In this document: positions 1-64,000 of the stretch, one piece after another | How the letters are laid out: each line of letters opens with the position of its first letter | Position numbering within the stretch: position 1 is the stretch's first letter | From: Candidatus Parcubacteria bacterium | Lineage (GTDB): Bacteria; Patescibacteriota; Minisyncoccia; Phycocordibacterales; CAIZLB01 | Length of the DNA stretch: 64,000 bases | Direction of reading: 5' to 3' | Assembly (NCBI GenBank): GCA_039795875.1 | Contig: JBDKKY010000001.1 | Coordinates: forward strand, 750 to 64,749 | Program-made: the position numbers and the translations under genes | The notes under the pieces: model-generated | Told to the model about the DNA's origin: nothing | What the model saw: the letters and a program-made list of their open reading frames with translations, nothing else | Databases searched by the model: none

Positions 1-87
1 GAAAGTATAATAAATATTTTTTTGGCTTTTAGCTTTATCATGGATGATATTATAGTACAGTAACTTTCTTGGTGCAATAAAAAAGTA

Positions 88-849
88 TTATGGAGTTGTC
101 TTGGTAACCGTAATCGAATATGGATCTATATTGATATTCATTGACTGGCCAAAATTGGTTTGAACCAAAAGGCCATTGGATTCGACGGCCTGTTTCCAAC
201 TATTGGTTGGACCAAATGTCCCACATACATCCCAGAGAGGATTTTCTTCTTTCTCAGCCTTATCAACTAACACTTGTCCTGGTTCTGCAGTCCAAACCAC
301 AGCTCCATCTTTCTCCTCACGTTTAGGAGTACAATTGTTACGCTCTTCGACATTTGTGATAGCGGCAATATCGGCTTTTACAATCGCTTCTGCTCCTTTG
401 TCGGGAGTTAGAATCCAATAACTTAAAATATTTTGATTATATTTTACACTGTCTTGATAACCTGCCGGTACGTTGGCTATTTCTATATCAGCTTTGATTT
501 TTCCATTTTCAGCACGGATGTTTTTATAATCAGTGGCAAATAAATCTCGACCGTGTGTATCTTTACACACACCGTATCGGAAATTGATCTTGGCACCATT
601 TTCTACCGCAATTGCAGCAGTTTGTACAACACAGGTTGGCATCTGACTCATATCTCCATCCACACCATAGTTTATGACACCACCCAATTCATTTTCAACA
701 TATGATTGCCACAGAGCAGATTGCTCATTTTCCAAAGGTTTTGTTTCTATCGTTACATCTGGTCGAGAACGCTGTATCTCTATCACTTTAACAGTGATGA
801 AAATAAGAGCAAAAACTACGAGTACTATTGTGAGAGTTTTTTTAGTCAT
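88..849 (-). CDS. hypothetical membrane-anchored secreted protein
   Basis: 253-aa ORF with an N-terminal hydrophobic anchor (LTIVLVVFALIFITV); no recognisable catalytic motif. Confidence 0.5.
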   Translation of the reverse strand: MTKKTLTIVLVVFALIFITVKVIEIQRSRPDVTIETKPLENEQSALWQSYVENELGGVINYGVDGDMSQMPTCVVQTAAIAVENGAKINFRYGVCKDTHGRDLFATDYKNIRAENGKIKADIEIANVPAGYQDSVKYNQNILSYWILTPDKGAEAIVKADIAAITNVEERNNCTPKREEKDGAVVWTAEPGQVLVDKAEKEENPLWDVCGTFGPTNSWKQAVESNGLLVQTNFGQSMNINIDPYSITVTKTTP

Positions 850-940
850 AAAGTTATGAATATTGTATCATGTTCTCTATTTTGCTTTCAGCAGCTCATT
901 CACCTTCGCCCTAGTCTTTGGATCGAAGGGGCTTGTGAAA

Positions 941-1282
941 TTACACTGCATACGTCCAAAGCAGTTTGCCAACTTGGTCGATGGCTGCTTTTGAGACAAC
1001 TTTTTCTCCTGCCGGTGTCACGACGATCTTGTCTAGCTCCGCTTTAATCAAGTTAGCGCCGTCTGGTGTTACATTACTAAACTCACTAACTTCGATGCCT
1101 TTCATGGTGCAGACTGCGTCGATGCGCGCCAACTCTGCTGCAGAGTATGTGGCAAAGATAGCTTTCATCGGACCAACAACTTCAGTCAGACGAACGCCTG
1201 GTGCGACCTCTTGTTCCTTTGCCTCTTCATTTGCACCAGCAGCACTGCCGTGACCAATGAATACTTCATATTTCATTATCAT
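941..1282 (-). CDS. hypothetical protein (113 aa)
   Basis: intact ORF, slightly GC-richer than its surroundings; no family recognised. Confidence 0.4.
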   Translation of the reverse strand: MIMKYEVFIGHGSAAGANEEAKEQEVAPGVRLTEVVGPMKAIFATYSAAELARIDAVCTMKGIEVSEFSNVTPDGANLIKAELDKIVVTPAGEKVVSKAAIDQVGKLLWTYAV

Positions 1283-1336
1283 AATGCTGTTAATTATAAC
1301 ACATTCCTGCCTTAAGGTTTAAAACAACTTTTTTAA

Positions 1337-1996
1337 CTAAATAAACTTAAAATCATCAACAAACACTTGTAAAACGTTTGTAAATTCTATTATGGCTGAG
1401 GCATTTACCTTCTCCTGATCCTCATATGCCTTACCTTCAAGGTTATACGGCCAAGAACCGTGAACTTGTCCGACTATACAGTACTGTTTTTTACCATTTG
1501 AAACTGAATAGATACTCAAATCTTCATATTGGCCCATGGCTGCATCACCCCAATTTCTCTGAAGGATTGTGAGATTGGCTTTATTTTGTCTTGGCTCAAT
1601 AACATTTGGACGATTTTCCACTATCAATTTTGGCAAACACGCACCATTCTCTTCTTGCCATACAACAATCCGGCTTTTAATATTTGTCTTTGCATCAGGT
1701 CCGTACACATACACGAACTGAGGATTTTCACTTTCGTAGAATGACCAATTTACTGTGTCAGTTTTCATATCACCAACTCTCCCTTTGTTGCTGATGATTG
1801 TAGAAAATCCAACTGTTTGGTTTGAATAGTTCTGGTATCCGGCTGGCGCTGTAGTGGCTGAAACAATTGTCGTCGTATCGGTTGTATATTCGGTGACTTT
1901 ATCGTTCTTACTTAAGAAATATCCACCAGCCAAACCAATTGCCAAGACAATTATGATAAGTAGGGCAATTTCCGTAGAGCCTTTTTTTGTATTCAT
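1337..1996 (-). CDS. hypothetical N-terminally anchored extracytoplasmic protein
   Basis: 219-aa ORF with an N-terminal TM helix (IALLIIIVLAIGLAGGYFL). Confidence 0.5.
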   Translation of the reverse strand: MNTKKGSTEIALLIIIVLAIGLAGGYFLSKNDKVTEYTTDTTTIVSATTAPAGYQNYSNQTVGFSTIISNKGRVGDMKTDTVNWSFYESENPQFVYVYGPDAKTNIKSRIVVWQEENGACLPKLIVENRPNVIEPRQNKANLTILQRNWGDAAMGQYEDLSIYSVSNGKKQYCIVGQVHGSWPYNLEGKAYEDQEKVNASAIIEFTNVLQVFVDDFKFI

Positions 1997-2164
1997 GAAA
2001 TAATCATATCATGACTTTAGACTTTCAAAATATCCTTAAAAATCAATCCTATTCGTGCTAGCACGAGTTGGCAGGCGTATTCGTGCTAGAACCGTTTATT
2101 GTTAAGACTTGTAACGTCCGTTGGGGACATTGTAGTGTGTTGTGATCGACCCCACTCGGGCATG

Positions 2165-2863
2165 TTATAAGACTAGGTAAATATCATTAACGATTTTAGG
2201 TATTTCATCGTGAATCTTTTTTAACAACGGTAACGCTGAGACTTTATCATTGAATCGAAAATCAACCCATATTTCTTTTGTAACTGTTGTTTCTGGAGTA
2301 GAAACAGGCATTTGTGTATGAGGATTAACTTGTGCTCCATTTATAAACACACCCGAGCCAAACTGTACACCACTAGGATTCCACGACACGGACCCTCCCC
2401 CGATGTGGGTAGATGTGATCCTTTCGGTCTCTGTTTTGGTTTGTGGTGTCAGTTGAGAGTGTTTTGTATCAATATTAACTTCTGCAAAATCTGCTAGCCA
2501 AGAAAAATTTTCATGGTAAGGTTGAATACTTTCGAGGTAATCGAACATCTTCTTATTTTTTGATTCCAAGCCAGGTAAATTTCTACCAATAAAGCCCTTA
2601 AAGCTGTTTATATCTACTGTCCCTTCTACTATAGGGAAATATATCTTTGTTGCCGAAATCCCAAGAACCTCTGCAACATCATGCGCACAGTAATCAAGAG
2701 CTGATCTCGCGTTTTCAAGATAATTTTTAACATCAATTTTCAGACTTGAGTCTATTTCTTTCTTTTGGAGTGACGACGTATAGAGACTCTCAATTTTTGC
2801 ATATTGAGATTTAATATTTACAACTAAGGCATCTATATCATTTTTTCTTGAAGATGTTTTCAT
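2165..2863 (-). CDS. hypothetical protein immediately downstream of tRNA-Trp
   Basis: track ORF 2165..2989 has an N-terminus that is a translation of the tRNA gene; trimmed to the internal Met (MKTSSRK...); no TM, no recognised domain. Confidence 0.45.
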   Translation of the reverse strand: MKTSSRKNDIDALVVNIKSQYAKIESLYTSSLQKKEIDSSLKIDVKNYLENARSALDYCAHDVAEVLGISATKIYFPIVEGTVDINSFKGFIGRNLPGLESKNKKMFDYLESIQPYHENFSWLADFAEVNIDTKHSQLTPQTKTETERITSTHIGGGSVSWNPSGVQFGSGVFINGAQVNPHTQMPVSTPETTVTKEIWVDFRFNDKVSALPLLKKIHDEIPKIVNDIYLVL

Positions 2864-2929
2864 ACTATTTATTATATATACCACCCTTCTCATGCGCCCG
2901 AATGGGATACCCCACTCAGGCGCCCTTGT

Positions 2930-3004
2930 TGGCGGGCTCACCAGGACTCGAACCTGGAACTGCGCGTTTGGAGTGCGATGTTTTACCATTGAAACTATAA
3001 GCCC
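2930..3004 (-). tRNA. tRNA-Trp (anticodon CCA), anticodon stem with two mismatches
   Basis: minus-strand GGGCTTA acceptor, GTTT/AAAC D-stem, CCAGG-TTCGAGT-CCTGG T-arm, TGAGCCC-G-CCA 3' end; loop CTCCAAA; anticodon stem TCGCA/CGCGC gives only 3 canonical pairs. Confidence 0.55.
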
Positions 3005-3046
3005 TTTTGTGCAAAAACCTGCACTACATCAATATAGCACAGGTTT

Positions 3047-3316
3047 CTAAGATTTTTCACCCTTGTTTTTCTTCCGAGTTCGATATGTTTTATTAGCCTG
3101 GTGATGCAAATCAGACACTAGGTCCCACTCCGTACCATCCCACTCCTCCAGAGAATCATCATTTTTTGGAAGGAAATCAATTTGGTTTAATTCGTCTTTC
3201 AGAAGCAGTCTCCGCCCTTTATTTGTCCCCACGATCTCTTCAGTCAAAAAATCTGGATTATGGAACTTATCAGTCTTTTCTAAGAAAACCCCTGATTCTA
3301 ATCGATTGATAGACAT
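3047..3316 (-). CDS. hypothetical acidic protein (89 aa)
   Basis: intact ORF between rpmG and tRNA-Trp; no TM helix, so not SecE. Confidence 0.4.
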   Translation of the reverse strand: MSINRLESGVFLEKTDKFHNPDFLTEEIVGTNKGRRLLLKDELNQIDFLPKNDDSLEEWDGTEWDLVSDLHHQANKTYRTRKKNKGEKS

Positions 3317-3322
3317 ATACTA

Positions 3323-3487
3323 TTACTTCTTTGACTCTTCAAAAATCTCTCGTTTCCGAGTAACTTTACTGTATTTTTTAAGCTTGATCTTAGGCATTGT
3401 TGAAGAACCTGCTTTACCTGACTTTCGCATGTAAATAGTCTCCCCTGTCTTTTTGTTTCTAAGCTTTACTAATTTTTTCTGTGGCAT
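3323..3487 (-). CDS. rpmG: 50S ribosomal protein L33
   Basis: hand-translated 54-aa ORF MPQKKLVKLRNKKTGETIYMRKSGKAGSSTMPKIKLKKYSKVTRKREIFEESKK, L33-like; missing from the ORF track because it is under 60 aa. Confidence 0.8.
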   Translation of the reverse strand: MPQKKLVKLRNKKTGETIYMRKSGKAGSSTMPKIKLKKYSKVTRKREIFEESKK

Positions 3488-3513
3488 GTGATACTTCTGT
3501 TATATTGATAATT

Positions 3514-3599
3514 TGGTGCGCAGAGTAGGATTTGAACCTACGTAGCCCGAAGGCGTCTGATTTACAGTCAGATGCGATTGACCACTCCGCCATCTGCGC
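3514..3599 (-). tRNA. tRNA-Tyr (GTA), long variable arm
   Basis: GCGCAGA acceptor, anticodon arm TCTGA-CTGTAAA-TCAGA, long variable arm, GTAGG-TTCAAAT-CCTAC T-arm, CCA encoded. Confidence 0.85.
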
Positions 3600-3655
3600 T
3601 CGTGCATATGACAAATATACACTTTTCTTGAGAAATTACAACCTGTAGCTTGCGA

Positions 3656-6364
3656 CTAGTCTACATCTTCAACCAGAGCCTTGACAGTGTGAGAGCTCTT
3701 GATCTTGCTCTTATGTCCCGCTGATTTGATTTCAAATTTCATTTCATTGTTCTTATCCATGTCGATAACCACCCTCGCTCCACTTTTTATACCTTCAGTG
3801 ATCATCATAGACGCCAACGGTGTCAACACCTTAGTCTGAATCAATCGTCGAAGCGGTCGCGCTCCATATTGAGGGTTGTATCCTTCTTTGGCTAGATACT
3901 CATACACTGGATCTTTAAGTTCCAGAGTAATCTCTTTCTCAGTCAATCGAGCTTGAACTTTCTTAACTTCAATATCGACGATCTTACGTATGGCTTCTGG
4001 TTTCAAGACGTCGAACAGAATGATCTCATCAAGTCGGTTCAAGAATTCTGGTCGGAAATAATCTTTGAGACTTTCCATAACTTTTTCTTTAACATCATCG
4101 TATGATTGAGAGTCATCATTTGAAGTTGAGAAACCAATATTTTTCATCTTATCGATGTATTGAGCACCAATGTTCGAGGTCATGATAATGATTGTATTTT
4201 TAAAATTCACTGTTCGGCCTTTTGAATCAGTCAATCGTCCGTTATCAAGGACTTGCAAAAGAATATTGAAAATATCTGGGTGAGCTTTTTCAATCTCATC
4301 AAAGAGAATCACTGAGTACGGTCGGTGTTTTACTTTATCAACCAAGTTTCCAGATGTATCATCGTGACCAACATAACCTGGAGGTGCTCCGATAATCTTA
4401 GAGACTGAATGTCTCTCGGCAAATTCAGACATATCAACTCGGATCAATGATTTTTCATTTTCAAACATAAAGTCAGCCAAAGCTTTAGTAAGCTCTGTCT
4501 TTCCTACTCCGGTTGGTCCAAGAAAAATGAACGAGCCAATAGGTCGGAGGGGATCGTGAATACCAACCCGTGATCGTTTGATAGTATCAGAAACTTTTTT
4601 AACCGCCTCATCTTGCCCAACAACTTGGGCTTTAAGAACTTCTTCCATGCGTCCAAGTTTTTTAACCTCTTCTTCAAGCATACGGGTTACAGGAACTCCG
4701 GTCCATCGCGCAACAACCTGAGCGATATCTGCCTCGTTGATCTCTTCTTTCAGAACTCGTTTATTGCTGTCCATTTTTCGAAGTTTCTTCAATCGAGCCT
4801 CTAGGTCTTTTTCCAACATTGGCAATTTGCCATAACGAATCTCAGCCGCTTTTCCAAGATCAGCACGTGCTTCCGCACGCTCCGCCTCTTGCCGAAGAGT
4901 TTCTAGATTTTTCTTAATCTCTTTGATGCTATTCAAAGCATCTCGTTCTGACTGCCATTTGGCCTCTGTATCTTTGATGCCATCTTTGACATCAGCAATA
5001 TTTAACTCTAGTTCCTTGATACGCTCTTTAGTGGCTTTATTTTCAGGATCTTTGAGCAATGCCTCTCGTTCGATCTCTAGGCGCATGATCTTTCGATGCG
5101 CGTCTTCAACCGCCTGTGGTTTATTTTCCAAAGAAATCTTAAGAGATGAGGCCGCTTCATCGATCAGGTCAACGGCTTTATCTGGCAATTGTCTATCCGT
5201 AATATATCGTGCGGAAAGTGATACCGCTGCAACAATAGCTTCATCGAGTATTCGTACACCGTGGAACAATTCGTATTTGTCTTTCAATCCTCGCAAAATC
5301 GCTGTTGCATCTTCCAATGTTGGCTCCTGAACATACACAGGTTGAAAACGTCTCTGCAGGGCAGGATCTTTTTCGATGTGTTTTTGATATTCTCGTAGAG
5401 TGGTCGCACCGATAGCGCGAAGCTCTCCGCGTGCCAGTGCAGGCTTCAACATATTTGAAGCATCAAGAGATCCTTCTGTTCCACCAGCACCCATGATGGT
5501 GTGTGTCTCATCGATAAACATGATGATCTTACCGTCGGCCTTCTCAACTTCTTTTAAAATATTTTTTAAGCGATCTTCGAATTCTCCTCGATACTTAGTG
5601 CCTGCAACCAGCGACCCCATATCAAGTGACAACAGTTCTTTGTCCTTCAATGATTCTGGAATATCCCCCATGGCGATACGATTGGCCAATCCTTCGACAA
5701 TGGCTGTTTTACCGACTCCAGCTTCTCCAAGAAGTATCGGATTATTTTTTGTTCGCCGTGAAAGGATCTGAATCACTCGTGAGATCTCTGCATCTCGTCC
5801 GATCACTGGATCAAGTTTGTGCTCACGTGCAAGTGCAGTTAAGTTTCGGGTATATTTTGTTAAAACTTTGGCTTTCTTTGCATCTGTTTGTTGACCACCA
5901 GACGTACCGTTAGTTTTTTGAGATTTGATCAATTCCAAAGTCTCAATACATTTTTCTTTATCAATTTTAAATTTCTCGATCAATTCTCGTCCAGGATTGA
6001 GCGAGTCAAAAAAGGCAATGAAGAGATGCTCCACTGAAACAAAGTTGTCTTTTACTAAAGCTGAGACGGCACCTGAGGCTTCGATGATCGCAGCAAGTTC
6101 TGGTGTTAGGAAAAGTTGATACGCCGGGCTCAGTGTGTTTGAGGCCTCAGTTGAATCGATGGCTTCGAAAGCGTTGTCGGCCATCAAGATAAAATCAACC
6201 TCCATCTTTTCAAGCAGAGTGGTAACCAGAGTGTCTTCTTGGGTCAAGAGTGAGGCTAGGAGGTGCATTGGCTGGACATTTGTTTGTCCTCGTTCTATGG
6301 CCAATTCGTGGGCTCGACGAATAGCCTCCTTGGCTCTCGTAGTGAAGTGATTTAAGGGTAACAT
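3656..6364 (-). CDS. clpB: ATP-dependent chaperone ClpB (Hsp100)
   Basis: 902 aa; Clp N domain, two AAA+ modules ([15 protein letters not shown] and [15 protein letters not shown] Walker A motifs) and a long middle coiled coil. Confidence 0.95.
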
Positions 6365-6455
6365 ATAAGGAGTATAGCATAGCTGTCAATCCTTGATAAT
6401 AGCAGATCATTTCTTCATAAAGTCTTAATTTAAGGGATATTTTGAGTGGTCTGAC

Positions 6456-6484
6456 TTGACATCGCCTATTAAGATTGTCATACT
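6456..6484 (+). promoter_or_regulatory. sigma70-like promoter (TTGACA-17 nt-CATACT)
   Basis: consensus -35 TTGACA at 6456; placed upstream of the GC-rich small ORF. Confidence 0.4.
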
Positions 6485-6534
6485 TTAGACCACCCCTTCA
6501 TCCCCGCACTTTTAACCCTCCACTCTCCAAAAAT

Positions 6535-6759
6535 ATGCCCATGAATCCTATCACTCGCCGTATCCGAGTGAGACGCGGTCGTCGTCAACTTAAACACTGG
6601 ACCCCACGGGTCGCAGTCGGTCTAGCTCTCGGCATCGCTCTCGCCTTTTGCCTAGATTCAATTCAAGGCATGCGACTACTCACACCGGTCTACTGGACCA
6701 TCTCGGGAATACTCCTGCTCGTCGCGATCGGGCATGATATCCGCCGGTATCGCAAATAA
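6535..6759 (+). CDS. small basic two-TM membrane protein in a GC-rich cassette
   Basis: track ORF 6475..6759 overlaps the promoter; the internal Met MPMNPITRR is the likelier start; about 55% GC against a 40% baseline. Confidence 0.4.
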   Translation: MPMNPITRRIRVRRGRRQLKHWTPRVAVGLALGIALAFCLDSIQGMRLLTPVYWTISGILLLVAIGHDIRRYRK

Positions 6760-6782
6760 CACAGAGAAGGCTCTCTGCCCAA

Positions 6783-6823
6783 ACTCCCGGACCCAAACAT
6801 TGGTCCGCGGAGTTTATTTTTTT
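6783..6823. terminator. intrinsic terminator (GC-rich hairpin plus T-run)
   Basis: CTCCCGGACC-caaacatt-GGTCCGCGGAG followed by TTTATTTTTTTA; lies between the convergent small ORF and iscS. Confidence 0.6.
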
Positions 6824-8007
6824 ATAATTTTTCCTAGTACTTTTATAAATGTCTCCACATGCCGCTTAGTTGTTCCTCTTCCCATACTGATTCGTAGTGA
6901 CGATCCACCACATTCATTACCTAATGCATCCACAACATATGAACGTGAGTCCTCTTGTTTGTTTTGACAAGTTGTTCCAGTTGATAATTCAATACCAGCT
7001 ACATCAAATTTAAATAATAAAAATTCTGCATCTAGTCCTGGCAAACAAATATTTACATTGTTTGAAATTCTTTTATCGGGATCCATAGTGCCATTGATAG
7101 ACACACTTTCTGGTAAATTTTTCTTTATATATTCTTGAAAACTTCTCAAGCGATTATTTTCTTTTTCTTTATCCGCATGTACGAGTCGCAAAGCGGCAGC
7201 AAAACCAACAATACCAGGTAGATTTTCAGTTCCTGGCCGTAGATCAGACTCTTGAGCGCCGCCGAAAAATATCTTATGTATAGGAGTATTTCTCTTGATA
7301 TATAGACATCCTGTGCCTCGAGGACCGTATATCTTACCACCATCAAGCGTCAGCAGGTCAACACCCATCTTGTCAATCTGCATGTCAATATAGTTGGGCG
7401 CCTGACAGGCATCAGTATGAAAAATAGGATAGACACCACCCTGTTCTTTCCTGTATTTTCGAATCAAACTAGCGATCTCGGAGATTGGTTGAATAGTACC
7501 CAATTCGTTGTTAACCAACATGACAGAAACCAAAGCAATATTTTTGTGAGTTTGGAGGATTTCTTTAAGTTCTTTTAAGTCGACTAGGCCATCGGCGTCA
7601 ACTCCGACAAAACTGGCTGTGATTTTACTTTCTTTGATCAGATTCTCTACCAGCTTCTTTACTGAAGGATGTTCGATAGCTGTTGTGACTATATGAGGTA
7701 ATCCTACACCTTTCCAGGCCTTAAGTACCCCTTGAATCGCCATGTTGTTTGATTCGGTACCACCACCTGTGAAAATAATCTCATCAGAGTGAACGCTGTT
7801 GGCAGAAACACCAGAAAGGATAGCCGAAACATCCTTTCTCGACTTTTCTAGGTACTTACTAGCCTGAACCCCTGCGTCATATAAAGATGATGGATTATGC
7901 CAATGACTTTTCAAGATTTTGTTCATGATCTTGACCACCCTCAAATCTACCGGTGTAATAGCGGCATAATCGAGGTAAATCTTTTGGCCAAAAATCCTTG
8001 AAAACAT
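6814..8007 (-). CDS. iscS: cysteine desulfurase (class V aminotransferase, IscS/NifS-like)
   Basis: N-terminal IYLDYAAITPV, SNNMAIQG, TTAIEHPSV, PLP-lysine region HTDACQA; 397 aa. Confidence 0.9.
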   Translation of the reverse strand: MFSRIFGQKIYLDYAAITPVDLRVVKIMNKILKSHWHNPSSLYDAGVQASKYLEKSRKDVSAILSGVSANSVHSDEIIFTGGGTESNNMAIQGVLKAWKGVGLPHIVTTAIEHPSVKKLVENLIKESKITASFVGVDADGLVDLKELKEILQTHKNIALVSVMLVNNELGTIQPISEIASLIRKYRKEQGGVYPIFHTDACQAPNYIDMQIDKMGVDLLTLDGGKIYGPRGTGCLYIKRNTPIHKIFFGGAQESDLRPGTENLPGIVGFAAALRLVHADKEKENNRLRSFQEYIKKNLPESVSINGTMDPDKRISNNVNICLPGLDAEFLLFKFDVAGIELSTGTTCQNKQEDSRSYVVDALGNECGGSSLRISMGRGTTKRHVETFIKVLGKIIKK

Positions 8008-8023
8008 TGTATTTTCCTAAAAA

Positions 8024-10333
8024 ATGTGTATATTTACTTATAACATGGCTATCAAGAAAAACCTACAAAATACCCCTGATGAACAGGTGCCATCTGACGA
8101 TCATAAAGATGATACGGAGGACACTTTTGGTGGTGCCTTTGGAGGAGCTTTCGGCGGAGCCTTTGGAGGTGGTTTTGAAGTCAAATTTAACAGTGATGGC
8201 TCTACTTCTAAGGTGAAAAAGCAGAAAGATGAGGTAGCAGACAAGAAAGACGTCCCTCTTCGATCCTCTTCTCGAACTTTTACTGTGCAGACCGAAGCTC
8301 CAGTTATTCCAGCCAAAAAGACAGAAACCAAACAAGACGCATGGATGGACGAGATCGCCCGCTCATATGAAAAACGCACCAAAGTGGCTGAATCAACACC
8401 CGCAGTTGTTACTCCCCCAGTTCAAGCACCGGTCCACACATTTGTTGCTCCAACTCCTTTTCGATCAAAGATCTTAACAGTTGAAGAGAAAAAAGCTTTG
8501 AAAGCCAAAGAGGAGGCAAGTAAAAACACTCCCCCTGTCACCGCTCAATCAACTGATACTGACCGAGGCACAGCCTTTGCCAAAACATTTTTAAAAAAAC
8601 CAGGAGAGGTGGGTGCTGGTTTCCGAAAACCACTCAGTCCGTTTTCTCGACCGTTTCAACGACCTGACAATCGCGGACCACAAAGTGGTGGTGGATATTT
8701 TAAACGAACACCACGAGTAAAAGTTAAAAATGCTCCCACACTCAAAACTCGAGTCAGTGGAAAATCTTCTCAGAACAAACTAGAGCTAGTGAAAAATCAC
8801 AACGCTGATATCACTCGTCGCGCACCAGTGATCGCTATCATGGGTCACGTCGATCATGGTAAATCAACATTGTTGGATTACATTCGAAAATCAAATACCG
8901 TTGACCGCGAAGTTGGAGGAATCACTCAAAAGATGTCTGCCTACGAAGTGGAGCACAATGGACAAAAGATTACTTTCCTTGATACACCCGGTCACGAAGC
9001 ATTTACCAGCATGCGAGCCCGTGGAGCTAGTGCAGCCGATATTGCGATCTTGATCGTTTCAGCCGAAGACGGTGTAAAACCACAGACTCTTGATGCCTTG
9101 AAAGCAATCACAGATGCCAAGGTTCCCTACTTTATTGGTGCAAGTAAGATTGATAGACCTGGAGCTGATATTGAGAAAGCAAAACAATCTCTAGCAGAAA
9201 ACAGTGTATTCGTAGAAGGATACGGTGGTGATATTTCCATTGTACCTTTCTCAGGAAAAACTGGCGAAGGGATTGATGATTTGCTTGATATGATTCTCTT
9301 GATGGCCGATGTCGCCGATATCAGCGCGGCTCTTGATGTGCCAGCTGAATGTTTGGTCATCGAAGCCAGTCGAGATAAAGTACGAGGTATCCAGGCGACA
9401 TTGATTGTAAAAAATGGAACACTAAAAACTGGTGCTTTTATTATTTCTGGTGGCGAGGTGTCACCGATCCGAAGTATTGAAAATGCAGAAGGTAAGCAGA
9501 TCAAATCTGCCCTTCCAGGACAACCTGTACGAGTCATGGGTTGGATCGCCGAACCTCGCGTTGGAGATATGTGTGTCATGGCAGCAGATAAAGCTATGGC
9601 TGAATTGATCGCTGCAGAACAAAAATCAATACAAGATCTAGCCAAAGAGATGGATGGCACCCCTGTTGAAAAGAAGGGCGGTATTCCTGTAAACATCCGC
9701 GTACTCTATGGTCTTGATAAAGATGATACTTGGACTCTTCCTGTTGTACTGAAAGCAGACAGCGTTGGAACCCTTGATGCTTTGAAGCAAGAGATTGGGA
9801 AAATAAAATTGGAGCGAATCAATATCCGAGTGATCCGTGCTGAGACTGGAGACATCAATGAAAATGATATCAAACTTGCTCAAGGCAGTAATGATTCAGT
9901 TGTACTTGGATACAATACGAAGATCGACGCCGGTGCTCGACGGCTGGCTGAAGCCACAAAAACAACTGTCGAGACATTTGATATTATTTATAAACTGATC
10001 GAATGGACGACAGAGGAGGCGCAAAAACGAGCACCGAAAGTCCGAAACGAAGAATCTCACTCTACTCTCAAAGTACTGAAAGTGTTTAGTGCAAATAAAC
10101 ACAAACAAGTTCTTGGAGGACGAGTAGAGACAGGTACGCTATCACTTGGTAACACGGTCAAGATCTTACGACGAGAAAATGAAATCGGACGCGGTGAAGT
10201 TGTTGAGCTACAACAAATGCGTGTTGCAACGAAAACTGTCGAGGCTGGTGCTGAGTGTGGATTGATGGTTGAATCAAAGATCGAAATCGTCGCGGGTGAC
10301 GTTCTATCAGCTGTATCATTTATAGAAAGATAA
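8024..10333 (+). CDS. infB: translation initiation factor IF-2
   Basis: G domain [25 protein letters not shown], canonical domain order; N-terminal [16 protein letters not shown] repeat; alternative start at 8045 (MAIKK). Confidence 0.95.
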
Positions 10334-10338
10334 TTTAT

Positions 10339-10680
10339 ATGAAGAAAACTAACAACGCACGAAGCAAAGAAGTCACTCGAGGACGAGGAACATCAATTGT
10401 TCGACAACTGCTCGATCAATATATTTCTCGTAACTCTGGTGGACAATCATTGATCACCATCACATCACTTGAACAAGCTGATCGAAGCAACAACATGATG
10501 GTCCGTGTTTCTGTTTTACCTGAGACTCAGGAAAAAGCAGTGATCGATTTTCTACAACGACATGCGACTGAGATGCGAAATTATATTAAGGAAAATTCAG
10601 CCTTGGGCATGCTACCCTTTCTGTCTTTTGAAATTGATCAAGGTGAAAAACATAGACAAAGCATTTTTGAGATTATCTAG
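10339..10680 (+). CDS. rbfA: ribosome-binding factor A
   Basis: 113 aa directly downstream of infB in the conserved infB-rbfA order; RbfA-like pattern (ITITSLEQADRSNNMMVRVSVL ... LPFLSFEID). Confidence 0.7.
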   Translation: MKKTNNARSKEVTRGRGTSIVRQLLDQYISRNSGGQSLITITSLEQADRSNNMMVRVSVLPETQEKAVIDFLQRHATEMRNYIKENSALGMLPFLSFEIDQGEKHRQSIFEII

Positions 10681-10723
10681 CATCCGTGCTATATTGGCTC
10701 TGTGGTAGATCTATGCCTATATT

Positions 10724-10797
10724 GGCGCAGTGGCGAAGTGGCCCAACGCGGCAGTTTGCAAAACTGATATTCGCCGGTTCGACTCCGGCCTGCGCCT
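10724..10797 (+). tRNA. tRNA-Cys (GCA)
   Basis: GGCGCAG/CTGCGCC acceptor, anticodon loop TTGCAAA, T-arm GCCGG-TTCGACT-CCGGC. Confidence 0.8.
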
Positions 10798-10803
10798 CCC
10801 AAC

Positions 10804-10886
10804 GCCTTGGTGGTGGAATGGTAGACACGAGAGACTTAAAATCTCTTGGTAGCAATACCGTGCGGGTTCGAGTCCCGCCCTCGGCA
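10804..10886 (+). tRNA. tRNA-Leu (TAA), long variable arm
   Basis: GCCTTGGTGGTGGAATGGTAGACACG 5' half typical of tRNA-Leu, anticodon arm AGAGA-CTTAAAA-TCTCT, long variable arm, T-arm GCGGG-TTCGAGT-CCCGC. Confidence 0.8.
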
Positions 10887-10890
10887 CAAT

Positions 10891-10930
10891 AAACATAAAA
10901 GCATCCTTCGGGGTGCTTTTATGTTTATTG
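10891..10930 (+). terminator. intrinsic terminator after tRNA-Leu
   Basis: near-perfect hairpin AAACATAAAAGCATCC-TTCG-GGGTGCTTTTATGTTT with a TTCG tetraloop and U-rich tail. Confidence 0.75.
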
Positions 10931-11076
10931 CCAGAGGGACGGGACGAGAAAGCCGGAACCCTGTTGCCATGTCCCAACGGGACGGCAACAAGTGAGGCGG
11001 GGCTGCGCAAAAATTGCGCAGCAATTTTATGTGTAGCCGAGCCCCTCCCTAGCCTTGTAAGGGTCGAGTCCCACCA

Positions 11077-11105
11077 TTGACTCCTCGAACTACTAGTTAT
11101 ATAAT
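11077..11105 (+). promoter_or_regulatory. consensus sigma70 promoter TTGACT-17 nt-TATAAT
   Basis: exact -35 and -10 consensus with a 17-nt spacer, inside the GC-rich island. Confidence 0.5.
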
Positions 11106-11129
11106 ACCGATGGGCACGTGCCCCTACCT

Positions 11130-11276
11130 ATGAGACCCCTAACCGTCCTGTTCTTCCTCGCCCTTATCTGGACCGTCAACCGACACAACAACTCCAGCAA
11201 AAAGAGCCATCCGCCTACTGTAACCACCGAAACAGTAACGGCAGGAGCATCCATCCCCAACCCTGATCAGAAATAA
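11130..11276 (+). CDS. putative 48-aa single-TM peptide
   Basis: hand-translated MRPLTVLFFLALIWTVNRHNNSSKKSHPPTVTTETVTAGASIPNPDQK; downstream of the consensus promoter; GC-rich. Confidence 0.25.
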   Translation: MRPLTVLFFLALIWTVNRHNNSSKKSHPPTVTTETVTAGASIPNPDQK

Positions 11277-11472
11277 CACTGGTCAGAACCTTCCATCACC
11301 TGCAGCCTTGCTGCATGAGTGATTGGGAGGATTTTTTTTATTTGGGCCTTATTTTAAAAGATTATTTACCCTTTTAATCTCACTCGAGTCCTTGACTTTT
11401 ATACATATATATTATAGGATGATACACGAGCTTATTTGAAGGCTTTAAACCTTCCAGAACCATAAGCTCACC

Positions 11473-11739
11473 TTGAAAACGCAAAAAATGAACACCAACC
11501 GCATCGCAATTGGGCTTTGTCTGCTCGGAGCGATTGGCGTCCTTCATTGGGCCGCCACTCATCCAGCCGATAAAGCATCACCGGACACGGCCGTCACCAC
11601 GACATCTGCGCCCAAAAAAACCAAAACCCATAACCCGGGAGTCGTAGCGCAGCTGGAGGGTCACGCCTCCTTCAACCAAACTGCCCCCACAAAACTCGAA
11701 GTCAAACCCGAAATCACCATCCACCCCATCTCCCAGTAA
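11473..11739 (+). CDS. small secreted protein (signal peptide) in the GC-rich island
   Basis: 88 aa; N-terminal hydrophobic segment IAIGLCLLGAIGVL; about 58% GC. Confidence 0.45.
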   Translation: MKTQKMNTNRIAIGLCLLGAIGVLHWAATHPADKASPDTAVTTTSAPKKTKTHNPGVVAQLEGHASFNQTAPTKLEVKPEITIHPISQ

Positions 11740-11742
11740 AAC

Positions 11743-12949
11743 ATGAAAACCATCCTACACTTCTTCATCCTGCTCATCCTCATCACCACCAGCTTCGGCC
11801 AGGTCATCCCCGGCGCCGCACCACCGGTGCCGGCCGGGTTCCCTGCACAAATCCCAGCCTCCTTCGAGGAGGCATGGGACGCAGCGATCACCCGCTCCAC
11901 GACCTACCGTCGCCACATCGGCAGCAACCCTGGCGGTGAAGGTGAGCTGACAGTCATCGGTGGTGGTGCACAGAATCTCGTCGCCATCCTCACTACGCCA
12001 GGAACAATGGACACCATCGACAATGCGACAACGCTCGACAACGCGTACTTCCGGTTGGCCGACGAAAGGACAACCGTGTACGTCTCACGCACCATCACCG
12101 ATGGCGACGGGTTCAGTACGTTCGAATCGTACAGCTCGTTCCAGTTGGAAAAAATCGAGGGACCGGTCGTTATCGGACAGCCCGTCCTGTCACAGCCCAC
12201 GTATCGCATCCCGGAATGGGCCCGGGCAGTCGGATACAACCTGTCCTACTATACGCCTATCCCCTTGCCGGACAATGTGAACAATGCCGAGGTCATCACG
12301 TATGATCCAGAGCGCCCCTGGCACGTCGAAACACATGAGATGCCCATCATCCGGCACGGAGCCAAGACGTTCGTGATGATGGAAAATTGGATCTACGGAG
12401 ATCCAGAACTGCTGAAAAACTCAGTTCTGGTCATCCATACAGACACGGATCCTGTTCGCTACGACTTCGGAGATGGCGGACAGATCTCGAAGCGCCGGAC
12501 CTCTCCGGTTGGCATCGCACCGACTCGCGTCGAATGGAATGGCGGAAAAAAAAATCCGCATCCCTTACACGACCGGGGAACTGGCCCCAGTTGAAGAAAC
12601 TATCTTTCGCTACGGCGAAGAAGGTCAGTTCCTCGAAAACGTCGTGTATGACATCGCCATGACCAACGCGCCGGCAAACAGCTTCAAGATCTTGAGGTTT
12701 CGTGTGCTCGGTCAGTGGGGCAACGGCGGTGTAGCACCTACCGCGCTCCGCATCGTCACCCGCAACAGTGCAGGTGTGGTGGTCGAGAATGCCACGGAAC
12801 CGTTGAGTATCAACTCGGACCTCTGGTTCCGGGTCATCCTACGCAGTAGCGCATCATCCTGCCGCGTCTGGGCTATCTGGCCCGACGGCATCACAACCAC
12901 CAACGGCCAACAGTATGGCCGTCCGACCATGACGGAGAAAGGAAACTAA
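11743..12949 (+). pseudogene. secreted protein gene broken by a frameshift at an A9 tract (track ORFs 11743..12594 and 12473..12949)
   Basis: signal peptide MKTILHFFILLILITTSFG; frames join exactly at GGCGG-AAAAAAAAA-TCCGC (12546-12554); removing one A gives a continuous ~402-aa ORF (...VEWNGGKK|IRIPYTTGELAPVEE...). Confidence 0.5.
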
Positions 12950-12989
12950 CCCTCCGTCATATCCAACCCGAACTTTTAACCCCTAACCA

Positions 12990-13033
12990 CCCGCTCGCAC
13001 AGACCCAACTGTGCGCGCGGGATTTTTTATTTA
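12990..13033 (+). terminator. intrinsic terminator ending the GC-rich island
   Basis: CCCGCTCGCACAG-acccaa-CTGTGCGCGCGGG then ATTTTTTATTTA. Confidence 0.7.
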
Positions 13034-13036
13034 TAT

Positions 13037-13480
13037 TTACTCAAACACCACCAAAAACTCCACCCCCTCATGCCACATTACATTCCACGGATATGGGGTT
13101 ATAGTCTTACCCTCTCCCTTTCCTTCTCGTATCACTACCGCTTCTAGTCCTGGATCAGCGATGAAAGCCCTCTCGCCTAAAGCCACCGTCCTGGTTCCGT
13201 CAATCAGTTCCTTATGATCAATCTCAAATGACACCAACTCTTCAGCTGTCGCAGCTCGTGCAATCATATCATCATGCGCCAATCCATTTATACTTTTTAG
13301 TGCATCATCTGAAGTAATAGGCTTGTTTGGGCGCCACACATATCCTTTTTTCTTACCAATAACATGTGAGGAAAAATTCTTGGAATTTATTTCAGGCAAC
13401 ATTAACTCTACATCAAACCCAGCTTCTTTTATTTTCTCTTCAAATGAAGAATCGGTAACTTCAAAGTCGTATATTTGCAT
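13037..13480 (-). CDS. hypothetical protein (147 aa)
   Basis: intact ORF, baseline composition, no recognised motif. Confidence 0.5.
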   Translation of the reverse strand: MQIYDFEVTDSSFEEKIKEAGFDVELMLPEINSKNFSSHVIGKKKGYVWRPNKPITSDDALKSINGLAHDDMIARAATAEELVSFEIDHKELIDGTRTVALGERAFIADPGLEAVVIREGKGEGKTITPYPWNVMWHEGVEFLVVFE

Positions 13481-13487
13481 AAATCTA

Positions 13488-14651
13488 TTATAGCAATTTT
13501 TGATATACCTCCTCTATCCTATCCACCATGTGTCGCAAGGTAAACTTTTCTGGAAACGAAGATTTACTCAATGTCATCTTTCTGATCTTCTTAGCATTTA
13601 AAAAATCTATAATCTTTTCTGTTAAAAACTTGGCGGAACCTGGAGGCACCAACGGTGCAGCAGCGTATTGCTCGATCTCCGGGATACCACCAACCCGTGT
13701 AGCGATAAAGGGAACTTTAGCCAACATCATCTCAAGTAGGGCATATGGAAAACCTTCTTTAACAGACGGCATGACAAATAGATCAAACGCTTTGGCATAT
13801 CGATATGCATCAGGGATAGCTCCAACTAAAAAGAATATTGTTCCGAGATCCAATTCTTTGATCTGTTGTTCTAATTCTTGCCGCAATTCACCTTCACCAA
13901 TCACTACAAAGATAGTATTGTCCAGACCTTTGTATCGTCGTGCCAGATATGCTGCTTGTATCAGATGCGTCACACCTTTGGCCGAATACAGATTGGCCAC
14001 CAGTCCAATCATACGCACAGTCTGTGGCAAAGCGATTCCCATTTTTCTATATATCACTTCTCGAGCGTCGTTCCGCTCCAAAATCTTATCAACATTTTGC
14101 TCATTGATTCCATTGTAAATAACGGCACCTTTTTTCTTTGGAATAATGTGCATGTGCCGACCAACATCAAAATCGAATTTGGAAACGGTGATTGTAAAAT
14201 TTCTAAAGAAGCGTGAAATAAACTCTGACAGAATATAAAAATATCTTTTCAGTTTCGACATCGGTTCTGTGAAAACAAAACCATGAACTGTATAGACAAC
14301 CTTGGCCCCAGCTAATTTGGCAGCAACAGCGCAGACCGAACCAGCCTTAGAACTATGCAGATGTACAATCTCGGGACGAATCGATCTGACCAACTTAATT
14401 GTTTCTAAACCAGCTTTGATATCTCTCCAAAAACTAACAGAACGACTCAGATTTTTAATCATTCGCAATTGGTGGCCTTGAAAACCGTGAACTTTCAGTT
14501 CTCCAAATAGCCAAGCATCTTGCGGACCTTCTTGAATCCCAGTCGCCACATACGTTTGATGTCCTTTGCTTTGTAGACCAACAATAACATCACGCACATG
14601 GGCTTGAGCTCCTCCCCTTTCACCTTGAGTAATGATATGAAGAATTTTCAT
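13488..14651 (-). CDS. glycosyltransferase family 4 (GT-B fold)
   Basis: N-terminal MKILHIITQGERGGAQAHV and a C-terminal EGFPYALLEMMLAKVPFIATRVGGIPE motif typical of GT4/RfaB-like enzymes. Confidence 0.8.
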   Translation of the reverse strand: MKILHIITQGERGGAQAHVRDVIVGLQSKGHQTYVATGIQEGPQDAWLFGELKVHGFQGHQLRMIKNLSRSVSFWRDIKAGLETIKLVRSIRPEIVHLHSSKAGSVCAVAAKLAGAKVVYTVHGFVFTEPMSKLKRYFYILSEFISRFFRNFTITVSKFDFDVGRHMHIIPKKKGAVIYNGINEQNVDKILERNDAREVIYRKMGIALPQTVRMIGLVANLYSAKGVTHLIQAAYLARRYKGLDNTIFVVIGEGELRQELEQQIKELDLGTIFFLVGAIPDAYRYAKAFDLFVMPSVKEGFPYALLEMMLAKVPFIATRVGGIPEIEQYAAAPLVPPGSAKFLTEKIIDFLNAKKIRKMTLSKSSFPEKFTLRHMVDRIEEVYQKLL

Positions 14652-14668
14652 ACAGCGCTATGCCCAGA

Positions 14669-15451
14669 TTATACTATATCTTTGTCTATGTATAGCTCGA
14701 CAGCTGCTTGAAAATCTTTTGGAAGTGGCGACTCAAAGTTTCTCATCTTGCCTTTTAAGTCGACGAAGTTGATCATGTGTGCATGTAAAGCCTGGCGGCC
14801 AAACCCTAAAGCTTTTGGATGAGATGGTGCATACAGTGTATCGGCAACAATAACGTGATTCACAACTTTCATATGAACGCGGAGCTGATGCGTTCTACCT
14901 GTTCGCGGTCGGAGTGACATATATGAAAAACGTGGAGTGATAGCAACTTTGGGAAATTTCTTAGTTTCAAATTCTCCTAACACTTCATATTCGGTGACGG
15001 CATCTCGCATGTCACCACGAGCAAAACGTCCAGCTGAATATTGCCGAAAATCTGTTCGACTACGTCCAATAGGTGCATTAATAATTCCTTTCTTAGTCCC
15101 TTCTTTAAACCAGCCCCAAACAAAAGCTCGATATTCTTTTTGTACCAAGTGCTCTTGAAACTGAGTTTTAATATGATCAAAAAACTTTTTTGTTCGAGCG
15201 AAGATCATCACGCCTGACGTCTCAGCATCAAGTCTATGAACTACCCCTGGACGCTCCACAGTGATCAAGGTGCCACCCTTCTCTGTCAATTGCATAGGTT
15301 CACCGATCTTGGACAGATCAGGATACAACTTAACCAACTGCTCACACAGAGTCTCCTTATCACCAGACCCTGGCTTGCCATCAGGGTGCGTGACAACACC
15401 TGCCGGTTTGTCGACAATAATAAAATCTTTCTCTTCATGCAGGATTTTCAT
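14669..15451 (-). CDS. RluA-family pseudouridine synthase
   Basis: IIVDKPAGVVTHP and the catalytic HRLDAETSGVMIFA motif. Confidence 0.85.
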   Translation of the reverse strand: MKILHEEKDFIIVDKPAGVVTHPDGKPGSGDKETLCEQLVKLYPDLSKIGEPMQLTEKGGTLITVERPGVVHRLDAETSGVMIFARTKKFFDHIKTQFQEHLVQKEYRAFVWGWFKEGTKKGIINAPIGRSRTDFRQYSAGRFARGDMRDAVTEYEVLGEFETKKFPKVAITPRFSYMSLRPRTGRTHQLRVHMKVVNHVIVADTLYAPSHPKALGFGRQALHAHMINFVDLKGKMRNFESPLPKDFQAAVELYIDKDIV

Positions 15452-15501
15452 ACTATTGACTGTATCAGTATAACGTTACACAATCAAGCTCTACCGCTTT
15501 G

Positions 15502-16119
15502 TTATATCAATCTTTTTAACTGCTCCAACTCTTGCGCTAGCTTGTCTGAATCTTTCTTATAATTTTCAAAATTGCGCTTAGCGATCTCCATCTTTTCTCG
15601 AATACTGGTAACAAAAGCTGTTTTTTTGTCGGTGATCATTTTGGCCGTCTTACCATTCTGCTCTAGCCTAGAAATATCTTGAATCAGTCTCTGGTGTCTG
15701 TTTTTAAATGATAGCAAGTCCGCTTCCATCTGATGAATTTTCTTTTCCAAATCCTCAGCTTCTTTTTTGTGTGTCGGTAGGTCTTGTATAGCTCGCTTTT
15801 CTTCGGATTCAGCATGACCAACTTCTGTCTCATATCGAGTTAGCTCTGCGTGCAATCTCCTCTCCTCATTCTGAAAACGTTCTTGTGAGGCCAACAGCCC
15901 ATCATGTTCTCGCTTTTTACTATCATATTCCATTCGTGCACGCTCTTTATCTCTTCGCTCTTTTTCTTTTTTTAAATATTCCATCTCCATCCGCTGAGCA
16001 CCACCAGCATCATATGTACCACTATGAGAGGCACCACGAATTTCCTCAAGTTTGTTTTGAGTTATTCGATTTGTACTATTATTGTTTTGTCTTGACGGAG
16101 GGGTTGTAATGCCAAACAT
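15502..16119 (-). CDS. coiled-coil protein of unknown function
   Basis: 205 aa, highly charged heptad-like E/K/R-rich sequence. Confidence 0.5.
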   Translation of the reverse strand: MFGITTPPSRQNNNSTNRITQNKLEEIRGASHSGTYDAGGAQRMEMEYLKKEKERRDKERARMEYDSKKREHDGLLASQERFQNEERRLHAELTRYETEVGHAESEEKRAIQDLPTHKKEAEDLEKKIHQMEADLLSFKNRHQRLIQDISRLEQNGKTAKMITDKKTAFVTSIREKMEIAKRNFENYKKDSDKLAQELEQLKRLI

Positions 16120-16208
16120 GCAAATATTTTAGCACAAATCCATACTCAAGAAAAAAACAATGCTCAAGTTCGAGACATTGTTTTTTTCTTTCCGTGTGGA
16201 TTTCTCTA

Positions 16209-16281
16209 GAGCCGCCTCCCAGATTCGAACCGGGGACCTACTGTTTACAAAACAGTTGCTCTACCAACTGAGCTAAGGCGG
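16209..16281 (-). tRNA. tRNA-Thr (TGT)
   Basis: GCCGCCT acceptor, anticodon arm ACTGT-TTTGTAA-ACAGT, T-arm CCCGG-TTCGAAT-CTGGG. Confidence 0.85.
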
Positions 16282-16325
16282 CAAATGTAGAAAGACGATC
16301 TCTCGACCTCCCTACTATACACTAT

Positions 16326-16826
16326 CTACTTTCCTATTTCAAATCGTGCGAATCGCACCAATTCTACTTTCTCACCGAACTTTTGAATAGCCCCATCAAC
16401 TAGACCTTGAATTGTAATATCTCCATTTTTGATGAATGGCTGTGACATCAAAGCTTCTTCTGCAGATGCCCCAGCTGCTGTGGCCTCATCAGCTTTTAGA
16501 TAGGCTGGATTCATAGCGACAACGTGCATCGCAATGTCATTTGCAAGCGCCCGAAACTCTGGGTTGTTTGACACAAAGTCCGTTTCTGAAGCCAGTTGAA
16601 CCATGGCACCCATCAAACCATTTGAGTGAATGTATGATTGAATAACACCGGCACCCAATTCTCGATCAGCCTTTTTAGCAGCCTGCTCAGCACTTTTTTC
16701 TTTTAAAATAGCAAGCGCCTTCTCTCGATCCCCGTCCGCCTCTTCAAGCGCCTTCTTGCATTGCATGACTGAGATTCCGGTTTCTTCTCGCAAGGCTTTG
16801 ATTTGATCAGCTGTGATTGTACTCAT
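16326..16826 (-). CDS. tsf: elongation factor Ts (short form)
   Basis: N-terminal UBA-like IKALREETGISVMQCKKALEEADGD; rpsB-tsf synteny. Confidence 0.9.
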   Translation of the reverse strand: MSTITADQIKALREETGISVMQCKKALEEADGDREKALAILKEKSAEQAAKKADRELGAGVIQSYIHSNGLMGAMVQLASETDFVSNNPEFRALANDIAMHVVAMNPAYLKADEATAAGASAEEALMSQPFIKNGDITIQGLVDGAIQKFGEKVELVRFARFEIGK

Positions 16827-16879
16827 AATTTAATTGTGTGAATGTTAAAAAATTGATTAATGTAAATATTCTACACTAT

Positions 16880-17548
16880 TTAGGCAACCAATTGGTGTAG
16901 GATGAAATCTACTGATGATCGTGATGAATCATTGGCAAGGATAGGATACGTAATATTTGAAATCTTGCAGTCTGTGTTCGCAATGGCAATAACAGGAACT
17001 TTCATAGCGATAGCTTCGTCAACCGCAATAAATTCTTTCTTAGGATCCAACACAACAATAGCGGCCGGCATAGCTTTTAGATCTTTTACTCCTGAGAATA
17101 GCATCTGTAGCCGCTCAACTTCTTTGTCCATCAAAGATTGTTCTTTCTTTGTGTATTTTTTTAATTCTCCTTTGGCTTTCATATCGATAAGCTCAAGCAT
17201 TCGATCGATTCGTTTTCGGATGATCTCGAAGTTTGTAAGTAGACCTCCTACCCATCGGCCTGATACATACATCTGTCCTAGCTTCTCGGCGTATGTTTTT
17301 GCCAAGTCTTTGATTTCATTTTTACTAGCTACAAAAACAATAGGTTTGTTTTCAGCAATCAATGTTGCAAGAAATTCTTTAGCTGTAGCAATCTGTTTTG
17401 CAGTGACCTCGATATCAATGATATCCATGTTGCCTTTTGTACCATAAACATGCTTTGCAACTGAAGGGTTTCGTGAAGAACGTAGTGTTCCGTAGTGAAC
17501 TCCAGCCTCGAACATAGCTTGTGTGTCTGCTGTTTTTTGTTGTGTCAT
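16880..17548 (-). CDS. rpsB: 30S ribosomal protein S2
   Basis: MFEAGVHYGT, YVSGRWVGGLLTNF motifs; 222 aa. Confidence 0.92.
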   Translation of the reverse strand: MTQQKTADTQAMFEAGVHYGTLRSSRNPSVAKHVYGTKGNMDIIDIEVTAKQIATAKEFLATLIAENKPIVFVASKNEIKDLAKTYAEKLGQMYVSGRWVGGLLTNFEIIRKRIDRMLELIDMKAKGELKKYTKKEQSLMDKEVERLQMLFSGVKDLKAMPAAIVVLDPKKEFIAVDEAIAMKVPVIAIANTDCKISNITYPILANDSSRSSVDFILHQLVA

Positions 17549-17646
17549 ATAAGGTTTATGTATATCAAATTATAAGCCATAAATCAAGGGTTTTTTGGGT
17601 GGTTTCCGAGGGAGTGGCCGGGGTGGGTTTGGGGGTGTGATGGTAC

Positions 17647-17674
17647 TTGACTTTAGTTCTAGATATGGTATAAT
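17647..17674 (+). promoter_or_regulatory. consensus sigma70 promoter TTGACT-16 nt-TATAAT
   Basis: textbook hexamers upstream of the GC-rich small ORF. Confidence 0.5.
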
Positions 17675-17737
17675 ATACACATAAGACTCAATTAGGCACA
17701 GTGCCTATTTCTTAAAATCACCAACCTACCCACGTAC

Positions 17738-18145
17738 ATGAAACCAAAAACCAATAAAGCCTACAATGTTCCCCTATGGATCTGCATACTCATAGCAGGC
17801 ATCCTATTGGCCGTCTATTCCATGAACACCTCTTGGCTCGGCGAAGGCGGACCCATCGTCGCCTGTCTCGCTCTCAGCGGATCCCTTATGTCAATCCTCT
17901 TCTTGTTCTTCGAATGGGACCGTCGGCGTGAGCCACTACCTAATCCAGAAAAGTTCAGGTTTACTTGGAGGCAATTCTATATTGACACCCCCACCCTGCA
18001 CCGACGCGCGACCCCGCCGTTGAATGCAGCGGCGGGGTTTTTATTTTATATATTTTCTAATGGCGATCCTCATATTGCCTCAAGATCTCGGCTCCTCTCT
18101 GAAGCCAAACAGCCTTGCCGGCCAAATCAGTACCTATTTTTCTAG
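17738..18145 (+). CDS. small two-TM membrane protein in a GC-rich cassette; 3' end uncertain
   Basis: 135-aa ORF; hydrophobic segments LWICILIAGILLAVY and IVACLALSGSLMSILFLFF; the ORF reads through a strong terminator at 18012-18047, so its C-terminus is doubtful. Confidence 0.35.
   Translation: MKPKTNKAYNVPLWICILIAGILLAVYSMNTSWLGEGGPIVACLALSGSLMSILFLFFEWDRRREPLPNPEKFRFTWRQFYIDTPTLHRRATPPLNAAAGFLFYIFSNGDPHIASRSRLLSEAKQPCRPNQYLFF
18012..18047 (+). terminator. intrinsic terminator
   Basis: CCCCGCCG-ttgaatgcag-CGGCGGGG followed by TTTTTATTTT. Confidence 0.7.
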
Positions 18146-18593
18146 ATATCTCTACCAACATCTCAGCTCCTGCATGTTCTGTGGCCTCATCAGCAATCCT
18201 CATCAGGCACTCGGCAGATACTTTTATGGAACGAGCTAGAGCACCCCAAGAAGCTCCGTTGTCCAGTCGAACTCCTGCCACAGGCTTCTCATCGAGTGAA
18301 GAGAGTAAAGGCGCTAATTCATTTAGCGCCTGGGTAATTTCGAATATATCTTCAGAGGAAGTTATTTTTCTATCCAACCTCGTGGAGACATCACGAATAC
18401 GGGGAATATTTTCCGGTGATGTTAAATGAACCGTATAGTGTCCTTGTTCTCGAAGAGCAAGTGCGTGCGCTATTTCTATACATCTAATTTTTAATTTTAC
18501 ACACTCGCTGTGAATACTCTCAAGAGACTCTGGAGAAAATTCAACACCACCCCCAGATTCAACTGGAGTTGTTACATCAAAGCGTTCATACAT
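18057..18593 (-). CDS. hypothetical protein (178 aa)
   Basis: intact ORF, acidic, no recognised domain. Confidence 0.45.
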   Translation of the reverse strand: MYERFDVTTPVESGGGVEFSPESLESIHSECVKLKIRCIEIAHALALREQGHYTVHLTSPENIPRIRDVSTRLDRKITSSEDIFEITQALNELAPLLSSLDEKPVAGVRLDNGASWGALARSIKVSAECLMRIADEATEHAGAEMLVEISRKIGTDLAGKAVWLQRGAEILRQYEDRH

Positions 18594-18622
18594 ATCTATA
18601 TAGAATATCCTAAGCTGCGCGA

Positions 18623-19615
18623 TTAGTCACTATCTTCGTCATCCACAATTATTTCACCACCATTTTCAAAATACGTCACAACTTCATTTATCATCTTATC
18701 AATCTGACCTTGGAAAATAGTCTGGATACCATGCCATGATTGTTTAAGTCGATGATCTGTTACTCGATCTTGCAATACGTTATATGTTCGAATCTTTTCT
18801 GATCTATCTCCAGTTCCCAACTGAGACTTTTTCAAACCTGAAAACTTGGCCATGTCTTCCTCTTCTTTTTTAAGCGCAAGCTTGGCCTGCAAAATAGACA
18901 TAGCTTTTTCTCGGTTCTTCAGCTGACTTCGCTCCGATGTACAACGCACATCAATACCGGTTGGCTTGTGAATCAAACGCACAGCCGTTTCCACTTTGTT
19001 CACATTTTGTCCTCCAGCTCCACCTGATCGGGAGAATTCCATCTCTAGATCCGCCGGATTGATCTCAAACTTAACTCTTTTTCGGATCGGTAGTACTGCT
19101 ACAACCGCAGTTGACGTGTGCACTCGCCCTGACTTTTCTGTAGAAGGGATTCGCTGAATTCGATGTACACCGATCTCATATCTAAAAAATCTATACACTT
19201 CAAGACCACGGACCTCGAAGGCCGCCTCTTTATATCCACCGATACCGTTTTCAGAAATATCGACGGTCGAAAAGTTCCAACCTCTCTGCTCAGCCCAGAT
19301 CTTGTACATCTCTGACAGATCAGCCGCAAACAAGGCCGCTTCTTCTCCACCAACTCCGGCTCGGATCTCAAGCACGATCTCATTTGGATAGGCATCAGCA
19401 ACCTCTTCTTCTTTGACGATATCTTTGATCTTGGCCACAACTGCCTCCATCTGCTCATCAATGCCCTTCATGTCACCTTCGGCCATCTCTTTCATCTCAG
19501 GATCTTTCATCATGTCCAAAAGAGACTCCTTTTCTTTTTGGAGTCGCTCCAATTCGCCGACAAAAAAGCTTGTCTTAAAATCTTTCTTTAATTCTTCTAG
19601 GTTTAGATCTTCCAT
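18623..19615 (-). CDS. prfA: peptide chain release factor 1
   Basis: GGQ motif ([16 protein letters not shown]) and PST tripeptide (the PxT motif of RF1) in [14 protein letters not shown]. Confidence 0.85.
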
Positions 19616-19689
19616 GGTTTTGTTTGATTATATCATGCATATAACACAAAAGAGCCCTGTTATTGAGCTCTTTGTGGTGCGCGTAAGCG

Positions 19690-19920
19690 CTATTTACTCT
19701 TCTTAGCAACCTTCTTTGTTGTCGCAGCCTGTCGAGCCTTGAATTTCTCAACTCGTCCAGCAGTGTCAACGATCTTCTCATTTCCAGTATAAAATGGGTG
19801 GCACGCAGAGCAGATTTCTACGACGTTTTTCTCTCGGGTTGAGCCGATAGTATATGTGGCTCCACAAGCACAGGTAAAGCTTGCTGCAGGAAAATAGGTT
19901 GGATGTATCGATTTCTTCAT
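19690..19920 (-). CDS. rpmE: 50S ribosomal protein L31
   Basis: MKKSIHPTY..., CxxC...CxxCHPFYTG zinc-ribbon pattern. Confidence 0.9.
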
Positions 19921-19936
19921 AAGGCCCTATTATACA

Positions 19937-21280
19937 TTAATTCGTAATTAAATCAATATCAGCTTGTAACTTAAGGGCATGGGCCATAACTGAGTTTCCA
20001 TAGCTGGTATTTCCACTCACAGAGCCGCAGGCTTTGCCCGAATAGTATCGACAGGCCGCGTTTCGCTCAGCAGAGGCAGTCTGAGCACTAGCTCCAAGAT
20101 CCGCTACATAGAGAGCTGTCGCAGTGAAGGCATCTTGCGCATTCCAAGGGTTGGCTGTGCCCCCTCCCCCTCTGGCAGACACCACTCGAGCGGCGAACAT
20201 TTCCCATGTCGAAGGAATGAACTGTGATGGCCCCATAGCGCCTCCATATCCGATAGACAAAGGACAAGAAACGCGAGTTTTATATGGATCTTTGCCTAGG
20301 GCTTTGGTGATTCGCAAGAAAGGCTGAACATCTCGTGAAGGCTTCATCACGTTGGCCACAGCTTTGCCTGAGTTCGCCCCTACCCCTGCTCCTGTATCAG
20401 CGTCAGACAGATAACATGAACCGAGATTTGATCCGATATTGGTTTCTTGTTTCAAAATACCGAGAATAAATGCAGGCCGTACACCCGTGGCCGCTCCGGC
20501 GGCTTTGGCATATTTTACCGCATCCTCGAACTTGATAGAACCTGAGTCACGCAAAGCGAACAGTGCGTTCTTGATTTCATTTACTTTCTTTTGCTTTTCA
20601 TTGATCACCACATTGTACTCAGCTTTTTCTTTATTTTTTAAATTCAACAACCTCTGTTTTTCGGCCTCAGCTTTTTCTACAACTTTCTTTTTTTCTTCGA
20701 TTTGATATTTGGTATCATACTCTTCATTTCGTTTTTGGCCGAGAGAATCTTTTTCTTTTTCTTCGTCTTGCTTATCTTTATTGATATAACCGATCTCGTC
20801 TTTGATACGTGATTGTATGGATGTATATGCATCCATGTCTTGGAAAAAAGCTGACATCTCTTGCTGTGCCAGTAAGGCCTCAACCATAGTGTAGTTGTCT
20901 AACTCATAACTAGCCCGAATAATCTCAGCCAAACCCTCTCTACTGCGCACAATTCTACCCTGGAGAGTATTGATGTTTTTCTCTTTAGTGGTGATGTCTT
21001 TACCCAACTTGGCAATAGAAAGCTCTCGAGCTTTGATCTGTAGTTTGGCCTGCTGAATCTCAATCTCTAGGAGTTTCTTATCACGAGAAATAGAAGCCGC
21101 TTCACTTTCTAGCTTGCCGGTCTGAGTCTTTAAGCCAGCAATCTCAGCCTCGATCTTAGCCAATTCGGCCAGACAAGAGTCACGGTTCTCCGGTAAGTTA
21201 CAATCTAGAGACTGGGCACTAGCGAAAGTGAAAGCGGAAAAGATTGCAACAGCAAAGCCAATGGAAAAGACATATTTCAT
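19937..21280 (-). CDS. secreted coiled-coil protein with a C-terminal MltB-like lytic transglycosylase domain
   Basis: signal peptide, long coiled coil, then GAMGPSQFIPSTW (the GAMGQxQFMPS motif of the lytic murein transglycosylase B family). Confidence 0.6.
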   Translation of the reverse strand: MKYVFSIGFAVAIFSAFTFASAQSLDCNLPENRDSCLAELAKIEAEIAGLKTQTGKLESEAASISRDKKLLEIEIQQAKLQIKARELSIAKLGKDITTKEKNINTLQGRIVRSREGLAEIIRASYELDNYTMVEALLAQQEMSAFFQDMDAYTSIQSRIKDEIGYINKDKQDEEKEKDSLGQKRNEEYDTKYQIEEKKKVVEKAEAEKQRLLNLKNKEKAEYNVVINEKQKKVNEIKNALFALRDSGSIKFEDAVKYAKAAGAATGVRPAFILGILKQETNIGSNLGSCYLSDADTGAGVGANSGKAVANVMKPSRDVQPFLRITKALGKDPYKTRVSCPLSIGYGGAMGPSQFIPSTWEMFAARVVSARGGGGTANPWNAQDAFTATALYVADLGASAQTASAERNAACRYYSGKACGSVSGNTSYGNSVMAHALKLQADIDLITN

Positions 21281-21340
21281 ATATGAATATCATTATACCA
21301 GCTCCATCCATATATGCGAGTCCTGATATAGAGTAGGTGA

Positions 21341-21979
21341 CTAAGCCGTAGGTTCGTCTGCGCCCTCTTCATCCTTCTTACCTTTTTGATCAGACACTTC
21401 GATCGCAGTCATGTCTATCTCTGTAGCAGCCTCCTCTTCAACTTCTTCCTTGTGTTTAGCGGCCAAAACAATAACCTCATCTGCTCCTGTTAGGTATTTA
21501 ACACCTGGCAAGGCTGGTAGATCAGAAACAAGGATTTGATCCTCAACTTCTGCCAATTTTGCAAGATCAACTTCAATCTCGTGAGGAAGATCTTTTGCTT
21601 CAGCTTCAACTTCAACTTCGTGGAGAACTTTGACGAGATCGGCGTTGAGAGCTTTTACGGCATTTGATACTCCTGTAAAGATGATAGGAATATGTACGTG
21701 TAGTTTCTTTCCTTTCTCTACTACATAGAGGTCAGCGTGAAAAATATTTCCTTTTACAACATCTTTTTGGATATCGTGAATAAGAACATCTTGATCCTTA
21801 TCTAAGCCTTTCAGAGTAATAACTGAAGACTCTCCAGCATCTTTATATAATTTTGCAAATTCTTTTGTATCAACGGCAATCGGAGTTGACGGAAACTTTG
21901 CCCCATAGCAAACAGCCTTCATCTTGCCTGTCATATCAAGACCAGCCTCGATTTTCACCGCATTTAGTGTGTATGTCAT
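21341..21979 (-). CDS. rplY: 50S ribosomal protein L25 / general stress protein Ctc
   Basis: L25 N-terminal beta-barrel pattern plus an acidic C-terminal extension, as in the Ctc form. Confidence 0.8.
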   Translation of the reverse strand: MTYTLNAVKIEAGLDMTGKMKAVCYGAKFPSTPIAVDTKEFAKLYKDAGESSVITLKGLDKDQDVLIHDIQKDVVKGNIFHADLYVVEKGKKLHVHIPIIFTGVSNAVKALNADLVKVLHEVEVEAEAKDLPHEIEVDLAKLAEVEDQILVSDLPALPGVKYLTGADEVIVLAAKHKEEVEEEAATEIDMTAIEVSDQKGKKDEEGADEPTA

Positions 21980-22029
21980 AATGTACCGAAGTATACACTA
22001 ATTCTTGGATTTATCAACGTCTCTACCTA

Positions 22030-22713
22030 CTAATATCCAGTTGGTCCTAGGGCGTTCGTATCGTCGATAACACCTGTCGTATAGTTGTTGTTGAGGGACA
22101 CAGGGGGTGTTGTACCAACACTTATACCTTCAACTGAAGTATAGCCTGAGAAAGTTTTTTGGGTTTCTCGAGGAAAGGCAAATACGGCATTTGGAGACTT
22201 TGTCACTTCAGTTGCGGCTAGGTAGATAGGCTCTCCTACGTATGATTGACCCTCAAGATCGAAGACTGCTCCGGCGACCATATTACCCTCTGCTCCTTGT
22301 CCAACAGATTGACCAGCATCAGTGATATATACATAACAATATCCTTGACCAGCTAATGGATCTGGAGAAGGTGCGGAAGCTAGATATTTCTGAGACACAA
22401 GAATACCGAACAGTGTGTCATTATTGGTTTTAACCGCGCCTAGACAATCAAGCTGACCGCTGGGTAGTTTTGCATCGTCCCAAGTGTGGAACTGTGAGTT
22501 TGGCAGATATCCTCTATGATCAATCGAATACAAAGACAAAGCCTTTTCGATAGAATGGACTTCAGCTTGTCGTTTGGCATCTCGAGCTTTGGCCCGTGCA
22601 GTTGAAAGACTGGCACTGACAATAGAGGTTAAGAGACCGATGATGGCGATCACCACCAAAAGTTCGATGAGTGTAAATCCTTGTTGATTTGAACGATTTT
22701 TTAATTTCATCAT
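22030..22713 (-). CDS. type IV pilin / pseudopilin
   Basis: class III signal QQGFTLIELLVVIAIIGLL (prepilin cleavage and N-methylation motif). Confidence 0.85.
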   Translation of the reverse strand: MMKLKNRSNQQGFTLIELLVVIAIIGLLTSIVSASLSTARAKARDAKRQAEVHSIEKALSLYSIDHRGYLPNSQFHTWDDAKLPSGQLDCLGAVKTNNDTLFGILVSQKYLASAPSPDPLAGQGYCYVYITDAGQSVGQGAEGNMVAGAVFDLEGQSYVGEPIYLAATEVTKSPNAVFAFPRETQKTFSGYTSVEGISVGTTPPVSLNNNYTTGVIDDTNALGPTGY

Positions 22714-22726
22714 AGGTATATAAATA

Positions 22727-23050
22727 TTATAGTGTAGGGCTAATAATAGCTGGATTGACTCCGGAACTCTTGAATATTACAACTGTGGCGATGATCAATA
22801 ATATACAAATGCCGATCGTGACCGCCACGGCTTGATTTTCAGTTTTTACAAAGCCTTTGGTAACCAAGAATCGAATCATTGTTGGCACTTCAGGCTGACC
22901 GAGGATCTTCCGAGATCGTAGTTTGAATTTTGATTCATCAAAGGTAAGCTGGCCTGTTGATTGGCCTGGATTTGGCATTGTTTCAAATGTTGACATATAC
23001 CATAAGTCTACACCACAATATTTGACACCACAACTTGAATGCCTGGGCAT
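22727..23050 (-). CDS. hypothetical small protein with a C-terminal TM helix
   Basis: 107-aa ORF upstream of the pilin gene; start uncertain. Confidence 0.35.
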   Translation of the reverse strand: MPRHSSCGVKYCGVDLWYMSTFETMPNPGQSTGQLTFDESKFKLRSRKILGQPEVPTMIRFLVTKGFVKTENQAVAVTIGICILLIIATVVIFKSSGVNPAIISPTL

Positions 23051-23055
23051 AATAT

Positions 23056-24105
23056 ATGATAATCAATACTATGAACAAAATAAACTTCCTGGCCATCGGA
23101 GATACCGTAATCGATGCATTTATCAAGCTGACAACCGCTTCTGTACACGAAGATCCGCACGGAGAGAATAAAACTCTCTGTATGCCATTTGCGGAAAAGG
23201 TCCCTTTTGAGAGTGTGACCGAGATCCCGGCCGTTGGAAACAGTGCTAACGCCGCCGTATCCGCTGCCCGACTGGGACTATCGTCTGCCCTGCTCACTTG
23301 TTTGGGTGCTGATGAAAATGGAAAAAAATGTTTGGATCAATTTGCTGCGGAGAAAGTGGATGTATCTGAAGTAAACAGTATTCCAGGAAAAATTACCAAC
23401 TATCACTATGTGTTGTGGTACCAGAACGACCGGACCATTTTAATCAAGCACGAACTCTTTGAATATCATGTACCAATTATTGTGCCTGAATATATCTATC
23501 TCAGTTCACTTGGAGAAAACTCTCTGCCATTCCATCATGACATGGCTGCCTATCTGCAAGCACACCCAGAGGTAAAGTTGGTTTTCCAACCAGGCACATT
23601 TCAGATAAAGTTTGGGACGGATGAGCTGGCCGAGATTTACAAAAGGACTCATATCCTGTTTTGTAACAAAGAAGAAGCCATCCGGATTTTAAAATTGGAC
23701 GACAAAGCCGATCATGATATTAAACATTTGTTACTAGGATTACGGAATCTAGGAGTGCAGCTGCCTGTGATCACTGATGGTCCCTTTGGAGCTTATACAT
23801 ATGATACTGATATACGAGTTGTCGACAGCGCGACATTTGATGAATTGACACCTGTTGTGCACATGCCTATTTATCCTGATATCAAACCACCACTTGAGCG
23901 AACTGGTGCTGGTGATGCTTTTGCCTCTACATTTACCAGCGCATTGGCTTTGGGACGAACTATCACTGAAGCGTTGATGTGGGGATCTATCAACTCAATG
24001 TCAGTCTGCCAAGATATCGGCGCACAACGAGGGTTGCTGACTGAAGAGAAGATCGAAGCGTACATCAAAGTGGCACCAGAGGGTTGGGGTCCGGTAACGC
24101 TTTAA
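23056..24105 (+). CDS. PfkB-family carbohydrate/nucleoside kinase
   Basis: ribokinase-like fold signature TGAGDAFASTF near the C-terminus. Confidence 0.8.
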   Translation: MIINTMNKINFLAIGDTVIDAFIKLTTASVHEDPHGENKTLCMPFAEKVPFESVTEIPAVGNSANAAVSAARLGLSSALLTCLGADENGKKCLDQFAAEKVDVSEVNSIPGKITNYHYVLWYQNDRTILIKHELFEYHVPIIVPEYIYLSSLGENSLPFHHDMAAYLQAHPEVKLVFQPGTFQIKFGTDELAEIYKRTHILFCNKEEAIRILKLDDKADHDIKHLLLGLRNLGVQLPVITDGPFGAYTYDTDIRVVDSATFDELTPVVHMPIYPDIKPPLERTGAGDAFASTFTSALALGRTITEALMWGSINSMSVCQDIGAQRGLLTEEKIEAYIKVAPEGWGPVTL

Positions 24106-25112
24106 AGCGCAGCTTTTACAATATCCCCAGCATCAAGCTTATACTCTTTCATCAACTCTGCCGGTGTTCCTGATTGACCAAATCGATCATGTATCCCGAT
24201 TCTTTTAACTGGCTTTGGACATTGTTCAGATAAGATTTCACATACCAAGCTGCCAAATCCAGCAGCGATCTGATGCTCTTCTACTGTCACAACTTTTTGT
24301 GCATGTTTCGCATATGCAATCAGAGTTTTTTCATCAAATGGTTTTATCGTGTGAAAATTGATAACGACTACTTTTTTCCTGTGAGTCTTTTCCAGTTCGA
24401 TGCAGGCTTTGATAGCGTTAAACACCAGCGGGCCAGTGGCACAGATGAGCACGTCAAAATCGACTCCTTGGGTTACACCTTCAGTCATATATAAAATATT
24501 GGCTTTGCCAAAAACAAATGGAGTTTCTTCGGTGGTAATCACTGGTGTTTTTTCTCGAGCTAGGCGGATGTAGACAGATGATGTTACTTTTTTATCAAAT
24601 GCCGCAACAGTGGCTTTTCGTGCTTCGATGACGTCGCAAGGATAAATAATCTGCATGTTGGGAGTTACACGCATGAGGGCAATATCTTCAAGTGCCTGGT
24701 GGGATCCCCCATCAGGTCCGACAGAAAGTCCTGAGTGCGATCCTGCGATGATGACCTTGCGATCGTTATAGCAAATAGTGGTCCTGATCTGCTCCCAGTT
24801 ACGTCCTGGACTGAACATGGCATATGACGTTATAGCTGGCACCTTGCCCATAGCAGCCATTCCTGAGGCCACTGAGGCCATGTTTTGCTCAGCTACACCC
24901 ATCTCGACGAAGCGGTTGGGGAATTTCTTTTTAAATGCAGACATCTGCGTTGATTCTGTTAAATCGGCACATAGTCCTACTATAGATTCGTCCTTTTCCC
25001 CGGCCAACACAAAACCATCACCAAAACCTTTTCGCGTGTACACTTGCTCTACATCTTCGTCGAAAAGTTTTGGATTGAGGTTTGATGGGGCGTATAACAT
25101 ATATAGATACAT
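24102..25112 (-). CDS. transketolase C-terminal subunit (split transketolase, pyrimidine-binding plus C-terminal domains)
   Basis: FVEMGVAEQNMASVASGMAAMG, GSHSGLSVGPDGGSHQALEDIALMR; the N-terminal subunit gene is not adjacent. Confidence 0.8.
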   Translation of the reverse strand: MYLYMLYAPSNLNPKLFDEDVEQVYTRKGFGDGFVLAGEKDESIVGLCADLTESTQMSAFKKKFPNRFVEMGVAEQNMASVASGMAAMGKVPAITSYAMFSPGRNWEQIRTTICYNDRKVIIAGSHSGLSVGPDGGSHQALEDIALMRVTPNMQIIYPCDVIEARKATVAAFDKKVTSSVYIRLAREKTPVITTEETPFVFGKANILYMTEGVTQGVDFDVLICATGPLVFNAIKACIELEKTHRKKVVVINFHTIKPFDEKTLIAYAKHAQKVVTVEEHQIAAGFGSLVCEILSEQCPKPVKRIGIHDRFGQSGTPAELMKEYKLDAGDIVKAAL

Positions 25113-25334
25113 TATACATTAACAAGGGTGCGGACCAACTTTTTTGTGGTCACAGATAATCTCTTCGCCGTCGCTCAGATATTTGCTCGACCCTTACAGG
25201 GTCAGTACACCTTTTGGATCTTTTGCAGAGCAAAAGCTCTCAAAAGGTTTTACGCCTTGGGTCCCAACCCAAGACTCACCCGACTCGCCCGTTTTTCCAC
25301 AAGGAAAAACATGGCTCCGTCTCGCACATGTACG

Positions 25335-25364
25335 AAAAAAGAGCGGAACTATCCGCTCTTTTTT
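25335..25364. terminator. bidirectional intrinsic terminator downstream of tRNA-Ile
   Basis: AAAAAA-GAGCGG-aactat-CCGCTC-TTTTTT. Confidence 0.7.
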
Positions 25365-25370
25365 GTCATG

Positions 25371-25443
25371 TGCGCATGCTTGGGTTCGAACCAAGGACCT
25401 TTCGAGTATCAGTCGAATGCTCTACCAACTGAGCTACACGCGC
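25371..25443 (-). tRNA. tRNA-Ile (GAT)
   Basis: GCGCGTG acceptor, anticodon arm TTCGA-CTGATAC-TCGAA, T-arm CTTGG-TTCGAAC-CCAAG. Confidence 0.85.
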
Positions 25444-25669
25444 ATTATTCGTCTTCGTTCTCGGACCGCACGAAGCAGTCCTTCACTCATCCTCATAATG
25501 AAGAAGACAAGACATTCTCCGCGCTCCGACGCTTCACGATAGAAGCGCTGCGCGCATCGTCGTAAATGCCTACAGAGACGTGGACAATCTACAACGACGA
25601 ATAAACGATATTATACACAAAAACTGCCATTTGGCAATTTATTCTGATTTTAAATAGCTATTTTGGACC

Positions 25670-26272
25670 TTATTTAGCAACAGCTTTTTGTACGAAGAAC
25701 TTACCAGCGTCCTCCATTTCTGTCAAAGACTCACAGGCATTTGTTCCAGACAATCGGCCTGCATTTGTAGCAGTTGCCTTACCTCGTAGCTTAGGGTCAG
25801 ACTCTGTCGAACTTACAAGTTCACCCAATGAACCATATGTGTCAACTCGCTTCTTAATATACATCTCAACCGCAGTACGTGATTCTGCCCCACTGTCGGC
25901 AACAAAGACTTTGGTGTCTGATTTTGCGGGGAATGCCGGAGCTGACGCCGCATCTGTATACCAGGCAAATGTACATGAAGTATTTCTCTGTACTATGGCT
26001 GATCTACTATAATTACAAGCTGAACGCTCCATACATCCATCTCCACCTTGTCCTGGGACGTATCTACCTTGTCCTGGGACATATCCACCTTTTGTGACAT
26101 CACCTGATACAGCGCCTGCTGTAGGAGTTGTTGCAGTAGTAGGGTTATTTATCAATACTGCCTTAGTTGTGGCGGCTTGATTATCTTTATTGCTAATCGA
26201 TGTGCGTACACTGTAGACAATTGACGCTACAATAATTGCCAAAAGAACAACAATAGTTAATGTTTTTTTCAT
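25670..26272 (-). CDS. hypothetical signal-anchored secreted protein encoded in the 16S/tRNA-Ile spacer
   Basis: 200 aa; N-terminal TM LTIVVLLAIIVASIVY; contains a 21-nt tandem duplication encoding YVPGQG RYVPGQG. Confidence 0.5.
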   Translation of the reverse strand: MKKTLTIVVLLAIIVASIVYSVRTSISNKDNQAATTKAVLINNPTTATTPTAGAVSGDVTKGGYVPGQGRYVPGQGGDGCMERSACNYSRSAIVQRNTSCTFAWYTDAASAPAFPAKSDTKVFVADSGAESRTAVEMYIKKRVDTYGSLGELVSSTESDPKLRGKATATNAGRLSGTNACESLTEMEDAGKFFVQKAVAK

Positions 26273-26566
26273 ATACTAATATTGTATCACCTACTTCAAG
26301 AAAAAGAAAAAACCTTTATGAACATAATTCACACAGGTCTTTTCTCAACAAATAAGAATTTTCACAAATCAACGCTTGTTACAAGTTAAATAATTAAATC
26401 TATTATTTTGTTCTGTTTGGCCAGTCTTTCCTGGGGTCAAAATCTTTACGTGATTCCCACGCTCTAAATGCGACGAGTTAGAGTCTCGTTTATACAGTGC
26501 AAGCAAAGTATAAGAACGACCGCTATAAATTTTATACCCTCCCTAAAGAGGACATAAAACAGTTTT

Positions 26567-28110
<1,544 letters not shown>

Positions 28111-28554
28111 ACTCAAACAGAACAAAAGAAAGGATTCAATAAACTTAACTTAATAACTTGCGTTTTTTTGTGATGTATTCCTATTTAGTTTTCAAAAAAC
28201 AATCACAGAGTTCCCTCTATCTTTCTGATAGAAGTTCTTCTACTTTCCACAAGTGGAGTTAGAGGACACTTACTGCAATGGAACCAATTATACGCATATG
28301 GAAACCAAAGTCAAGCGTCTCATAGACTATTTTATCCTTATGATATAAGGGTTTTTTAGTGGTCTTTTTATTTGTCTTTAAAAGACCCTTATTTTACAGC
28401 GCTTTTATCCAAAAATAGTATCTAACTTTTAATTGGAGGCTCGTCGTAAGGGGTCACTTGATGTATTTGACAAGATTTTTGGGGTTGATATACTTACATC
28501 ATCTTCGGGACTTTCCCGCGACTCCACGAAAGTGGAGGCAATGACAAGGGCTCC

Positions 28555-28962
28555 TCAATTGAGGGGCTCTTGTTTTATATACAGACTTTCAAACTCTTTC
28601 TGTATGTTTCGCTTATCAAGTCGATCTACTTCGCCCAATTTATTCATTAACCTTCTATAATCCAGAACCCTGGCTTGATGCAGACAGACTCTAACCTCTT
28701 TTCCTTTTTGCCTAATAGGTACATACCAACTGCCACTTTTCGATTTAGAAGTCATAGGTAAGGTGAAATAAAAATTATGACTCAACTTAGTGTGTATATA
28801 CACAGGCCGAGCAAAGTTCTTACCCTTTCCATTAATTTCCTGTCCAACATTGTCGCCCATATTTGCCCACCAGATATCACCCTCTAAAACATATGGTGGT
28901 GCATGCCCCCGATCATGAATCTTCATCTTTAGTTTGATCCACTCCAAAAACCTTTTTATCAT
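28555..28962 (-). CDS. PemK/MazF-family endoribonuclease toxin-like protein (no apparent antitoxin gene)
   Basis: GDIWWANMG...GQEINGKGKNFARPVYIH, LPMTSKSK and QARVLDYRRL align with the Kid/PemK/MazF pattern (GEIW...G.E..G.RPV.I / P.TS / Q.R..D). Confidence 0.65.
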   Translation of the reverse strand: MIKRFLEWIKLKMKIHDRGHAPPYVLEGDIWWANMGDNVGQEINGKGKNFARPVYIHTKLSHNFYFTLPMTSKSKSGSWYVPIRQKGKEVRVCLHQARVLDYRRLMNKLGEVDRLDKRNIQKEFESLYIKQEPLN

Positions 28963-29057
28963 TGAATAAATATTAACAATAAATACCTCAAGGAAACCTT
29001 AGGGACTACCTAAGAAAATATAAATTTATTCCGTTCTTCCTGAACATATTCTGACTT

Positions 29058-29134
29058 TGGAGCCAATGGCCGGAGTTGAACCGGCGACCTACTCCTTACC
29101 ATGGAGTTGCTCTACCGCGCTGAGCTACATCGGC
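29058..29134 (-). tRNA. tRNA-Thr (GGT)
   Basis: GCCGATG acceptor, anticodon arm ACTCC-ATGGTAA-GGAGT, T-arm GCCGG-TTCAACT-CCGGC, CCA encoded. Confidence 0.85.
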
Positions 29135-29151
29135 GATGTATAGAATATACC

Positions 29152-29868
29152 CTAATCTCGTTTTCTTTCCAAATAGACACTAATCGTTCGTCTCTTAAAC
29201 GGCTTACCCTCTTTGGTGACGTGCTTATATGATTTGATCATTTTATGAATCACAAAATACGGTGCGAATAATTCCTCAATCTCAGTCTGGGTAAACACAT
29301 GCTCCAAAACTTTCAATCGCGGGTGTATATATGAATTGTGCTCTTTATCAGGTGTAGGATATTGCTTAATCATACGTTTAGCATTCTCATCGGCTTCAAG
29401 AACAAAGGTCTTTAAAAACATCCAGCCAAAAGGCTTCACCACACGAGACAATTCTTTAGCATAGGCCGCTCGAGATTTCTCATTGAGAAAATGCATAGTC
29501 ATCATATCCAAAACAATATCAACGGATTCATTTTCAAGCTCAAGCTTATCTCCTACTTTACCCTGCTTAAATACAAGGTTAGGCAGATGCAATGTCTCTA
29601 TAAACTTGTGTTTTGCCTGAGCTAAAGCCGTCTCTGAAATGTCTATCCCAAGACCTCCCATCTTAAATTCTTCACAAACATTGCCAATATTGCGTCCATT
29701 GCCACACCCAATATCCAAAACAAACCCGCCTTCAGGAAAAGGGTCCCATTCTGAGTTTCTTTTGGCCCACCGTACAAACGACAATAGGTCCTCTGCTGGA
29801 TCCTCTGATAACGTTAAGTGTTCACCGGTTTTATACTCTTTGTTCCAGAATTGTTGGGTCATTGACAT
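29152..29868 (-). CDS. class I SAM-dependent methyltransferase
   Basis: motif I VLDIGCGNGRN and an acidic motif II. Confidence 0.7.
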   Translation of the reverse strand: MSMTQQFWNKEYKTGEHLTLSEDPAEDLLSFVRWAKRNSEWDPFPEGGFVLDIGCGNGRNIGNVCEEFKMGGLGIDISETALAQAKHKFIETLHLPNLVFKQGKVGDKLELENESVDIVLDMMTMHFLNEKSRAAYAKELSRVVKPFGWMFLKTFVLEADENAKRMIKQYPTPDKEHNSYIHPRLKVLEHVFTQTEIEELFAPYFVIHKMIKSYKHVTKEGKPFKRRTISVYLERKRD

Positions 29869-29910
29869 CCTTTATACAACATTTTTTAAATTTGTGCTAT
29901 ACTCCCCTAC

Positions 29911-30705
29911 ATGTTAACTAAAGGACGTATACAATCTATAAGATCACTCTCTGAAAGAAAGCAACGAAATGCCAAGGGTGTTTTCGTGGTTGAAGGAGGT
30001 AAAAGTGTGGCTGAATTACTGATGACCGACCTTATTATCGAAGAATTGTACATCACTCACGAGTTTGCCAAGAAATACGAGACCGAATTGCACGCTGCCG
30101 GTAAGCGACAGGCTGAAGTCCAAAAATGGCTCAAGCCGCAACTGGTAGAAGCTGGTGAATTGAAACAGCTGAGCTCTCTTGAGGCTACTGACGGAGCATT
30201 GGCGATCGTAAAGCAACCAGCCAAGATTGAGATCGACATTGTGGAAGCAGCTAAGAAGGACATTGTACTTATACTTGAAGACATTCGAGATCCAGGAAAC
30301 TTGGGGACTATTATGCGTATTGCTGATTGGTATGGCGTTAAGAACATCTTTGCTTCTGTTGGAACAGTAGACATGTTCAACAACAAGACTATTATTGCCT
30401 CTATGGGCTCATTTGCTCGAGTCAATATTCAGTATGCCGAAGTGAAAGCGTTGATACAAAAATGTAACGAAAATAAAATTCTAACTATCGGTTCTGTTCT
30501 AGGAGGAAAAAGCTCTCACGAATATGCTTGGCCAAAAACGGGTGTGCTTGTTATTGGAAATGAAGCCAATGGTATTTACGAAGAAACACGATTTCTGTTA
30601 AAAAATACTGTGACCATTCCCTCATATGGAAAAGCTGAGTCCTTGAACGCGGGAGTTGCTACGGCTGTGTTGTTGGATGAGTGGAGACGAGCTGGCAGTA
30701 AGTAA
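29911..30705 (+). CDS. TrmH/SpoU-family RNA 2'-O-methyltransferase
   Basis: SPOUT motifs LILEDIRDPGNLGTIMRIADWYG, VIGNEANG, SLNAGVATAVLL. Confidence 0.85.
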   Translation: MLTKGRIQSIRSLSERKQRNAKGVFVVEGGKSVAELLMTDLIIEELYITHEFAKKYETELHAAGKRQAEVQKWLKPQLVEAGELKQLSSLEATDGALAIVKQPAKIEIDIVEAAKKDIVLILEDIRDPGNLGTIMRIADWYGVKNIFASVGTVDMFNNKTIIASMGSFARVNIQYAEVKALIQKCNENKILTIGSVLGGKSSHEYAWPKTGVLVIGNEANGIYEETRFLLKNTVTIPSYGKAESLNAGVATAVLLDEWRRAGSK

Positions 30706-30708
30706 TCT

Positions 30709-31278
30709 TTATCTTACCTTTGTAAAAGTAGAAGCAACATCTCTGAGTACGGTCAAATATTCAAATACGAACGGACTGTCGGCTTTCATGGAGCCATAGA
30801 TTGCAACTCCTAGCCCAGTATCCAATACCACCCTCACATCAGTATCTGCAGGGCTTTGTGTTGGACAAAGGAAGCGAATCTGCTGCTCCTTACCAGCTAT
30901 CGTAACTTTCTTAGGCGACAAACATTCCTTAAAATCTGAACCAAAACCTGTTGGCTTTGCAGTTATCGTAAATATGTATGGAAAACCTTCTTGAGAAAGG
31001 TACAGGGCATCCGGCACTTCTTCTACTTGCCAGTTTGAGGGATATTTAAATGAAAAGTTAGGAGTTGAGTAGAGCACCTGTGTTATGGGCACTGGCGGAT
31101 TATACAAAGGTTGATATGGTGTATCACTTCCTGTAACTGGAGTAGAGGTTGTCGATATAGTCATCGGTACAATAGGAGTCACATCCTTTCTCACATACCA
31201 ATACGTAACCCCAGCTGTTAGCGCAATAACAACAAGTAACATCAACAAAGTCCCTAAAAATCCTTTTTGGGTATTCAT
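30709..31278 (-). CDS. hypothetical N-terminally anchored protein
   Basis: 189 aa; TM LGTLLMLLVVIALTAGV. Confidence 0.5.
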   Translation of the reverse strand: MNTQKGFLGTLLMLLVVIALTAGVTYWYVRKDVTPIVPMTISTTSTPVTGSDTPYQPLYNPPVPITQVLYSTPNFSFKYPSNWQVEEVPDALYLSQEGFPYIFTITAKPTGFGSDFKECLSPKKVTIAGKEQQIRFLCPTQSPADTDVRVVLDTGLGVAIYGSMKADSPFVFEYLTVLRDVASTFTKVR

Positions 31279-31319
31279 GCATGTATTCTACTATATGTCG
31301 TGCTACGACGGAACCTTTG

Positions 31320-31961
31320 CTATATCATGCCCGGCACAAAGACAGCTGTATCTGGTACAAATGAGTTTACGACTTCCATAAAATCTGCGTACGCTGCAGT
31401 ACCTGGAGCATACGGATGAAAACCTATTTGGTAATATGATTTCCCGTCCATAGTGAAGAGATAATAATGTACCGTATGTGGTGCATCTTTATTTACATGC
31501 TCTATTCGTAACATCGGCACATTGGCACGAGTTTCCCAGACAGCTTTGGTTGGAGTGCCTTCATATACGTTCTCTTGCGAAACCAATGTCTGTACAAGAT
31601 TGAAAGAGTTACCTGTCACCGGATGTTTGCCAATAATAATATATTCTCCAAGGGCATATATTTCGCTTTCGATATTGGGAAATTCTTTTGATTTAAGAAG
31701 AAAGATCTGGCCATTCTTATCATGAACGGTCCACGCCCGAGAATTATATGAAAATGAAAATCCTTGCGCTACGCTTTTGTATGTTGTTTTATCCGTTGTG
31801 ACGCCTATGGTGGTGGTAGCGGTAACAGGAACTGTTGAGATGGGCGTCTGCACATCATTTCCCTCCTTGACGTCTTTTTGATATATAGCAAAGCCAATCA
31901 ATAGGATGAGAATAAAAAAGAATGCCGTGCTGCCGTTACCTTTGTTTGTAGGTTTATCCAT
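31320..31961 (-). CDS. hypothetical N-terminally anchored protein
   Basis: 213 aa; TM FFFILILLIGFAIY. Confidence 0.5.
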   Translation of the reverse strand: MDKPTNKGNGSTAFFFILILLIGFAIYQKDVKEGNDVQTPISTVPVTATTTIGVTTDKTTYKSVAQGFSFSYNSRAWTVHDKNGQIFLLKSKEFPNIESEIYALGEYIIIGKHPVTGNSFNLVQTLVSQENVYEGTPTKAVWETRANVPMLRIEHVNKDAPHTVHYYLFTMDGKSYYQIGFHPYAPGTAAYADFMEVVNSFVPDTAVFVPGMI

Positions 31962-31981
31962 ATAGCTCGATTATACCATAG

Positions 31982-33109
31982 CTATATTTCTTCATTCAGG
32001 AACTTGAAGTAATCCTTCACAAAAACCTTGTGACTCATGTATTTAAGGAAAAAGTTCATTATTTTTCTACCAAATGAAGATGTGGTGGCTGATATCTTTT
32101 GCATTCGGTGTGTAATCTTTAATGCCTTGGCGACTCTGGCCATACGTTTATCATTGTACACACGAAGTGCCACGTCTAGGTCCTTAGCCTTATATAGTTC
32201 AGAAGCCAAGACATAGGCGTCTTCCATAGCCATCGATCCACCTAGACCTGCAAAAGGTTCAAATCCGTGAGCAGCATCGCCAAGCAAGGCTATACGATTG
32301 TCATACATACACGAGGTATGTATCTCACTCAAATCACTTGGCAAAATATCCGCGGCTTGTTTATCAAGCAAAATATTTGGTACCAAAGTATTCTCTTTGG
32401 CAAATACTTTATTTAGCGTCGCCATACGATTTTCTTCTTTGTCCCACACTGTATGGTCTTGGCGAGCAACCAAGACCGCCAAGGCTTTGTCCCCTTCATT
32501 GAAAATGATAATATATTGACCTGGTTCAACGTGAGTAGATACAGCATGTGGATCAGCATATTTTGGATCAATCCAGATATACCAGACCCGCCAATCAACA
32601 AAGGTCCTGACTGCATGCTTAAAATACTTTTCTCTGGTTGCAGAACATGCACCATCTGCTCCGACCACCAAGTCATACGATTTTTTCTCTCCGTTGGCGA
32701 AGGTGACATTTGGACGTACTACATTTTCTATATCTGTAACAGTTTTTGAAAATTCAACCTTACCAGCCGGCAACTTTGATTGTAGCCCGTCGATTAGAGC
32801 CTTACGATGTATGTGGAAATAACCCATACCGTATTCTTGGAAAAATGGGTCGAAATTATATTGTTGTACTAACTCTTTTTTACCATTAAAAATATTGAAA
32901 TATCTAAATGGCTTTGCATGAGCATCGAACATGTCACGCAGACCCAACTTGGTCAGCATTCTCCGTCCATTGATCCACATACCGAGTGAAAACCCATGAT
33001 GAGACTGATCTGGCTGTTTTTCTACGATATCGTATTCTATGCCGAATTGTTCACAGAATCCTGCGAGGGCCAATCCACCAATTCCTGCTCCAATGATAAG
33101 TATTTTCAT
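31982..33109 (-). CDS. FAD-dependent monooxygenase/oxidoreductase
   Basis: N-terminal Rossmann MKILIIGAGIGGLALA and a C-terminal GDAAHGFEPFAGLGGSMAMEDA motif (FAD_binding_3-like). Confidence 0.75.
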   Translation of the reverse strand: MKILIIGAGIGGLALAGFCEQFGIEYDIVEKQPDQSHHGFSLGMWINGRRMLTKLGLRDMFDAHAKPFRYFNIFNGKKELVQQYNFDPFFQEYGMGYFHIHRKALIDGLQSKLPAGKVEFSKTVTDIENVVRPNVTFANGEKKSYDLVVGADGACSATREKYFKHAVRTFVDWRVWYIWIDPKYADPHAVSTHVEPGQYIIIFNEGDKALAVLVARQDHTVWDKEENRMATLNKVFAKENTLVPNILLDKQAADILPSDLSEIHTSCMYDNRIALLGDAAHGFEPFAGLGGSMAMEDAYVLASELYKAKDLDVALRVYNDKRMARVAKALKITHRMQKISATTSSFGRKIMNFFLKYMSHKVFVKDYFKFLNEEI

Positions 33110-33111
33110 AA

Positions 33112-33819
33112 TTATTGTTTTAATTTTGTTAGATGTTGTTTTGTTGCTTCGACGATTGCTTGATGGACTGCCTCCACGTCTCCATAGGCTCTGTATTGCT
33201 CTTGGCGACCAGGATCATTGAAGCGAACAAAGTATTGCAAAGCTTTATTTTTTGCTTTTGGATCTGTCATCTTATCGATTAAAGCGATCATTCTTTGGAG
33301 ATCGAACTCTTCCTTTGGATATTCTCTCATATACCGAGAGGCAAACTGTCGGGCATGGGCTTGGATCTCACCAAGATTGCTCAGATACTCGATGGACTCC
33401 GCGACGGTCTCTGGTTGTAATGGTGATCCAACATTGTCTATGTGCTCCACTTCGTGATAGACACTATCAATCAATGACTCCAAAGCATTCCTGATATCGG
33501 ACTCTTCGGTTGCGGCACGAAATTCTTCTAATCCGAAACTAAAACGGTTATTGTTAGAGTCATATTCCGTCGACAGTGGCTCAAACCGTACTCCATATCC
33601 CTCGGCAGTGAATACCGGTTTTCTGATCCATACAACCCCATCATTTTCTGGCCAGACCTCTAGAAGGCACTCGACGATATCTACCTGCTCTCCTTCTCTC
33701 TTTTTTCGTATATACAGTTCTGTGGCTGATCTTATTTTTTCTTCGATCAAACGAGAGAGCCTTTGTTTAATTACTTCCTGTTGTTCAGGAGAGATTAGTG
33801 TTTCTAGGATTTCAGTCAT
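33112..33819 (-). CDS. hypothetical acidic cytoplasmic protein
   Basis: 235-aa intact ORF, no recognised domain. Confidence 0.5.
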   Translation of the reverse strand: MTEILETLISPEQQEVIKQRLSRLIEEKIRSATELYIRKKREGEQVDIVECLLEVWPENDGVVWIRKPVFTAEGYGVRFEPLSTEYDSNNNRFSFGLEEFRAATEESDIRNALESLIDSVYHEVEHIDNVGSPLQPETVAESIEYLSNLGEIQAHARQFASRYMREYPKEEFDLQRMIALIDKMTDPKAKNKALQYFVRFNDPGRQEQYRAYGDVEAVHQAIVEATKQHLTKLKQ

Positions 33820-33838
33820 GAAAATGGTGTTAAATTAA

Positions 33839-34432
33839 TTATAATGAAAACATCTCTAACCAATTCTGTAACTCAGAGATGCGGGCTTGTGTGATAGCAC
33901 TCTTGCAACTTGAGATTGTAAAAGGTTGCAAACTTCCACCTTCATATTGATGTCCTTCAGCTTCACACTCACTGTCTCGATAAGCCAACCACTTCTCTTG
34001 GGATTTTTTGATCTTTGGACCGATATCTGACAAAAATTGCTCTTTCTGTGTTACTTGTGTGTATAGAGTATTCATTTGAACATCAAGATTTTGAAAAACT
34101 TCATACGCACATTGGTTCATGGGCTGTTGTTGGAGTAATTCCGCACATTCATCAGAACTTGTTGCAACATCTTCCGAAGTAGTCGTGGTGGGCATTTGCA
34201 TTACTACCCCAGATTCAACAGGCACCGGCAAGCTATATCTTTCTCCCAATCGAAAAAATACTATTGGTAAAATGATCAGCAGCACAATTACGCTTAATAG
34301 TTTTGAGTACCAGGTGACATGATTCCATTGGATAGACATATGTAAATTATACACTACCCCACGAAAAAACCCTCCCGAAGGAGGATCTTTTCTACCAATT
34401 AATTTGGCGCGACTTTGTTTTCTCGGCTGCAA
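33839..34432 (-). CDS. DUF1311 (LprI-like) domain membrane-anchored protein
   Basis: C-terminal W..YRDSECE...GGS....C.....T..R..EL pattern typical of DUF1311. Confidence 0.45.
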   Translation of the reverse strand: MQPRKQSRAKLIGRKDPPSGGFFRGVVYNLHMSIQWNHVTWYSKLLSVIVLLIILPIVFFRLGERYSLPVPVESGVVMQMPTTTTSEDVATSSDECAELLQQQPMNQCAYEVFQNLDVQMNTLYTQVTQKEQFLSDIGPKIKKSQEKWLAYRDSECEAEGHQYEGGSLQPFTISSCKSAITQARISELQNWLEMFSL

Positions 34433-34463
34433 AGCAGCTTAGAAAACAAGAAGTGCCCTTTAG

Positions 34464-34540
34464 TGGCGCGGTCGACCGGACTTGAACCGGCGACCTTCCG
34501 CGTGACAGGCGGACGCTCTAACCAGCTGAGCTACGACCGC
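34464..34540 (-). tRNA. tRNA-Asp (GTC)
   Basis: GCGGTCG acceptor, anticodon arm TCCGC-CTGTCAC-GCGGA, T-arm GCCGG-TTCAAGT-CCGGT, CCA encoded. Confidence 0.85.
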
Positions 34541-34748
34541 ATACTAAGACATTATACATAGATTTCCTTTAAAACCAAGGCCCTTGCTGACAGAATTGAG
34601 GACCGACAAAACACAATAGAACATAAGGAGTGGCGAAAAAGGCTTGACGGAGGATTTGCGAATGCAAATCTGAGTCAGAGGAAAATTCCCCTTGGGATGG
34701 GACCCAAGGGGAGTTATTCCGGTCTTTTTCAGAGCGACGTTGTTCTGT

Positions 34749-34822
34749 GTCAGTAGGTGGAATCGAACCACCGACCTTGGGCTTATGAGTCCCACGCTCT
34801 AACCGACTGAGCTATACTGACT
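34749..34822 (-). tRNA. tRNA-Met (CAT), elongator type (or tRNA-Ile2)
   Basis: GTCAGTA/TACTGAC acceptor with 1:72 paired, loop CTCATAA, T-arm GGTGG-TTCGATT-CCACC. Confidence 0.8.
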
Positions 34823-34831
34823 CTATCTTGT

Positions 34832-34902
34832 TGCGGAGCCCGGATTTGCACCGAGGCTTTCAGGTTATGAGCCTGACGAGCTACTGTTACTCCACCCCGC
34901 TA
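34832..34902 (-). tRNA. initiator tRNA-fMet (CAT)
   Basis: AGCGGGGTGGAG...GCTCGTCAGGCTCATAACCTGA...CAAATCCGGGCTCCGCA closely resembles bacterial initiator tRNA; 1:72 mismatched (A-A). Confidence 0.75.
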
Positions 34903-34952
34903 TTTCTATATACGTCTCCGTATACACATTGAAGCAGTATAATATACTTTTT

Positions 34953-35849
34953 CTATAAATGCAAACAGAATAAGCACCGTCCGGTAAAATACACCACATA
35001 CAAAGCGATGATCATAAATGGACCAAAAGGAATCTCCGTCCGGAGACCCATTCGAGGGAATATCTTTCTAAATGCAGAGCTTAATTTTCCATTAAATAGA
35101 CGAATACCGAGTGCATTGTTTTTACTTGAGAAGGCATCGATTGCCTCACCTAAAAAGATGCCACCAAGTATCACTACTGTACCGATCCAGAAAGAGTACA
35201 CAAGGGCCGTAAAGCCTTGAGATACACCCAACATCCAACCTATCACAAGAGCTAGTTTGGCGTCTCCTAGGCCCATCCAGCGGCCTCCCGACACAAGCCA
35301 CAAGAAGGCAAAAGGAGCTGCAATAATCAAACCAGCGATTAGACTTAGAAAAATATCAAGGCCTACCAAGTGTTTGACCCAAATGAATCCAAGCATTTTG
35401 ATGAAAGCTAAGACCGCGGCGGAATAAACCAATCCATTCGGAATAATCTTGTGTCTCAAATCGTACACCCCAATACATATAAGGAGCGCAGCAATGGCAC
35501 AATCGGTCATTAAAGAAATCCAATAATATATATTGGTCAGGTCAAACATCAGACCTCCCACGAATAAATACTTAGCGAAAATACTTGTGAGTACACAGGC
35601 TGTTAGAAGTTCAACTATCGGATATTGCCAAGATATTTTTGATTTACAAGTCCGGCATCGACCTTTATAAAAAATAAAACTAAATAGCGGAATCAGATCT
35701 TTGGCTTCCAGCGTTCGCCCGCAAGAAAAACATTTTGACCTTCCTTTTGAGATAGCCAACCCGGTGTTATATCTATAGATGACTACATTCAAAAAACTCC
35801 CCAGGATCAATGAGAAGAGGAAGAATAAAACAAGGAATAGATATGTCAT
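34953..35849 (-). CDS. pilD: type IV prepilin peptidase (A24 family)
   Basis: N-terminal LGSFLNVVIYR, zinc-binding CxxC...CxxC (CFSCGRTL / CRTCKSKI), multiple TM helices. Confidence 0.9.
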   Translation of the reverse strand: MTYLFLVLFFLFSLILGSFLNVVIYRYNTGLAISKGRSKCFSCGRTLEAKDLIPLFSFIFYKGRCRTCKSKISWQYPIVELLTACVLTSIFAKYLFVGGLMFDLTNIYYWISLMTDCAIAALLICIGVYDLRHKIIPNGLVYSAAVLAFIKMLGFIWVKHLVGLDIFLSLIAGLIIAAPFAFLWLVSGGRWMGLGDAKLALVIGWMLGVSQGFTALVYSFWIGTVVILGGIFLGEAIDAFSSKNNALGIRLFNGKLSSAFRKIFPRMGLRTEIPFGPFMIIALYVVYFTGRCLFCLHL

Positions 35850-36059
35850 ATAGGTACATTATATCATCACTGCACAATCGCCCCAAGCAGGATCATGGCG
35901 GTGGTAACAATCGCCAGGAAACCGAGGATAAATTTAATTGCAGTTGAATCAAGCATGTTGAGATTATAACAAAAAAAACAGAAAACCGCCCGAAGGCGGT
36001 TTTCTGCAATTTTTTGAATTTAGGTTAGAGATCTAGCTCTTAAACTAATCTGTTGAGGA

Positions 36060-37820
36060 CTAGTAAGTAACTGATGCTGTATCCATTAATTCGAATCCTT
36101 GTGTTTGTGCAACTTGTGATCCTCCTGTTGGTGTCCACAAAACTTTTGCAATCACAGCTTTGTATACTCCTGTTGAAGGGATTGAAGTTGTTCCGAAGAA
36201 TGCTGTGAACTCTGCGTTCTTAACAGCTCCTTCTGGGAATGTTGCTAGTCCACTCTCAACTACGGCTGTAGTTGTAGATGTTGAAGCAACAGCACCACTG
36301 TTTACGTTAACTAGTTGGATTACAGCTTGTAGAGTACCAGTGTTGATTGGACCTCCTTGTGCTGTAACTGTAGCAACGAACTTAGCTTCGATACCTGTAG
36401 GTTGAGCGTTTGCTCCGTTCTTGATAACAGTTGCTGATGAAGAAACTTTACCAAATTGTGGAACGACAGGGGCTAGGTAGTGGTAAGGACCTGCGATGTT
36501 AAGACCAGTCTGAGTTTCTGAAGAACCGTTTGGTTTTTCATATGTGACTTCTGTAACTGCTGTAGAAACTGTTGTTCCTGTAGCTGTGTTAGATGGGAAG
36601 TCTGCTCGGATTGTGAATGTCTTAGTTGTATCTTGTTCTACGTACACACTGTAGTTGTTTAGATCAAATGTAACTGTAGCTGGAGACGCTAGAGATGTCA
36701 CTGATCGTGCATCAATAAGTGTTGATCCATCATACAAGTATACGTTTGAAGGCAATGTACTTGAGTTTGTGTATGTTGAAGTTGTAGCGATTGAAACTTT
36801 TACAGCTGTAATCTTTGATCGGCCAGTTTCTGACTTCACAGCGAATGTAGATGTAAGAACTTTCTCTGCTCCATTTCCTGTTCGACTTACTCGGTAGTTC
36901 ATTGAGTAAACTGTTACAGCATCTGATCGTACTGAAGATTGTGATGTACCTGGTTTCTTGAATGTATGTACTCGTGTATCAGATAGTGCGTTATAACTAC
37001 TGATTCCTCGTCCATCCACTGTTCGAATACCTGATTGACCATAAACTCCTACTGTTACAACTCGATCTGAGTCAATTGAGTTTGTATCAAATGTTACTGT
37101 AAGTGTTTTTAGAGTATCTTTTGAAACTTTAACTCCTAGACCAGCGATTTGTAGGTAGTATTGATTTGGTGTAACTGAAGTATCTTTTGAGAAAGAACTT
37201 GAGTTAACGGGTACTGAAGCGATAACTGTTGAACCGTCTTTGATAGTAACTTTGTTAACCAAAGTTGCTGGGTTCTCGAGTGATCCTGCTTGAGTAACTG
37301 CAACCAATAGGTTGATTCTCTCAACTAGGATATCAGATTGCTTAGCCTTGAATTCAACTGCGTAAACTGGAACGTCAATGTTTGTTTGAACATTTGGGTT
37401 GTTTGTTACAACTGGAGAAACTCGTACTTCAGCAAATCCTTCTGATCCTACTAGTGTAGGACTTGTTGGAGTTGTTGCTGTACATGTAAATCCTGTTGGG
37501 CAAGTTGCTCCTGGAGTAGGTGTAGTTGCAACTGGTGATGAGTTAAGAACTCCTCGTGTTAGAACTCCTACAAAGCCTGTTCCTGGAAGATTGTTAGCTA
37601 ACTGGAATGCTACTACGGCTCGTTTTGTAACTGAACCGAAGTATCCTGTAGCTGCAACGTTAAAGAAACCTGCGTCTGCTAGATAGTTTTGAAGTGCTGT
37701 TACATCAGCTCCTCGCATACCTAGTTGTAGGCTTTTGTTAAACATGAATCCTTGCGCTGAAGCTGTTACAGAAACTGTAAGAGCAAGAGCAAAAATTGCT
37801 GCTGAAATTGATTTTTTCAT
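36060..37820 (-). CDS. secreted Thr/Ser/Val-rich surface protein with an N-terminal peptidoglycan-binding (PG_binding_1-like) domain
   Basis: signal peptide, then LQLGMRGADVTALQNYLADAGFF...GYFGSVTKRAVVAFQ. Confidence 0.6.
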   Translation of the reverse strand: MKKSISAAIFALALTVSVTASAQGFMFNKSLQLGMRGADVTALQNYLADAGFFNVAATGYFGSVTKRAVVAFQLANNLPGTGFVGVLTRGVLNSSPVATTPTPGATCPTGFTCTATTPTSPTLVGSEGFAEVRVSPVVTNNPNVQTNIDVPVYAVEFKAKQSDILVERINLLVAVTQAGSLENPATLVNKVTIKDGSTVIASVPVNSSSFSKDTSVTPNQYYLQIAGLGVKVSKDTLKTLTVTFDTNSIDSDRVVTVGVYGQSGIRTVDGRGISSYNALSDTRVHTFKKPGTSQSSVRSDAVTVYSMNYRVSRTGNGAEKVLTSTFAVKSETGRSKITAVKVSIATTSTYTNSSTLPSNVYLYDGSTLIDARSVTSLASPATVTFDLNNYSVYVEQDTTKTFTIRADFPSNTATGTTVSTAVTEVTYEKPNGSSETQTGLNIAGPYHYLAPVVPQFGKVSSSATVIKNGANAQPTGIEAKFVATVTAQGGPINTGTLQAVIQLVNVNSGAVASTSTTTAVVESGLATFPEGAVKNAEFTAFFGTTSIPSTGVYKAVIAKVLWTPTGGSQVAQTQGFELMDTASVTY

Positions 37821-38079
37821 AATGATTGATTTAAAATAAAAAATTGTGTTTTTGTTTATTGTCTGATTTATTAATAATTAAGTTGATAAGTCCAGACACA
37901 CAATTTTCGGGCTAAATCTTTGCGAACCCGTCTCGAGCATCATATATATAGAATATACACATGAGAATCAAAACGGACTCCAAAGGGCTAACCTGTACCT
38001 ATTAAAACGGGTACATAAGCAATATATTACACTTGTTTGCTAGGGACAGGCAAAGAGGGCTATATGTCCTTTAAAAGGC

Positions 38080-38886
38080 CTACTTTAGGGAGTACTTACT
38101 CCAGCGCCGTTCCCCTGACTTTTTGAGTGTCCCAGATAACACCAAAGAAGTCAACTCTCTCTGTATGGTCTTAGAGCTGCAGCCTTGTATGGAATCTATG
38201 AATTCATTGATGGTTACTTGACCCTTAGCCCGTACAATTTCCAGTATTTTCTTACGTCTTGACCCTATATCCATGCCTGCGGGTTGGGTAAAGTTTCGAT
38301 CTTTAGGCATGTCTCTAACAGCGGGCGTAACAGCGGGAGAGTTGTCTGAGACTGACTGTGCTGAGACTGATTGTGGAGTCGGCCGATAGACCTGAGAAAT
38401 CTGTGGTAGCGAATGACTTGTATGACTTGAGACAGCCTCATCTTTTTCTTCATGGACACCATCGCCCACACCTGTTCCGATATCTAAGACATGTGTAATG
38501 TCAACCGCAGGTTGGTCATTCAAAGTTGGTCTCAGCCCTTCAATCGCATTCATTAAAAGACGCGCATTCATCTCTGAAATAAGCTGTATATCCTTAGCTA
38601 TTCTGACCATCGAGTGCAGTTTTTGTAATGACTCTGCTGTATGACCTTTATCAAAACTAGCGACCGCCGCGACCGAAGTCTTTCGTAACCCTAAACGTAG
38701 TGGTTCGTCCAAATCAAAAAGATCTGTAACGAGATAGATTGCTTTCGAAATTGCCTCAATCTGTATCTGTCTTTTAATAACAATGGTGTTTGAATTGGCG
38801 TCGATTTGCTTGTCCATTAACTGACAGTATATATAAGACAAGTGAAAATGCAAGGCGAAAACAGCCCTTATGATAAAATAAGACAC
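38080..38886 (-). CDS. putative transcriptional regulator with a C-terminal winged HTH
   Basis: C-terminal KKILEIVRAKGQVTINEFIDSIQGCSSKTIQRELTSLVLSGTLKKSG; the true start is probably the internal MDKQID. Confidence 0.45.
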   Translation of the reverse strand: MSYFIIRAVFALHFHLSYIYCQLMDKQIDANSNTIVIKRQIQIEAISKAIYLVTDLFDLDEPLRLGLRKTSVAAVASFDKGHTAESLQKLHSMVRIAKDIQLISEMNARLLMNAIEGLRPTLNDQPAVDITHVLDIGTGVGDGVHEEKDEAVSSHTSHSLPQISQVYRPTPQSVSAQSVSDNSPAVTPAVRDMPKDRNFTQPAGMDIGSRRKKILEIVRAKGQVTINEFIDSIQGCSSKTIQRELTSLVLSGTLKKSGERRWSKYSLK

Positions 38887-41292
38887 ATGTCCAAAAAGAG
38901 TGCTAATTCTAAGAAGAAAAAAACCAAAAAAGATTATGTCTCTGAGAGCTCAAAAGGCCTTTCGGCAACTGGGTATTTAAAGAGTTTGACTCCTAACGTC
39001 TTGCCAGAGAACAGGTATGTAAAGAACACTGTGCTGGCACTTGTCTTTTTCGTCCTTTGTCTATTTTTCATACTGGCGGCGTGTGGCTTTGGTGGCACCA
39101 TTGGCACCTCTACCTATAGATGGTTCCACGGACTACTTGGTTATGGTTACTACGTATTGCCCTTCCTACTGGGTATTCAAGCCTACTTTTATGGCATACA
39201 CAAAGAGAGTAGTTCGTTTGCTAAGACTAAGATCTTTTTTTCATTATTATTATTAGCCTCTGCACTAGGAATATTCGAACTTTCTGTTGCAACCACAGGA
39301 GGGATCTTAGGCCAGTGGATTGCATCGCCTCTGATGAGCATGCTAGATAAGACGCTGAGTTATGTGGTGTTGACCGCCCTACTTTTGATCTCTCTCGTCG
39401 TGCTCTTTGAATATTCATTTGGCATGCGAAAACCAAGCGACGAAACAATCATCGGCGACGCAGAAATACAAGCAAACAAAACTCCTCGAAAAATTAGGAT
39501 TGATGGTGTTGACCTTGAGGACTTGCAAGTAAAAGACATCAAAATAAGCTCCCAAACCTTAAAAGACAATACTGATGATATAAAGGACAGTGTAAAAGAC
39601 ATGGAAAAAACCTTGGTAAATAAGGCCAAAACGGCGGCTCTTGAAGAAGCTGCCACAAAAGAAGAAGAAATGCTTCAAGTAAGCAGGAAATCTCTTTTGC
39701 TTGGCAAGCCCTACGTCCCTCCACCTCTCGCCCTACTTGAAAGAGATAAAGGAAAACCAGAAGTTGGTGACATTAAAGCTAATGCAAACATCATTAAAAG
39801 AACACTGCAGAACTTTGGAGTGCAAGTTGAGATGGACGAAATCTCTGTCGGCCCCTCAGTTACACGGTACGCGCTTAAGCCAGCAGAAGGAGTTAAATTG
39901 TCAAAGATCTTAGGTCTGCAAAATAACCTGTCGCTTGCGCTGGCCGCGCACCCTATCCGTATAGAGGCACCAATCCCTGGTAAGTCTTTGGTTGGTATTG
40001 AAGTGCCAAACACAACCAAGACTATTGTCGGGCTAGGAACTTTGTTGGGTAGTGATGAATATCAAAAATCTCCTGATCCCCTACTTGTTGCATTGGGCAA
40101 AGGAGTGTCTGGAAAAATGTATTATGAAAACCTGGCCAAGATGCCACACGTACTCATCGCCGGAACAACCGGTTCTGGAAAGTCTGTGATGATTCACAAT
40201 CTTATTACTTCTCTCTTATATAAGAACTCGCCTGAAAATTTACGATTTATTTTTATTGACCCTAAGCGCGTAGAACTTACTTTATATAATAGAATCCCCC
40301 ACCTCTTAACCCCTGTGATCACTGATCCTAAAAAAGCTATCCTTTCCCTAAAATGGGCAGGTAAGGAAATGAGTCGACGGTATGACATTTTGGAAAAATA
40401 TTCCGTCCGCGATATTGATTCATATCATAAGAATATTTTGATGCCAGCTCTCGAGAAAGCCAAACGAGACGCCAACAAGAAACCGGACACTGTTGATGAA
40501 GTGAGCGAAATGTTGCCAGATAGTATGCCTTACATTGTTATTGTGATCGATGAATTGGCTGATATCATGCAGACATATCCACGAGAACTTGAGTCAGGCA
40601 TCGTACGTTTGGCTCAAATGAGTCGTGCTGTTGGTATTCACCTCGTGCTTTCAACTCAACGGCCTTCTGTAAACGTAATCACCGGATTGATCAAGGCCAA
40701 TATCCCATCTCGATTTGCCTTGCAAGTGGCTTCTCAGATTGACTCTCGAACCATTCTGGATGCTCGTGGCGCTGAAGAACTACTTGGAAAAGGAGACATG
40801 CTCTTTATGACTGGACGAATGCCTAATCCTCAACGTGTACAGTCTCCAAATATTACTGAGGACGAGACCAAGTCAATCGTTAAGCATTTGATCAATAATA
40901 TGGAATACCTACCCGATACTATTGCGCTCGGCAATCAAGAGCAGGAAAGTTCAGGCACAAACGCCATCTTCTCTTCATCTATGGGTGATATGAGTGACCA
41001 TGATATGGAAGATGAAGACGATTTATACGCCGAAGCCAAGCAGGCTGTGATTGAGGCGAAGAAGGCTTCAACCTCATACTTACAACGCAAACTGCGCATA
41101 GGTTACTCGCGTGCCGCTCGACTTATTGATATACTTGAGTCTAAAGGAGTTATCGGACCGGCAGATGGCTCAAAGCCCCGGGACATCCTGGATGCAGGAA
41201 ACCCCACAGCACAAACATCCTCTACCCTCGAAAGCGCCGCTGACGCTTTGCTAGGAGAAGAGTCAGACGACAATAGAGATATGGTGATTTAA
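38842..41292 (+). CDS. ftsK: DNA translocase FtsK/SpoIIIE
   Basis: N-terminal TM helices; ATPase LIAGTTGSGKSVMIHN, VIVIDELADIM; C-terminal gamma-domain wHTH (SYLQRKLRIGYSRAARLIDILE). Confidence 0.95.
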   Translation: MKMQGENSPYDKIRHMSKKSANSKKKKTKKDYVSESSKGLSATGYLKSLTPNVLPENRYVKNTVLALVFFVLCLFFILAACGFGGTIGTSTYRWFHGLLGYGYYVLPFLLGIQAYFYGIHKESSSFAKTKIFFSLLLLASALGIFELSVATTGGILGQWIASPLMSMLDKTLSYVVLTALLLISLVVLFEYSFGMRKPSDETIIGDAEIQANKTPRKIRIDGVDLEDLQVKDIKISSQTLKDNTDDIKDSVKDMEKTLVNKAKTAALEEAATKEEEMLQVSRKSLLLGKPYVPPPLALLERDKGKPEVGDIKANANIIKRTLQNFGVQVEMDEISVGPSVTRYALKPAEGVKLSKILGLQNNLSLALAAHPIRIEAPIPGKSLVGIEVPNTTKTIVGLGTLLGSDEYQKSPDPLLVALGKGVSGKMYYENLAKMPHVLIAGTTGSGKSVMIHNLITSLLYKNSPENLRFIFIDPKRVELTLYNRIPHLLTPVITDPKKAILSLKWAGKEMSRRYDILEKYSVRDIDSYHKNILMPALEKAKRDANKKPDTVDEVSEMLPDSMPYIVIVIDELADIMQTYPRELESGIVRLAQMSRAVGIHLVLSTQRPSVNVITGLIKANIPSRFALQVASQIDSRTILDARGAEELLGKGDMLFMTGRMPNPQRVQSPNITEDETKSIVKHLINNMEYLPDTIALGNQEQESSGTNAIFSSSMGDMSDHDMEDEDDLYAEAKQAVIEAKKASTSYLQRKLRIGYSRAARLIDILESKGVIGPADGSKPRDILDAGNPTAQTSSTLESAADALLGEESDDNRDMVI

Positions 41293-41349
41293 CCACTTTA
41301 TAAAAACTTTAACCTTTCTTAAAGAAAATAATAATACAAAAAAGCTAAT

Positions 41350-41724
41350 ATGACACTGGGATACACCGATGGAAAAACCAAAATCAAAATAATCTTTTTT
41401 ACATTATGTATCCTAGGTATTTGTGGTCTTACCGCCTATGAACTCCGAAAAGTACTCCGCGGGCCAAACATCGTCCTTACTTGCGGTCATTGTGACCACA
41501 TCACAAGCGATGCCAACACCTACACCCTAGAAGGTCAAACCTCCAATATATCCGAAATACACCTGGGAAATAAGAAGATATACATTAGCTCGAAAGGAGA
41601 GTTTGCTGAGACGGTCCTCCTTTATCCTGGCGAAAACATGCTTTCCCTACACGCTAAGGACAGATTTGGCAAAGAAGTCAAGAAAGATGTCATTGTATAC
41701 TATAAGGGTGAAGCTAAAAAGTAA
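41350..41724 (+). CDS. hypothetical small membrane-anchored protein
   Basis: 124 aa; TM IIFFTLCILGICGLTAY. Confidence 0.5.
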   Translation: MTLGYTDGKTKIKIIFFTLCILGICGLTAYELRKVLRGPNIVLTCGHCDHITSDANTYTLEGQTSNISEIHLGNKKIYISSKGEFAETVLLYPGENMLSLHAKDRFGKEVKKDVIVYYKGEAKK

Positions 41725-41741
41725 TCAACAATTAATACAAT

Positions 41742-42863
41742 ATGCAAAAGAAAAAAAATACTACTAAACCGAAAAACCAAAAAGAAAGAGAAGACGATGA
41801 CAAACTAGAACTAGAAGAGGTAGAAGGTCAGAGTTCCGGCGCTAAGAAAAAAGGCGTCGGCAGTCGAGGTGACGATCAAGGTGTTAACATCAGCGACACT
41901 ATTGCCGAGATCAAGAGTCGTTTTGGAGACGAATCAATCATGAAGCTTGGGGAAAAACCCAAAGTTGATGTTGATGTTGTTCCGACCGGATCTATTGGAC
42001 TAGATGCAGCACTCGGTGTAGGTGGGCTACCTCGAGGAAGAATCATCGAGATCTTCGGACCAGAATCATCTGGTAAGACAACTCTTGCCCTTCATGTCAT
42101 CGCTGAAGCTCAAAAGAAGAATGGTATCTGCGCCTTCATCGATGCTGAACACTCACTGGATCCTGATTATGCTCAGAGACTTGGAGTAAAGATCGACAAT
42201 CTCCTACTCTCTCAACCAGATGCAGGCGAGCAAGCTCTTGAGATTGTTGAGAGCCTCGTTCGAAGTGGAAAGATCGATGTTATTGTTATCGACTCAGTTG
42301 CTGCTCTAACACCTAAAGACGAGATCGAGGGTGATATGGGCGCTCAACACATGGGTAAGCAAGCACGACTTATGTCTCAGGCTTTGCGAAAACTTACTGC
42401 TATCGTAGCCAAGAGTAAAACTATTGTTATCTTTATCAACCAGATCCGTATGCAAATCGGTGTGATGTTTGGTAACCCTGAAACAACACCAGGAGGAAAA
42501 GCGCTTAAGTTCTACACATCTATTCGACTCGACATTCGACGTATTGCTCAGATCAAGAAAGGAGAAGATGTTATGGGAGGACGCGTACGAGTAAAAGTGG
42601 TAAAGAACAAAGTCGCTGCACCATTCCGTCAAACAGAATTCGACCTTATGTACAACGAAGGTATTTCTCTAGAAGGAGAGATGATCGCTCTTGGAGAAAA
42701 AATGAAACTTATACAAAAGAGCGGTTCATCCTATGCATATGGCGATATAAAACTCGGCCGTGGCTATGACGCAACTCGACAATTTTTGAAAGATAAAGAA
42801 AATAAGGACATCAAGGCCAAGATCTTGAAAGAGATTCGTGAAGGTCTTAAGAATGCAGCGTAG
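41742..42863 (+). CDS. recA: recombinase RecA (with a ~45-aa lysine/acidic N-terminal extension)
   Basis: [13 protein letters not shown] Walker A, loops L1/L2, strong end-to-end RecA identity. Confidence 0.97.
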
Positions 42864-42872
42864 CTTCTCAAT

Positions 42873-42907
42873 AAAAAACTAGTTCACGATAGAACTAGTT
42901 TTTTATT
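42873..42907 (+). terminator. intrinsic terminator after recA
   Basis: AAAAAACTAGTTC-acgata-GAACTAGTTTTTT. Confidence 0.75.
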
Positions 42908-43166
42908 TGCGAGGCTCCGCAGTAGTGTACATTTGAGCAGACCTTGGTACACATTGTTTCGGATATAAATGCACTATGACGAAAGAGCTCTTCACCTTTT
43001 GTTCCCTTCGTTTCCTCGGAAAACTCTGAAACCTGTTGTAACAAGGTCACCCTCATGTACACTGCACTTCGGAGAGCAAGCTAAAACACCATCTCTATCG
43101 TGAGTGGTGTTTTAGCTAAACGACGAAGCTTCTATCGTGAGTGGTCTTTTCATTAAGCGCTGAAGC

Positions 43167-43373
43167 CTATGCGTTGTTTATATAAGGAATCATCGCCATA
43201 AACCGTGCTCGTTTGATAGCTAGACCTAGATTTCTCTGGTGCTTAGCTGTCACTCCGGATCGCTTTCGTGATACGATTCGTCCGTATTTGTTGATGAACT
43301 TGTTCAATACATCTGTATCTTTATAGTCGATGTGTTGAATATTGTTCTCTGTGAAGTAACACTTTTTTGTCAT
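43167..43373 (-). CDS. rpsR: 30S ribosomal protein S18
   Basis: 68 aa; ...DYKDTDVLNKFI...GRIVSRKRSGVTAKHQRNLGLAIKRARFMAMIPY. Confidence 0.9.
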   Translation of the reverse strand: MTKKCYFTENNIQHIDYKDTDVLNKFINKYGRIVSRKRSGVTAKHQRNLGLAIKRARFMAMIPYINNA

Positions 43374-43406
43374 AATATTCTTTTGATTGGTTAATAATTA
43401 AGGTAA

Positions 43407-43883
43407 CTAGAACGGAATGTCTTCAGGATTGATATCTTCATCAGGATATTTTACTCCATCATCTTTTGATTCACCTGGCATTGGGCCTGCATCATTAGAT
43501 CCTGGGATATCGCCTGAGTCTTGAGAATGACTGTTTCCAGAACTACCTGAACCAGCTCCTCGGGGACCAAATTGGAAGTTCTCAAGAACAATCTCTGTTC
43601 TATACTGCTTCTTTCCGTCTTGACCGTCCCAAGAACGAGTCTGGATTCGTCCTTCTAGATATATAGCACTACCCTTTTTCAAATACTGATTGATTACCTC
43701 AGCCTGTTTTCCGAAGGCCACGATATTGTGGAATTCAGCAACATCTTTCTTTGCTCCAGACGAATCCTTGGTAGAACGGTTTGTGGCAACACTGAATGAA
43801 CTTACGTGCATACCTGATGGTAATGACTTTAGTTCAGGGTCTTTGGTAATATTTCCGTATAAAGTTACTTTGTTTATGTACAT
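43407..43883 (-). CDS. ssb: single-stranded DNA-binding protein
   Basis: OB-fold N-terminus MYINKVTLYGNITKDPELK..., Gly-rich linker, acidic tail ending DIPF. Confidence 0.95.
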   Translation of the reverse strand: MYINKVTLYGNITKDPELKSLPSGMHVSSFSVATNRSTKDSSGAKKDVAEFHNIVAFGKQAEVINQYLKKGSAIYLEGRIQTRSWDGQDGKKQYRTEIVLENFQFGPRGAGSGSSGNSHSQDSGDIPGSNDAGPMPGESKDDGVKYPDEDINPEDIPF

Positions 43884-43976
43884 AATGTTTTCTCTTAGTT
43901 GATAATGTATGTTTGAAAGCTCGAAAGCTGCACACCCATACTCGGAAACTAAGGCGTATCTACTACATGCGTAGTC

Positions 43977-44474
43977 TTATTTTGCATCGACTGTATCTTC
44001 GACAACCGCGTCGGCTTTCACCTCTTCGATTGGAGCCACAGTTTCTGCTTTAGGGACAACATTCTCTTCCATACCGTCGGTATCATTGGCGAGTAGATCT
44101 TTTGAAACAAGAGTATCCTCTGCTACTGTCTTAACGAAAACATATCGAAGAGTTGAATCCAACTCCTTTACATATTTTTCGATAGCAGCAAGAGCTTTTG
44201 CTTCTAATTCGAACTTAACCCAGCCAAAGTACGCGGTTTCATACCATTTCTTTTGGGCTTTGATGGTCTTTGGAATCTCGTAAGCAAGTGAGAACAGTCG
44301 AGGAGCAGACTCAGAGATAAACTCTCCGTTTGCTTTTTCGATTTGTGACTTGATTTTTGAGAATTCAATTTGAACATCAGCCTCAGATAGGGTCGGAAGG
44401 AGATGAATTCCTAATTCATACACCTTGAAGCCTTCCTTTGTGCTTTGTTTTGTAATTTCGGTCATGCCAAACAC
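43977..44474 (-). CDS. rpsF: 30S ribosomal protein S6
   Basis: rpsF-ssb-rpsR synteny; S6-like pattern (YEL...HLLPTLSEADV ... LRYVFVKT); the track start appears to be a GTG, and the ATG at 44465 (MTEITK) may be the true start. Confidence 0.8.
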   Translation of the reverse strand: MFGMTEITKQSTKEGFKVYELGIHLLPTLSEADVQIEFSKIKSQIEKANGEFISESAPRLFSLAYEIPKTIKAQKKWYETAYFGWVKFELEAKALAAIEKYVKELDSTLRYVFVKTVAEDTLVSKDLLANDTDGMEENVVPKAETVAPIEEVKADAVVEDTVDAK

Positions 44475-44514
44475 TTTAGCATGAAAGCTTAAAAAACGCC
44501 AGTTTTATGGGCTT

Positions 44515-45306
44515 TTATAGGGTTTTCAACCAGTATCTACGGGCGTTGGTGGCAAGGGTATCTATAACCTCTTGTAAGGGCACCTGCTTGATCTCAGCGA
44601 TCTTCTTATATATCTCTATCACATAGAGCGGACTGTTCCTTTGGCCTCTGTAAGGGGTTGGAGCGACATATGGGCTGTCTGTTTCGGCGAACATACGGTC
44701 TAGTGGTACTGCTTGGACCAACTCCTCATAAGCCTTAACAAAAGTGATCACCCCAGTAAAAGAGATGCTAAAACCCAGGTCTAGAAATGCTTGGGCCTCT
44801 TCTTTGGAACCAACGAAGAAGTGAGCATTTCCTCTATATTCTACCTCTCCGGGCTTAAAGTATTCTTTAAGAATCTCTAAAGTTTTACTGTAGGCCTCAC
44901 GCACATGGAGCATCAATGGCTTTTTATATTTTATAGAAAATGCAATCTGTGTACGAAAGACTTTTTCTTGCATGGCCAAATCTTCCTCTGTCAATTTGAT
45001 ATCTCCTCGTTCAAAGTAATCCAAACCACACTCCCCTATACCAACTACTTTGGGATTAGCCGCCAATTCTTCAAACTTAGCATTATCCTCGTGCTCGTTA
45101 GCATGCACAGGGTGACTACCAATAATAGGAAAAATTTGCCCCGGATATTTTTCGGCCAGTACAATACCCTCTACTGAAGTCTTATGTGTAGTCCCGATAT
45201 TTATCGCCACCACATTTTTCTCTTTCATTTCAGTCAAAAGCTGCTCCCGATCTTCATCGAAATCTTTAAAATTTATATGGGCATGTAGGTCAATATATGG
45301 GTTCAT
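44515..45306 (-). CDS. tatD: TatD-family metal-dependent hydrolase/DNase
   Basis: IDLHAHI, IGECGLDYF, HVREAY, ETDSPYVAP motifs. Confidence 0.9.
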   Translation of the reverse strand: MNPYIDLHAHINFKDFDEDREQLLTEMKEKNVVAINIGTTHKTSVEGIVLAEKYPGQIFPIIGSHPVHANEHEDNAKFEELAANPKVVGIGECGLDYFERGDIKLTEEDLAMQEKVFRTQIAFSIKYKKPLMLHVREAYSKTLEILKEYFKPGEVEYRGNAHFFVGSKEEAQAFLDLGFSISFTGVITFVKAYEELVQAVPLDRMFAETDSPYVAPTPYRGQRNSPLYVIEIYKKIAEIKQVPLQEVIDTLATNARRYWLKTL

Positions 45307-45308
45307 GG

Positions 45309-46763
45309 CTAAATCTTATCAAACAACGGCCTCTCCGGCATTTGCCTTGTTTCAATGTGTTTAATAATCTCTGGCACATTGTCTGGTAGGATAGGCTGAG
45401 CAAAAGACGCCAAGATGTAAAACTTGACCATCATCTCACCCACAATCTTTTTTGCCTTTTCTGGATCAGTCTTGAATAATTTGAATGGCTCTGTCTCTTG
45501 AATCCAGACATCGATAGAAGCAAATCCTTGCCAAAGATAGTTAGCATAACCGGTGACGTCATTATTTTCTAGATACTCACCCACTTTCTCATGAACTTCT
45601 TGCCAATAGGTATTATTGGTAATAGTCATTGGATCAAACTGCACATCATAACTAATCATCATTTTCAAAAGACGGTTGGTCAGGTTGCCAATACCGTTTG
45701 CCAGGTGCGCATTGTATGATGCAACAATCAAATCTTTAGTGATCTCACCATCATCCAAAAGTGGCACATCGTGGGCAAAAAAGAATCGTAGACCCTCAGC
45801 TCCAACAAGCTCAATCATTTCGTATGGATCTATTACATTTCCCAAACTCTTACTCATCTTCTTACCACCTGATTGCATCAAGCCGGTAACCAATATTTTT
45901 TTAGGTAGAGAGATCCCAGCGGACAACAACATACCCGGCCAAATAGCAGCATGGAAACGTAAAATATCTTTTCCAATAAGATGTATGGCCTCTGGCCAAA
46001 ATGTCTTGAATGTCTCATCCACCATTGTGCCAAAACCGAGAGCAGAGATATAATTGACCAATGCATCACCCCACACATATATAGCTTGTGTTGGATCATT
46101 CGGAACAAGAATAGCATTCTTCTGACCATGATACGGTCGAGAAAAACTGATATCTTCTAAGCCTTCTTCAAGCACGGCCAAGATCTCATTCTTCCGAGCT
46201 TCAGGGCGCACCAGTAGTTCGTCGGACTCTATAGCCTTCTTGATCCGATCTCTATATTTAGAAAGTCTAAAGAAATAATTTTTTTCTTTTAATAATTCTG
46301 CAGGCGTTTCATGTATAGGACAGCAACCATGTATTAAGTCTTTTTCAGTTTTAAAAGATTCACAACCAACACAATAATATCCTTCGTAACTTCCCTCATA
46401 TATATCCCCTGCTTTTTCCAAACGATTCCACATCTCAATAACTCCCTGATGATGTGCATCCGGATCTGTAGTCCGAATATATTGATCATATGAGATATGT
46501 AATTGACCAAACAAGTGCTGAGAAATAGCTGCCTGCTCATCTAAAAACGCAATAACTTCTTTACCTTCTAAATCAGCCATTCTTTGTACCTTCAAACTAT
46601 TTTCATCAGCTCCTGTAAGGAAGTACGTTGGTCGTCCTACCATACGAGCCATACGGGCAAAAATATCACACATACTTGCAGCATATGCATGCCCGATGTG
46701 TAATTTGCCATTTGGATAAAAAATCGGCGTAGTTATATAAAATGGTCGGTTTTCAGAAGTCAT
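45309..46763 (-). CDS. metG: methionyl-tRNA synthetase (short form)
   Basis: HIGH-type motif (YPNGKLHIGHAY), KMSKS, zinc knuckle CVGCESF...CPIH. Confidence 0.95.
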   Translation of the reverse strand: MTSENRPFYITTPIFYPNGKLHIGHAYAASMCDIFARMARMVGRPTYFLTGADENSLKVQRMADLEGKEVIAFLDEQAAISQHLFGQLHISYDQYIRTTDPDAHHQGVIEMWNRLEKAGDIYEGSYEGYYCVGCESFKTEKDLIHGCCPIHETPAELLKEKNYFFRLSKYRDRIKKAIESDELLVRPEARKNEILAVLEEGLEDISFSRPYHGQKNAILVPNDPTQAIYVWGDALVNYISALGFGTMVDETFKTFWPEAIHLIGKDILRFHAAIWPGMLLSAGISLPKKILVTGLMQSGGKKMSKSLGNVIDPYEMIELVGAEGLRFFFAHDVPLLDDGEITKDLIVASYNAHLANGIGNLTNRLLKMMISYDVQFDPMTITNNTYWQEVHEKVGEYLENNDVTGYANYLWQGFASIDVWIQETEPFKLFKTDPEKAKKIVGEMMVKFYILASFAQPILPDNVPEIIKHIETRQMPERPLFDKI

Positions 46764-46797
46764 GTAATCTATGGTAGCAGAAAATCAACAAAAAAGG

Positions 46798-47886
46798 CTA
46801 TACAGCCTCAGGTAACTGTATATCCTCAGCATCCTCGATCATTTTCTTCCTTCGAGTATAGTCATCTAGGTATTCTACTATCAACACAGCGACAGGAATA
46901 GACAAGATGATGCCTACAAACCCAGCCAACTCTACTCCGGCGATCAAAGAGATGATAACAAGTAGTGGTGGGACACCTGTGATTTTTTTAACCACCAGAG
47001 GATAAATGATGTGGGATTCTACCTGGTGAATAACAGTAAAGATGATCACCACGATCAAGGCCACACCCAATCCGCCTTTGATCAACGTAAAGAGAAAAGC
47101 GATAGCGGTTGCAAGGAAGATCCCAACAACCGGAATAAACTCTAAGAGTCCTGCTATAAGAGAGAGCAAGAAAACATGTTGGATTTGATCGCCGAGGAAA
47201 ATCTTGGCGATCCCCAATCCAACAAACATCATCAGGAATACCAGCCCCATCAACATAAATTGTCCCTGAATCCATTTTCCAATCTTGTCTTGTACTCTGT
47301 CCCACAGGCTGATGACATATTTTTCGTATTGCCGAGGTGTAATCAGTCCTAAAAATCGTGCAACTCCTCTGTCTTCTATAGACAAATACACCGCCATCAC
47401 CAACACCAGAACCAAACTGATGATGCCTCCAAAGAAACGAGTGACGGTATCAAATACCCCTCCGGCAAAATCAGAAAACGAAGAGGTGATCAGACTGATC
47501 AAGTCTTCCATAGAGATTGTTTGCGGGATACCTGGAAATACATGCTTTGCACTAGCATATAAACTTTTTTGAATTGGATTTAAAATATCAGCAGTCTTAA
47601 TAGTTCCCGGCAAAGAGTTCAATGCTGAAAAAGTTTCTTTTACCAGTGGTGGTAGCGCCAACAAAATAAATGACGTGACTGCTATAATGATAATGCTATA
47701 TGAAAAAAATACAGACGAACCTCGACGCGAACCTTTACGTATAAAGAAATTGATCATTGGTTCCATAAATGAGGCCAACACTACCGCCACCAACACGGAG
47801 AGAAGAAGGCCTTGCAACTGAACAAGAGCCAGGAATACAAGTATGCCGCAAATGATCTTTGCGATGGCACCACCGGTAATATTCAT
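46798..47886 (-). CDS. AI-2E family transporter (PerM/UPF0118)
   Basis: 362 aa, about 8 TM helices, topology and size typical of the AI-2E/UPF0118 family. Confidence 0.7.
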   Translation of the reverse strand: MNITGGAIAKIICGILVFLALVQLQGLLLSVLVAVVLASFMEPMINFFIRKGSRRGSSVFFSYSIIIIAVTSFILLALPPLVKETFSALNSLPGTIKTADILNPIQKSLYASAKHVFPGIPQTISMEDLISLITSSFSDFAGGVFDTVTRFFGGIISLVLVLVMAVYLSIEDRGVARFLGLITPRQYEKYVISLWDRVQDKIGKWIQGQFMLMGLVFLMMFVGLGIAKIFLGDQIQHVFLLSLIAGLLEFIPVVGIFLATAIAFLFTLIKGGLGVALIVVIIFTVIHQVESHIIYPLVVKKITGVPPLLVIISLIAGVELAGFVGIILSIPVAVLIVEYLDDYTRRKKMIEDAEDIQLPEAV

Positions 47887-47919
47887 ATTTTTATAATATC
47901 ACACAAACAGGTTGCTTTA

Positions 47920-48453
47920 TCAATAGAGGTCTGGCTTTATGAAGGGAATCAAGGCAAAGATAGTGGCGTGCCGATCGAGCTCAACCCGGTCTATAATTCC
48001 ACCCGTCAAGAGACCGCTGGCCCCTGAACCTTGTTTAGAGTTCTGCATTTTGAATATTGTGTCTCCTACCTCACCTATCTCCATACCTTGGTCTATAAGC
48101 ATTGTTCTATATATAGAAGGAGCGATATAGGTCGCTGATCGTCCTTTGCCCTCCCGCCCATCGGCGGAACAGACATAGGTCCAAGAGAATTGGTGCAGTT
48201 CGCCCATGATGTCGTCGACCCCTCCTTCAAGTCCCACCCAGAAATCCGCGTTTGGATGTTCGGCCTTAATCCCAAGAACTCGGTTTCGAGCACCCAACAA
48301 AGTCTCCTCATCAGTCATCGGCTGTCCGGAAACGCCAGAGGCTGAGGCAACCCCTTCAAATACAAGCTCTTCATCGGGAAAAACTGCCGCGAAGGCACAC
48401 CGTGTTGATTCGATCTTTGTTGGATTGGTTGAGGCAACAATAATCTTTTTCAT
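47920..48453 (-). CDS. inosine/xanthosine triphosphatase (YjjX-type non-canonical NTP phosphatase)
   Basis: IIVASTNPTKI...SGVSGQPMTDEETLLGARNRV...FWVGLEGGVD...RSATYIAP close to the E. coli YjjX pattern. Confidence 0.8.
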   Translation of the reverse strand: MKKIIVASTNPTKIESTRCAFAAVFPDEELVFEGVASASGVSGQPMTDEETLLGARNRVLGIKAEHPNADFWVGLEGGVDDIMGELHQFSWTYVCSADGREGKGRSATYIAPSIYRTMLIDQGMEIGEVGDTIFKMQNSKQGSGASGLLTGGIIDRVELDRHATIFALIPFIKPDLY

Positions 48454-48461
48454 AAAATATC

Positions 48462-49712
48462 TTATAATAACAAATGATCAACATTCTCACCAATAGCGGC
48501 AAGATAGGTATTTTCTTTTTTAAATAATGCCCGAGCAATTCGCAAGATATCTTTTTCTGTTACGGCGTCGATCTTTTTATACATTTCTTTAGGCGTCATC
48601 AACTCGCCCGTTCGTAGATATTGCGATGCATAAAAGTTTGATAATTCTTCACACGACTCAAGACTCATAGCAATGGCAGACTTTATCATTTGTTTAGCTT
48701 TATCAAGTTCCGCCTTGCCTGTTCCATATGTAGCCAACTGCTCACACTCTCCCCAAATCCCCATCAGGCCGATCTGTGACCGAGCCATGTCAACACCGGC
48801 CGCTAGGATAAATCGCCCCTTGTTTTTGGTTGAAGTCTCTTGTACTGCGTGGACATAGTAACAGATACCGAGCTCCTCTCGCATTTTCAGAAATAGTCGT
48901 GAGCTCATACCTTGACCCAAGATGACGGCTATGAGCCTATATACAAATCGATCCTTATGAGTGTATCCCGGCGTCTCCAGTCCAAGAATCATATGCACCT
49001 GGTCTGTTGTTTTAGATAGAATCTCTTTTTTCTTTTGGGTTGGAACAATTTTTGGGTCAGCTAGAACTTGTTTTTTAAATTTTCCTTTTTTATCTTCAAA
49101 CAACTTTTTCAACAGAGTATGGATCTCTGCTGGTTTGATACCTCCTGAAACTGTAACCAACGTATTTTCTGGCACGTAGTATTTGTCATAAAAAGCCCGC
49201 AAATCTTCTTGAGAGAAACTTGAGACCGTTTTCTTAGTACCGAGTATACTTCGACCAAAGGCTTGGCCAGGATACATCAACTCATCGAGCATTATTGAAA
49301 CTTTTTCCGGATACATATCCTCATACATGGCCATCTCTTGGATTACCACACCTTTTTCTTTCTCTACTTCAGTGACCGGAAACTGTGCATTTTTATAAAT
49401 ATCCGAAAGAATTTCTATAATATTAGCAGCATTATTTTTAGAAGCTTTCGCCCAATACCCTGTCAGAGTTGTGGAAGTGAAGGCATTATTCATCGCACCT
49501 ATTTTCTCAAAATCAAAAGCGATATCTTTAGCACTGCCTCGCTTCTCTGTTTTCTTAAACATCATGTGTTCAAGAAAATGAGCAACCCCATTTTGCGGGG
49601 CCGTCTCGTAGGCTGACCCTGTTTTTATCAACACAGAAACCGCCACCGTTTCACTTTGGGTCGGAATTACTAGATATTGTAGGCCGTTTTTCAGTTTTTT
49701 GACTTTATACAT
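48462..49712 (-). CDS. M16-family zinc peptidase (insulinase-like)
   Basis: inverted zinc motif HFLEHMMFKKT (HxxEH) with a downstream Glu. Confidence 0.85.
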   Translation of the reverse strand: MYKVKKLKNGLQYLVIPTQSETVAVSVLIKTGSAYETAPQNGVAHFLEHMMFKKTEKRGSAKDIAFDFEKIGAMNNAFTSTTLTGYWAKASKNNAANIIEILSDIYKNAQFPVTEVEKEKGVVIQEMAMYEDMYPEKVSIMLDELMYPGQAFGRSILGTKKTVSSFSQEDLRAFYDKYYVPENTLVTVSGGIKPAEIHTLLKKLFEDKKGKFKKQVLADPKIVPTQKKKEILSKTTDQVHMILGLETPGYTHKDRFVYRLIAVILGQGMSSRLFLKMREELGICYYVHAVQETSTKNKGRFILAAGVDMARSQIGLMGIWGECEQLATYGTGKAELDKAKQMIKSAIAMSLESCEELSNFYASQYLRTGELMTPKEMYKKIDAVTEKDILRIARALFKKENTYLAAIGENVDHLLL

Positions 49713-49724
49713 GTTTAGGAATTT

Positions 49725-51113
49725 TTAGAGTAGGCTTGATAAATCCGCAATATTGATAGTCCTCTGTTCCCCACTATCTCGATCTCGTACTGTTACAGTG
49801 CCTTTCTCCAGAGAATCGAAATCAACAGTGACACACAAAGGCGTACCAATCTCATCCTGTCGTCGATATCGTTTACCAATAGAACCGGTTTCGTCGTAAG
49901 CGATCTTAGAAGCGGGAATACCATGTTTAGCAGCCAGTGCTCGGAGACCATCCCAAACTTCTTTGGCTTTGGCTATCAATTCTGGTTTATTTTTCAATAA
50001 TGGAAATACTGCGATACGATATGGCGCCACCGCTGGGGAAAGTTTGAGGAAAATTCGAGGCTCACCACCAAGATCATCGGTAGAATAAGCTGTGGCGATA
50101 ACCGCCAAAACAGCTCGATCCAAACCGAAGGCAGGCTCAATACAATGTGGCATAAACCGTTCTTTCGCCTCTTCATCATAATATGACAAATCCACTTTTG
50201 ATCCATCAGTATGGGCTTTCAAATCAAAATCTGTTCTGTATGCCAAACCAGAAAATTCTTTGGTACCGAACGGAAAATCATATTCAAAATCAATTGTCCG
50301 AGCTGAGTAGTGAGCCCTATCCTCTGCCGCAATCTCGTGCTCATGCATCTTTTCTTTATCTAACCCGATATCCTCTATAAAATTCCAAGTCTCTTTTCTA
50401 AATTCTTCAAATGACTTTTCCCAATCTTTTGGATTCACAAAATATTCAATCTCCATTTGTTCAAGTTCCCGCACTCGGAACACGAAGTCACGTGGGGCAA
50501 TCTCATTTCGGAAAGATTTACCAATCTGGCCCATACCAAATGGAAGTTTTGGATGAAATGTGTCTTGAATATTTTTGAAGTTAACAAACATACCTTGAGC
50601 GGTCTCTGGTCGTAGATACACAACATTGTCATCTGACTCAATAGCACCCATGTTTGTTTTGAACATCATATTAAATTGCCGAACTTCGCCAAGAGGATTT
50701 CCGTCTGGACTTTTTATTCCCTTCTCTTTGATCATAGTAGACATGTCATCAACCGACTTTCCTGCAGGATCAATACCCGCCTCTTCCAGAAGATGGTCAG
50801 CTCGATACCGTTTCTTTGTTTTTAAATCTTCAACCAGCGGATCGGCAAATCCAGCTACGTGTCCAGAAGCTTTCCAGACTTTTGAATTCATCAGAATCGC
50901 AGCGTCCATACCATACATATCTGTTTTATCATCAACAAAACGCTTCCACCAGATCTGCTTAATAGAGTTTTTTAGCATCACTCCGAGAGGGCCGTAGTCC
51001 CAAGTACCAGCTAGACCTCCATAGATCTCAGAACCTTGATAAATAAAACCTCGTCTCTTACATAGAGAAATGAGGTCTTCCATTGTTACTTTCGCTGTTT
51101 CGTCGTGTGCCAT
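49725..51113 (-). CDS. glyQS: glycyl-tRNA synthetase (class II, dimeric GlyQS type)
   Basis: N-terminal LCKRRGFIYQGSEIYGGLAGTWDYGPLG and class II motifs; 462 aa. Confidence 0.95.
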   Translation of the reverse strand: MAHDETAKVTMEDLISLCKRRGFIYQGSEIYGGLAGTWDYGPLGVMLKNSIKQIWWKRFVDDKTDMYGMDAAILMNSKVWKASGHVAGFADPLVEDLKTKKRYRADHLLEEAGIDPAGKSVDDMSTMIKEKGIKSPDGNPLGEVRQFNMMFKTNMGAIESDDNVVYLRPETAQGMFVNFKNIQDTFHPKLPFGMGQIGKSFRNEIAPRDFVFRVRELEQMEIEYFVNPKDWEKSFEEFRKETWNFIEDIGLDKEKMHEHEIAAEDRAHYSARTIDFEYDFPFGTKEFSGLAYRTDFDLKAHTDGSKVDLSYYDEEAKERFMPHCIEPAFGLDRAVLAVIATAYSTDDLGGEPRIFLKLSPAVAPYRIAVFPLLKNKPELIAKAKEVWDGLRALAAKHGIPASKIAYDETGSIGKRYRRQDEIGTPLCVTVDFDSLEKGTVTVRDRDSGEQRTINIADLSSLL

Positions 51114-51179
51114 AATAGACCCACTATAGCATTAAAAAACGCCCTTTTCGAGGGGGTTTTGATTGTGAGCAACCCTGGT

Positions 51180-53660
51180 CTAATAACTAACCGCCCCACC
51201 ACCTCCTGGACCCGACGTATCAAGTGCGCCGACACCACTCTCCATCGTGGTTCCAGTAAATGTATCTGTACCACTAATCTTTGGCGCGATGATGATCTGT
51301 GGCGTTGTGCCTTTTTGTGTTAGTGTCGGTGTAAACCCAAAGTCAAAATAGAAATCAATCGGATCTTTACCGATGCCTATGTCAGCCGGGATCTCTCCTA
51401 GTGTCAATGTGATCTCTCGCTTGCCCGAACTGTAGCTCACACCTTTCGCTGGAAGATTTGTACTATACAAATTTTTCCATGTACCGTTTGGAGGTAACTT
51501 AGCAACAAAGACCACATTTTTGACAGTGTTGGCTGAATTGGTTATACGTCCTGTGTATCGATATACAGTTTCTTGATTGACTTCAGCTGGTGACGGACCA
51601 GATATATGTGTCACAAATGATGATAAATTGAGCTCAGTCTGCAATCGTAATTCTCGTGATGTCCCATATGTAATTTCTTCAGGCACACGGTTTTCATTCA
51701 AACGCTTTCCTTTCACAGTGATGGTTAAGTTAGATGTTGCCCGACGCAGAATGCGAACCAAATCATCTCTGCGATTAGACACACTCATACTGAAACTCAG
51801 CTCTCGTGTTTCGCTGGGATTGATGATCTCGAGAGTTGGACTTTCTGCTTTATCCCAAAATAGGGTGTCATCGCCTGATCGATAAAATCCACCATCGGCT
51901 TTGACAGAAGTTCGATCAATCAGAACACCGGCCAGTCGCATTTCCACCACCGCATCTGTAAGTGGCACTTTTAAGTCATTTCTAAAAACGATACTTCCCT
52001 GCAATTGGTCTTCAAACTGCACTGGCTTGTTACCTTCGGCAGAGCCGTTGATCGTCAGAGTTGTGGCCACAAACGGTTTCCGGATAGAGACTTTTTGATC
52101 TTGCGTTGATAGCACAGTTGCCAATTCACCCGTTTTTTCATCGACTACACCCAAAGTAAATCTAAAGTTTTTCTCAAGATTGGTCGTGCCGACCAGAACA
52201 CCTTTCAACTTGATGACTTTTCTACCGAGCGCTTCGATATCACCGATGGCCCAAGCATTGTTATTGGCAACTGGTTTTACATTAGACTCAATCAATTTGA
52301 AACCAAAAGGATAATCTACTTTTAATTGAATATTTTTGATAATCTCGTCTGAGTTTGAGGTGACCTCGATGTCGAAAGCCAATTCCTGATTATTGGTGAT
52401 CTCTTTTACATTGATGATTTTGGCAGTCACCGGAGATCCTGAGATGAAAACACCAACGACTTTTTCTGCATTAAAAATATTATTTGAATCTTCAATATTA
52501 AACTCAAATGAATACCGAACATTTTTCTTCACATTCTCTTCTCCAAAAAATATAGCGCCGACTTTTCTTCGAGCCGTTTCTCCAGGAGCCACCGTACCGA
52601 CATCAATACGCTGATTGTTCAATGACTTAGACGTGTCGGCCGGGTCTTTTGTTCCTTCTGGGAATTGAATCACTAGATCCGATTGGACGAGCTCAGCATT
52701 GTTACGATTGGTAATATCGACATAGAATTCACTCACCTCTCCTGATCGTACAGATACAGGACCGGTGACTGCTATGTCAATTTTATCCGAAGAAATGACA
52801 TTGGTTCCTTTTTGGAAATATACATAAGCGTACCCTAGAGCTCCAACAAAAAATAGAAATATTAACAAAAACATTATTGTGCCAAAACCTACACGCTTTC
52901 TTTTTTCTTGTTTCTGGACTTGTGCCATTTCCTCCTCTTCTCGCTGTTTTGCTTCTGCAATGGCATCTTGAACTTTGGTTGGATTACCAGTATGGTGCAC
53001 AGCAAAGTCCATATCTTCAAGGCGTTTTTGACCCACGGTAAACACCTTAAAATCAGGATGGTACCGATCGGCCTCATTGACCTCCGCCGCCTTAAGTTCT
53101 TCGTTTATTTTGATCTGCTCTGGAGTAGGCTTCTTAACCAGATTTGGATATAGCGTGCTGCCAGTTGCTTTGGCCTGAGCAGCAGCATATGTTAAGGCCA
53201 CTTTTCCTGCAGCCAATTTCTTTTGTATAACTTCTGCTCGATCAGATGAAAATTTTTCACTCAAAAACTCACCGATAGGATTTCGTTTATGTTCTTCTAT
53301 TCTGCGAGCCAGCCCAGTATCGATAGGTTTACTTTTCACATGAGACAGTCGGCGATTTTTTTCTGCGTCTTCAGCTAGACTATAGTGACCATATGCACCA
53401 TATGCTGCAGATCCAAATCCAGGGTCTACTCCATCTGCCTCTTCCTCTGCTATTCTTTTACTCTCCGCCTCTTCAGCAGCGATCTTGGCATCAGTCTCAA
53501 CCCAGGTGTGTCCGACTTTAGTGCTATGCTTGTGTAGGGCTTCTTCTTGAGTGGCACTATGCATTGGACGTGCGTTTGAATACAACTTGCGCTTCAATGC
53601 TTCTATACGCAAAAGTTTATCATTTGTGGAGTCGTCAGGATTAACTTTATTCAAACTCAT
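51180..53660 (-). CDS. large single-pass membrane protein with a ~550-aa extracytoplasmic domain, unknown function
   Basis: 826 aa; charged N-terminal cytoplasmic region, TM FGTIMFLLIFLFFVGALGYAYVYF, Gly-rich C-terminus. Confidence 0.5.
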   Translation of the reverse strand: MSLNKVNPDDSTNDKLLRIEALKRKLYSNARPMHSATQEEALHKHSTKVGHTWVETDAKIAAEEAESKRIAEEEADGVDPGFGSAAYGAYGHYSLAEDAEKNRRLSHVKSKPIDTGLARRIEEHKRNPIGEFLSEKFSSDRAEVIQKKLAAGKVALTYAAAQAKATGSTLYPNLVKKPTPEQIKINEELKAAEVNEADRYHPDFKVFTVGQKRLEDMDFAVHHTGNPTKVQDAIAEAKQREEEEMAQVQKQEKRKRVGFGTIMFLLIFLFFVGALGYAYVYFQKGTNVISSDKIDIAVTGPVSVRSGEVSEFYVDITNRNNAELVQSDLVIQFPEGTKDPADTSKSLNNQRIDVGTVAPGETARRKVGAIFFGEENVKKNVRYSFEFNIEDSNNIFNAEKVVGVFISGSPVTAKIINVKEITNNQELAFDIEVTSNSDEIIKNIQLKVDYPFGFKLIESNVKPVANNNAWAIGDIEALGRKVIKLKGVLVGTTNLEKNFRFTLGVVDEKTGELATVLSTQDQKVSIRKPFVATTLTINGSAEGNKPVQFEDQLQGSIVFRNDLKVPLTDAVVEMRLAGVLIDRTSVKADGGFYRSGDDTLFWDKAESPTLEIINPSETRELSFSMSVSNRRDDLVRILRRATSNLTITVKGKRLNENRVPEEITYGTSRELRLQTELNLSSFVTHISGPSPAEVNQETVYRYTGRITNSANTVKNVVFVAKLPPNGTWKNLYSTNLPAKGVSYSSGKREITLTLGEIPADIGIGKDPIDFYFDFGFTPTLTQKGTTPQIIIAPKISGTDTFTGTTMESGVGALDTSGPGGGGAVSY

Positions 53661-53708
53661 ATGACTCTATTGTAAATGGAAAGCAGTTTATACGCTACTA
53701 TGCAGAAC

Positions 53709-54125
53709 TTAGTTGGTGGCAATTTTAACTTTACGAGCTGTTATGGTTTGACTTGTGGCATCTATCGAACCAGTAACGATGATCTTTTGACCGACTACTA
53801 TATCCTTAAAAGTGGCGGCCAAGCCATTTTTCTCAAACGTTGTATGGCTATTTGTTTGCACATCAATAGATACCGTTTTGGCACCCAGACTATTCTTTCC
53901 TGCTTGAGTAACAAAAGTAATAACCGTGCCATTAATACCTGTCACTGCTCCTACTACGTGGTTGGCCTTATTTTTAATATTCTTAAATTGATCTCTACGA
54001 GAAGCGTGCTCAGCACTACGTGTGATGTGGGCTGCCGCTTGTCCTCCTGATGCAGCAAATGTAGGTCCTCCCACTAAAAGTGATAGAGCGATTGCACCAG
54101 TTACGATGCGTCTTTTGTATTTCAT
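53709..54125 (-). CDS. small secreted protein, DUF5666-like
   Basis: signal peptide, repeated beta-rich G.V..ING..IT/V segments; adjacent to the two-component system. Confidence 0.45.
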   Translation of the reverse strand: MKYKRRIVTGAIALSLLVGGPTFAASGGQAAAHITRSAEHASRRDQFKNIKNKANHVVGAVTGINGTVITFVTQAGKNSLGAKTVSIDVQTNSHTTFEKNGLAATFKDIVVGQKIIVTGSIDATSQTITARKVKIATN

Positions 54126-54220
54126 ATGAAAATTAAGTGATTAGGTTAATTAATACCATCGAATCTTTGCAGTACAGTTACAATAATACGCCCTTGAAAT
54201 GAACTAAAAATGAAGTGGAG

Positions 54221-55189
54221 CTAGACTAGGGGCAAAAAGACTGTCACGGTGGTACCAGAATTGACTTCACTCTGTATGTCAATAGAACCTCTGTGACTTT
54301 CTATAATACGCTTGGCCAATGTTAGGCCAAGACCAGCACCCCCATTGTTGTGAGCCGCATCTCCTTGAAAGAACGGGTCGAAAATCTTGTCCAAGGCCTC
54401 TTTATCTATGCCAATACCAGTATCCCGAATCGTCACTGAATATCTTCGTGTCCGCTTTTGACCTTCTACAGTTACATTTCCACCCTTAGGTGTATATTTG
54501 ATAGCATTGTGGAGTAAGTTCAGAAATACTCGACCGAGCTCCAGTTGATGACCATTAATAGATGCCTCGTCTATTTGACCAGTGTGCAGAACAACACCTT
54601 TCTCTTCCGCCAAACGTGTAATTTTTTGGAGGACCGGATTAAGCACTGCTGTTATCTGTATTGGTGATTGGGTGCCGTGTATATCTGCATCGTATCTTGA
54701 AATATCTAGCAAGTGGTTACTTAGTTTAGAAAGCTCCCTCATCTCAGCCAGGGTGTCGTTCAGGGTTTCGCGGGCATCGTCCATAGTCAGGTTTTTATTT
54801 CGCAAAGCGACTTCGAGCCCAGAAACCATCACCGCAACCGGCGTTCGCAACTCATGAGAAGCGTCAGCCACGAATCTTTTTTGTCTTATCATGTTTTCTC
54901 GGATAGGTCGCAGGGTTCTATTTGCCCAAACAAAACTGATACAAATAACAACCAGCAGAATAACAATATCAATAAATAAAATTCTGTTTAGTAAGACATC
55001 TGACGTACGACTGATAATACTGTTGATGATGCGCGGATCAATAGCATAAATCTTGTCTTGGATAGAGTCACGGAAATCAGCTATCAACAATTGGTAGAGC
55101 AAAAGACTGTAACCGCCAGCCATTACGGCAGCGATCAGAGTGTACATAGCAGTCAGTTTGATACGTACCTTTAGAAAATCGTCTTTCAT
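54221..55189 (-). CDS. sensor histidine kinase
   Basis: two TM helices; H-box FVADASHELRTP; N, G1 and G2 boxes (NLLHNAIKYT, DTGIGI, GGAGLGL). Confidence 0.9.
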   Translation of the reverse strand: MKDDFLKVRIKLTAMYTLIAAVMAGGYSLLLYQLLIADFRDSIQDKIYAIDPRIINSIISRTSDVLLNRILFIDIVILLVVICISFVWANRTLRPIRENMIRQKRFVADASHELRTPVAVMVSGLEVALRNKNLTMDDARETLNDTLAEMRELSKLSNHLLDISRYDADIHGTQSPIQITAVLNPVLQKITRLAEEKGVVLHTGQIDEASINGHQLELGRVFLNLLHNAIKYTPKGGNVTVEGQKRTRRYSVTIRDTGIGIDKEALDKIFDPFFQGDAAHNNGGAGLGLTLAKRIIESHRGSIDIQSEVNSGTTVTVFLPLV

Positions 55190-55197
55190 ATATAGTT

Positions 55198-55863
55198 TTA
55201 TTTTATCTCATAACCAACTCCCCGAACAGTCTGGATTAATTTTCCATTATCCTTCAACTTCTTTCGCAAATTTTTGATGTGTACATCTACTGTATTACTT
55301 AGTGTCAGGTCAGCATAATCCCACGCGTGAGAATACAGTTCATCTCGAGACAGCACTCGTCCTTGGTGACGCAATAGATATTCGAGGACCATAAACTCTT
55401 TGAGCGTCAAAGGTACAGGTTTGCCCTTCAGTGTCACACTGTGACTTGTAGTATTTACACTGATATCTTTGAGGGTCAAAACTTCTGGGGCTGTTTGTTT
55501 TGGTCTTCGGAGTAATGCATGTGCTCGAGCCAGTAGTTCTTCAAATGCGAATGGCTTAGCCAAATAATCATCTGCTCCCGAGTCGAGGCCGACAACCTTG
55601 TCATCTGTGGACGATAAGGCTGTGAGCATCAGTACTGGTACGTGTACTCCCTGCTCTCGCCAATGAAGACATACAGACAATCCATCTTTGCCAGGAAGCA
55701 TGCGGTCCAATATGACCAGATCGTATTCATCTCGATTAACCAAGATCTTCTTTTCGGCAGCCAAACCATCCTCTTCCGTGTCCACTGCAAAACCTTCTTG
55801 AGTTAAGCCTTGCTTAATATTTTTAGCCAATTTGATGTTATCTTCGACAAGTAATATTTTCAT
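55198..55863 (-). CDS. OmpR-family response regulator
   Basis: receiver MKILLVEDN...DLVILDRMLPGKDG plus a winged-helix output domain (GVGYEI). Confidence 0.95.
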   Translation of the reverse strand: MKILLVEDNIKLAKNIKQGLTQEGFAVDTEEDGLAAEKKILVNRDEYDLVILDRMLPGKDGLSVCLHWREQGVHVPVLMLTALSSTDDKVVGLDSGADDYLAKPFAFEELLARAHALLRRPKQTAPEVLTLKDISVNTTSHSVTLKGKPVPLTLKEFMVLEYLLRHQGRVLSRDELYSHAWDYADLTLSNTVDVHIKNLRKKLKDNGKLIQTVRGVGYEIK

Positions 55864-55932
55864 ACTGTTTAGTATAGCTACTTACTAGTGAATACTTCAT
55901 GAAGTTCTCTGTACCCGCAAAAACCTTTGCAA

Positions 55933-56670
55933 TTAAGGACGATATATGATTTTTACCCCTGTGATCAAGCCTTTTGAGATAGTAAATTGGACAGGGTTCT
56001 CACAAGTAACACCGGCATTATATTTTCGATAGTAGGCATCCAGTATGGCAGGGGTTGGATTGTGGCAGATCAAGTACAAGTCATCCATGGTTATTTGTGT
56101 GCTGCTGTTTGAAATCGTGACACTTCCCAATTGCTTGTCTCCTGCGATCACACGAACTGCTGTTGATTTATTTCGTATATACACATATCCATCTGGAAAG
56201 GACCCGATGATACCAGCTCTGCTTTCTGTTTTAGATTGATATGATGCATACAACGCATCAAACTCTATCTCGGTCATTGCCCGTACTCCTTTGACTAAGG
56301 CTGCATATGTGGGATATCGATCTTTCATAATATCCCAATTGAAATTGGGGTTTGTTTCCGCGTCTGCTGCTGCGGCTAGAAAGGCTTCCTTTCCACCGAA
56401 TGATTGGACAAAATCTATAGTAAATGTGAATCGATCTGTTTTTGAAAGATTTCGAATATAACCAGTGTAGGTGCCATTGGCATACTCGCCAAGTGCGACA
56501 CTGTTTTTTGGAACGGCTACGTTTTTCGGAGTGGTTGAAGTAGCAGTGCTTGTGGCTGTCACCATGCGAGGCTCAGGATGACTTGTGGCAATATCATTGT
56601 TACCCCTAGCTACTGCCAGTGAAAGTAGTCCGATGAGAACAATGGCTCCGATGATGATGATTTTTTTCAT
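55933..56670 (-). CDS. hypothetical secreted protein
   Basis: track ORF extends to 56778 and would overlap the next gene; the internal start MKKIIIIGAIVLIGLLSLAV gives a clean signal peptide. Confidence 0.5.
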   Translation of the reverse strand: MKKIIIIGAIVLIGLLSLAVARGNNDIATSHPEPRMVTATSTATSTTPKNVAVPKNSVALGEYANGTYTGYIRNLSKTDRFTFTIDFVQSFGGKEAFLAAAADAETNPNFNWDIMKDRYPTYAALVKGVRAMTEIEFDALYASYQSKTESRAGIIGSFPDGYVYIRNKSTAVRVIAGDKQLGSVTISNSSTQITMDDLYLICHNPTPAILDAYYRKYNAGVTCENPVQFTISKGLITGVKIIYRP

Positions 56671-56713
56671 GAGGCTATTATAGCACGGTGGCAAGGGTGG
56701 GAATGGGGTTGTT

Positions 56714-57220
56714 TTAGGGCTTAGAGCCCTCGGCAATAAGCACATGAATGGCCTCAAATACATCCCTAAACTGGCCATCGTACTTGTTTTCCAACTCGTC
56801 TATCTTTTCTTTAAGTTCAGCATGGGTCAGGAGGAGTTCTCGGAGTTTGGTGAATGTTCTCATGATCTGAATGTTGACCTGTATGGCTCTATCGCTACGA
56901 AGGACACTCGAGAGCATAGCTATGCCTTGTTCGGTGAAGGCAAACGTCGGTCGTTTACGCGTCTTATTTCCAATCCTTACGATCACAAATTGTGATCGTA
57001 AGGATAACCGATCCGAATTATCTAATTTAAACATGAAATCTAAAGGAAATCTGTGAATATTTCTCTTCACTGCTTGGTTTAAGGTTCTAGGCTCAACGCC
57101 ATATAAAATAGCCAGCTCAATGTCCAGCATGACTTTTTGAGCTCTCACAATGTAAATCTTTGTCTGTATAGATTCTGGAATGATTATTAAAGCATTAGAT
57201 TGTTTCTGTTCTTTTGGCAT
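56714..57220 (-). CDS. ORF6N-domain (KilA-N-related) DNA-binding protein
   Basis: VRAQKVMLDIELAILYGVEPRTLNQAVKRNIHRFPLDFMFKL...LRSQF...FAFTEQGIAMLSSVLRSDRAIQVNIQIMRTF matches the ORF6N pattern. Confidence 0.75.
   Translation of the reverse strand: MPKEQKQSNALIIIPESIQTKIYIVRAQKVMLDIELAILYGVEPRTLNQAVKRNIHRFPLDFMFKLDNSDRLSLRSQFVIVRIGNKTRKRPTFAFTEQGIAMLSSVLRSDRAIQVNIQIMRTFTKLRELLLTHAELKEKIDELENKYDGQFRDVFEAIHVLIAEGSKP
56974..57004. promoter_or_regulatory. 31-nt perfect palindrome TCCTTACGATCACA-AAT-TGTGATCGTAAGGA inside the ORF6N CDS
   Basis: read directly; it encodes SLRSQFVIVR of the ORF6N protein. Confidence 0.6.
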
Positions 57221-57298
57221 AAATCCATTAAAACATATGAATCCTCAAGAATCTCTGAAGAACCGATCGAGAAACTTTAAAGATATCCACAGTTCCTC

Positions 57299-57329
57299 AA
57301 CTTGATATCACAAATTGTGATATCAAGTT
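57299..57329. promoter_or_regulatory. second palindrome AACTTGATATCACA-AAT-TGTGATATCAAGTT upstream of the ORF6N gene
   Basis: same 15-nt core ATCACAAATTGTGAT as the intragenic copy, with compensatory changes in the outer arms; sits in the 116-bp gap between the GNAT gene end and the ORF6N start. Confidence 0.6.
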
Positions 57330-57336
57330 CGATCCT

Positions 57337-57906
57337 CTACAACTCCTTCTCCATAATCAACTCGTTATGCCTCTTCCCGTCTCCCATTTTGCAATCCGCT
57401 TCTACTCCGATGTGTGTAAAACCCATTTTCTCGTACATAGAAATGGCAGCATTCTGTCCTTCGGTGACGTATAGCATTATTTTTGTGCCACCCTTCTTTT
57501 TTACTTCGTCTGTAACCATATTTACCAATTGTTTAGAAAATCTTTTACCTCGATATGGGACCGAAGTATACACGGCCATAAGTGCCCAGGATTTTTCATC
57601 CTCGTGCCACCGTCCTCCAGCCACAGAAACCAATTTTCCATCTTCTTCTATGCCTACATAAAAACTTTTTGGATCTGTCAGTCGTTCATGCCAATATTCT
57701 TCTTCTCCATCTATTTCCAATTTAGGATCACCCCAAAAAGCTTGAGGGTCTGTTTGCCACCCCTCTATACGAAGTGCTTTAAGTTTTTGCCAGTCGGTGG
57801 TAGTGAGAATTTTCATGTGATGACAATAATTATACCTTGACCGGTATATTGACAATTTGTTCGCAAAATATCCATGTGGTATGTTTAATGTATGCACCTT
57901 CGTCAT
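57337..57906 (-). CDS. GNAT-family N-acetyltransferase
   Basis: acetyl-CoA site PYRGKRFSKQLVNMVTDEVKKKGGTKIMLYV; the likely true start is the internal MKILTTTDW (about 57816). Confidence 0.8.
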   Translation of the reverse strand: MTKVHTLNIPHGYFANKLSIYRSRYNYCHHMKILTTTDWQKLKALRIEGWQTDPQAFWGDPKLEIDGEEEYWHERLTDPKSFYVGIEEDGKLVSVAGGRWHEDEKSWALMAVYTSVPYRGKRFSKQLVNMVTDEVKKKGGTKIMLYVTEGQNAAISMYEKMGFTHIGVEADCKMGDGKRHNELIMEKEL

Positions 57907-58000
57907 ATCTCCGAGGTGTTCGGTGGCTTTGCTTAGGCATGCCTACCATACACCCTAAGATAACCCATTGGGTGTTCTGGGTTGAAGGGTTCCTGTAGTT

Positions 58001-58291
58001 ATGGAAACAAACACTACACTACCCAATATACTCAAAAACACTCCCGAGCTTCCTGCTCACCGTTTCGGCTACCACACCATGGCCAGCAGATATGGAATCT
58101 CCTACCTCGATGTTTTCGCTACCACCGCCCGTCTTCAAGAGGGTGTTACTGTGGTTGGATGGCGTCGTGAAGGAGAAACTGCATTTATGGTTATGTTTGA
58201 AATGCCGGATGGACAAGAAGTGTTCTTCCACTACTCTGAAAAAATGTTTACTGTCGGACTAATGAAAGACGTCTTCGAGAACAGGAAGTGA
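58001..58291 (+). CDS. hypothetical protein (96 aa), first gene of a GC-richer three-gene block
   Basis: intact ORF, about 48-52% GC. Confidence 0.4.
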   Translation: METNTTLPNILKNTPELPAHRFGYHTMASRYGISYLDVFATTARLQEGVTVVGWRREGETAFMVMFEMPDGQEVFFHYSEKMFTVGLMKDVFENRK

Positions 58292-58388
58292 TACAACCCT
58301 GACGGTGGCCACGTGCTGCCGTTGGGGATTTATTTTGCATTTTTGATAAAGTCGTATAGTATACGAGCAAACAACCCCCCCATCATTC

Positions 58389-59024
58389 ATGGACCTTCCA
58401 ACAGCAATAATCCCAGCAATACAACTCACAGGCAAAGTCGAGTGGGTCGGACTCACCCCTCCACTTGGCAATTCAGCGGCAATCCCACGAAAGAGAATCG
58501 ATGTCTTTCAGGGTCAGGGAGTACAGTACGACAAGCATTGGGGCACACGGACTCTGGATGTGCGCGATGAAGTAGCCCAAGCATTCGGGCTGAAAAAAGG
58601 GCTCGAATGCTTCAACATGCGGCAGTGGAGTGCAGTTTCTGCAGAAGAGGTCGCCTTGATTGCCGCAGACATGGGCATACCCGACATCGAGTCTGGAGAC
58701 TTGGGTGAAAATCTGATCGTCTCGGGTATTCCGAATTTCACCTTGTTGCCACCCGGCACGCTGATTTTCTTCAAAGATGCACGGAAGGATACCCGGACCA
58801 CTATCCTGTGCGTCTATGCTGAGAATCAGCCATGCTACATCCCGGCCCAGATCATCCAAGCAAAAAACAAAGGGGTGCCTGGTTTGGTGGGAACATTTGA
58901 CTCCCACGCCCGCAATCGTCGTGGCCTCGTCGGTTGGACCATGTGTTCCGGCATCATTAAGCCCAATGATACTGTGATCGCCTACGTTCCCGCACAGCGT
59001 CCATACCTTGCTCAGATGGCTTGA
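58389..59024 (+). CDS. MOSC-domain protein
   Basis: GDLGENLIVSGI and surrounding beta-barrel pattern typical of MOSC (MOCO sulfurase C-terminal) domains. Confidence 0.6.
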   Translation: MDLPTAIIPAIQLTGKVEWVGLTPPLGNSAAIPRKRIDVFQGQGVQYDKHWGTRTLDVRDEVAQAFGLKKGLECFNMRQWSAVSAEEVALIAADMGIPDIESGDLGENLIVSGIPNFTLLPPGTLIFFKDARKDTRTTILCVYAENQPCYIPAQIIQAKNKGVPGLVGTFDSHARNRRGLVGWTMCSGIIKPNDTVIAYVPAQRPYLAQMA

Positions 59025-59210
59025 AGAGCCATATTACGAGAGCCGTCCAGGAAACTGGGCGGCGCTTTTTATACTAGACTTCCCAAACCCTCTCGGGTAT
59101 ATTTCGAGTAGAGCTTCGAATAGTTCGAGGCACTTGCAGGCCTAGAAAACCTGTATCACCAAACCCGTGGTTTTACGGTCCGCCGTTTCTCCACACAAGC
59201 ACATATAACA

Positions 59211-59852
59211 ATGCAAACAAATATAACATTAGGGATTCTGGTCCGCCAGACTCCACTAGCTGATACAGAGTGGGAAAAGATAATACTCGACCGACTGGAA
59301 CTGATCAAAGACGACTTACGCCGAATGCCTCTGGAAGTCCTAGGCGACAGGAAGATGCTCGTCGATCAGTTCGGTATCCACAGCCTCGCGACACATCCTT
59401 GTTCACGGGAGAGCGACGGAGATCTATCACTTACGACGAAGGTTATCTTCTCTGAAGAACACCACAGCGAGCATGTATACCCTGAACCAGGAACCAGCGA
59501 TGGGCACGCTATCTCAGCCATTCACAAATTCTGGGGCCTAACTCGCCTTGGAAGGTGGATTACCGTGGAGGTGCATACCATCTACCGCGATGAAGAATCG
59601 CACGCTGGATCCGGACGAATGAAAAAAGCACAAGTCGCGCAACAAGTTTACATTCGTTACTGCGACAACCTTCCCCAATTGTGCACCTTCTGTCACACAA
59701 CTCTACAAAGAGTCTGGAAAAGACTCGGAGAAGTTATCAAAGAGTGTGCTGCATACCGCAAAGGACTGTACGAGGAAGTCCAAGAATGGGCCACACGAGT
59801 CGAGCAAGAAGAAGAGCTGGTTGGGATGATTCCCAACCCTCCCAAGGAGTAA
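59211..59852 (+). CDS. hypothetical protein (213 aa), Cys/His-containing
   Basis: intact GC-rich ORF; no family recognised. Confidence 0.45.
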   Translation: MQTNITLGILVRQTPLADTEWEKIILDRLELIKDDLRRMPLEVLGDRKMLVDQFGIHSLATHPCSRESDGDLSLTTKVIFSEEHHSEHVYPEPGTSDGHAISAIHKFWGLTRLGRWITVEVHTIYRDEESHAGSGRMKKAQVAQQVYIRYCDNLPQLCTFCHTTLQRVWKRLGEVIKECAAYRKGLYEEVQEWATRVEQEEELVGMIPNPPKE

Positions 59853-59876
59853 TATATCACTCCGAAAAACATCCGT

Positions 59877-59908
59877 CCGCGCTGAAATATGCGCGGCGGT
59901 TTTTATTT
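59877..59908 (+). terminator. intrinsic terminator
   Basis: CCGCGC-tgaaatat-GCGCGG then CGGTTTTTATTTATTT. Confidence 0.7.
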
Positions 59909-60305
59909 ATTTAATAACCCTCATCTTCCACTTATCTTTATTTTTTAATAAATCTTTACTGGTGATAAGGTATGTAATCTCAAATCTGTCCTTTCTGGTA
60001 GAGTAGTTTTGAAATTCTATAATAAAGTTATCCAGGATATCTTCTACCGGAACATCTATTTCGATTATCACACCACCCTGTCCTTTTATGTACTGCTGAG
60101 TAATTTTCTTATTATCCGTAAAATATTGCCGTGTTAAAGATTGTATTTTATGTAAATCGATTATGATGTCATTTAACTTTTCAGGATATGCGAGATCTTT
60201 GCCTCGGTGGTTTAAAATCTTTCTCCAACCATCTTTAAATCGATCGTTGAACTCCTCGCTGTGTTCGATGTAATCCTTTGATGTGATGCCTCGATAGAGT
60301 TTCAT
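59907..60305 (-). CDS. hypothetical protein (132 aa), very AT-rich
   Basis: intact ORF at about 33% GC, below the genome baseline. Confidence 0.45.
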   Translation of the reverse strand: MKLYRGITSKDYIEHSEEFNDRFKDGWRKILNHRGKDLAYPEKLNDIIIDLHKIQSLTRQYFTDNKKITQQYIKGQGGVIIEIDVPVEDILDNFIIEFQNYSTRKDRFEITYLITSKDLLKNKDKWKMRVIK

Positions 60306-60330
60306 GTGTTTATATTATCATGGTGGGAGA

Positions 60331-61002
60331 TTACCTCTTACACACCTTGCCCGTCACAAATTCGTACAGTGGACCAGCCATCAAACCCATACCAAATGCC
60401 CACAATAATTCTTCAATCGGGATTTTCCAGACAAATATACCGGATATATTTTTAAGCTTCCACCAGGCATCTATAGCCTGAGGAAAGAGCGTCAAGAAAA
60501 TCAAATAGCAGCTGAAAAAACATATTCCCATCAGGATTCCGCTCATGAGACTGTCCATCAACAAATCTTTTCTATATATAATTATTATAAGAGCGAAAAG
60601 CATAAAAGTGACCATACTCACATATATAGAATTCAATCCTAGGGTGAAAAAGATATTGCCTGCACACAGTGCTAAGATCATCCACATAAAAACTATAGGA
60701 GACAATTTAGTCTTTCGTATATTATAGAGATGCCGACTAAATAACTCCTCATAAATCACGGCGGCGATCCCTCCTATGAAGAAACCGAATAGAAAATCTT
60801 CAATGCCAATGATCCATCCATTAAAAAGCTGCGGGTGCCAATAGTCTTGTAAATACCATACTTCTGATAGTGGTCCGATGAGTCCAAAGATTAGACTCAT
60901 GGTCCACAGTTCTTTTCTCAGATCTTTTCGTAGAAAATAAAACAACAACCACAAGGGCAAAAGAATACACAGGTTGCCGATCAAATAGGCATATTGGTAC
61001 AT
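60331..61002 (-). CDS. polytopic membrane protein of unknown function
   Basis: 223 aa, about 6 TM helices. Confidence 0.5.
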   Translation of the reverse strand: MYQYAYLIGNLCILLPLWLLFYFLRKDLRKELWTMSLIFGLIGPLSEVWYLQDYWHPQLFNGWIIGIEDFLFGFFIGGIAAVIYEELFSRHLYNIRKTKLSPIVFMWMILALCAGNIFFTLGLNSIYVSMVTFMLFALIIIIYRKDLLMDSLMSGILMGICFFSCYLIFLTLFPQAIDAWWKLKNISGIFVWKIPIEELLWAFGMGLMAGPLYEFVTGKVCKR

Positions 61003-61026
61003 GAATAAATTATAGCAAACCTGGCG

Positions 61027-61545
61027 TTATTCGGTAGGCAACTCGATACTGTATCTGATCTCCTCAAATGCAAAACCATTTCTAGGTATCACTTTTTCTA
61101 TGCCGTCACACATCCATCCCCTAGATTCATAAAAATCCCTTGTTTTCGTATTACCTTTCAACACCCAAAGTATTGTCTTTTTGTATCCTTTTTCTTTAAG
61201 AAAATGTAATCCCGTTTTCATCAAATCCTTACCCGCTCCTTTTCCTTGATCTTCAGGGTGGGCATATATTGCGTACAACTCCCCTACTTCCTCGATCGCA
61301 TCATCGCCACGCATAGGACCAACACTACAGAATCCGATTATCTTTCCATCTTCTTCAGCCACATAAGTTCTGCAATCCTCTGATGATTTGGCTAAGCTGT
61401 TGGTCCAAAAAGCAGCTCGATCATCGACGGATAGTACGTCCAAAAAATCATCAGGCATATGACCACGATAATGAGATTGCCAAGTTTCTACGTGGACCTT
61501 GGCTATTCCTGGAGCGTCTTGTTGTTGAGCAGGGCGGATTATCAT
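61027..61545 (-). CDS. GNAT-family N-acetyltransferase
   Basis: IGFCSVGPMRGDD...YAHPEDQGKGAGKDLMKTGLHFLKEKGYKKTILWV. Confidence 0.85.
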   Translation of the reverse strand: MIIRPAQQQDAPGIAKVHVETWQSHYRGHMPDDFLDVLSVDDRAAFWTNSLAKSSEDCRTYVAEEDGKIIGFCSVGPMRGDDAIEEVGELYAIYAHPEDQGKGAGKDLMKTGLHFLKEKGYKKTILWVLKGNTKTRDFYESRGWMCDGIEKVIPRNGFAFEEIRYSIELPTE

Positions 61546-61563
61546 GGATACAATTATACCATT

Positions 61564-61824
61564 TTACACATACAGCTTGGCATGAGTCCCAATATCTATC
61601 AATACAGCGACGCCATCACTTTCATATGCGAAAATAGCTCGGTAATCTGCATTTACATTAAAACTGTACTTACCTGCATATCTACCTCTAAGGCCATGTA
61701 CATTCAATATTGAGTCATACTGATCTACCATGAATAGAGCTTGTCGTTCTTTGAACTTTCGCTGTATATTCTTAGGCAACTTTTTATATTGCTTCACAAA
61801 ATATTTGCTGTATATAATCTCCAT
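61564..61824 (-). CDS. RelE/ParE-family type II toxin
   Basis: 86 aa; F.KQYKKLPK...L.G.L.G.....S..V..DYR.IF pattern of RelE/ParE mRNA interferases; 3-nt gap to the upstream antitoxin gene. Confidence 0.75.
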   Translation of the reverse strand: MEIIYSKYFVKQYKKLPKNIQRKFKERQALFMVDQYDSILNVHGLRGRYAGKYSFNVNADYRAIFAYESDGVAVLIDIGTHAKLYV

Positions 61825-61827
61825 ATA

Positions 61828-62103
61828 CTATTGTGCATCCAGCCAGGCAGCTGCTTCTTTGCTATTTTTAAACTTAGGAGACCTATCCCCCTTTTTCTCT
61901 TTCATAACCTCACGAATGGCCGCTTCCAGGTAAGGAGTCATCTGAGGTGCTAAAGACACCGTCAGCTCTTGGGTAGTAACAAAATTGCGCAGCATGGCGG
62001 ATACCACAGAGGACAAGTTGAAACCCATAGCATCAGCTAGATCTGCTGCTTTTTTCTTAAGACCTTTGTCTATCTTGATATTCATCATGGTTTTTATCTG
62101 CAT
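61828..62103 (-). CDS. RelB/DinJ-family antitoxin
   Basis: IKIDKGLKKKAADLADAMGFNLSSVVSAMLRNF resembles the DinJ/RelB RHH fold; operon partner of the RelE-like gene. Confidence 0.75.
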   Translation of the reverse strand: MQIKTMMNIKIDKGLKKKAADLADAMGFNLSSVVSAMLRNFVTTQELTVSLAPQMTPYLEAAIREVMKEKKGDRSPKFKNSKEAAAWLDAQ

Positions 62104-62147
62104 ATCTATAGTATATACTTTGGATAGGGCTTGTCAAATGGATATTA

Positions 62148-62867
62148 CTACACCTCCGGTTGAAAATTATTTCGACTCCAATTCCACAGAACTGGATGCA
62201 TTTCTACCGGAGTAAGTCCCGACCCTTCGAGGGTTTTAAACCACTCGGCGGCGATCTCTTCTGGACTGGCCCCTTCTTTGGTAATACCGAGATGGGCGGA
62301 ACACTGGGCAACGTGGGTATCGGGAATTATGGAAACAAGTTGTTTATTTTTGAGTTTGATATCGGTGTATTGGTCAAGAATGTACAACCAATAATTAGAC
62401 ATCTTGGCTCCGTTTAAATATGGAAACTTTTTCTTGTTGGTTTGGAGCTCTTGAATAATGGATGAAACATTCGCGTTAAACTTCTTGATCAGTTCTCGAG
62501 GATCACTTTTATATTCTTCATTAAATGTTTTACATAATGTGATCCAAATATCTGTGTGCTTATTGAGTTGCAGAGATAATTTATGTTTTCTAAGATCTGT
62601 TTGAACTTTTGAGTATGGAGTATGTACAACTCTTTCTGGGAAGAAGAGGTAGTTTGTCTCTGTATCATGCCAAGTCGCGAAAGCCGCCCTCCACATCGCC
62701 GGTGACTGTCTCTGAAAATTGAGACTGGGCGGCAAAGTGAAATATAAATAATTCTCTCTACTCCCTTTTGGGTTTTCTGGATGCACTTCGTGTTGAGCCA
62801 GAGTTAGGATCTTGCCAGAGTGAAAGAGTTGGTGGAGCTTTTTGATGCGGGTGAGGAGTGATGGCAT
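62148..62867 (-). CDS. hypothetical protein (239 aa)
   Basis: intact ORF; no confident family assignment. Confidence 0.45.
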   Translation of the reverse strand: MPSLLTRIKKLHQLFHSGKILTLAQHEVHPENPKGSRENYLYFTLPPSLNFQRQSPAMWRAAFATWHDTETNYLFFPERVVHTPYSKVQTDLRKHKLSLQLNKHTDIWITLCKTFNEEYKSDPRELIKKFNANVSSIIQELQTNKKKFPYLNGAKMSNYWLYILDQYTDIKLKNKQLVSIIPDTHVAQCSAHLGITKEGASPEEIAAEWFKTLEGSGLTPVEMHPVLWNWSRNNFQPEV

Positions 62868-62884
62868 GACGTATTCAATAGATC

Positions 62885-63421
62885 TTAATCATAAATGTGA
62901 AACTCTGTATATATAGAATCGTTTATAAGTCGAATGGGAGAATCTTCCCTTGTAAAGTGTGTAATCTGAAACAGAAGATGACTTCCTGTCTTGGCTGGCG
63001 GAAAGGTTATTGCGATATCAACATGAGAATTTGCATTTATCTTGTATATAATAGGTCTCCTCCATTTATTACCATCTTTAGTTTCTCCGTGAATTTCAAA
63101 GGCATTTCGGTCAAGCGGTTTCATTTTTTGCTTATCTGTCTCCTCAAAAAAGACCTCTTCTGTTAGTACTTTTACCTTGAGCTCTGTCAGATTTAGGGAA
63201 TTATTTTTCTCGATGATTTTTAACTGGACCGAATATATGGGATAAGGATTATTATTGACGATTTGAATATTCCGGATTTCGGTAAAATTCTGTGGTTTTA
63301 TAACAATTTTATTCGGGACTACGTAGAGAGAATATCTCCATTCTCGAAATTTAGACGGCATATCGAGCGCAAAAAAAGTAATTAAACCTATAAAAATCAA
63401 AACTATAGCCATAAATGTCAT
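62885..63421 (-). CDS. hypothetical N-terminally anchored protein
   Basis: 178 aa; TM FMAIVLIFIGLITFFAL. Confidence 0.45.
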   Translation of the reverse strand: MTFMAIVLIFIGLITFFALDMPSKFREWRYSLYVVPNKIVIKPQNFTEIRNIQIVNNNPYPIYSVQLKIIEKNNSLNLTELKVKVLTEEVFFEETDKQKMKPLDRNAFEIHGETKDGNKWRRPIIYKINANSHVDIAITFPPAKTGSHLLFQITHFTREDSPIRLINDSIYTEFHIYD

Positions 63422-63424
63422 ATG

Positions 63425-63511
63425 CGGAGGATGTGAGATTCGAACTCACGGGGCAGTTTCCCACCCGACAGTTTAGTAAACTGTTGATTTAAACCACTCA
63501 TCCAATCCTCC
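63425..63511 (-). tRNA. class II (long variable arm) tRNA, Ser-like, with apparent anticodon ACT
   Basis: GGAGGAT/ATCCTCC acceptor, 3-bp D-stem, anticodon arm ACAGT-TTACTAA-ACTGT, long variable arm, T-arm GTGAG-TTCGAAT-CTCAC. Confidence 0.65.
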
Positions 63512-63577
63512 ATGCAAGCCACTATAACATAGCGACCCCATCATATCAAAACCCCGGACTAGCCGAGGTTCTGTAAC

Positions 63578-64000
63578 CTACCGTGTCACTTCTGTTTTCG
63601 AAGTAGTCTGATTATTCGCCTCGTAACTCGTATTCTGCACCTCAAAGAAATTCACCAACTCATGCACATCTGTCGCAGTCGCCATCCATTTTGCAGGGTT
63701 TGTTGTATTATAGTATGCCTCAAAACCAAGCTCCTCAAGACGTCGGTCGGCAACATATTTTACATACTGATTCACATACTCTGAGTTCAATCCGAGAATA
63801 CCATTTGGGAAAAGGTCTTTGTTGTAGTTTACCTCAAGCTCTACTCCCTTTAGGATGATAGCCTTGATCTCCTCAGCAAATTCTGGGGTGACGATGTGTG
63901 CATTCTCAGAAAGCATTTCTGTAATAAGGTTAATACCAAACTTTAAGTGCAAACTCTCATCTCGAAGCACCCAGTTAATCATTGATCCAAAGTTTCGTAG
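63578..64000 (-). CDS. nrdB: ribonucleotide reductase small (beta) subunit, C-terminal part; gene continues beyond the window
   Basis: RDESLHLKFGINLI... C-terminal helices of the R2 ferritin-like fold; N-terminus lies off-window. Confidence 0.8.
   Translation of the reverse strand, partial: LRNFGSMINWVLRDESLHLKFGINLITEMLSENAHIVTPEFAEEIKAIILKGVELEVNYNKDLFPNGILGLNSEYVNQYVKYVADRRLEELGFEAYYNTTNPAKWMATATDVHELVNFFEVQNTSYEANNQTTSKTEVTR

What the first reader, a model, noticed from the sequence alone, without database searches (positions are those of the whole stretch)
12546..12554. A9 homopolymer splits a ~400-aa secreted protein gene into two overlapping ORFs
Track ORFs 11743..12594 and 12473..12949 overlap across GGCGG-AAAAAAAAA-TCCGC. 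Removing one A fuses them seamlessly (…VEWNGGKK | IRIPYTTGELAPVEETIF…). This is either a homopolymer sequencing error, a slipped-strand phase-variable contingency locus (it encodes a surface/secreted protein), or an RNA polymerase slippage site, since A9 runs are known slippage substrates.
Basis: partly seen in the sequence, partly recalled or inferred. Interest (0 to 1): 0.55.

Follow-up and report, generated by a model that had tools for sequence, protein, structure and literature searches.

The report
One extra A splits secreted-protein gene
A run of nine A's, where related bacteria have eight, breaks one gene for a roughly 400-residue secreted protein of an uncultivated Parcubacteria bacterium into two annotated "hypothetical proteins"; it looks most like the off state of a slippery on/off tract of the kind known in Mycoplasma, but a sequencing error cannot be excluded without the reads.

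Summary
A9 lies at 12546-12554, ORFs 11743..12594 and 12473..12949 overlap it, and deleting one A gives a 401-aa protein with a signal peptide.

An intact 414-aa orthologue sits in the same gene neighbourhood (62% identity, 98% coverage). It reads GGT GGA AAA AAA ATC with A8 in frame, identically in three samples. A third orthologue also has A8. So this is one gene carrying a +1 A.

The tract codes Gly-Lys-Lys-Ile at the first strand of a C-terminal beta-sandwich domain, just after a low-confidence linker. The downstream domain shows no decay (dN/dS about 0.11, no extra lesions). This is the only split gene in 64 kb.

The longest run of identical codons in every pairwise comparison lies exactly on the tract. 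Given codon usage, the probability that all three keep A8 or longer is 0.0036. The third orthologue is independently interrupted at the same junction by a stop codon plus a 57-nt insertion.

Best reading (about 0.45): a recent, real slipped-strand insertion in a conserved mutable tract. That would be the truncated/OFF state, as in Mycoplasma hominis vaa, possibly leaky through RNA polymerase slippage. Consensus error is about 0.3. Obligatory programmed recoding is not supported, and -1 frameshifting is excluded by frame arithmetic. No reads were available. This is a new member of a known kind, of moderate interest.

The parts
11392..11420 (+). Promoter-like site TTGACT-17-TAGGAT in front of the two-gene cassette
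   Evidence: Found by the promoter scan. The same TTGACT box is present upstream of the cassette in L001, L005 and L007.
11421..11487 (+). Leader of about 67 nt with the hairpin GAAGGCTTTAAACCTTC. It is unusual in a genome whose genes mostly lack leaders.
   Evidence: By eye, the promoter-plus-leader stretch printed differs at only a few positions between the window and L007, although the proteins it precedes are 34% identical. No Rfam family matches. Most other genes have a -10 box directly upstream of the ATG.
11488..11739 (+). Small upstream ORF (83 aa from ATG 11488) with one hydrophobic N-terminal segment. It is conserved and likely co-transcribed, since its stop lies 3 nt before the target's ATG.
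   Evidence: Sequence and ORF list. Homologues lie upstream of the target gene in L001, L005 and L007 at 36-48% identity. GC3 is 0.61, like the target.
11743..12594 (+). N-terminal ORF, annotated RJB39_14 (283 aa). It comprises a signal peptide, a beta-rich N-domain, a linker and 13 out-of-frame residues (NPHPLHDRGTGPS) after the tract.
   Evidence: It aligns with residues 1-275 of the intact orthologue P0002.
11743..11799 (+). Predicted Sec signal peptide MKTILHFFILLILITTSFG|Q
   Evidence: Read from the sequence: basic N-terminus, 14-residue hydrophobic core, and small residues at -3/-1. An equivalent A-x-A|Q site is present in P0002, P0003 and P0005. No predictor was run.
12546..12554 (+). 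A9 tract. The in-frame state in orthologues is A8, reading GGA AAA AAA ATC (Gly-Lys-Lys-Ile).
   Evidence: window. A8 in L001, L002 and L003 and in L004. Synonymous conservation peaks here.
12542..12559 (+). Small hairpin GCGGA / UCCGC with the A-run as its loop
   Evidence: Fold energy is -7.7 kcal/mol with z=-3.5 in the window, but only z=-1.1 in L001. The single substitution in the stem (C to U in L001) keeps pairing as G-U. The arms are dictated by the Gly-Gly and Ile-Arg codons, so selection for the hairpin is not shown.
12539..12949 (+). C-terminal ORF as annotated (RJB39_15, 136 aa, MAEKKIRIPY...). From 12554 on it is the in-frame continuation of the gene and encodes an autonomous beta-sandwich domain.
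   Evidence: The AF2 model of this domain alone has pLDDT 78 and pTM 0.71, with nine strands, the first being residues 2-9. It is 74% identical to P0002. dN/dS is 0.11.
12567..12641 (+). Strong stem-loop starting 12 nt downstream of the tract, seen only in the window
   Evidence: The 121-nt segment folds at -45 kcal/mol with z=-4.7. The structure is not conserved in L001 or L004. It ranks about 20th among distinct structured sites in the window. It is probably not part of the mechanism.
12990..13032 (+). Intrinsic terminator of the cassette: CCCGCTCGCACAG-loop-CTGTGCGCGCGGG followed by a T-run
   Evidence: Read from the sequence. An equivalent hairpin plus T-run follows the gene in L001 and L004. 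The simple terminator scan missed it.

Best explanation
The two ORFs are one gene for a secreted, all-beta, two-domain protein of about 400 aa, found only in a small group of Parcubacteria. The poly(A) run encodes Gly-Lys-Lys-Ile at the first strand of the C-terminal beta-sandwich domain, directly after a linker. Its in-frame length is A8. The window has one extra A, so translation stops 13 codons later and yields a secreted N-domain without its C-domain. I think the extra A is most likely a real and recent replication-slippage insertion in a conserved, mutable tract. That would make it the truncated/OFF state of a reversible A8/A9 switch, as in the Mycoplasma hominis vaa adhesin. Some full-length protein may still be made, because A9 is long enough for RNA polymerase slippage (transcripts with A8 or A11 restore the frame). 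Shown: the single-gene ancestry, A8 in frame in relatives, the position at a domain boundary, the lack of decay downstream, and tract conservation above the codon-usage expectation. Inferred: that A9 is in the DNA rather than a consensus error, that it is reversible, that it is adaptive, and that expression is leaky.
For: An intact syntenic orthologue, P0002 (414 aa), has GGT GGA AAA AAA ATC. Its sequence is identical in three independent assemblies. A third orthologue, L004, also has A8. The downstream domain is under purifying selection: dN/dS is 0.11-0.13, and the window's branch is the shortest of the three by my arithmetic from the pairwise dN values. It carries no further stops or indels. 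This is the only split gene found in the 64-kb window, so the assembly is not riddled with indel errors. The longest run of identical codons in the whole gene, in all three pairwise comparisons, is G-K-K-I-R-I-Y at the tract. Given each gene's codon usage, P(all three have A8 or longer) is 0.0036 and P(at least 6 of 7 codon columns identical) is 0.0012. An empirical binomial gives 0.003-0.007. The tract follows a low-confidence linker (P0002 residues 257-276), and the Lys-Lys pair lies in the first strand of an autonomously folding C-domain. L004 is independently interrupted at the same junction by a TAA stop plus a 57-nt insertion. The gene evolves much faster than its neighbours: 62% and 34% identity against about 80-89% for the flanking genes in equidistant genomes. 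That pattern is expected for an exposed protein under diversifying selection. Precedents: M. hominis vaa is ON at A8 and OFF at A7 or A9, switching at 1e-3 to 1e-4 (PMC524362). Nine A/T is the usual threshold for transcriptional slippage (PMC1088944). Poly(A) frameshifts in endosymbiont genes are held to be rescued by slippage (PMC3017870).
Against: There is no read-level or population data. This strain occurs once in the collections, and neither the A8 nor the A11 version of the protein exists anywhere in them. The sister species shows A8 in 3 of 3 assemblies, so no length variation is seen at consensus level. There are only three tract-bearing orthologues. The permutation p-values assume independent synonymous sites; pS of 0.66-0.71 is near saturation but not proven to be saturated. 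Lys is AAA-biased in these genes and Ile and Arg use their major codons, so part of the conservation comes cheaply. A9 is also the most error-prone site in the window for any sequencing platform, and the platform is unknown. The surface location and function of the protein are unknown.
Confidence: 0.45

Rival explanations
1. Sequencing or consensus error. The organism really has A8 and an intact 401-aa gene, and the extra A was introduced by homopolymer miscalling or by polishing during assembly of the MAG.
For: A9 is the longest homopolymer in the window and therefore the likeliest site for an indel error. Removing one A restores a perfect ORF whose junction matches the orthologues residue for residue. 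The downstream domain shows no decay. Relatives have A8. The platform is unknown and no second assembly of the strain exists.
Against: No other gene in 64 kb is frameshifted, including at the A8 run at 41751 near the start of gene 41742..42863. That argues against an error-prone long-read-only assembly. From general knowledge, consensus errors at A9 are rare in short-read assemblies with normal coverage. An independent natural interruption at the same junction in L004 shows that truncation here does happen in nature.
Confidence: 0.3
2. Plain recent pseudogenisation. The +1 A is a real but non-adaptive and effectively irreversible loss-of-function mutation in a dispensable, fast-evolving gene. 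The tract is conserved only because of amino-acid and codon preferences.
For: The gene is lineage-specific, fast-evolving and absent from nearly all bacteria: only 5-6 sequences turn up among about 15 billion proteins. Another lineage (L004) also carries a disruption. Small symbiont-like genomes erode through homopolymer indels (PMC3017870).
Against: There is no second lesion and no relaxation of constraint in the window's C-domain branch. The tract is more conserved at synonymous sites than anywhere else in the gene. An A8/A9 run is mechanistically reversible at appreciable rates in comparable organisms (PMC524362).
Confidence: 0.13
3. Programmed recoding. The A9 genomic state is the normal one in this species. 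Full-length protein is made by programmed transcriptional slippage, or by +1/-2 ribosomal slippage on the A-run helped by the downstream stem-loop. This would set a fixed ratio of N-domain-only to full-length protein.
For: A9 in the sense strand is a proven slippage motif (T. thermophilus dnaX and IS elements; PMC1088944). There is nucleotide-level conservation around the run. A strong stem-loop begins 12 nt downstream (z=-4.7).
Against: The frameshifted arrangement is not conserved, since relatives are in frame with A8. The stem-loop is specific to the window and is only about the 20th strongest structure in the window. A -1 ribosomal shift on A_AAA_AAA enters the wrong frame and gives an unconserved tail. 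The out-of-frame tails are not conserved in length or sequence; this last point is my reading of the sequences.
Confidence: 0.06
4. Functional gene fission. The N- and C-domains are made as two separate proteins, in the window from ATG 12539 and in L004 from its own ATG, and this two-gene form is selected.
For: There are two independent splits at the same domain boundary. Each has an in-frame ATG a few codons upstream of GGKK/EKK. The L004 insertion carries TGGTAAAAT, which resembles an extended -10 box, ahead of its ATG. The C-domain folds on its own. C-domains are conserved in both split lineages.
Against: A separately made C-domain would lack a signal peptide and could not follow the secreted N-domain. 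The window's ATG is a by-product of the Asn-Gly codons (AAT GGN) and is present out of frame in L001 too. No promoter-like site lies upstream of it. All four more distant or intact homologues are single ORFs.
Confidence: 0.05

Closest known systems
Mycoplasma hominis vaa adhesin: phase variation by an intragenic poly(A) tract (Zhang & Wise 1997, as summarised in PMC524362)
   Same: It is a small-genome, host-associated bacterium with a fast-evolving exported or surface protein. An A-run lies inside the ORF, A8 is in frame, and A9 is out of frame, giving a truncated product.
   Different: In vaa the tract is near the 5' end, so OFF means no protein. Here it lies two-thirds of the way along at a domain boundary, so OFF would still give a secreted N-domain. 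Switching has been measured for vaa and is not shown here. There is no sequence homology.
M. hominis vmp-2 / vmp-3 (PMC524362)
   Same: An extra adenine (9 versus 8) in a 3'-proximal poly(A) tract truncates one allele relative to the other. The gene sits in a divergent islet next to conserved genes.
   Different: That comparison is between alleles of strains of one cultured species. Here it is between species-level MAGs. The proteins are unrelated.
Poly(A)-tract frameshifts in Blochmannia and Buchnera genes rescued by transcriptional slippage (PMC3017870 and the references in it)
   Same: A single indel in an A-run of nine or more lies in an otherwise intact, non-degraded gene of a reduced genome. 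The same ambiguity applies between a recent lesion and slippage-corrected expression.
   Different: Those genomes are extremely AT-rich, with more than 100 such tracts each. Here the tract is the only one in a 57% GC gene. Rescue is demonstrated there and not here.
Programmed transcriptional slippage at A9 (Thermus thermophilus dnaX and many IS elements; PMC1088944)
   Same: Nine A's in the sense strand. Two products differing in their C-terminal part are possible from one gene.
   Different: In those cases the out-of-frame or dual-product arrangement is conserved among homologues. Here the homologues are in frame with A8.

Membership tests
Phase-variable (contingency) gene with an intragenic homopolymeric tract | An uninterrupted homopolymer inside the ORF, long enough for frequent slipped-strand indels (A/T of about 8 or more) | tested here: met
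   A9 at 12546-12554. A8 at the homologous codons in L001-L003 and L004.
Phase-variable (contingency) gene with an intragenic homopolymeric tract | Tract length differs between cells or strains, toggling the reading frame | tested here: inconclusive
   A8 (in frame) versus A9 (out of frame) is seen between species-level relatives. The three assemblies of the sister species all show A8. There are no reads and no second assembly of this strain.
Phase-variable (contingency) gene with an intragenic homopolymeric tract | High-frequency, reversible switching | not testable with these tools
   This needs read-level, amplicon or culture data.
Phase-variable (contingency) gene with an intragenic homopolymeric tract | The tract is retained across relatives more than coding needs require | tested here: met
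   The longest identical-codon run in every pairwise comparison lies on the tract. Permutation gives P=0.0036 for A8 or longer in all three and P=0.0012 for the codon columns. The empirical estimate is 0.003-0.007. This rests on only three sequences and an assumption of independence.
Phase-variable (contingency) gene with an intragenic homopolymeric tract | The product is exposed (surface or secreted) and fast-evolving | tested here: met
   A conserved signal peptide with an A-x-A|Q-type site. Identity is 62% and 34% against 80-89% for the flanking genes. Surface attachment itself is not shown.
Programmed transcriptional slippage gene (dnaX of T. thermophilus, IS elements) | A run of about nine A or T in the coding strand | tested here: met
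   A9. The threshold is given in PMC1088944.
Programmed transcriptional slippage gene (dnaX of T. thermophilus, IS elements) | An ORF organisation that requires slippage is conserved among homologues | tested here: not met
   P0002 and L004 read through the tract in frame with A8. The distant homologues have no tract.
Programmed transcriptional slippage gene (dnaX of T. thermophilus, IS elements) | A heterogeneous number of A's in the mRNA | not testable with these tools
   This needs a metatranscriptome or a reporter assay.
-1 programmed ribosomal frameshift (A_AAA_AAA plus a downstream structure) | A -1 shift on the heptamer enters the downstream ORF | tested here: not met
   The conserved frame needs +1 or -2. 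A -1 shift gives ...GGKKKSASLTRPGNW..., which ends after 36 further residues and is not conserved.
-1 programmed ribosomal frameshift (A_AAA_AAA plus a downstream structure) | A conserved stimulatory structure 5-9 nt downstream | tested here: not met
   The stem-loop starts 12 nt downstream, occurs only in the window and is absent from L001 and L004.
Decaying pseudogene | The ORF is disrupted relative to orthologues | tested here: met
Decaying pseudogene | Relaxed constraint or additional lesions downstream | tested here: not met
   For the C-domain, dN/dS is 0.11 and the window's branch is the shortest of the three (my arithmetic from the pairwise dN values). There are no stops or indels in 133 codons.

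The most novel reading that the evidence does not exclude
The A8/A9 run, with its flanking GCGGA/UCCGC arms, is a selected switch placed exactly at a domain boundary. It would decide whether a secreted N-domain carries its C-terminal beta-sandwich (putative binding) module. It sits in a hypervariable, compositionally deviant two-gene islet that is kept at the same chromosomal site across a Parcubacteria genus. That would be the first contingency locus described in the Candidate Phyla Radiation, and it would point to a protein at the interface between the symbiont and its host or its phages. The independent stop-plus-insertion split in a third lineage would be the hard-wired version of the same outcome.
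Probability: 0.2. Interest if true: 0.6.

Novelty: new member of a known kind. Interest (0 to 1): 0.35.

Why it matters
In practical terms, RJB39_14 and RJB39_15 are one gene and should be annotated as a frameshifted gene or as a single gene. Biologically, if the extra A is real and reversible, it would show that ultrasmall Parcubacteria use the same cheap homopolymer switches on exported proteins as mycoplasmas and mucosal pathogens. My literature search found no report of this for Patescibacteria. It would also single out one orphan, fast-evolving secreted protein as a likely player at the cell surface or host interface. If it is an error, the case is a reminder that the longest homopolymer in a MAG contig is where false gene splits appear.

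Tried and rejected
1. I looked for more relatives or other assemblies of this strain. Protein-pattern scans and an exact DNA-pattern scan (TGGAATGGYGGAAAAAAA N0-3 TCCGCATC) of genome contigs and metagenome contigs found nothing. A viral-contig scan found nothing. Exact look-ups of the A8 and A11 fused proteins, of the 158-aa ORF and of the small upstream ORF found nothing. RJB39_14 itself is not on record as a gene position.

3. -1 ribosomal frameshifting was rejected on frame arithmetic.

4. The downstream stem-loop as a stimulator was rejected, because it is not conserved and not exceptional.

5. The small hairpin around the run is not significant in L001, and its arms are forced by the codons.

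6. A Shine-Dalgarno argument for separate initiation of the C-domain was dropped, because this genome shows no SD motifs and mostly leaderless starts.

7. A diversity-generating retroelement or repeat-based variation was considered. No template-like repeats occur in 10600-13600.

8. I looked for other frameshifted genes as a proxy for assembly quality. None were found. The apparent overlap at 56714-56778 is explained by an internal start.

Full report
OBSERVATION. The window reads GGCGG-AAAAAAAAA-TCCGC at 12541-12559, with the nine A's at 12546-12554. ORFs 11743..12594 (283 aa) and 12473..12949 (158 aa) lie on the + strand and overlap across the run. Deleting one A gives a 401-aa protein reading ...VEWNGGKK|IRIPYTTGEL.... 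A9 is the longest homopolymer in the 64 kb. One run of A9 or longer is not unusual for the window's base composition (0.43 expected), although only 0.002 is expected inside this 57% GC gene.

ONE GENE, NOT TWO. The fused protein finds two relatives among 5.8 billion clusters. One is the window's own N-terminal ORF, named 'MAG: hypothetical protein RJB39_14 [Candidatus Parcubacteria bacterium]'. The other is P0002, an intact 414-aa protein with 58% BLASTP identity over 98% of the query, or 62% in global alignments. P0002 is encoded on three contigs from three sequencing runs, in the same neighbourhood as in the window. That neighbourhood is tRNA-Leu, a small ORF, the target gene, and then a glycosyltransferase and a pseudouridine synthase on the opposite strand. 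At the homologous codons it reads GGT GGA AAA AAA ATC CGC, with A8 in frame, and the gene sequence is identical in all three contigs. An exhaustive HMMER search and a profile search added only four more sequences. P0006 is the window's C-terminal ORF as annotated (RJB39_15, 136 aa, from ATG 12539). P0004 is a 140-aa C-domain from a 755-bp contig. P0003, P0005 and P0007 are distant full-length homologues at 34-38% identity. The distant homologues have ...SRTQ(V/T)LRF... at the junction and no A-run. The ancestral state is therefore a single ORF. A8 is the in-frame state of the clade that has the tract, and the window carries a +1 A.

IS THE DOWNSTREAM PART DECAYING? Synonymous sites are near saturation (pS 0.66-0.71) and dN/dS is 0.11-0.16. 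Solving the three pairwise dN values of the C-domain for branch lengths (my arithmetic) gives about 0.06 for the window, 0.12 for L001 and 0.11 for L004. The window's C-domain is the least changed of the three, and it has no stop or indel in 133 codons. The lesion is therefore very recent, or not real, or bypassed.

IS THE ASSEMBLY ERROR-PRONE? An ORF map of the whole window shows dense coding and no other same-strand ORF pair that would fuse. The one suspicious overlap, at 56714-56778, is explained by an internal start. Of the other runs of eight or more, the T8 at 11332 and the A8 at 35971 are intergenic. The A8 at 41751 lies inside an intact gene. This argues against an unpolished long-read assembly. 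It cannot exclude a single consensus error at the longest homopolymer. The strain occurs once in the collections. RJB39_14 is not on record as a gene position. The A8 and A11 versions of the protein are absent from about 15 billion sequences. DNA and protein scans of the genome and metagenome collections returned nothing. The decisive test, read counts, could not be done.

IS THE TRACT ITSELF CONSERVED? Among columns with identical, degenerate amino acids, 47-51% of codons are identical between pairs. In each of the three pairwise comparisons, the longest run of identical codons in the entire gene is at the tract: GKKIRIYT (8 codons), GGKKIRI (7) and GKKIRIY (7). I drew synonymous codons from each gene's own codon pool. 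All three orthologues then have A8 or longer with P=0.0036, and at least 6 of the 7 codon columns GGKKIRI are identical in all three with P=0.0012. Empirically, only 28-34% of three-way conserved columns have identical codons, which gives a binomial P of 0.003-0.007 for this pre-specified site. The most conserved 24-nt window of the C-domain alignment is the junction. This is modest evidence (three sequences, independence assumed) that the nucleotide sequence is constrained, and not only the peptide. The flanking arms GCGGA/UCCGC can form a 5-bp hairpin with the A-run as its loop, and the only stem substitution keeps a G-U pair. However, the fold is not significant in L001, and the arms are dictated by Gly-Gly and Ile-Arg codons.

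A SECOND, INDEPENDENT SPLIT AT THE SAME PLACE. Contig L004 begins with ...SPLQVAW, the end of the N-region (compare APLSVAW in P0002). It then has TAA and a further 54 nt, which together form an in-frame 57-nt insertion. The insertion contains TGGTAAAAT (extended -10-like) and an ATG. The sequence then continues GGC GGA AAA AAA ATC... with A8. Its C-domain is as conserved as the others. This may be a nonsense mutation in a longer linker or a true fission; I cannot tell which. Either way, it shows that nature has cut this protein between the same two domains at least once without any homopolymer change. That argues against dismissing the window's state as necessarily artefactual. There is an ascertainment caveat: the contig covers only this part of the gene.

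CONTEXT. By the two flanking genes that can be compared in all three genomes, the window, L001 and L007 are equidistant (glycosyltransferase 79-80% in all pairs; pseudouridine synthase 85-89%). The target protein, in contrast, is 62% identical between the window and L001 and only 34% identical between either of them and L007. Two deeply divergent allele types therefore occupy one locus. The gene evolves much faster than its flanks, as expected for an exposed protein under diversifying selection or allelic exchange.

MECHANISMS WEIGHED. Restoring the frame needs one A fewer or two more, which is a +1 or -2 shift. A -1 shift enters a third frame with an unconserved 36-residue tail, so the classic A_AAA_AAA -1 frameshift is excluded. 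A strong stem-loop starts 12 nt downstream (z=-4.7). It is absent from L001 and L004 and ranks only about 20th among structured sites in the window. Programmed transcriptional slippage requires a conserved out-of-frame arrangement, and relatives are in frame. Non-programmed slippage remains plausible. Nine A/T is the length at which selection against slippage becomes evident in many bacterial genomes, and T. thermophilus dnaX uses A9 (PMC1088944). Frameshifts in runs of nine or more A's in Blochmannia and Buchnera genes are regarded as transcriptionally rescued (PMC3017870). The closest precedent for a DNA-level switch is M. hominis vaa, which is ON at A8 and OFF at A7 or A9 and switches at 1e-3 to 1e-4. 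In the same locus, vmp-2 carries A9 where vmp-3 carries A8, which causes premature termination (PMC524362). Separate translation of the C-domain from ATG 12539 is unlikely to be meaningful. It would have no signal peptide. The ATG is a by-product of AAT GGN codons. No promoter-like site lies upstream. The genome has no SD motifs, and most genes start just downstream of a -10 box.

VERDICT. My weights are as follows. A real, recent slipped-strand +1 insertion in a conserved mutable tract (the truncated/OFF state, probably reversible and possibly leaky): about 0.45. Consensus error: about 0.30. Plain non-adaptive pseudogenisation: about 0.13. Programmed recoding: about 0.06. Functional fission: about 0.05. 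Nothing here is a new kind of mechanism. It would be a new member of the poly(A) phase-variation/slippage class in a phylum where I found no such report. Interest is moderate.

Noticed in passing
window 11100-13000; also L001 460-1704, L004 64-486, L005 492-1917, L007 3790-5214: The cassette (small ORFs plus the target gene) is a GC-rich and especially C3-rich islet in a 42% GC genome. GC3 is 0.57-0.70 (C3 0.37-0.46) in every orthologue, against 0.25-0.38 (C3 0.13-0.19) in the neighbours, including rpsB and tsf. The bias persists although synonymous sites are saturated, so it is maintained rather than a fresh import. No homologue exists outside this clade. I have no explanation.
   Followed up: partly
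window 11743-12949 vs L001 and L007: The window, L001 and L007 are equidistant in the flanking glycosyltransferase and pseudouridine synthase (79-89% identity). They nevertheless carry two deeply divergent versions of the target protein at the same locus (62% versus 34% identity). This suggests ancient allele types or allelic exchange at a hypervariable site.
   Followed up: partly
window 11392-11487; L007 3699-3795: The promoter TTGACT-17-TAGGAT and a leader of about 67 nt with the hairpin GAAGGCTTTAAACCTTC are, by eye, nearly identical between the window and L007. The downstream proteins are only 34-48% identical. No Rfam family matches. This may be a regulatory leader.
   Followed up: partly
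window 11077-11340: A near-consensus promoter (TTGACT-17-TATAAT, 11 of 12) drives a short transcript with an ORF of about 48-52 aa and one hydrophobic segment. It ends in a hairpin plus T8 at 11332. The 3' part is recognisable in L007.
   Followed up: no
window 10867-10950: A 40-nt inverted repeat (75% complementary) pairs the 3' end of tRNA-Leu(TAA) with the sequence just downstream. It is the most stable local fold in the window (-54 kcal/mol per 90 nt). The GC-rich islet starts right after it.
   Followed up: no
whole window, e.g. upstream of the genes at 3656-6364(-), 13037-13480(-), 18623-19615(-) and 19937-21280(-): No Shine-Dalgarno motifs are visible. Many genes have a TATAAT-like box 6-12 nt upstream of the ATG, which suggests largely leaderless mRNAs in this organism.
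   Followed up: partly
window 63424-63511 (-): A tRNA-Ser is predicted with anticodon ACT (loop TTACTAA). An A34 is unusual in bacterial tRNAs other than tRNA-Arg(ACG).
   Followed up: partly
L004 22-78: A 57-nt in-frame insertion lies between the end of the N-region and GGKK. It begins with a TAA stop and contains TGGTAAAAT (extended -10-like), a short hairpin and an ATG. It is either a natural fission of the gene or a nonsense mutation in a longer linker.
   Followed up: partly
window 13037-13480 (-): An extra 147-aa ORF with native-like composition lies between the target gene and the glycosyltransferase. It is absent at this position in L001, L007 and L008, and has no family match.
   Followed up: no
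window 12567-12641 (+): A stem-loop of about 21 bp lies inside the coding sequence (z=-4.7) and is not conserved in the orthologues. Other strongly structured stretches in the same gene are at 11791-11890 and 12091-12180.
   Followed up: yes
window 26568-28109 (-) and 25370-25443 (-): The 16S rRNA gene is separated from tRNA-Ile by a 200-aa ORF (25670-26272), and no 23S was found within the window. This points to an unlinked or interrupted rRNA operon.
   Followed up: no

What the first reader, a model, noticed from the sequence alone, without database searches (positions are those of the whole stretch)
28555..28962. MazF/PemK-like toxin without an adjacent antitoxin, wedged between tRNA-Thr and the 16S promoter region
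The 135-aa product has the Kid/PemK/MazF signature (GDIWW…G.E..G…RPV.I; P.TS; Q.R..D..RL) plus a ~20-aa N-terminal extension. No small upstream ORF that could be a MazE/PemI/Kis partner fits between it and tRNA-Thr (29058), and downstream is the rRNA leader. The only nearby ORF (28433..28660, +) is antisense and overlapping, and looks spurious. This is either an orphan toxin, a toxin whose antitoxin is a sub-60-aa ORF or an RNA, or a domesticated RNase.
Basis: partly seen in the sequence, partly recalled or inferred. Interest (0 to 1): 0.5.

Follow-up and report, generated by a model that had tools for sequence, protein, structure and literature searches.

The report
MazF-like toxin with antisense RNA partner
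The "orphan" MazF-like toxin gene is real and has no protein antitoxin, but it is always followed by a small conserved gene for a structured RNA read from the opposite strand, which most likely serves as an RNA antitoxin; this two-gene module is widespread and multi-copy in the tiny genomes of CPR (Patescibacteria) bacteria.

Summary
28555-28962 (-) encodes a 135-aa PemK/MazF-fold protein with the catalytic Arg and Thr intact and a conserved N-terminal helix. No protein antitoxin gene lies next to it here or in about 84 related loci.

It is probably not an orphan. Abutting the stop codon on the opposite strand is a small transcription unit at 28467-28580 (+). It has a near-consensus sigma-70 promoter (TTGACA, 16 nt, TGaTATACT), two short hairpins, and a terminator hairpin that straddles the stop codon.

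A covariance model finds the same element at the 3' end of almost every family member:
- 89 distinct copies, always antisense to the gene.
- 98.5% of stem cells paired; 10 of 11 pairs show compensatory changes.
- The -35 box sits at the correct spacing in 58 of 89.
- It persists in viral-contig homologues at 32-41% protein identity. Campylobacterota plasmid copies look similar by eye, but the model does not detect them.

The toxin gene has an extended -10 box 5-8 nt from its start codon, so its mRNA is probably leaderless.

Best reading: a toxin-antitoxin module with a MazF-fold toxin and a convergent cis-antisense RNA antitoxin, laid out like type I systems that overlap at the 3' end. Expression, toxicity and mechanism are inferred, not shown. 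I found no Rfam family and no paper describing it.

The parts
28555..28962 (-). MazF/PemK-fold toxin gene, 135 aa. It has a family-specific N-terminal helix (residues 2-17), catalytic R52 and T71, and its stop codon TGA at 28555-28557.
   Evidence: ORF; Pfam; PHROG. AlphaFold2 model and Foldseek match to MazF structures. The family profile aligns R52 with R25 and T71 with T48 of B. subtilis EndoA, 4MDX. R52 is conserved in 161 of 162 family members and T/S71 in 161 of 162.
28970..28978 (-). Predicted toxin promoter: an extended -10 box, TGtTAATAT (TG 28978-28977, hexamer 28975-28970). Only 7 nt separate it from the ATG at 28962, which implies a leaderless or near-leaderless mRNA.
   Evidence: Sequence. 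TGnTAnnnT is kept at the same distance in L007, L090, L093 and L094. Across the family, TAnnnT lies 5-8 nt from the start codon in 55 of 85 loci, and the TG-extended form lies 6-9 nt away in 19 loci. The start site is inferred, not measured.
28467..28494 (+). Promoter of the antisense small RNA: -35 TTGACA (28467-28472), a 16-nt spacer, TG (28486-28487), and -10 TATACT (28489-28494).
   Evidence: Scores 11 of 12 with a TG extension in the promoter scan. Both hexamers are kept in L007, L090, L093 and L094 while the spacer diverges. Family-wide, a match of 5/6 or better to TTGACA falls at spacer 16-18 in 58 of 89 elements, against 4 at all other spacers from 10 to 29.
28501..28580 (+). Predicted ~80-nt cis-antisense small RNA: hairpin B (28506-28518), hairpin A (28522-28537), then a terminator hairpin (28543-28574) with a U-rich tail to about 28580. 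Its 3' part is complementary to the stop codon and the last ~8 codons of the toxin ORF.
   Evidence: Folding gives -39.3 kcal/mol, z -5.9 on the + strand, against z -3.8 on the - strand. Covariance model R1 hits 28486-28587 (+) at 37 bits, E 1.4e-3. G.U pairs number 27 in the sRNA sense against 6 in the mRNA sense. No Rfam family matches. The ends are predicted, not mapped.
28997..29015 (-). Terminator-like hairpin after tRNA-Thr. It separates the tRNA transcript from the toxin promoter (context only).
   Evidence: Terminator scan.
29058..29134 (-). tRNA-Thr(GGT), the upstream neighbour (context, not part of the module).
   Evidence: The same neighbour is present in the syntenic locus L007.
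28287..28314 (-). 16S rRNA promoter, TTGACT-16-TATAAT (context). It shows that sigma-70-type consensus promoters are used in this organism.
   Evidence: 11 of 12. It is conserved in L007, L091 and L092. The 16S gene is at 26568-28109.

Best explanation
The locus is a compact, self-contained two-gene toxin-antitoxin-like module of about 520 nt.

**Gene 1, minus strand.** It encodes a MazF/PemK-fold endoribonuclease. It is transcribed from an extended -10 promoter placed so close to the ATG that the mRNA is leaderless.

**Gene 2, plus strand, convergent.** It is a small RNA of about 80 nt here and about 55-60 nt in most relatives. A stronger, near-consensus sigma-70 promoter drives it. The RNA folds into two conserved hairpins and ends in a terminator and U-rich tail that overlap the toxin stop codon and last codons.

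**Proposed mechanism.**
- The toxin mRNA has no terminator of its own before this region, so it should read through it. The small RNA would then be fully complementary to the toxin mRNA 3' end.
- The abundant small RNA pairs with that 3' end.
- The duplex is cut, for example by RNase III, or the protective 3' hairpins are lost. Toxin mRNA is degraded and little toxin is made. This is how B. subtilis RatA/txpA, SR4/bsrG and SR6/yonT work.
- When small-RNA synthesis stops or the module is lost, toxin mRNA is translated and the RNase arrests growth.

**What is shown.** The ORF, its fold and its catalytic residues. The absence of a protein partner. A conserved, covarying RNA structure with a promoter on the opposite strand. 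The strict linkage of protein and RNA across deep divergence.

**What is inferred.** Transcription of both genes, the start sites, toxicity, and the antisense mode of action.
For: **Protein.**
- Pfam PemK match; MazF-like fold.
- Catalytic Arg and Thr are aligned to B. subtilis EndoA and kept in 161 of 162 relatives.
- The family is large: 1630 cluster representatives at E<=1e-10.

**No protein partner.**
- Clustering ORFs within 1.5 kb in 87 loci gives no neighbour family shared by more than 4 loci.
- Median distance to the nearest ORF of 110 aa or more is 135 nt upstream and 154 nt downstream.
- 62 of 84 loci have no small co-directional ORF upstream.
- Upstream neighbours are unrelated proteins.
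- No MazE-like domain was found in the ten small window ORFs that were scanned.

**RNA element.**
- A conserved block lies 3' of the stop in syntenic loci (L007, L090) and in non-syntenic ones (L093, L094), with compensatory stem changes.
- Model R1 finds it in 95 places in 580 kb, almost always antisense and abutting the gene end.
- 98.5% of stem cells are paired, 10 of 11 pairs have double changes, 0 of 500 shuffles reach the observed values, and slid controls pair only 49-71%.
- G.U pairs favour the antisense strand, 27 to 6.

**Promoter.**
- The -35 box is at the correct spacer in 58 of 89 elements against 4 elsewhere. The -10 is nearly universal. TG precedes it in 40 of 89.

**Depth of linkage.**
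- The element persists next to viral-contig homologues of only 32-41% identity.
- A similar element is visible by eye on Campylobacterota plasmids.

**TA-like lifestyle.**
- Several diverged copies per genome, 55-77% identical.
- Variable genomic contexts.
- Presence on plasmids and prophages.
- One orphan RNA remnant and some tandem RNA duplicates.

**Published precedent for the mechanism.** Type I antitoxins that overlap the toxin mRNA 3' end are reviewed in PMC6562991.
Against: - No transcript data exist. Promoters, start sites and terminators are consensus predictions in an uncultivated lineage.
- The U tract after hairpin A in most relatives is imperfect (AAUAUUUUUAU).
- Known type I toxins are nearly all small membrane peptides, not RNases.
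- A purely antisense mechanism does not need the primary-sequence conservation seen in hairpin B and the linker (UUCGGGAUUUUCCCGCGR). That conservation hints at recognition by a protein.
- Wobble-pair counts come from an alignment fitted to the model.
- Toxicity of this subfamily was not tested here.
Confidence: 0.6

Rival explanations
1. Type III-like mode. The conserved small RNA binds the MazF-fold protein directly, as an inhibitor or pseudo-substrate, and possibly is processed by it, instead of or in addition to pairing with the mRNA.
For: - Hairpin B, the linker and the 5' single-stranded stretch are conserved in primary sequence across proteins only 45-50% identical and across phyla. Cis-antisense pairing alone does not require this.
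- Some loci carry tandem duplicates of the RNA gene (L004, L049, L098), which raises RNA dosage as in repeat-based RNA antitoxins.
- From memory (Blower et al. 2011, not checked here): the type III toxin ToxN has a Kid/MazF-like fold and is neutralised by RNA.
- Many relatives have UACAU or UACUU at the RNA 5' end. UACAU is the B. subtilis MazF recognition site (PMC6562991).
Against: - The architecture is unlike type III. There are no tandem repeats upstream on the toxin strand, and the RNA is convergent and overlaps the ORF end.
- In the window the UACAU lies upstream of the predicted start site.
- Sequence conservation could instead reflect RNase or terminator requirements.
Confidence: 0.2
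2. The hairpins act only in cis, as the 3' UTR of the toxin mRNA (a stabiliser, terminator or regulatory site). The opposite-strand promoter is not functional, so the toxin is a true orphan controlled in some other way.
For: - Both hairpins can also form in the mRNA sense.
- The seed alignment showed only a weak wobble bias, about 8 to 5.
- There are no expression data.
Against: - A -35 and -10 pair with correct spacing and a diverged spacer is conserved on the opposite strand in most of 89 elements.
- G.U pairs favour the antisense strand 27 to 6.
- The U-rich tail follows the hairpins only in the antisense sense.
- The window's third hairpin pairs better on the + strand.
Confidence: 0.1
3. 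Domesticated housekeeping RNase involved in tRNA or rRNA processing, explaining its place between tRNA-Thr and the 16S promoter.
For: The position between tRNA-Thr and 16S is kept in close relatives, with the tRNA shown in L007 and gene order plus the 3' block kept in L090 to L092. A tRNA lies within 600 nt in 8 of 87 loci.
Against: - In all other loci the context is unrelated: gatC/ligA, ruvB, tuf/fusA, rpoC, yibE, parB.
- There are up to 5 diverged paralogues per genome.
- Homologues occur on plasmids, prophages and viral contigs.
- The module has its own promoter and its own partner RNA.
Confidence: 0.05
4. Ordinary type II toxin whose MazE-like protein antitoxin is encoded elsewhere in the genome (in trans).
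For: Only 64 kb of the genome is in view. Solitary type II toxins are reported in surveys (e.g. PMC3141249 and PMC2701414, listed).
Against: - No conserved adjacent protein was found in about 84 loci.
- None of the ten small window ORFs scanned has a MazE/AbrB/PemI-type domain.
- The genome keeps its RelB/YafQ-type pair adjacent in the normal way.
- The RNA partner is the only feature always linked to the gene.
Confidence: 0.05

Closest known systems
MazF / PemK / Kid / EndoA endoribonuclease toxins of type II TA systems (Pfam PF02452)
   Same: Same fold: Foldseek probability 1.0 to S. aureus, B. subtilis, E. coli and M. tuberculosis MazF. Same catalytic Arg-Pro and Thr positions, and the same QxRxxDxxRL motif.
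   Different: No MazE/PemI/Kis-type antitoxin gene in an operon. There is an extra conserved N-terminal helix with invariant W8 and K12, and a distinctive WW...GxNxGxExxGK loop. The mRNA is leaderless. The partner is an RNA gene on the opposite strand.
Type I TA systems that overlap at the 3' end in B. subtilis (txpA/RatA, bsrG/SR4, bsrE/SR5, yonT/SR6)
   Same: A convergent antitoxin RNA gene whose transcript is complementary to the 3' end of the toxin mRNA, and a structured sRNA with a terminator. The known mechanism is duplex formation followed by RNase III cleavage and mRNA decay (PMC6562991).
   Different: Those toxins are small hydrophobic peptides, whereas this one is a 135-aa RNase-fold protein. 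The sRNA here is shorter, and its sequence is conserved across phyla.
cjrA/cjpT of Campylobacter jejuni plasmid pVir (Shen et al. 2016, Mol Microbiol 101:909), described as a type I system with an antisense sRNA antitoxin
   Same: pVir of strain 81-176 carries a homologue of this protein (WP_011117588, annotated as a PemK/MazF family toxin, about 32% identical). It has no annotated adjacent antitoxin. At its 3' end there is an opposite-strand TGATATAAT box followed by hairpins. CjrA is cited as an antisense RNA antitoxin in PMC10470494 and PMC7826846.
   Different: I could not read the paper, so I could not confirm that CjpT is this PemK-like gene. That link rests on memory and on the locus anatomy only. 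Model R1 does not score the pVir element.
Type III TA systems (ToxIN, AbiQ/antiQ, CptIN)
   Same: An endoribonuclease toxin neutralised by a small structured RNA. From memory, ToxN has a Kid/MazF-like fold.
   Different: Type III RNA is a tandem-repeat array upstream of the toxin on the same strand, and the toxin processes it. Here there is no such array, and the RNA is a convergent antisense gene.
SymE/SymR and RalR/RalA (type I systems with nuclease-like toxins)
   Same: They are precedents, recalled from memory and from review text (mentions SymR), for an antisense RNA antitoxin paired with a non-peptide, nuclease-type toxin.
   Different: The toxin folds differ: SymE is AbrB/MazE-like and RalR is a DNase. 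SymR overlaps the 5' end and ribosome-binding site, not the 3' end.

Membership tests
PemK/MazF toxin family (PF02452) | Sequence match to the family profile above the curated threshold | tested here: met
   33.2 bits against a cutoff of 23.1, E 6.5e-8, residues 28-124. The profile of the subfamily hits B. subtilis EndoA and S. aureus MazF at E about 3e-6.
PemK/MazF toxin family (PF02452) | SH3-like barrel fold of MazF/Kid/CcdB | tested here: met
   AlphaFold2 model with pLDDT 83. Foldseek against the PDB returns only MazF-family structures (MazF, EndoA/YdcE, MoxT) in the 50 listed hits, probability 1.0, TM-score 0.65-0.78 normalised to the target.
PemK/MazF toxin family (PF02452) | Catalytic Arg (R25 in B. 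subtilis, R29 in E. coli) and Thr (T48 / T52) | tested here: met
   R52 and T71 align to R25 and T48 of 4MDX. They are conserved in 161 of 162 family members each.
PemK/MazF toxin family (PF02452) | Sequence-specific, ribosome-independent RNA cleavage and growth inhibition | not testable with these tools
   Needs expression and cleavage assays.
Type II mazEF / pemIK / kis-kid TA operon | Adjacent, co-transcribed gene for a protein antitoxin | tested here: not met
   The 95-nt upstream gap holds no ORF. No conserved neighbour was found in 87 loci. Most loci have no room for a small ORF. Upstream ORFs are unrelated to each other.
Type I TA system | Antitoxin is a small antisense RNA, transcribed from its own promoter, that overlaps the toxin mRNA | tested here: inconclusive
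   A promoter, a covarying structure and a terminator on the opposite strand overlap the ORF end in 89 elements. Transcription itself was not observed.
Type I TA system | Toxin is a small (under about 60 aa) hydrophobic membrane peptide, which is typical but not universal | tested here: not met
   The toxin is a soluble 135-aa RNase-fold protein.
Type I TA system | RNA-RNA pairing blocks toxin translation or triggers mRNA decay | not testable with these tools
   Needs genetics and biochemistry.
Type III TA system (ToxIN-like) | Tandem array of RNA repeats upstream of the toxin on the same strand, followed by a terminator | tested here: not met
   Tandem Repeats Finder and the repeat search find no such array in 28100-29200.
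Type III TA system (ToxIN-like) | RNA antitoxin binds and inhibits the toxin protein directly | not testable with these tools
   Only indirect hints: primary-sequence conservation of hairpin B.
Any Rfam RNA family | Match of the small RNA to a curated covariance model | tested here: not met
   No relevant hit at E<=10 in the window region or at E<=1 in 8 representative loci.
cjrA/cjpT (C. jejuni pVir) | Toxin homologous to CjpT and an sRNA equivalent to CjrA | not testable with these tools
   The primary paper is not held. The pVir homologue and its 3' antisense hairpins are seen, but the identity of CjpT is unverified.

The most novel reading that the evidence does not exclude
A large, unrecognised class of toxin-antitoxin module. 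A MazF-fold RNase, translated from a leaderless mRNA, is held in check by a convergent structured small RNA whose sequence is conserved. The RNA would act both as an antisense RNA and as a direct protein ligand or decoy substrate, making a type I/type III hybrid. The class has expanded to several copies per genome in the otherwise minimal CPR/Patescibacteria genomes. In one subclade it is wired to DnaA through a DnaA box at the sRNA promoter.
Probability: 0.2. Interest if true: 0.85.

Novelty: new variant of a known kind. Interest (0 to 1): 0.68.

Why it matters
**For MazF biology.** MazF toxins are the textbook example of type II systems, where the antitoxin is a protein. This is a big subfamily: 1630 clusters at 50% identity and 549 confirmed loci in reference genomes. 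It replaces the protein antitoxin with a conserved antisense RNA. If that is right, many "orphan" MazF annotations are not orphans, and type-based TA classification does not follow toxin fold.

**For annotation pipelines.** TA-finding tools that look for gene pairs miss these modules. The source record itself calls this gene a truncated "hypothetical protein".

**For CPR bacteria.** These organisms have roughly 1-Mb genomes and few known regulatory RNAs or defence systems, yet they keep at least five diverged copies. That points to a real selective role, such as phage defence, stabilisation of genome regions, or growth control in an epibiotic lifestyle.

**As a resource.** The work yields one of the few well-supported small RNA families in this lineage, with a covariance model and usable promoter motifs.

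Tried and rejected
**Protein-level searches that gave nothing useful.**
- PADLOC: no hit.
- NCBIfam: only a sub-threshold MazF hit.
- Single-sequence search of the PDB: nothing significant. The profile search worked.

**Protein antitoxin candidates rejected.**
- The 96-aa ORF upstream in L004 to L006 occurs only in that one lineage.
- A recurrent upstream ORF of about 185 aa is not one family: phmmer all-against-all finds only syntenic pairs.

**tRNA or rRNA association.** A tRNA lies within 600 nt in 8 of 87 loci, which is not clearly above my rough estimate of 4-5 by chance. 16S adjacency occurs only in the closest relatives. Rejected as a family trait.

**Other kinds of element.**
- Mobile element with terminal repeats, or an integron attC site: no flanking inverted or direct repeats. 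Neighbours are housekeeping genes, not cassette arrays.
- ToxI-like repeats: none.

**Searches that came back empty.**
- An exact-pattern scan of metagenome contigs for the window-clade RNA block found nothing. The pattern was too strict.
- Rfam: only chance hits, with the Phe leader match reflecting the terminator.

**UACAU as a toxin site at the RNA 5' end.** It is attractive in most relatives. In the window it lies upstream of the predicted start site, so I keep it only as a weak lead.

**Literature.**
- Shen et al. 2016 could not be read.
- The T1TAdb text does not mention cjrA or cjpT.
- I found no paper linking MazF/PemK to an RNA antitoxin or to Patescibacteria.
- The 'pemK RNA motif' I recalled from Weinberg et al. 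2017 is not in that paper's main text. No Rfam model hit the element.
Full report
**1. Checking the observation**

- The ORF at 28555..28962 (-) exists, is 135 aa and begins with ATG.
- It matches Pfam PemK_toxin above threshold (33.2 bits against 23.1, residues 28-124). It also matches PHROG 9567 'MazF-like growth inhibitor' over residues 4-123. PADLOC has no match.
- tRNA-Thr(GGT) lies at 29058-29134 (-) and the 16S rRNA at 26568-28109 (-).
- The 95 nt between the tRNA and the ATG contain no co-directional ORF, apart from a 30-codon frame that overlaps the tRNA itself.
- The source is a Candidatus Parcubacteria MAG. Its deposited annotation calls the gene a 123-aa hypothetical protein starting at M13.

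**2. The protein**

- Twenty-seven relatives align over the whole length, including the N-terminal MIKRFLEWIKLKEKLH segment. The first ATG is therefore the real start, and the 'extension' is a family trait.
- An exhaustive profile search finds 2718 cluster representatives, 1630 of them at E<=1e-10, most covering profile positions 1-129.
- AlphaFold2 gives a confident model (pLDDT 83): an N-terminal helix (residues 2-17), a beta barrel and a C-terminal helix.
- Foldseek against the PDB returns only MazF-family structures (MazF, EndoA/YdcE, MoxT) among the 50 listed hits, at probability 1.0.
- The family profile aligns to B. subtilis EndoA (4MDX). R52-P53 falls on the catalytic R25-P26, T71 falls on T48, and QxRxxDyrRL falls on EQIRTIDKQRL.
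- In 162 aligned family members, R52 is kept in 161 and T/S71 in 161. W8, K12, W31, W32, G36, N38, E42, G45 and K46 are essentially invariant.
- This is a constrained, probably active MazF-fold RNase, not a decaying pseudogene.

**3. No protein partner**

- Contexts of distant relatives are unrelated to one another: between gatC and ligA (L001), between ruvB and a T2SS ATPase gene (L002), and after a ribonucleotide reductase gene (L004).
- A scan of reference genomes confirmed 549 loci, overwhelmingly from Patescibacteria among the 80 listed. The groups include Peribacteria, Peregrinibacteria, Gracilibacteria, Paceibacterota and 'Saccharibacteria'. A few come from Alphaproteobacteria MAGs. Several genomes have 3-5 copies.
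- I clustered every ORF of 40 aa or more within 1.5 kb of the gene in 87 loci. No neighbour family was shared by more than four loci, and those clusters are ordinary syntenic or housekeeping genes.
- The median distance to the nearest ORF of 110 aa or more is 135 nt upstream and 154 nt downstream.
- 62 of 84 loci have no small co-directional ORF within 150 nt upstream, and 60 of 84 have none downstream.
- The upstream co-directional ORFs that do exist are unrelated to each other by phmmer.
- Within the window, none of the ten small ORFs scanned has a MazE/AbrB/PemI-type domain. A normal adjacent RelB/YafQ-type pair is present at 61564-62103.

**4. What is attached instead**

- I aligned the window with the syntenic relative L007 (75% protein identity; same tRNA-Thr, gene and 16S order). 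A block just 3' of the stop codon is far better conserved than its surroundings.
- On the opposite strand, a TTGACA-16-TGaTATACT promoter keeps both hexamers while the spacer has diverged.
- The same block follows the gene in L093 and L094, which sit in a different context (after a yibE-family gene; a parB gene follows in L094). Whole-stem compensatory changes are visible there.
- On the plus strand, 28498-28595 folds into three hairpins. The last has 14 pairs and is followed by UUGUUUUAU. The energy is -39.3 kcal/mol (z -5.9), against z -3.8 for the minus strand, where the G.U pairs become C.A mismatches.
- The stop codon (28555-28557) sits at the tip of the terminator hairpin.

**5. Family-wide test**

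- Printing the 3' flanks of all loci showed the same layout almost everywhere. In order: stop codon, AATATT, GC-rich hairpin A, CCG, hairpin B, AATGTA, the reverse complement of a -10 box, about 16 nt, then TGTCAA. The Campylobacterota plasmid homologues show it too.
- A 36-sequence alignment gives two helices, and 8 of the 11 pairs show compensatory changes.
- Covariance model R1, built from that alignment, finds 95 matches in 580 kb. All but a few abut the 3' end of a family gene on the opposite strand. The window match is 28486-28587 (+), 37 bits.
- On the resulting alignment of 89 distinct rows:
  - 98.5% of cells pair.
  - 10 of 11 pairs have double changes, in 160 cells.
  - No shuffle of 500 reaches the observed values.
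  - Sliding the partner by 1-3 columns drops pairing to 49-71%.
- G.U pairs that work only in the antisense-RNA sense number 27, against 6 that would work only in the mRNA sense.
- Anchoring on the -10 box, a match of 5/6 or better to TTGACA lies at spacer 16-18 in 58 of 89 elements. Only 4 such matches lie at all other spacers from 10 to 29. TG precedes the -10 in 40 of 89.
- The 16S promoter in the same window has the same consensus type and is conserved. Sigma-70-like motifs are therefore meaningful in this organism.
- No Rfam family matches the element.
- Viral-contig homologues of only 32-41% protein identity still carry it at the same place and strand, with entirely different stem sequences.
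- pVir of C. jejuni 81-176 and a Nitratiruptor plasmid have an opposite-strand extended -10 followed by hairpins at the gene's 3' end.

**6. The toxin's own expression signals**

- In the window, an extended -10 (TGtTAATAT, 28978-28970) ends 7 nt before the ATG.
- The close relatives keep TGnTAnnnT 6 nt from the ATG.
- Across 85 loci, TAnnnT peaks sharply 5-8 nt from the start codon (55 loci). A second mode lies at 20-23 nt (30 loci, mostly Peribacteria).
- No Shine-Dalgarno sequence is evident. Most members, including this one, are therefore predicted to be leaderless.
- A terminator-like hairpin (29015-28997) separates the gene from the tRNA.

**7. Interpretation**

- The unit is an autonomous module of about 520 nt: a leaderless MazF-fold toxin gene and a convergent small RNA gene whose 3' end overlaps the ORF end.
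- The toxin mRNA has no terminator before the RNA gene, so it should run through it and be fully complementary to the small RNA.
- The layout, the stronger promoter on the RNA gene, the multi-copy and patchy distribution, the presence on plasmids and prophages, the diverged paralogues (55-77% identical), an orphan RNA remnant (L067:709-786) and tandem RNA duplicates (L004, L049, L098) all fit a toxin-antitoxin module with an RNA antitoxin.
- The closest mechanistic model is the group of B. subtilis type I systems that overlap at the 3' end. In those, pairing triggers RNase III cleavage and decay of the toxin mRNA (PMC6562991).
- Primary-sequence conservation of hairpin B and the linker goes beyond what antisense pairing needs. 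That leaves room for direct recognition by the toxin, as in type III systems, or by a host RNase.

**8. Comparison with what is known**

- By fold and catalytic residues, the protein is a member of the PemK/MazF family.
- The system is not a type II mazEF operon, because the defining adjacent protein antitoxin was tested for and is absent.
- It has the architecture of a type I system, but with an atypical, non-peptide toxin.
- It is not a type III locus, because there is no repeat array.
- A possible experimental precedent is cjrA/cjpT on C. jejuni pVir, which is cited as an antisense sRNA antitoxin system. pVir carries a homologue of this protein with the same 3' anatomy. I could not read the primary paper, so the equivalence is unverified.
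- I found no paper describing MazF-fold toxins with RNA antitoxins in Patescibacteria.

**9. Verdict**

- The gene is best described as the toxin of an RNA-antitoxin module. That module defines a large, mostly unannotated family.
- All functional statements are inferences from sequence: transcription, toxicity and antisense action.
- Confidence that the protein-plus-RNA module is real is about 0.85. Confidence that the RNA is the antitoxin acting mainly by antisense pairing is about 0.6.

Noticed in passing
window 61564-62103 (-): A conventional type II TA pair: a RelB-family antitoxin (61828-62103, 91 aa) directly upstream of a YafQ/RelE/ParE-like toxin (61564-61824, 86 aa). The toxin match falls just below Pfam's cut-off (28.6 against 30 bits). 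It shows that this genome keeps protein antitoxins adjacent in the usual way.
   Followed up: partly
window 25370-28109 (-): The 16S rRNA gene is not followed by a 23S gene anywhere in the window. Rfam finds only the SSU. A 200-aa ORF (25670-26272) lies between 16S and tRNA-Ile(GAT), so the rRNA genes appear to be unlinked.
   Followed up: no
window 63424-63511 (-): ARAGORN calls a tRNA-Ser with anticodon ACT (A at position 34), which is unusual. Rfam confirms a tRNA here at 54 bits.
   Followed up: no
L046, L050, L057, L066, L068 (also L027; reverse orientation in L072), about 6-8 nt upstream of the sRNA -35 box: A perfect DnaA-box-like 9-mer, TTATCCACA, sits at the same position just upstream of the small-RNA promoter in a subclade of the family. 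This is far more often than chance and suggests DnaA control of the RNA. It is not present in the window.
   Followed up: no
Toxin promoter regions of L008, L009, L010, L014, L019, L022, L030, L031, L035, L044, L053, L060, L065, L083, L084 and others: The Peribacteria/Gracilibacteria subclade has a conserved direct repeat, TTCAGG-N5-6-(T/G)TCAGGAC, where a -35 box would be. It is followed by TATAAT and a leader of about 22 nt, instead of the leaderless arrangement. It may be an operator or a lineage-specific promoter element.
   Followed up: no
L004:4376-4562, L049:3385-3556, L098:2819-2978; L067:709-786: Some loci carry two tandem copies of the small RNA gene, at least in L004 each with its own promoter. 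One element (L067:709-786) stands alone between unrelated genes with a decayed -10, probably a remnant of a lost module.
   Followed up: partly
window 28555-28962 and the source record (P0001): The public annotation of this gene is a 123-aa 'hypothetical protein' starting at M13. Family conservation of residues 1-12 shows that the start is mis-called.
   Followed up: yes
L015, L028, L056 (Hyphomicrobiales / Alphaproteobacteria MAG contigs of 73-229 kb): Complete modules (protein 51-56% identical, plus the RNA element) occur in Alphaproteobacteria contigs. This implies horizontal transfer between CPR and other phyla, or mis-binning.
   Followed up: no
L004:4652-5060 (-): An RNase P RNA lies just downstream of the module. 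It scores below Rfam's gathering threshold (67.7 against 100 bits, E 1.5e-18), consistent with divergent RNase P RNA in CPR bacteria.
   Followed up: no

What the first reader, a model, noticed from the sequence alone, without database searches (positions are those of the whole stretch)
34541..34748. 208-bp structured spacer between tRNA-Asp and tRNA-Met: candidate small RNA
tRNAs in this cluster are otherwise 10-90 bp apart. This spacer contains a 9-bp GC hairpin CCCCUUGGG-(6 nt)-CCCAAGGGG with a U-rich flank, and a second hairpin UUUGC-AUUC-GCAAA. On the minus strand it reads …CUGUCAGCAAGGGCCUUGG…, faintly reminiscent of the SRP-RNA domain IV region (GGAAGCAGCCAAGG), though not convincing by eye. 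The track ORF 34544..34795 overlaps tRNA-Met and is not credible, so an ncRNA co-transcribed with the tRNAs is the better explanation.
Basis: seen in the sequence. Interest (0 to 1): 0.5.

Follow-up and report, generated by a model that had tools for sequence, protein, structure and literature searches.

The report
Conserved folded element beside tRNA genes
The long gap between two tRNA genes holds an ordinary promoter plus a 129-base self-folding element that recurs, with its pairing preserved, at a different place in a related Parcubacteria genome. It matches no described RNA family and is not the SRP-like RNA first suggested.

Summary
A 206-nt spacer (34541-34746) lies between tRNA-Met and tRNA-Asp, both on the minus strand, and both reported hairpins are there.

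The spacer has two parts:
- **34541-34617:** the tRNA-Asp promoter. TGTATAAT sits 8-10 nt before the tRNA in five loci. This stretch is unstructured and contains the "SRP-like" string.
- **34618-34746:** a discrete 129-nt folded element starting 1 nt after tRNA-Met. Two closing stems enclose two hairpins (z = -7.9 on the plus strand).

A covariance model built from the window copy alone found a full-length homologue (E about 1e-29) in one ENA metagenome sequence recovered in two assemblies (L091/L092). That organism's prepilin peptidase is 66% identical to the window's. There the element sits 1 nt after a small ORF's stop codon, with no tRNAs nearby. It has four robust compensatory pairs and a near-invariant 43-nt core.

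Orthologous intergenic sites in sister lineages lack the element, so it is insertion-polymorphic. Fold energy, G.U pairs and purine-rich linkers all favour the plus strand, antisense to the tRNAs. No plus-strand promoter is visible.

There is no significant Rfam hit, for SRP or any other family. My best reading is an undescribed dispersed structured element whose GC hairpin acts as a terminator-like boundary. A free-standing small RNA remains possible.

The parts
34830..34901 (-). tRNA-Met (CAT) no. 1, first gene of the tRNA-Met operon. Its promoter, TATATTATACT at 34946-34936, is conserved in relatives.
34747..34821 (-). tRNA-Met (CAT) no. 2. Its discriminator is A34748, and the element starts 1 nt after C34747.
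34618..34746 (+). The 129-nt structured element. The strand given is the one that folds best. Homology to L091 1209-1081 begins and ends exactly at these borders.
34618..34623 (+). P1, 5' strand (AGAACA), pairing with 34741-34746 (UGUUCU). In L091 the pair is AAACAC/GUGUUU.
34635..34644 (+). P2, 5' strand (GAAAAAGGCU), pairing with 34721-34730 (GGUCUUUUUC). It is an A-tract/U-tract helix with one compensatory pair and two conserved G.U pairs.
34645..34677 (+). Part of the 43-nt core that is near-invariant between the two homologues. It also carries a GGAGG-8 nt-AUG-CAA-AUC-UGA mini-ORF.
34680..34720 (+). Hairpin B, 17 bp with one bulge. It has A-rich and U-rich flanks, which is the anatomy of a bidirectional intrinsic terminator, and three compensatory pairs relative to L091.
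34551..34578 (-). tRNA-Asp promoter: -35-like TTGGTT (34578-34573), a 16-nt spacer, TG (34558-34557) and TATAAT (34556-34551), ending 10 nt before the tRNA 5' end.
34575..34593 (-). The 'SRP-like' string CUGUCAGCAAGGGCCUUGG. It is unstructured, not conserved, and overlaps the -35 region.
34464..34540 (-). tRNA-Asp (GTC), with an encoded CCA end; a separate transcription unit.
34360..34463 (-). tRNA-Asp 3' trailer with a long hairpin, followed by a canonical terminator (CCUCC-UUCG-GGAGG then GUUUUUU).

Best explanation
The spacer is a composite of two things.

(a) The 77 nt next to tRNA-Asp are that gene's own sigma-70-type promoter region, so tRNA-Asp is a separate transcription unit.

(b) The 129 nt next to tRNA-Met (34618-34746) are a self-contained folded element. 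Two closing stems joined by purine-rich linkers enclose hairpin A and the GC-rich hairpin B. It belongs to an undescribed, lineage-restricted family of structured intergenic elements in Parcubacteria, and it sits in different intergenic sites in different genomes, each time 1 nt after the end of the upstream gene and ahead of the next promoter.

Shown here: its discreteness, its conservation with compensatory changes, its presence/absence polymorphism, and its strand asymmetry.

Inferred: it spreads or is gained and lost as a unit, in the manner of REPIN-, ERIC- or BOX-type dispersed elements. In place, hairpin B with its flanking A and U tracts acts as a factor-independent, two-way terminator. 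That would end the tRNA-Met transcript and block antisense transcription coming from the next promoter. The strand on which the fold is selected is the plus strand.
For: **Promoter.** TGTATAAT is invariant 8-10 nt before tRNA-Asp in five loci whose upstream sequence is otherwise unalignable. The other tRNA transcription units in the window carry a -10 box 9-35 nt upstream, most of them TG-extended. On the minus strand between 34350 and 34960, the only -10 matches of 5/6 or better are the tRNA-Met-operon and tRNA-Asp promoters.

**Element.** z = -7.9 and -5.6. The CM built from the window copy alone hits L091/L092 end to end at 104 bits, E 1e-29. Identity is 75.8% overall, with a 43-nt core carrying one change. 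98.9% of pair cells are paired. An independent MAFFT plus RNAalifold run gives 38 pairs with 4 compensatory.

**Insertion polymorphism.** L091 carries the element between the ORF29 stop codon and the peptidase promoter. The window, L081, L084 and L001 lack it at that site. The window carries it after tRNA-Met2, and L001, L093 and L095 lack it there. The flanks show no homology.

**Terminator anatomy.** The scan calls hairpin B terminator-like. Its dG is -19.7 kcal/mol, and its discriminant score falls within the range of the window's canonical tRNA terminators. The hairpin-B part of the model also matches a generic bidirectional terminator in L045.

**Strand.** MFE is -60.1 against -44.3 in the window and -60.8 against -42.9 in L091. 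Consensus energy is -48.7 against -31.6. Five G.U positions occur in the plus orientation and no A.C. The element's GC skew is +0.29 and +0.25, against -0.08 in the surrounding window.

**Precedent.** Compensatory changes also occur in mobile REPIN hairpins (PMC3116915).
Against: - Only two independent full copies are known, plus one weak possible paralogue at 25228-25327 (19.5 bits). Multi-copy dispersal is inferred from density, not shown.
- The ends are the least conserved part and the centre the most conserved. That is the reverse of transposon-like elements and is typical of functional RNAs.
- There is no target-site duplication. The terminal inverted repeat is only 6 bp, and the linkers are not complementary.
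- No transposase is identified.
- The U tract after hairpin B is short on the minus strand (4 U) and set back 4 nt on the plus strand.
- A terminator role does not explain why P1, P2 and hairpin A are conserved.
- No RNA data exist.
Confidence: 0.45

Rival explanations
1. A free-standing small structured RNA gene on the plus strand, antisense to the tRNAs. It would act in trans or bind a protein, with the 43-nt core as its functional site. Its differing location in the two genomes would reflect gene relocation.
For: - The core is conserved while the closing stems vary and covary.
- All strand-sensitive measures favour the plus strand: energy, G.U pairs, opposed purine-rich linkers able to form tandem G.A pairs, and G-rich skew.
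- Copy number is low, with one clear copy in 64 kb.
- Both copies lie within about 210 nt of the prepilin peptidase gene.
Against: - No plus-strand -10 box of 5/6 or better lies between 34350 and 34812.
- The upstream flanks share nothing between the two copies.
- No terminator follows the 3' strand of P1. The RNA would run into antisense tRNA-Met.
- The element abuts the neighbouring gene by 1 nt in both genomes.
- It is cleanly absent from orthologous sites.
- Its proximity to the peptidase gene is an ascertainment effect, because only peptidase loci were fetched.
Confidence: 0.25
2. One reading: a non-coding RNA on the minus strand, co-transcribed with the tRNAs and released by tRNA processing. 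This would resemble the 3'ETS or ITS spacer RNAs of E. coli tRNA operons, possibly SRP-like.
For: - The element starts 1 nt after tRNA-Met2 and would be transcribed as its 3' trailer.
- The minus-strand fold is still significant, at z = -5.6.
Against: - No SRP or other Rfam hit.
- The minus strand is 16-18 kcal/mol less stable in both homologues, and the five G.U positions become C.A mismatches on it.
- On the minus strand hairpin B comes first and would end the transcript before hairpin A and the 3' strands of P2 and P1.
- The homologue is not in a tRNA operon.
- The element is absent from orthologous tRNA spacers.
- tRNA-Asp has its own promoter.
Confidence: 0.12
3. An ordinary spacer: only a terminator and a promoter, with the remaining structure arising by chance.
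For: - A terminator-like hairpin and a conserved promoter are present.
- The spacer length is normal for this genome.
- Relatives have short spacers holding only a promoter, or a weak hairpin plus a promoter.
Against: - A full-length 129-nt homologue with preserved pairing exists in a genome whose flanking protein is only 66% identical and whose intergenic DNA does not otherwise align.
- z stays at -5.9 after the terminator hairpin is removed.
Confidence: 0.05

Closest known systems
REPIN / REP, ERIC (IRU), BOX and Correia-type dispersed structured intergenic elements
   Same: About 100-150 nt, confined to intergenic space just after gene ends, and folding into stable hairpins. Presence or absence varies between related genomes. 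Compensatory changes maintain the pairing, as reported for REPINs (PMC3116915). Such elements can act as terminators or RNA-stability elements (general knowledge).
   Different: It is not a doublet of inverted identical REPs. The ends are the least conserved part and the centre the most conserved. Only 1-2 copies occur per 64 kb. No RAYT or transposase is known. The fold is branched, with two unlike hairpins inside a closing stem. It comes from Patescibacteria, where I found no report of such elements.
Bidirectional intrinsic (Rho-independent) terminators
   Same: Hairpin B is a GC-rich stem-loop with an A-rich 5' flank and a U-rich 3' flank. It lies between two transcription units. The hairpin-B part of the model matches a generic bidirectional terminator in L045.
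   Different: Hairpin B is embedded in a larger conserved fold (P1, P2, P3, hairpin A) that a terminator does not need. Its U tracts are short or offset compared with the window's canonical tRNA terminators.
tRNA-operon spacer RNAs of E. coli (3'ETS-leuZ, and the ITS of metZ-metW-metV)
   Same: Non-coding sequence lying directly 3' of a tRNA in a tRNA gene cluster (from my own knowledge of Lalaouna et al. 2015; not checked here).
   Different: Those are minus-strand-equivalent processing products conserved within the operon. Here the favoured strand is antisense, the homologue is outside any tRNA operon, and orthologous spacers lack the element.
Bacterial small SRP RNA
   Same: Similar length range, and a short string with some letters in common.
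   Different: No covariance-model hit even at E <= 10. The string lies in the unstructured promoter segment. The element is a branched fold, not a single long hairpin with a domain IV.
Rfam COG3610-DE RNA (RF03066) and PyrR binding site (RF00515)
   Same: These are the best weak cmscan matches on the plus strand, and both show two hairpins in the same order. COG3610-DE recurs for the L091 copy.
   Different: The scores are 15-22 bits against gathering scores of 54-73.5, with E of 0.4-1. The middle hairpin of COG3610-DE is missing. This is chance-level resemblance.

Membership tests
Bacterial small SRP RNA | Helix 8 / domain IV with a GNAR tetraloop and conserved internal loops, as scored by the Rfam covariance model | tested here: not met
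   No SRP hit at gathering score or at E <= 10, on 701-nt and 218-nt slices and on both strands.
Bacterial small SRP RNA | The candidate region is structured and conserved | tested here: not met
   The SRP-like string (34593-34575) lies in the 77-nt segment with z about 0. That segment does not align with relatives except for the -10 box.
Intrinsic terminator | GC-rich stem-loop | tested here: met
   10-bp stem with a 6-nt loop, dG -19.7 kcal/mol.
Intrinsic terminator | A U tract of about 5 or more directly after the stem | tested here: inconclusive
   The minus strand has AAUUUUCC (4 U). The plus strand has UUAUUCC and then GGUCUUUUU, 4 nt after the extended stem. The discriminant score falls within the spread of the window's canonical terminators, but that score is poorly calibrated.
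Intrinsic terminator | Transcripts end there | not testable with these tools
   No RNA data.
Sigma-70-type promoter (tRNA-Asp) | A -10 hexamer with a TG extension at the right distance, conserved across relatives | tested here: met
   TGTATAAT is invariant in 5 loci, 8-10 nt before the tRNA. A -10 box at a similar distance, mostly TG-extended, precedes the other tRNA units of the window.
REPIN / REP | Two inverted copies of the same REP sequence separated by a spacer | tested here: not met
   Hairpins A and B are unrelated in sequence. The element's ends are its least conserved part.
REPIN / REP | Tens to hundreds of copies per genome, plus a RAYT gene | tested here: inconclusive
   There is one clear copy and one weak one in 64 kb, and one copy in about 60 kb of loci from close relatives. 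The rest of the genome was not available, and no RAYT was searched for.
MITE | Conserved terminal inverted repeats and a target-site duplication | tested here: not met
   Only 6 bp pair at the termini, and they differ between copies. The linkers are purine opposite purine. The flanks show no duplication.
Integron attC site | R'' RYYYAAC and R' GTTRRRY core sites at the borders, within an integron | tested here: not met
   By inspection the borders match 5/7 at best in the window and worse in L091. An integrase was not searched for.
tRNA-operon spacer RNA (3'ETS / ITS type) | Conserved within the orthologous tRNA operon and lying on the tRNA strand | tested here: not met
   It is absent from the Met-Asp spacers of L001, L093, L094 and L095. 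The homologue is outside any tRNA context, and the plus strand is favoured.
Integrated island at a tRNA gene | A direct repeat of the tRNA 3' end marking the far border | tested here: not met
   No second copy of the tRNA-Met2 or tRNA-Asp 3' end appears in the window with up to 3 mismatches.
Conserved structured RNA (generic) | Base pairs kept through changes on both sides in independent sequences | tested here: met
   4 compensatory pairs in an alignment not fitted to the structure, and 8 in the fitted one. There are only two sequences, so no statistical covariation test is possible.
Conserved structured RNA (generic) | A discrete transcript with its own promoter and 3' end | tested here: not met
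   No plus-strand -10 box of 5/6 or better, and no terminator after P1. Expression itself cannot be tested here.

The most novel reading that the evidence does not exclude
The 129-nt element is the first glimpse of a new class of small structured RNA in Parcubacteria/Patescibacteria. It would be encoded antisense to its neighbours. Its features are a G.A-rich closing stem, a three-way junction, and an invariant 43-nt core containing a Shine-Dalgarno sequence plus a three-codon mini-ORF. It would be either a trans-acting or protein-binding RNA, or an RNA-level mobile element that moves between intergenic sites.
Probability: 0.3. Interest if true: 0.65.

Novelty: new member of a known kind. Interest (0 to 1): 0.42.

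Why it matters
Patescibacteria have tiny genomes with little spare DNA, and almost nothing is known about their non-coding elements. This 129-nt intergenic module keeps its fold across genera, matches no Rfam family, and occupies different sites in different genomes. It is therefore either a new small RNA or a new kind of dispersed structured element in these organisms.

It also shows how transcription units are bounded here: each tRNA unit has a -10 promoter, mostly TG-extended, a few bases upstream. The practical value is a ready covariance model and a clear set of tests. The present case rests on only two sequences.

Tried and rejected
**Known RNA families.** Rfam at gathering score on the window, and at E <= 10 on 701-nt and 218-nt slices, gave nothing for SRP, 6S, tmRNA or RNase P. 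Only chance-level hits appeared: PyrR at 22 bits and COG3610-DE at 16 bits.

**Protein coding.** The 83-aa ORF has no homologue. The internal ORFs lack ribosome-binding sites.

**Degenerate tRNA.** There is no tRNA hit at E <= 10 and no BLAST similarity to the window's tRNAs.

**Integrated island.** There is no duplicated tRNA 3' end.

**attC, MITE, IS200/IS605 ends and REPIN.** The defining features are not met (see the membership tests).

**DNA-uptake-type repeats.** There are no abundant 9-14-mers. Repeated 13-mers are numerous (157 in 64 kb; my own rough estimate of the chance expectation is of the same order), so the 13-mer shared by 11056 and 25186 is not evidence of anything.

**Homologues elsewhere.** Phage, plasmid and IMG/VR searches found nothing beyond one chance hairpin match.

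**Closest relatives.** The relatives with 74-82% identical peptidase (L081-L083, L099, L104) and the 65% one (L084-L089) all sit on contigs that stop inside tRNA-Met2, or just before it for L089 and L104, so their spacers could not be read. The gene downstream of tRNA-Asp has no homologue at all, which closed that route.

**JGI metagenome scans.** The tRNA-Met 3'-end pattern found nothing. The promoter-plus-tRNA-Asp pattern gave 3 loci, none with the element.

**An error of my own.** My early BLAST runs missed the L091 homologue because that locus was not yet in the database, or not included in it.

**Lagging-strand ssDNA idea.** GC skew indicates that the transiently single strand would be the less stable orientation.

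Full report
**Context.** The window comes from a Parcubacteria (Patescibacteria) genome. The prepilin peptidase gene next to the tRNAs has its best relatives in Parcubacteria-type MAGs, at most 70% identical in the GTDB genome collection and up to 82% in the wider protein database. Its own record is an NCBI MAG with locus tags RJB39_*. All genes around the finding are on the minus strand, in this order:
- prepilin peptidase (35849-34953)
- tRNA-Met (34901-34830)
- tRNA-Met (34821-34747)
- the spacer (34746-34541)
- tRNA-Asp (34540-34464)
- a structured trailer and a canonical terminator (34463-34360)
- an LprI-domain gene

**The observation.** The spacer is 206 nt. The GC hairpin is 9-10 bp with a 6-nt loop and an AAUUUUCC tail. 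The second hairpin is 7 bp. The ORF 34544-34795 starts inside tRNA-Met and has no homologue.

The structure is real. The whole spacer has z = -2.9 on the minus strand and -4.8 on the plus strand. The signal is concentrated in 34618-34746, at z = -5.6 and -7.9. The 77 nt next to tRNA-Asp are unstructured. Removing the GC hairpin still leaves z = -5.9 and -3.6, so there is more than one terminator hairpin here. In a 130-nt scan of the whole window, this is the second most stable locus on the plus strand.

**The tRNA-Asp side is a promoter.**
- In the window, each tRNA transcription unit has a -10 box 9-35 nt upstream, most with a TG extension. For tRNA-Asp it is aTGTATAAT, ending 10 nt before the tRNA.
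- I found the Met-Met-Asp arrangement in four other lineages. The spacer is 92 nt in L001 and L093, 48 nt in L095, and 2151 nt with two protein genes in L094/L096.
- In all of them TGTATAAT is invariant 8-10 nt before tRNA-Asp, while the rest of the upstream sequence does not align.
- So tRNA-Asp is its own transcription unit.
- The SRP-like string overlaps the -35 region of this promoter. No SRP or other family matches either strand, even at E <= 10.

**The tRNA-Met side is a discrete conserved element.** Its predicted fold has four parts:
- a 6-bp terminal stem P1
- purine-rich linkers
- a 10-bp A-tract/U-tract stem P2
- a junction carrying P3 with hairpin A, and the 17-bp hairpin B

A covariance model built from this single sequence found a full-length match at 104 bits, E about 1e-29. 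The match is in L091 and L092, two ENA assemblies of the same sequence; L092 is an exact substring of L091. That organism's prepilin peptidase is 66% identical to the window's.
- The two elements are 75.8% identical. A 43-nt core (P2-P3-hairpin A-junction) has one change, in a loop.
- The L091 copy folds on its own into the same architecture.
- In the structure-fitted alignment, 98.9% of pair cells are paired and 8 pairs changed on both sides. Four of those are in P1 and depend on a 1-nt alignment shift.
- An independent MAFFT/RNAalifold run gives 38 consensus pairs with 4 compensatory changes, one in P2 and three in hairpin B.
- Homology stops exactly at the ends of P1 in both genomes. The flanks share nothing.

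**Different places, absent from orthologous sites.** In L091 the element lies 1 nt after the stop codon of a conserved 29-codon ORF and just ahead of the peptidase promoter (TGTTATACT). There are no tRNAs on the contig. The same ORF29-peptidase interval in the window, L081, L084 and L001 is about 40 nt and lacks the element.

Conversely, the window has the element 1 nt after tRNA-Met2, and L001, L093, L094 and L095 lack it there. Without the element the window's spacer would be 77 nt, within the 48-92 nt range of the relatives.

No other copy was found in about 935 kb of fetched loci, nor in phage, plasmid or IMG/VR collections. Inside the window there is one weak, partial look-alike after tRNA-Ile, at 25228-25327 on the minus strand, scoring 19.5 bits. 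It shares the hairpin CUUGGGWUGGGACCCAAG. I treat it as possible, not established.

**Which strand.** Four measures agree on the plus strand, which is antisense to the tRNAs and, in L091, antisense to its neighbours.
- MFE is -60.1 against -44.3 kcal/mol in the window and -60.8 against -42.9 in L091.
- Consensus energy is -48.7 against -31.6.
- Five positions are G.U in the plus orientation, three of them conserved and one arising independently in each copy, and none is A.C.
- The linkers between P1 and P2 are purine-rich on both sides, so they can form tandem G.A pairs only in the plus orientation. The element is G-rich (skew +0.29 and +0.25) against a background of about -0.08.

With only two sequences this is suggestive, not proof.

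Against a plus-strand RNA gene, there is no -10 box of 5/6 or better on the plus strand between 34350 and 34812. Nothing upstream is conserved between the copies, and no terminator follows P1.

**What it most likely is.** The clean presence/absence at two unrelated sites, the exact borders, the lack of a promoter, and the density of about one copy per 60 kb fit a dispersed, gain-and-loss structured element. That density holds both in the window and in the loci from close relatives. A single-copy RNA gene fits these facts less well.

The position is where a terminator belongs: right after a gene end and before the next promoter. Hairpin B has the anatomy of a two-way intrinsic terminator. I therefore commit, at moderate confidence, to an undescribed family of structured intergenic elements that work in place as transcription boundaries. 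Compensatory evolution is also known in mobile REPIN hairpins, so covariation alone does not prove an RNA gene.

Some features are more typical of a functional RNA and are not explained by a terminator role:
- a conserved centre with variable, covarying ends
- the strand asymmetry
- the conservation of P1, P2 and hairpin A

A free-standing plus-strand small RNA therefore stays a serious rival. "Just a spacer" is largely excluded.

**Limits.** There are only two independent sequences, no expression data, and no access to the rest of either genome. The closest relatives' contigs (65-82% identical peptidase) all break inside or just before tRNA-Met2.

Noticed in passing
window 63424-63511 (-): ARAGORN gives this tRNA-Ser the anticodon ACT, with anticodon loop TTACTAA. 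A34 in a tRNA-Ser is unusual, because AGY codons are normally read by GCT.
   Followed up: no
window 25110-25340 (-): A multi-hairpin non-coding stretch of about 230 nt lies between the tRNA-Ile terminator and the TGTATAAT promoter of a transketolase-like gene. It is among the most stable folds in the window, has no Rfam hit, and is not conserved after tRNA-Ile in L004, L006, L009 or L010. It contains a hairpin 18/19 identical to hairpin B and gives a weak model match (19.5 bits).
   Followed up: partly
window 10930-11110 (+): The most stable fold of the whole window is a GC-rich structured region just after the tRNA-Leu terminator, inside an 855-nt stretch with no long ORF (10888-11742). It has no Rfam hit.
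   Followed up: no
window 34390-34463 (-): A structured trailer of about 75 nt (long hairpin CUUGUUUUCU...AGAAAACAAAG) lies between the 3' end of tRNA-Asp and its canonical terminator. It is absent in L001, where the terminator follows within about 25 nt.
   Followed up: no
window 35867-35956 (-): A conserved 29-codon hydrophobic ORF (MLDSTAIKFILGFLAIVTTAMILLGAIVQ) lies just upstream of the prepilin peptidase gene. It is also present in L001, L081, L084 and L091. The peptidase ATG sits 8 nt after a TGATATAAT box, which suggests a leaderless mRNA.
   Followed up: partly
window 25370-28109 (-): The 16S rRNA gene is followed by 1124 nt containing a 200-aa ORF (25670-26272), then tRNA-Ile and a terminator. 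There is no 23S rRNA in the window. L004, L009 and L010 also show 16S then tRNA-Ile with no 23S.
   Followed up: partly
L090 2613-2689; L093 4120-4196: The second tRNA-Met in these contigs has acceptor halves that do not pair (GTCAGTA.../...CGCCGACA and GTCGGCG.../...CACTGACA). This indicates chimeric assembly across the tRNA, so the downstream sequence may belong to another genome.
   Followed up: partly
window 33839-34432 (-): The LprI-domain gene downstream of tRNA-Asp has no homologue other than itself among 5.8e9 proteins. Its database entry (197 aa) starts at a TTG that overlaps the tRNA-Asp terminator. The ATG at 34339 (166 aa) is the likelier start.
   Followed up: partly
window 34650-34672 (+): Inside the invariant core, GGAGG is followed 8 nt later by AUG-CAA-AUC-UGA (Met-Gln-Ile-stop). 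The same arrangement is conserved in L091. Because the whole core is conserved, its significance cannot be judged.
   Followed up: no
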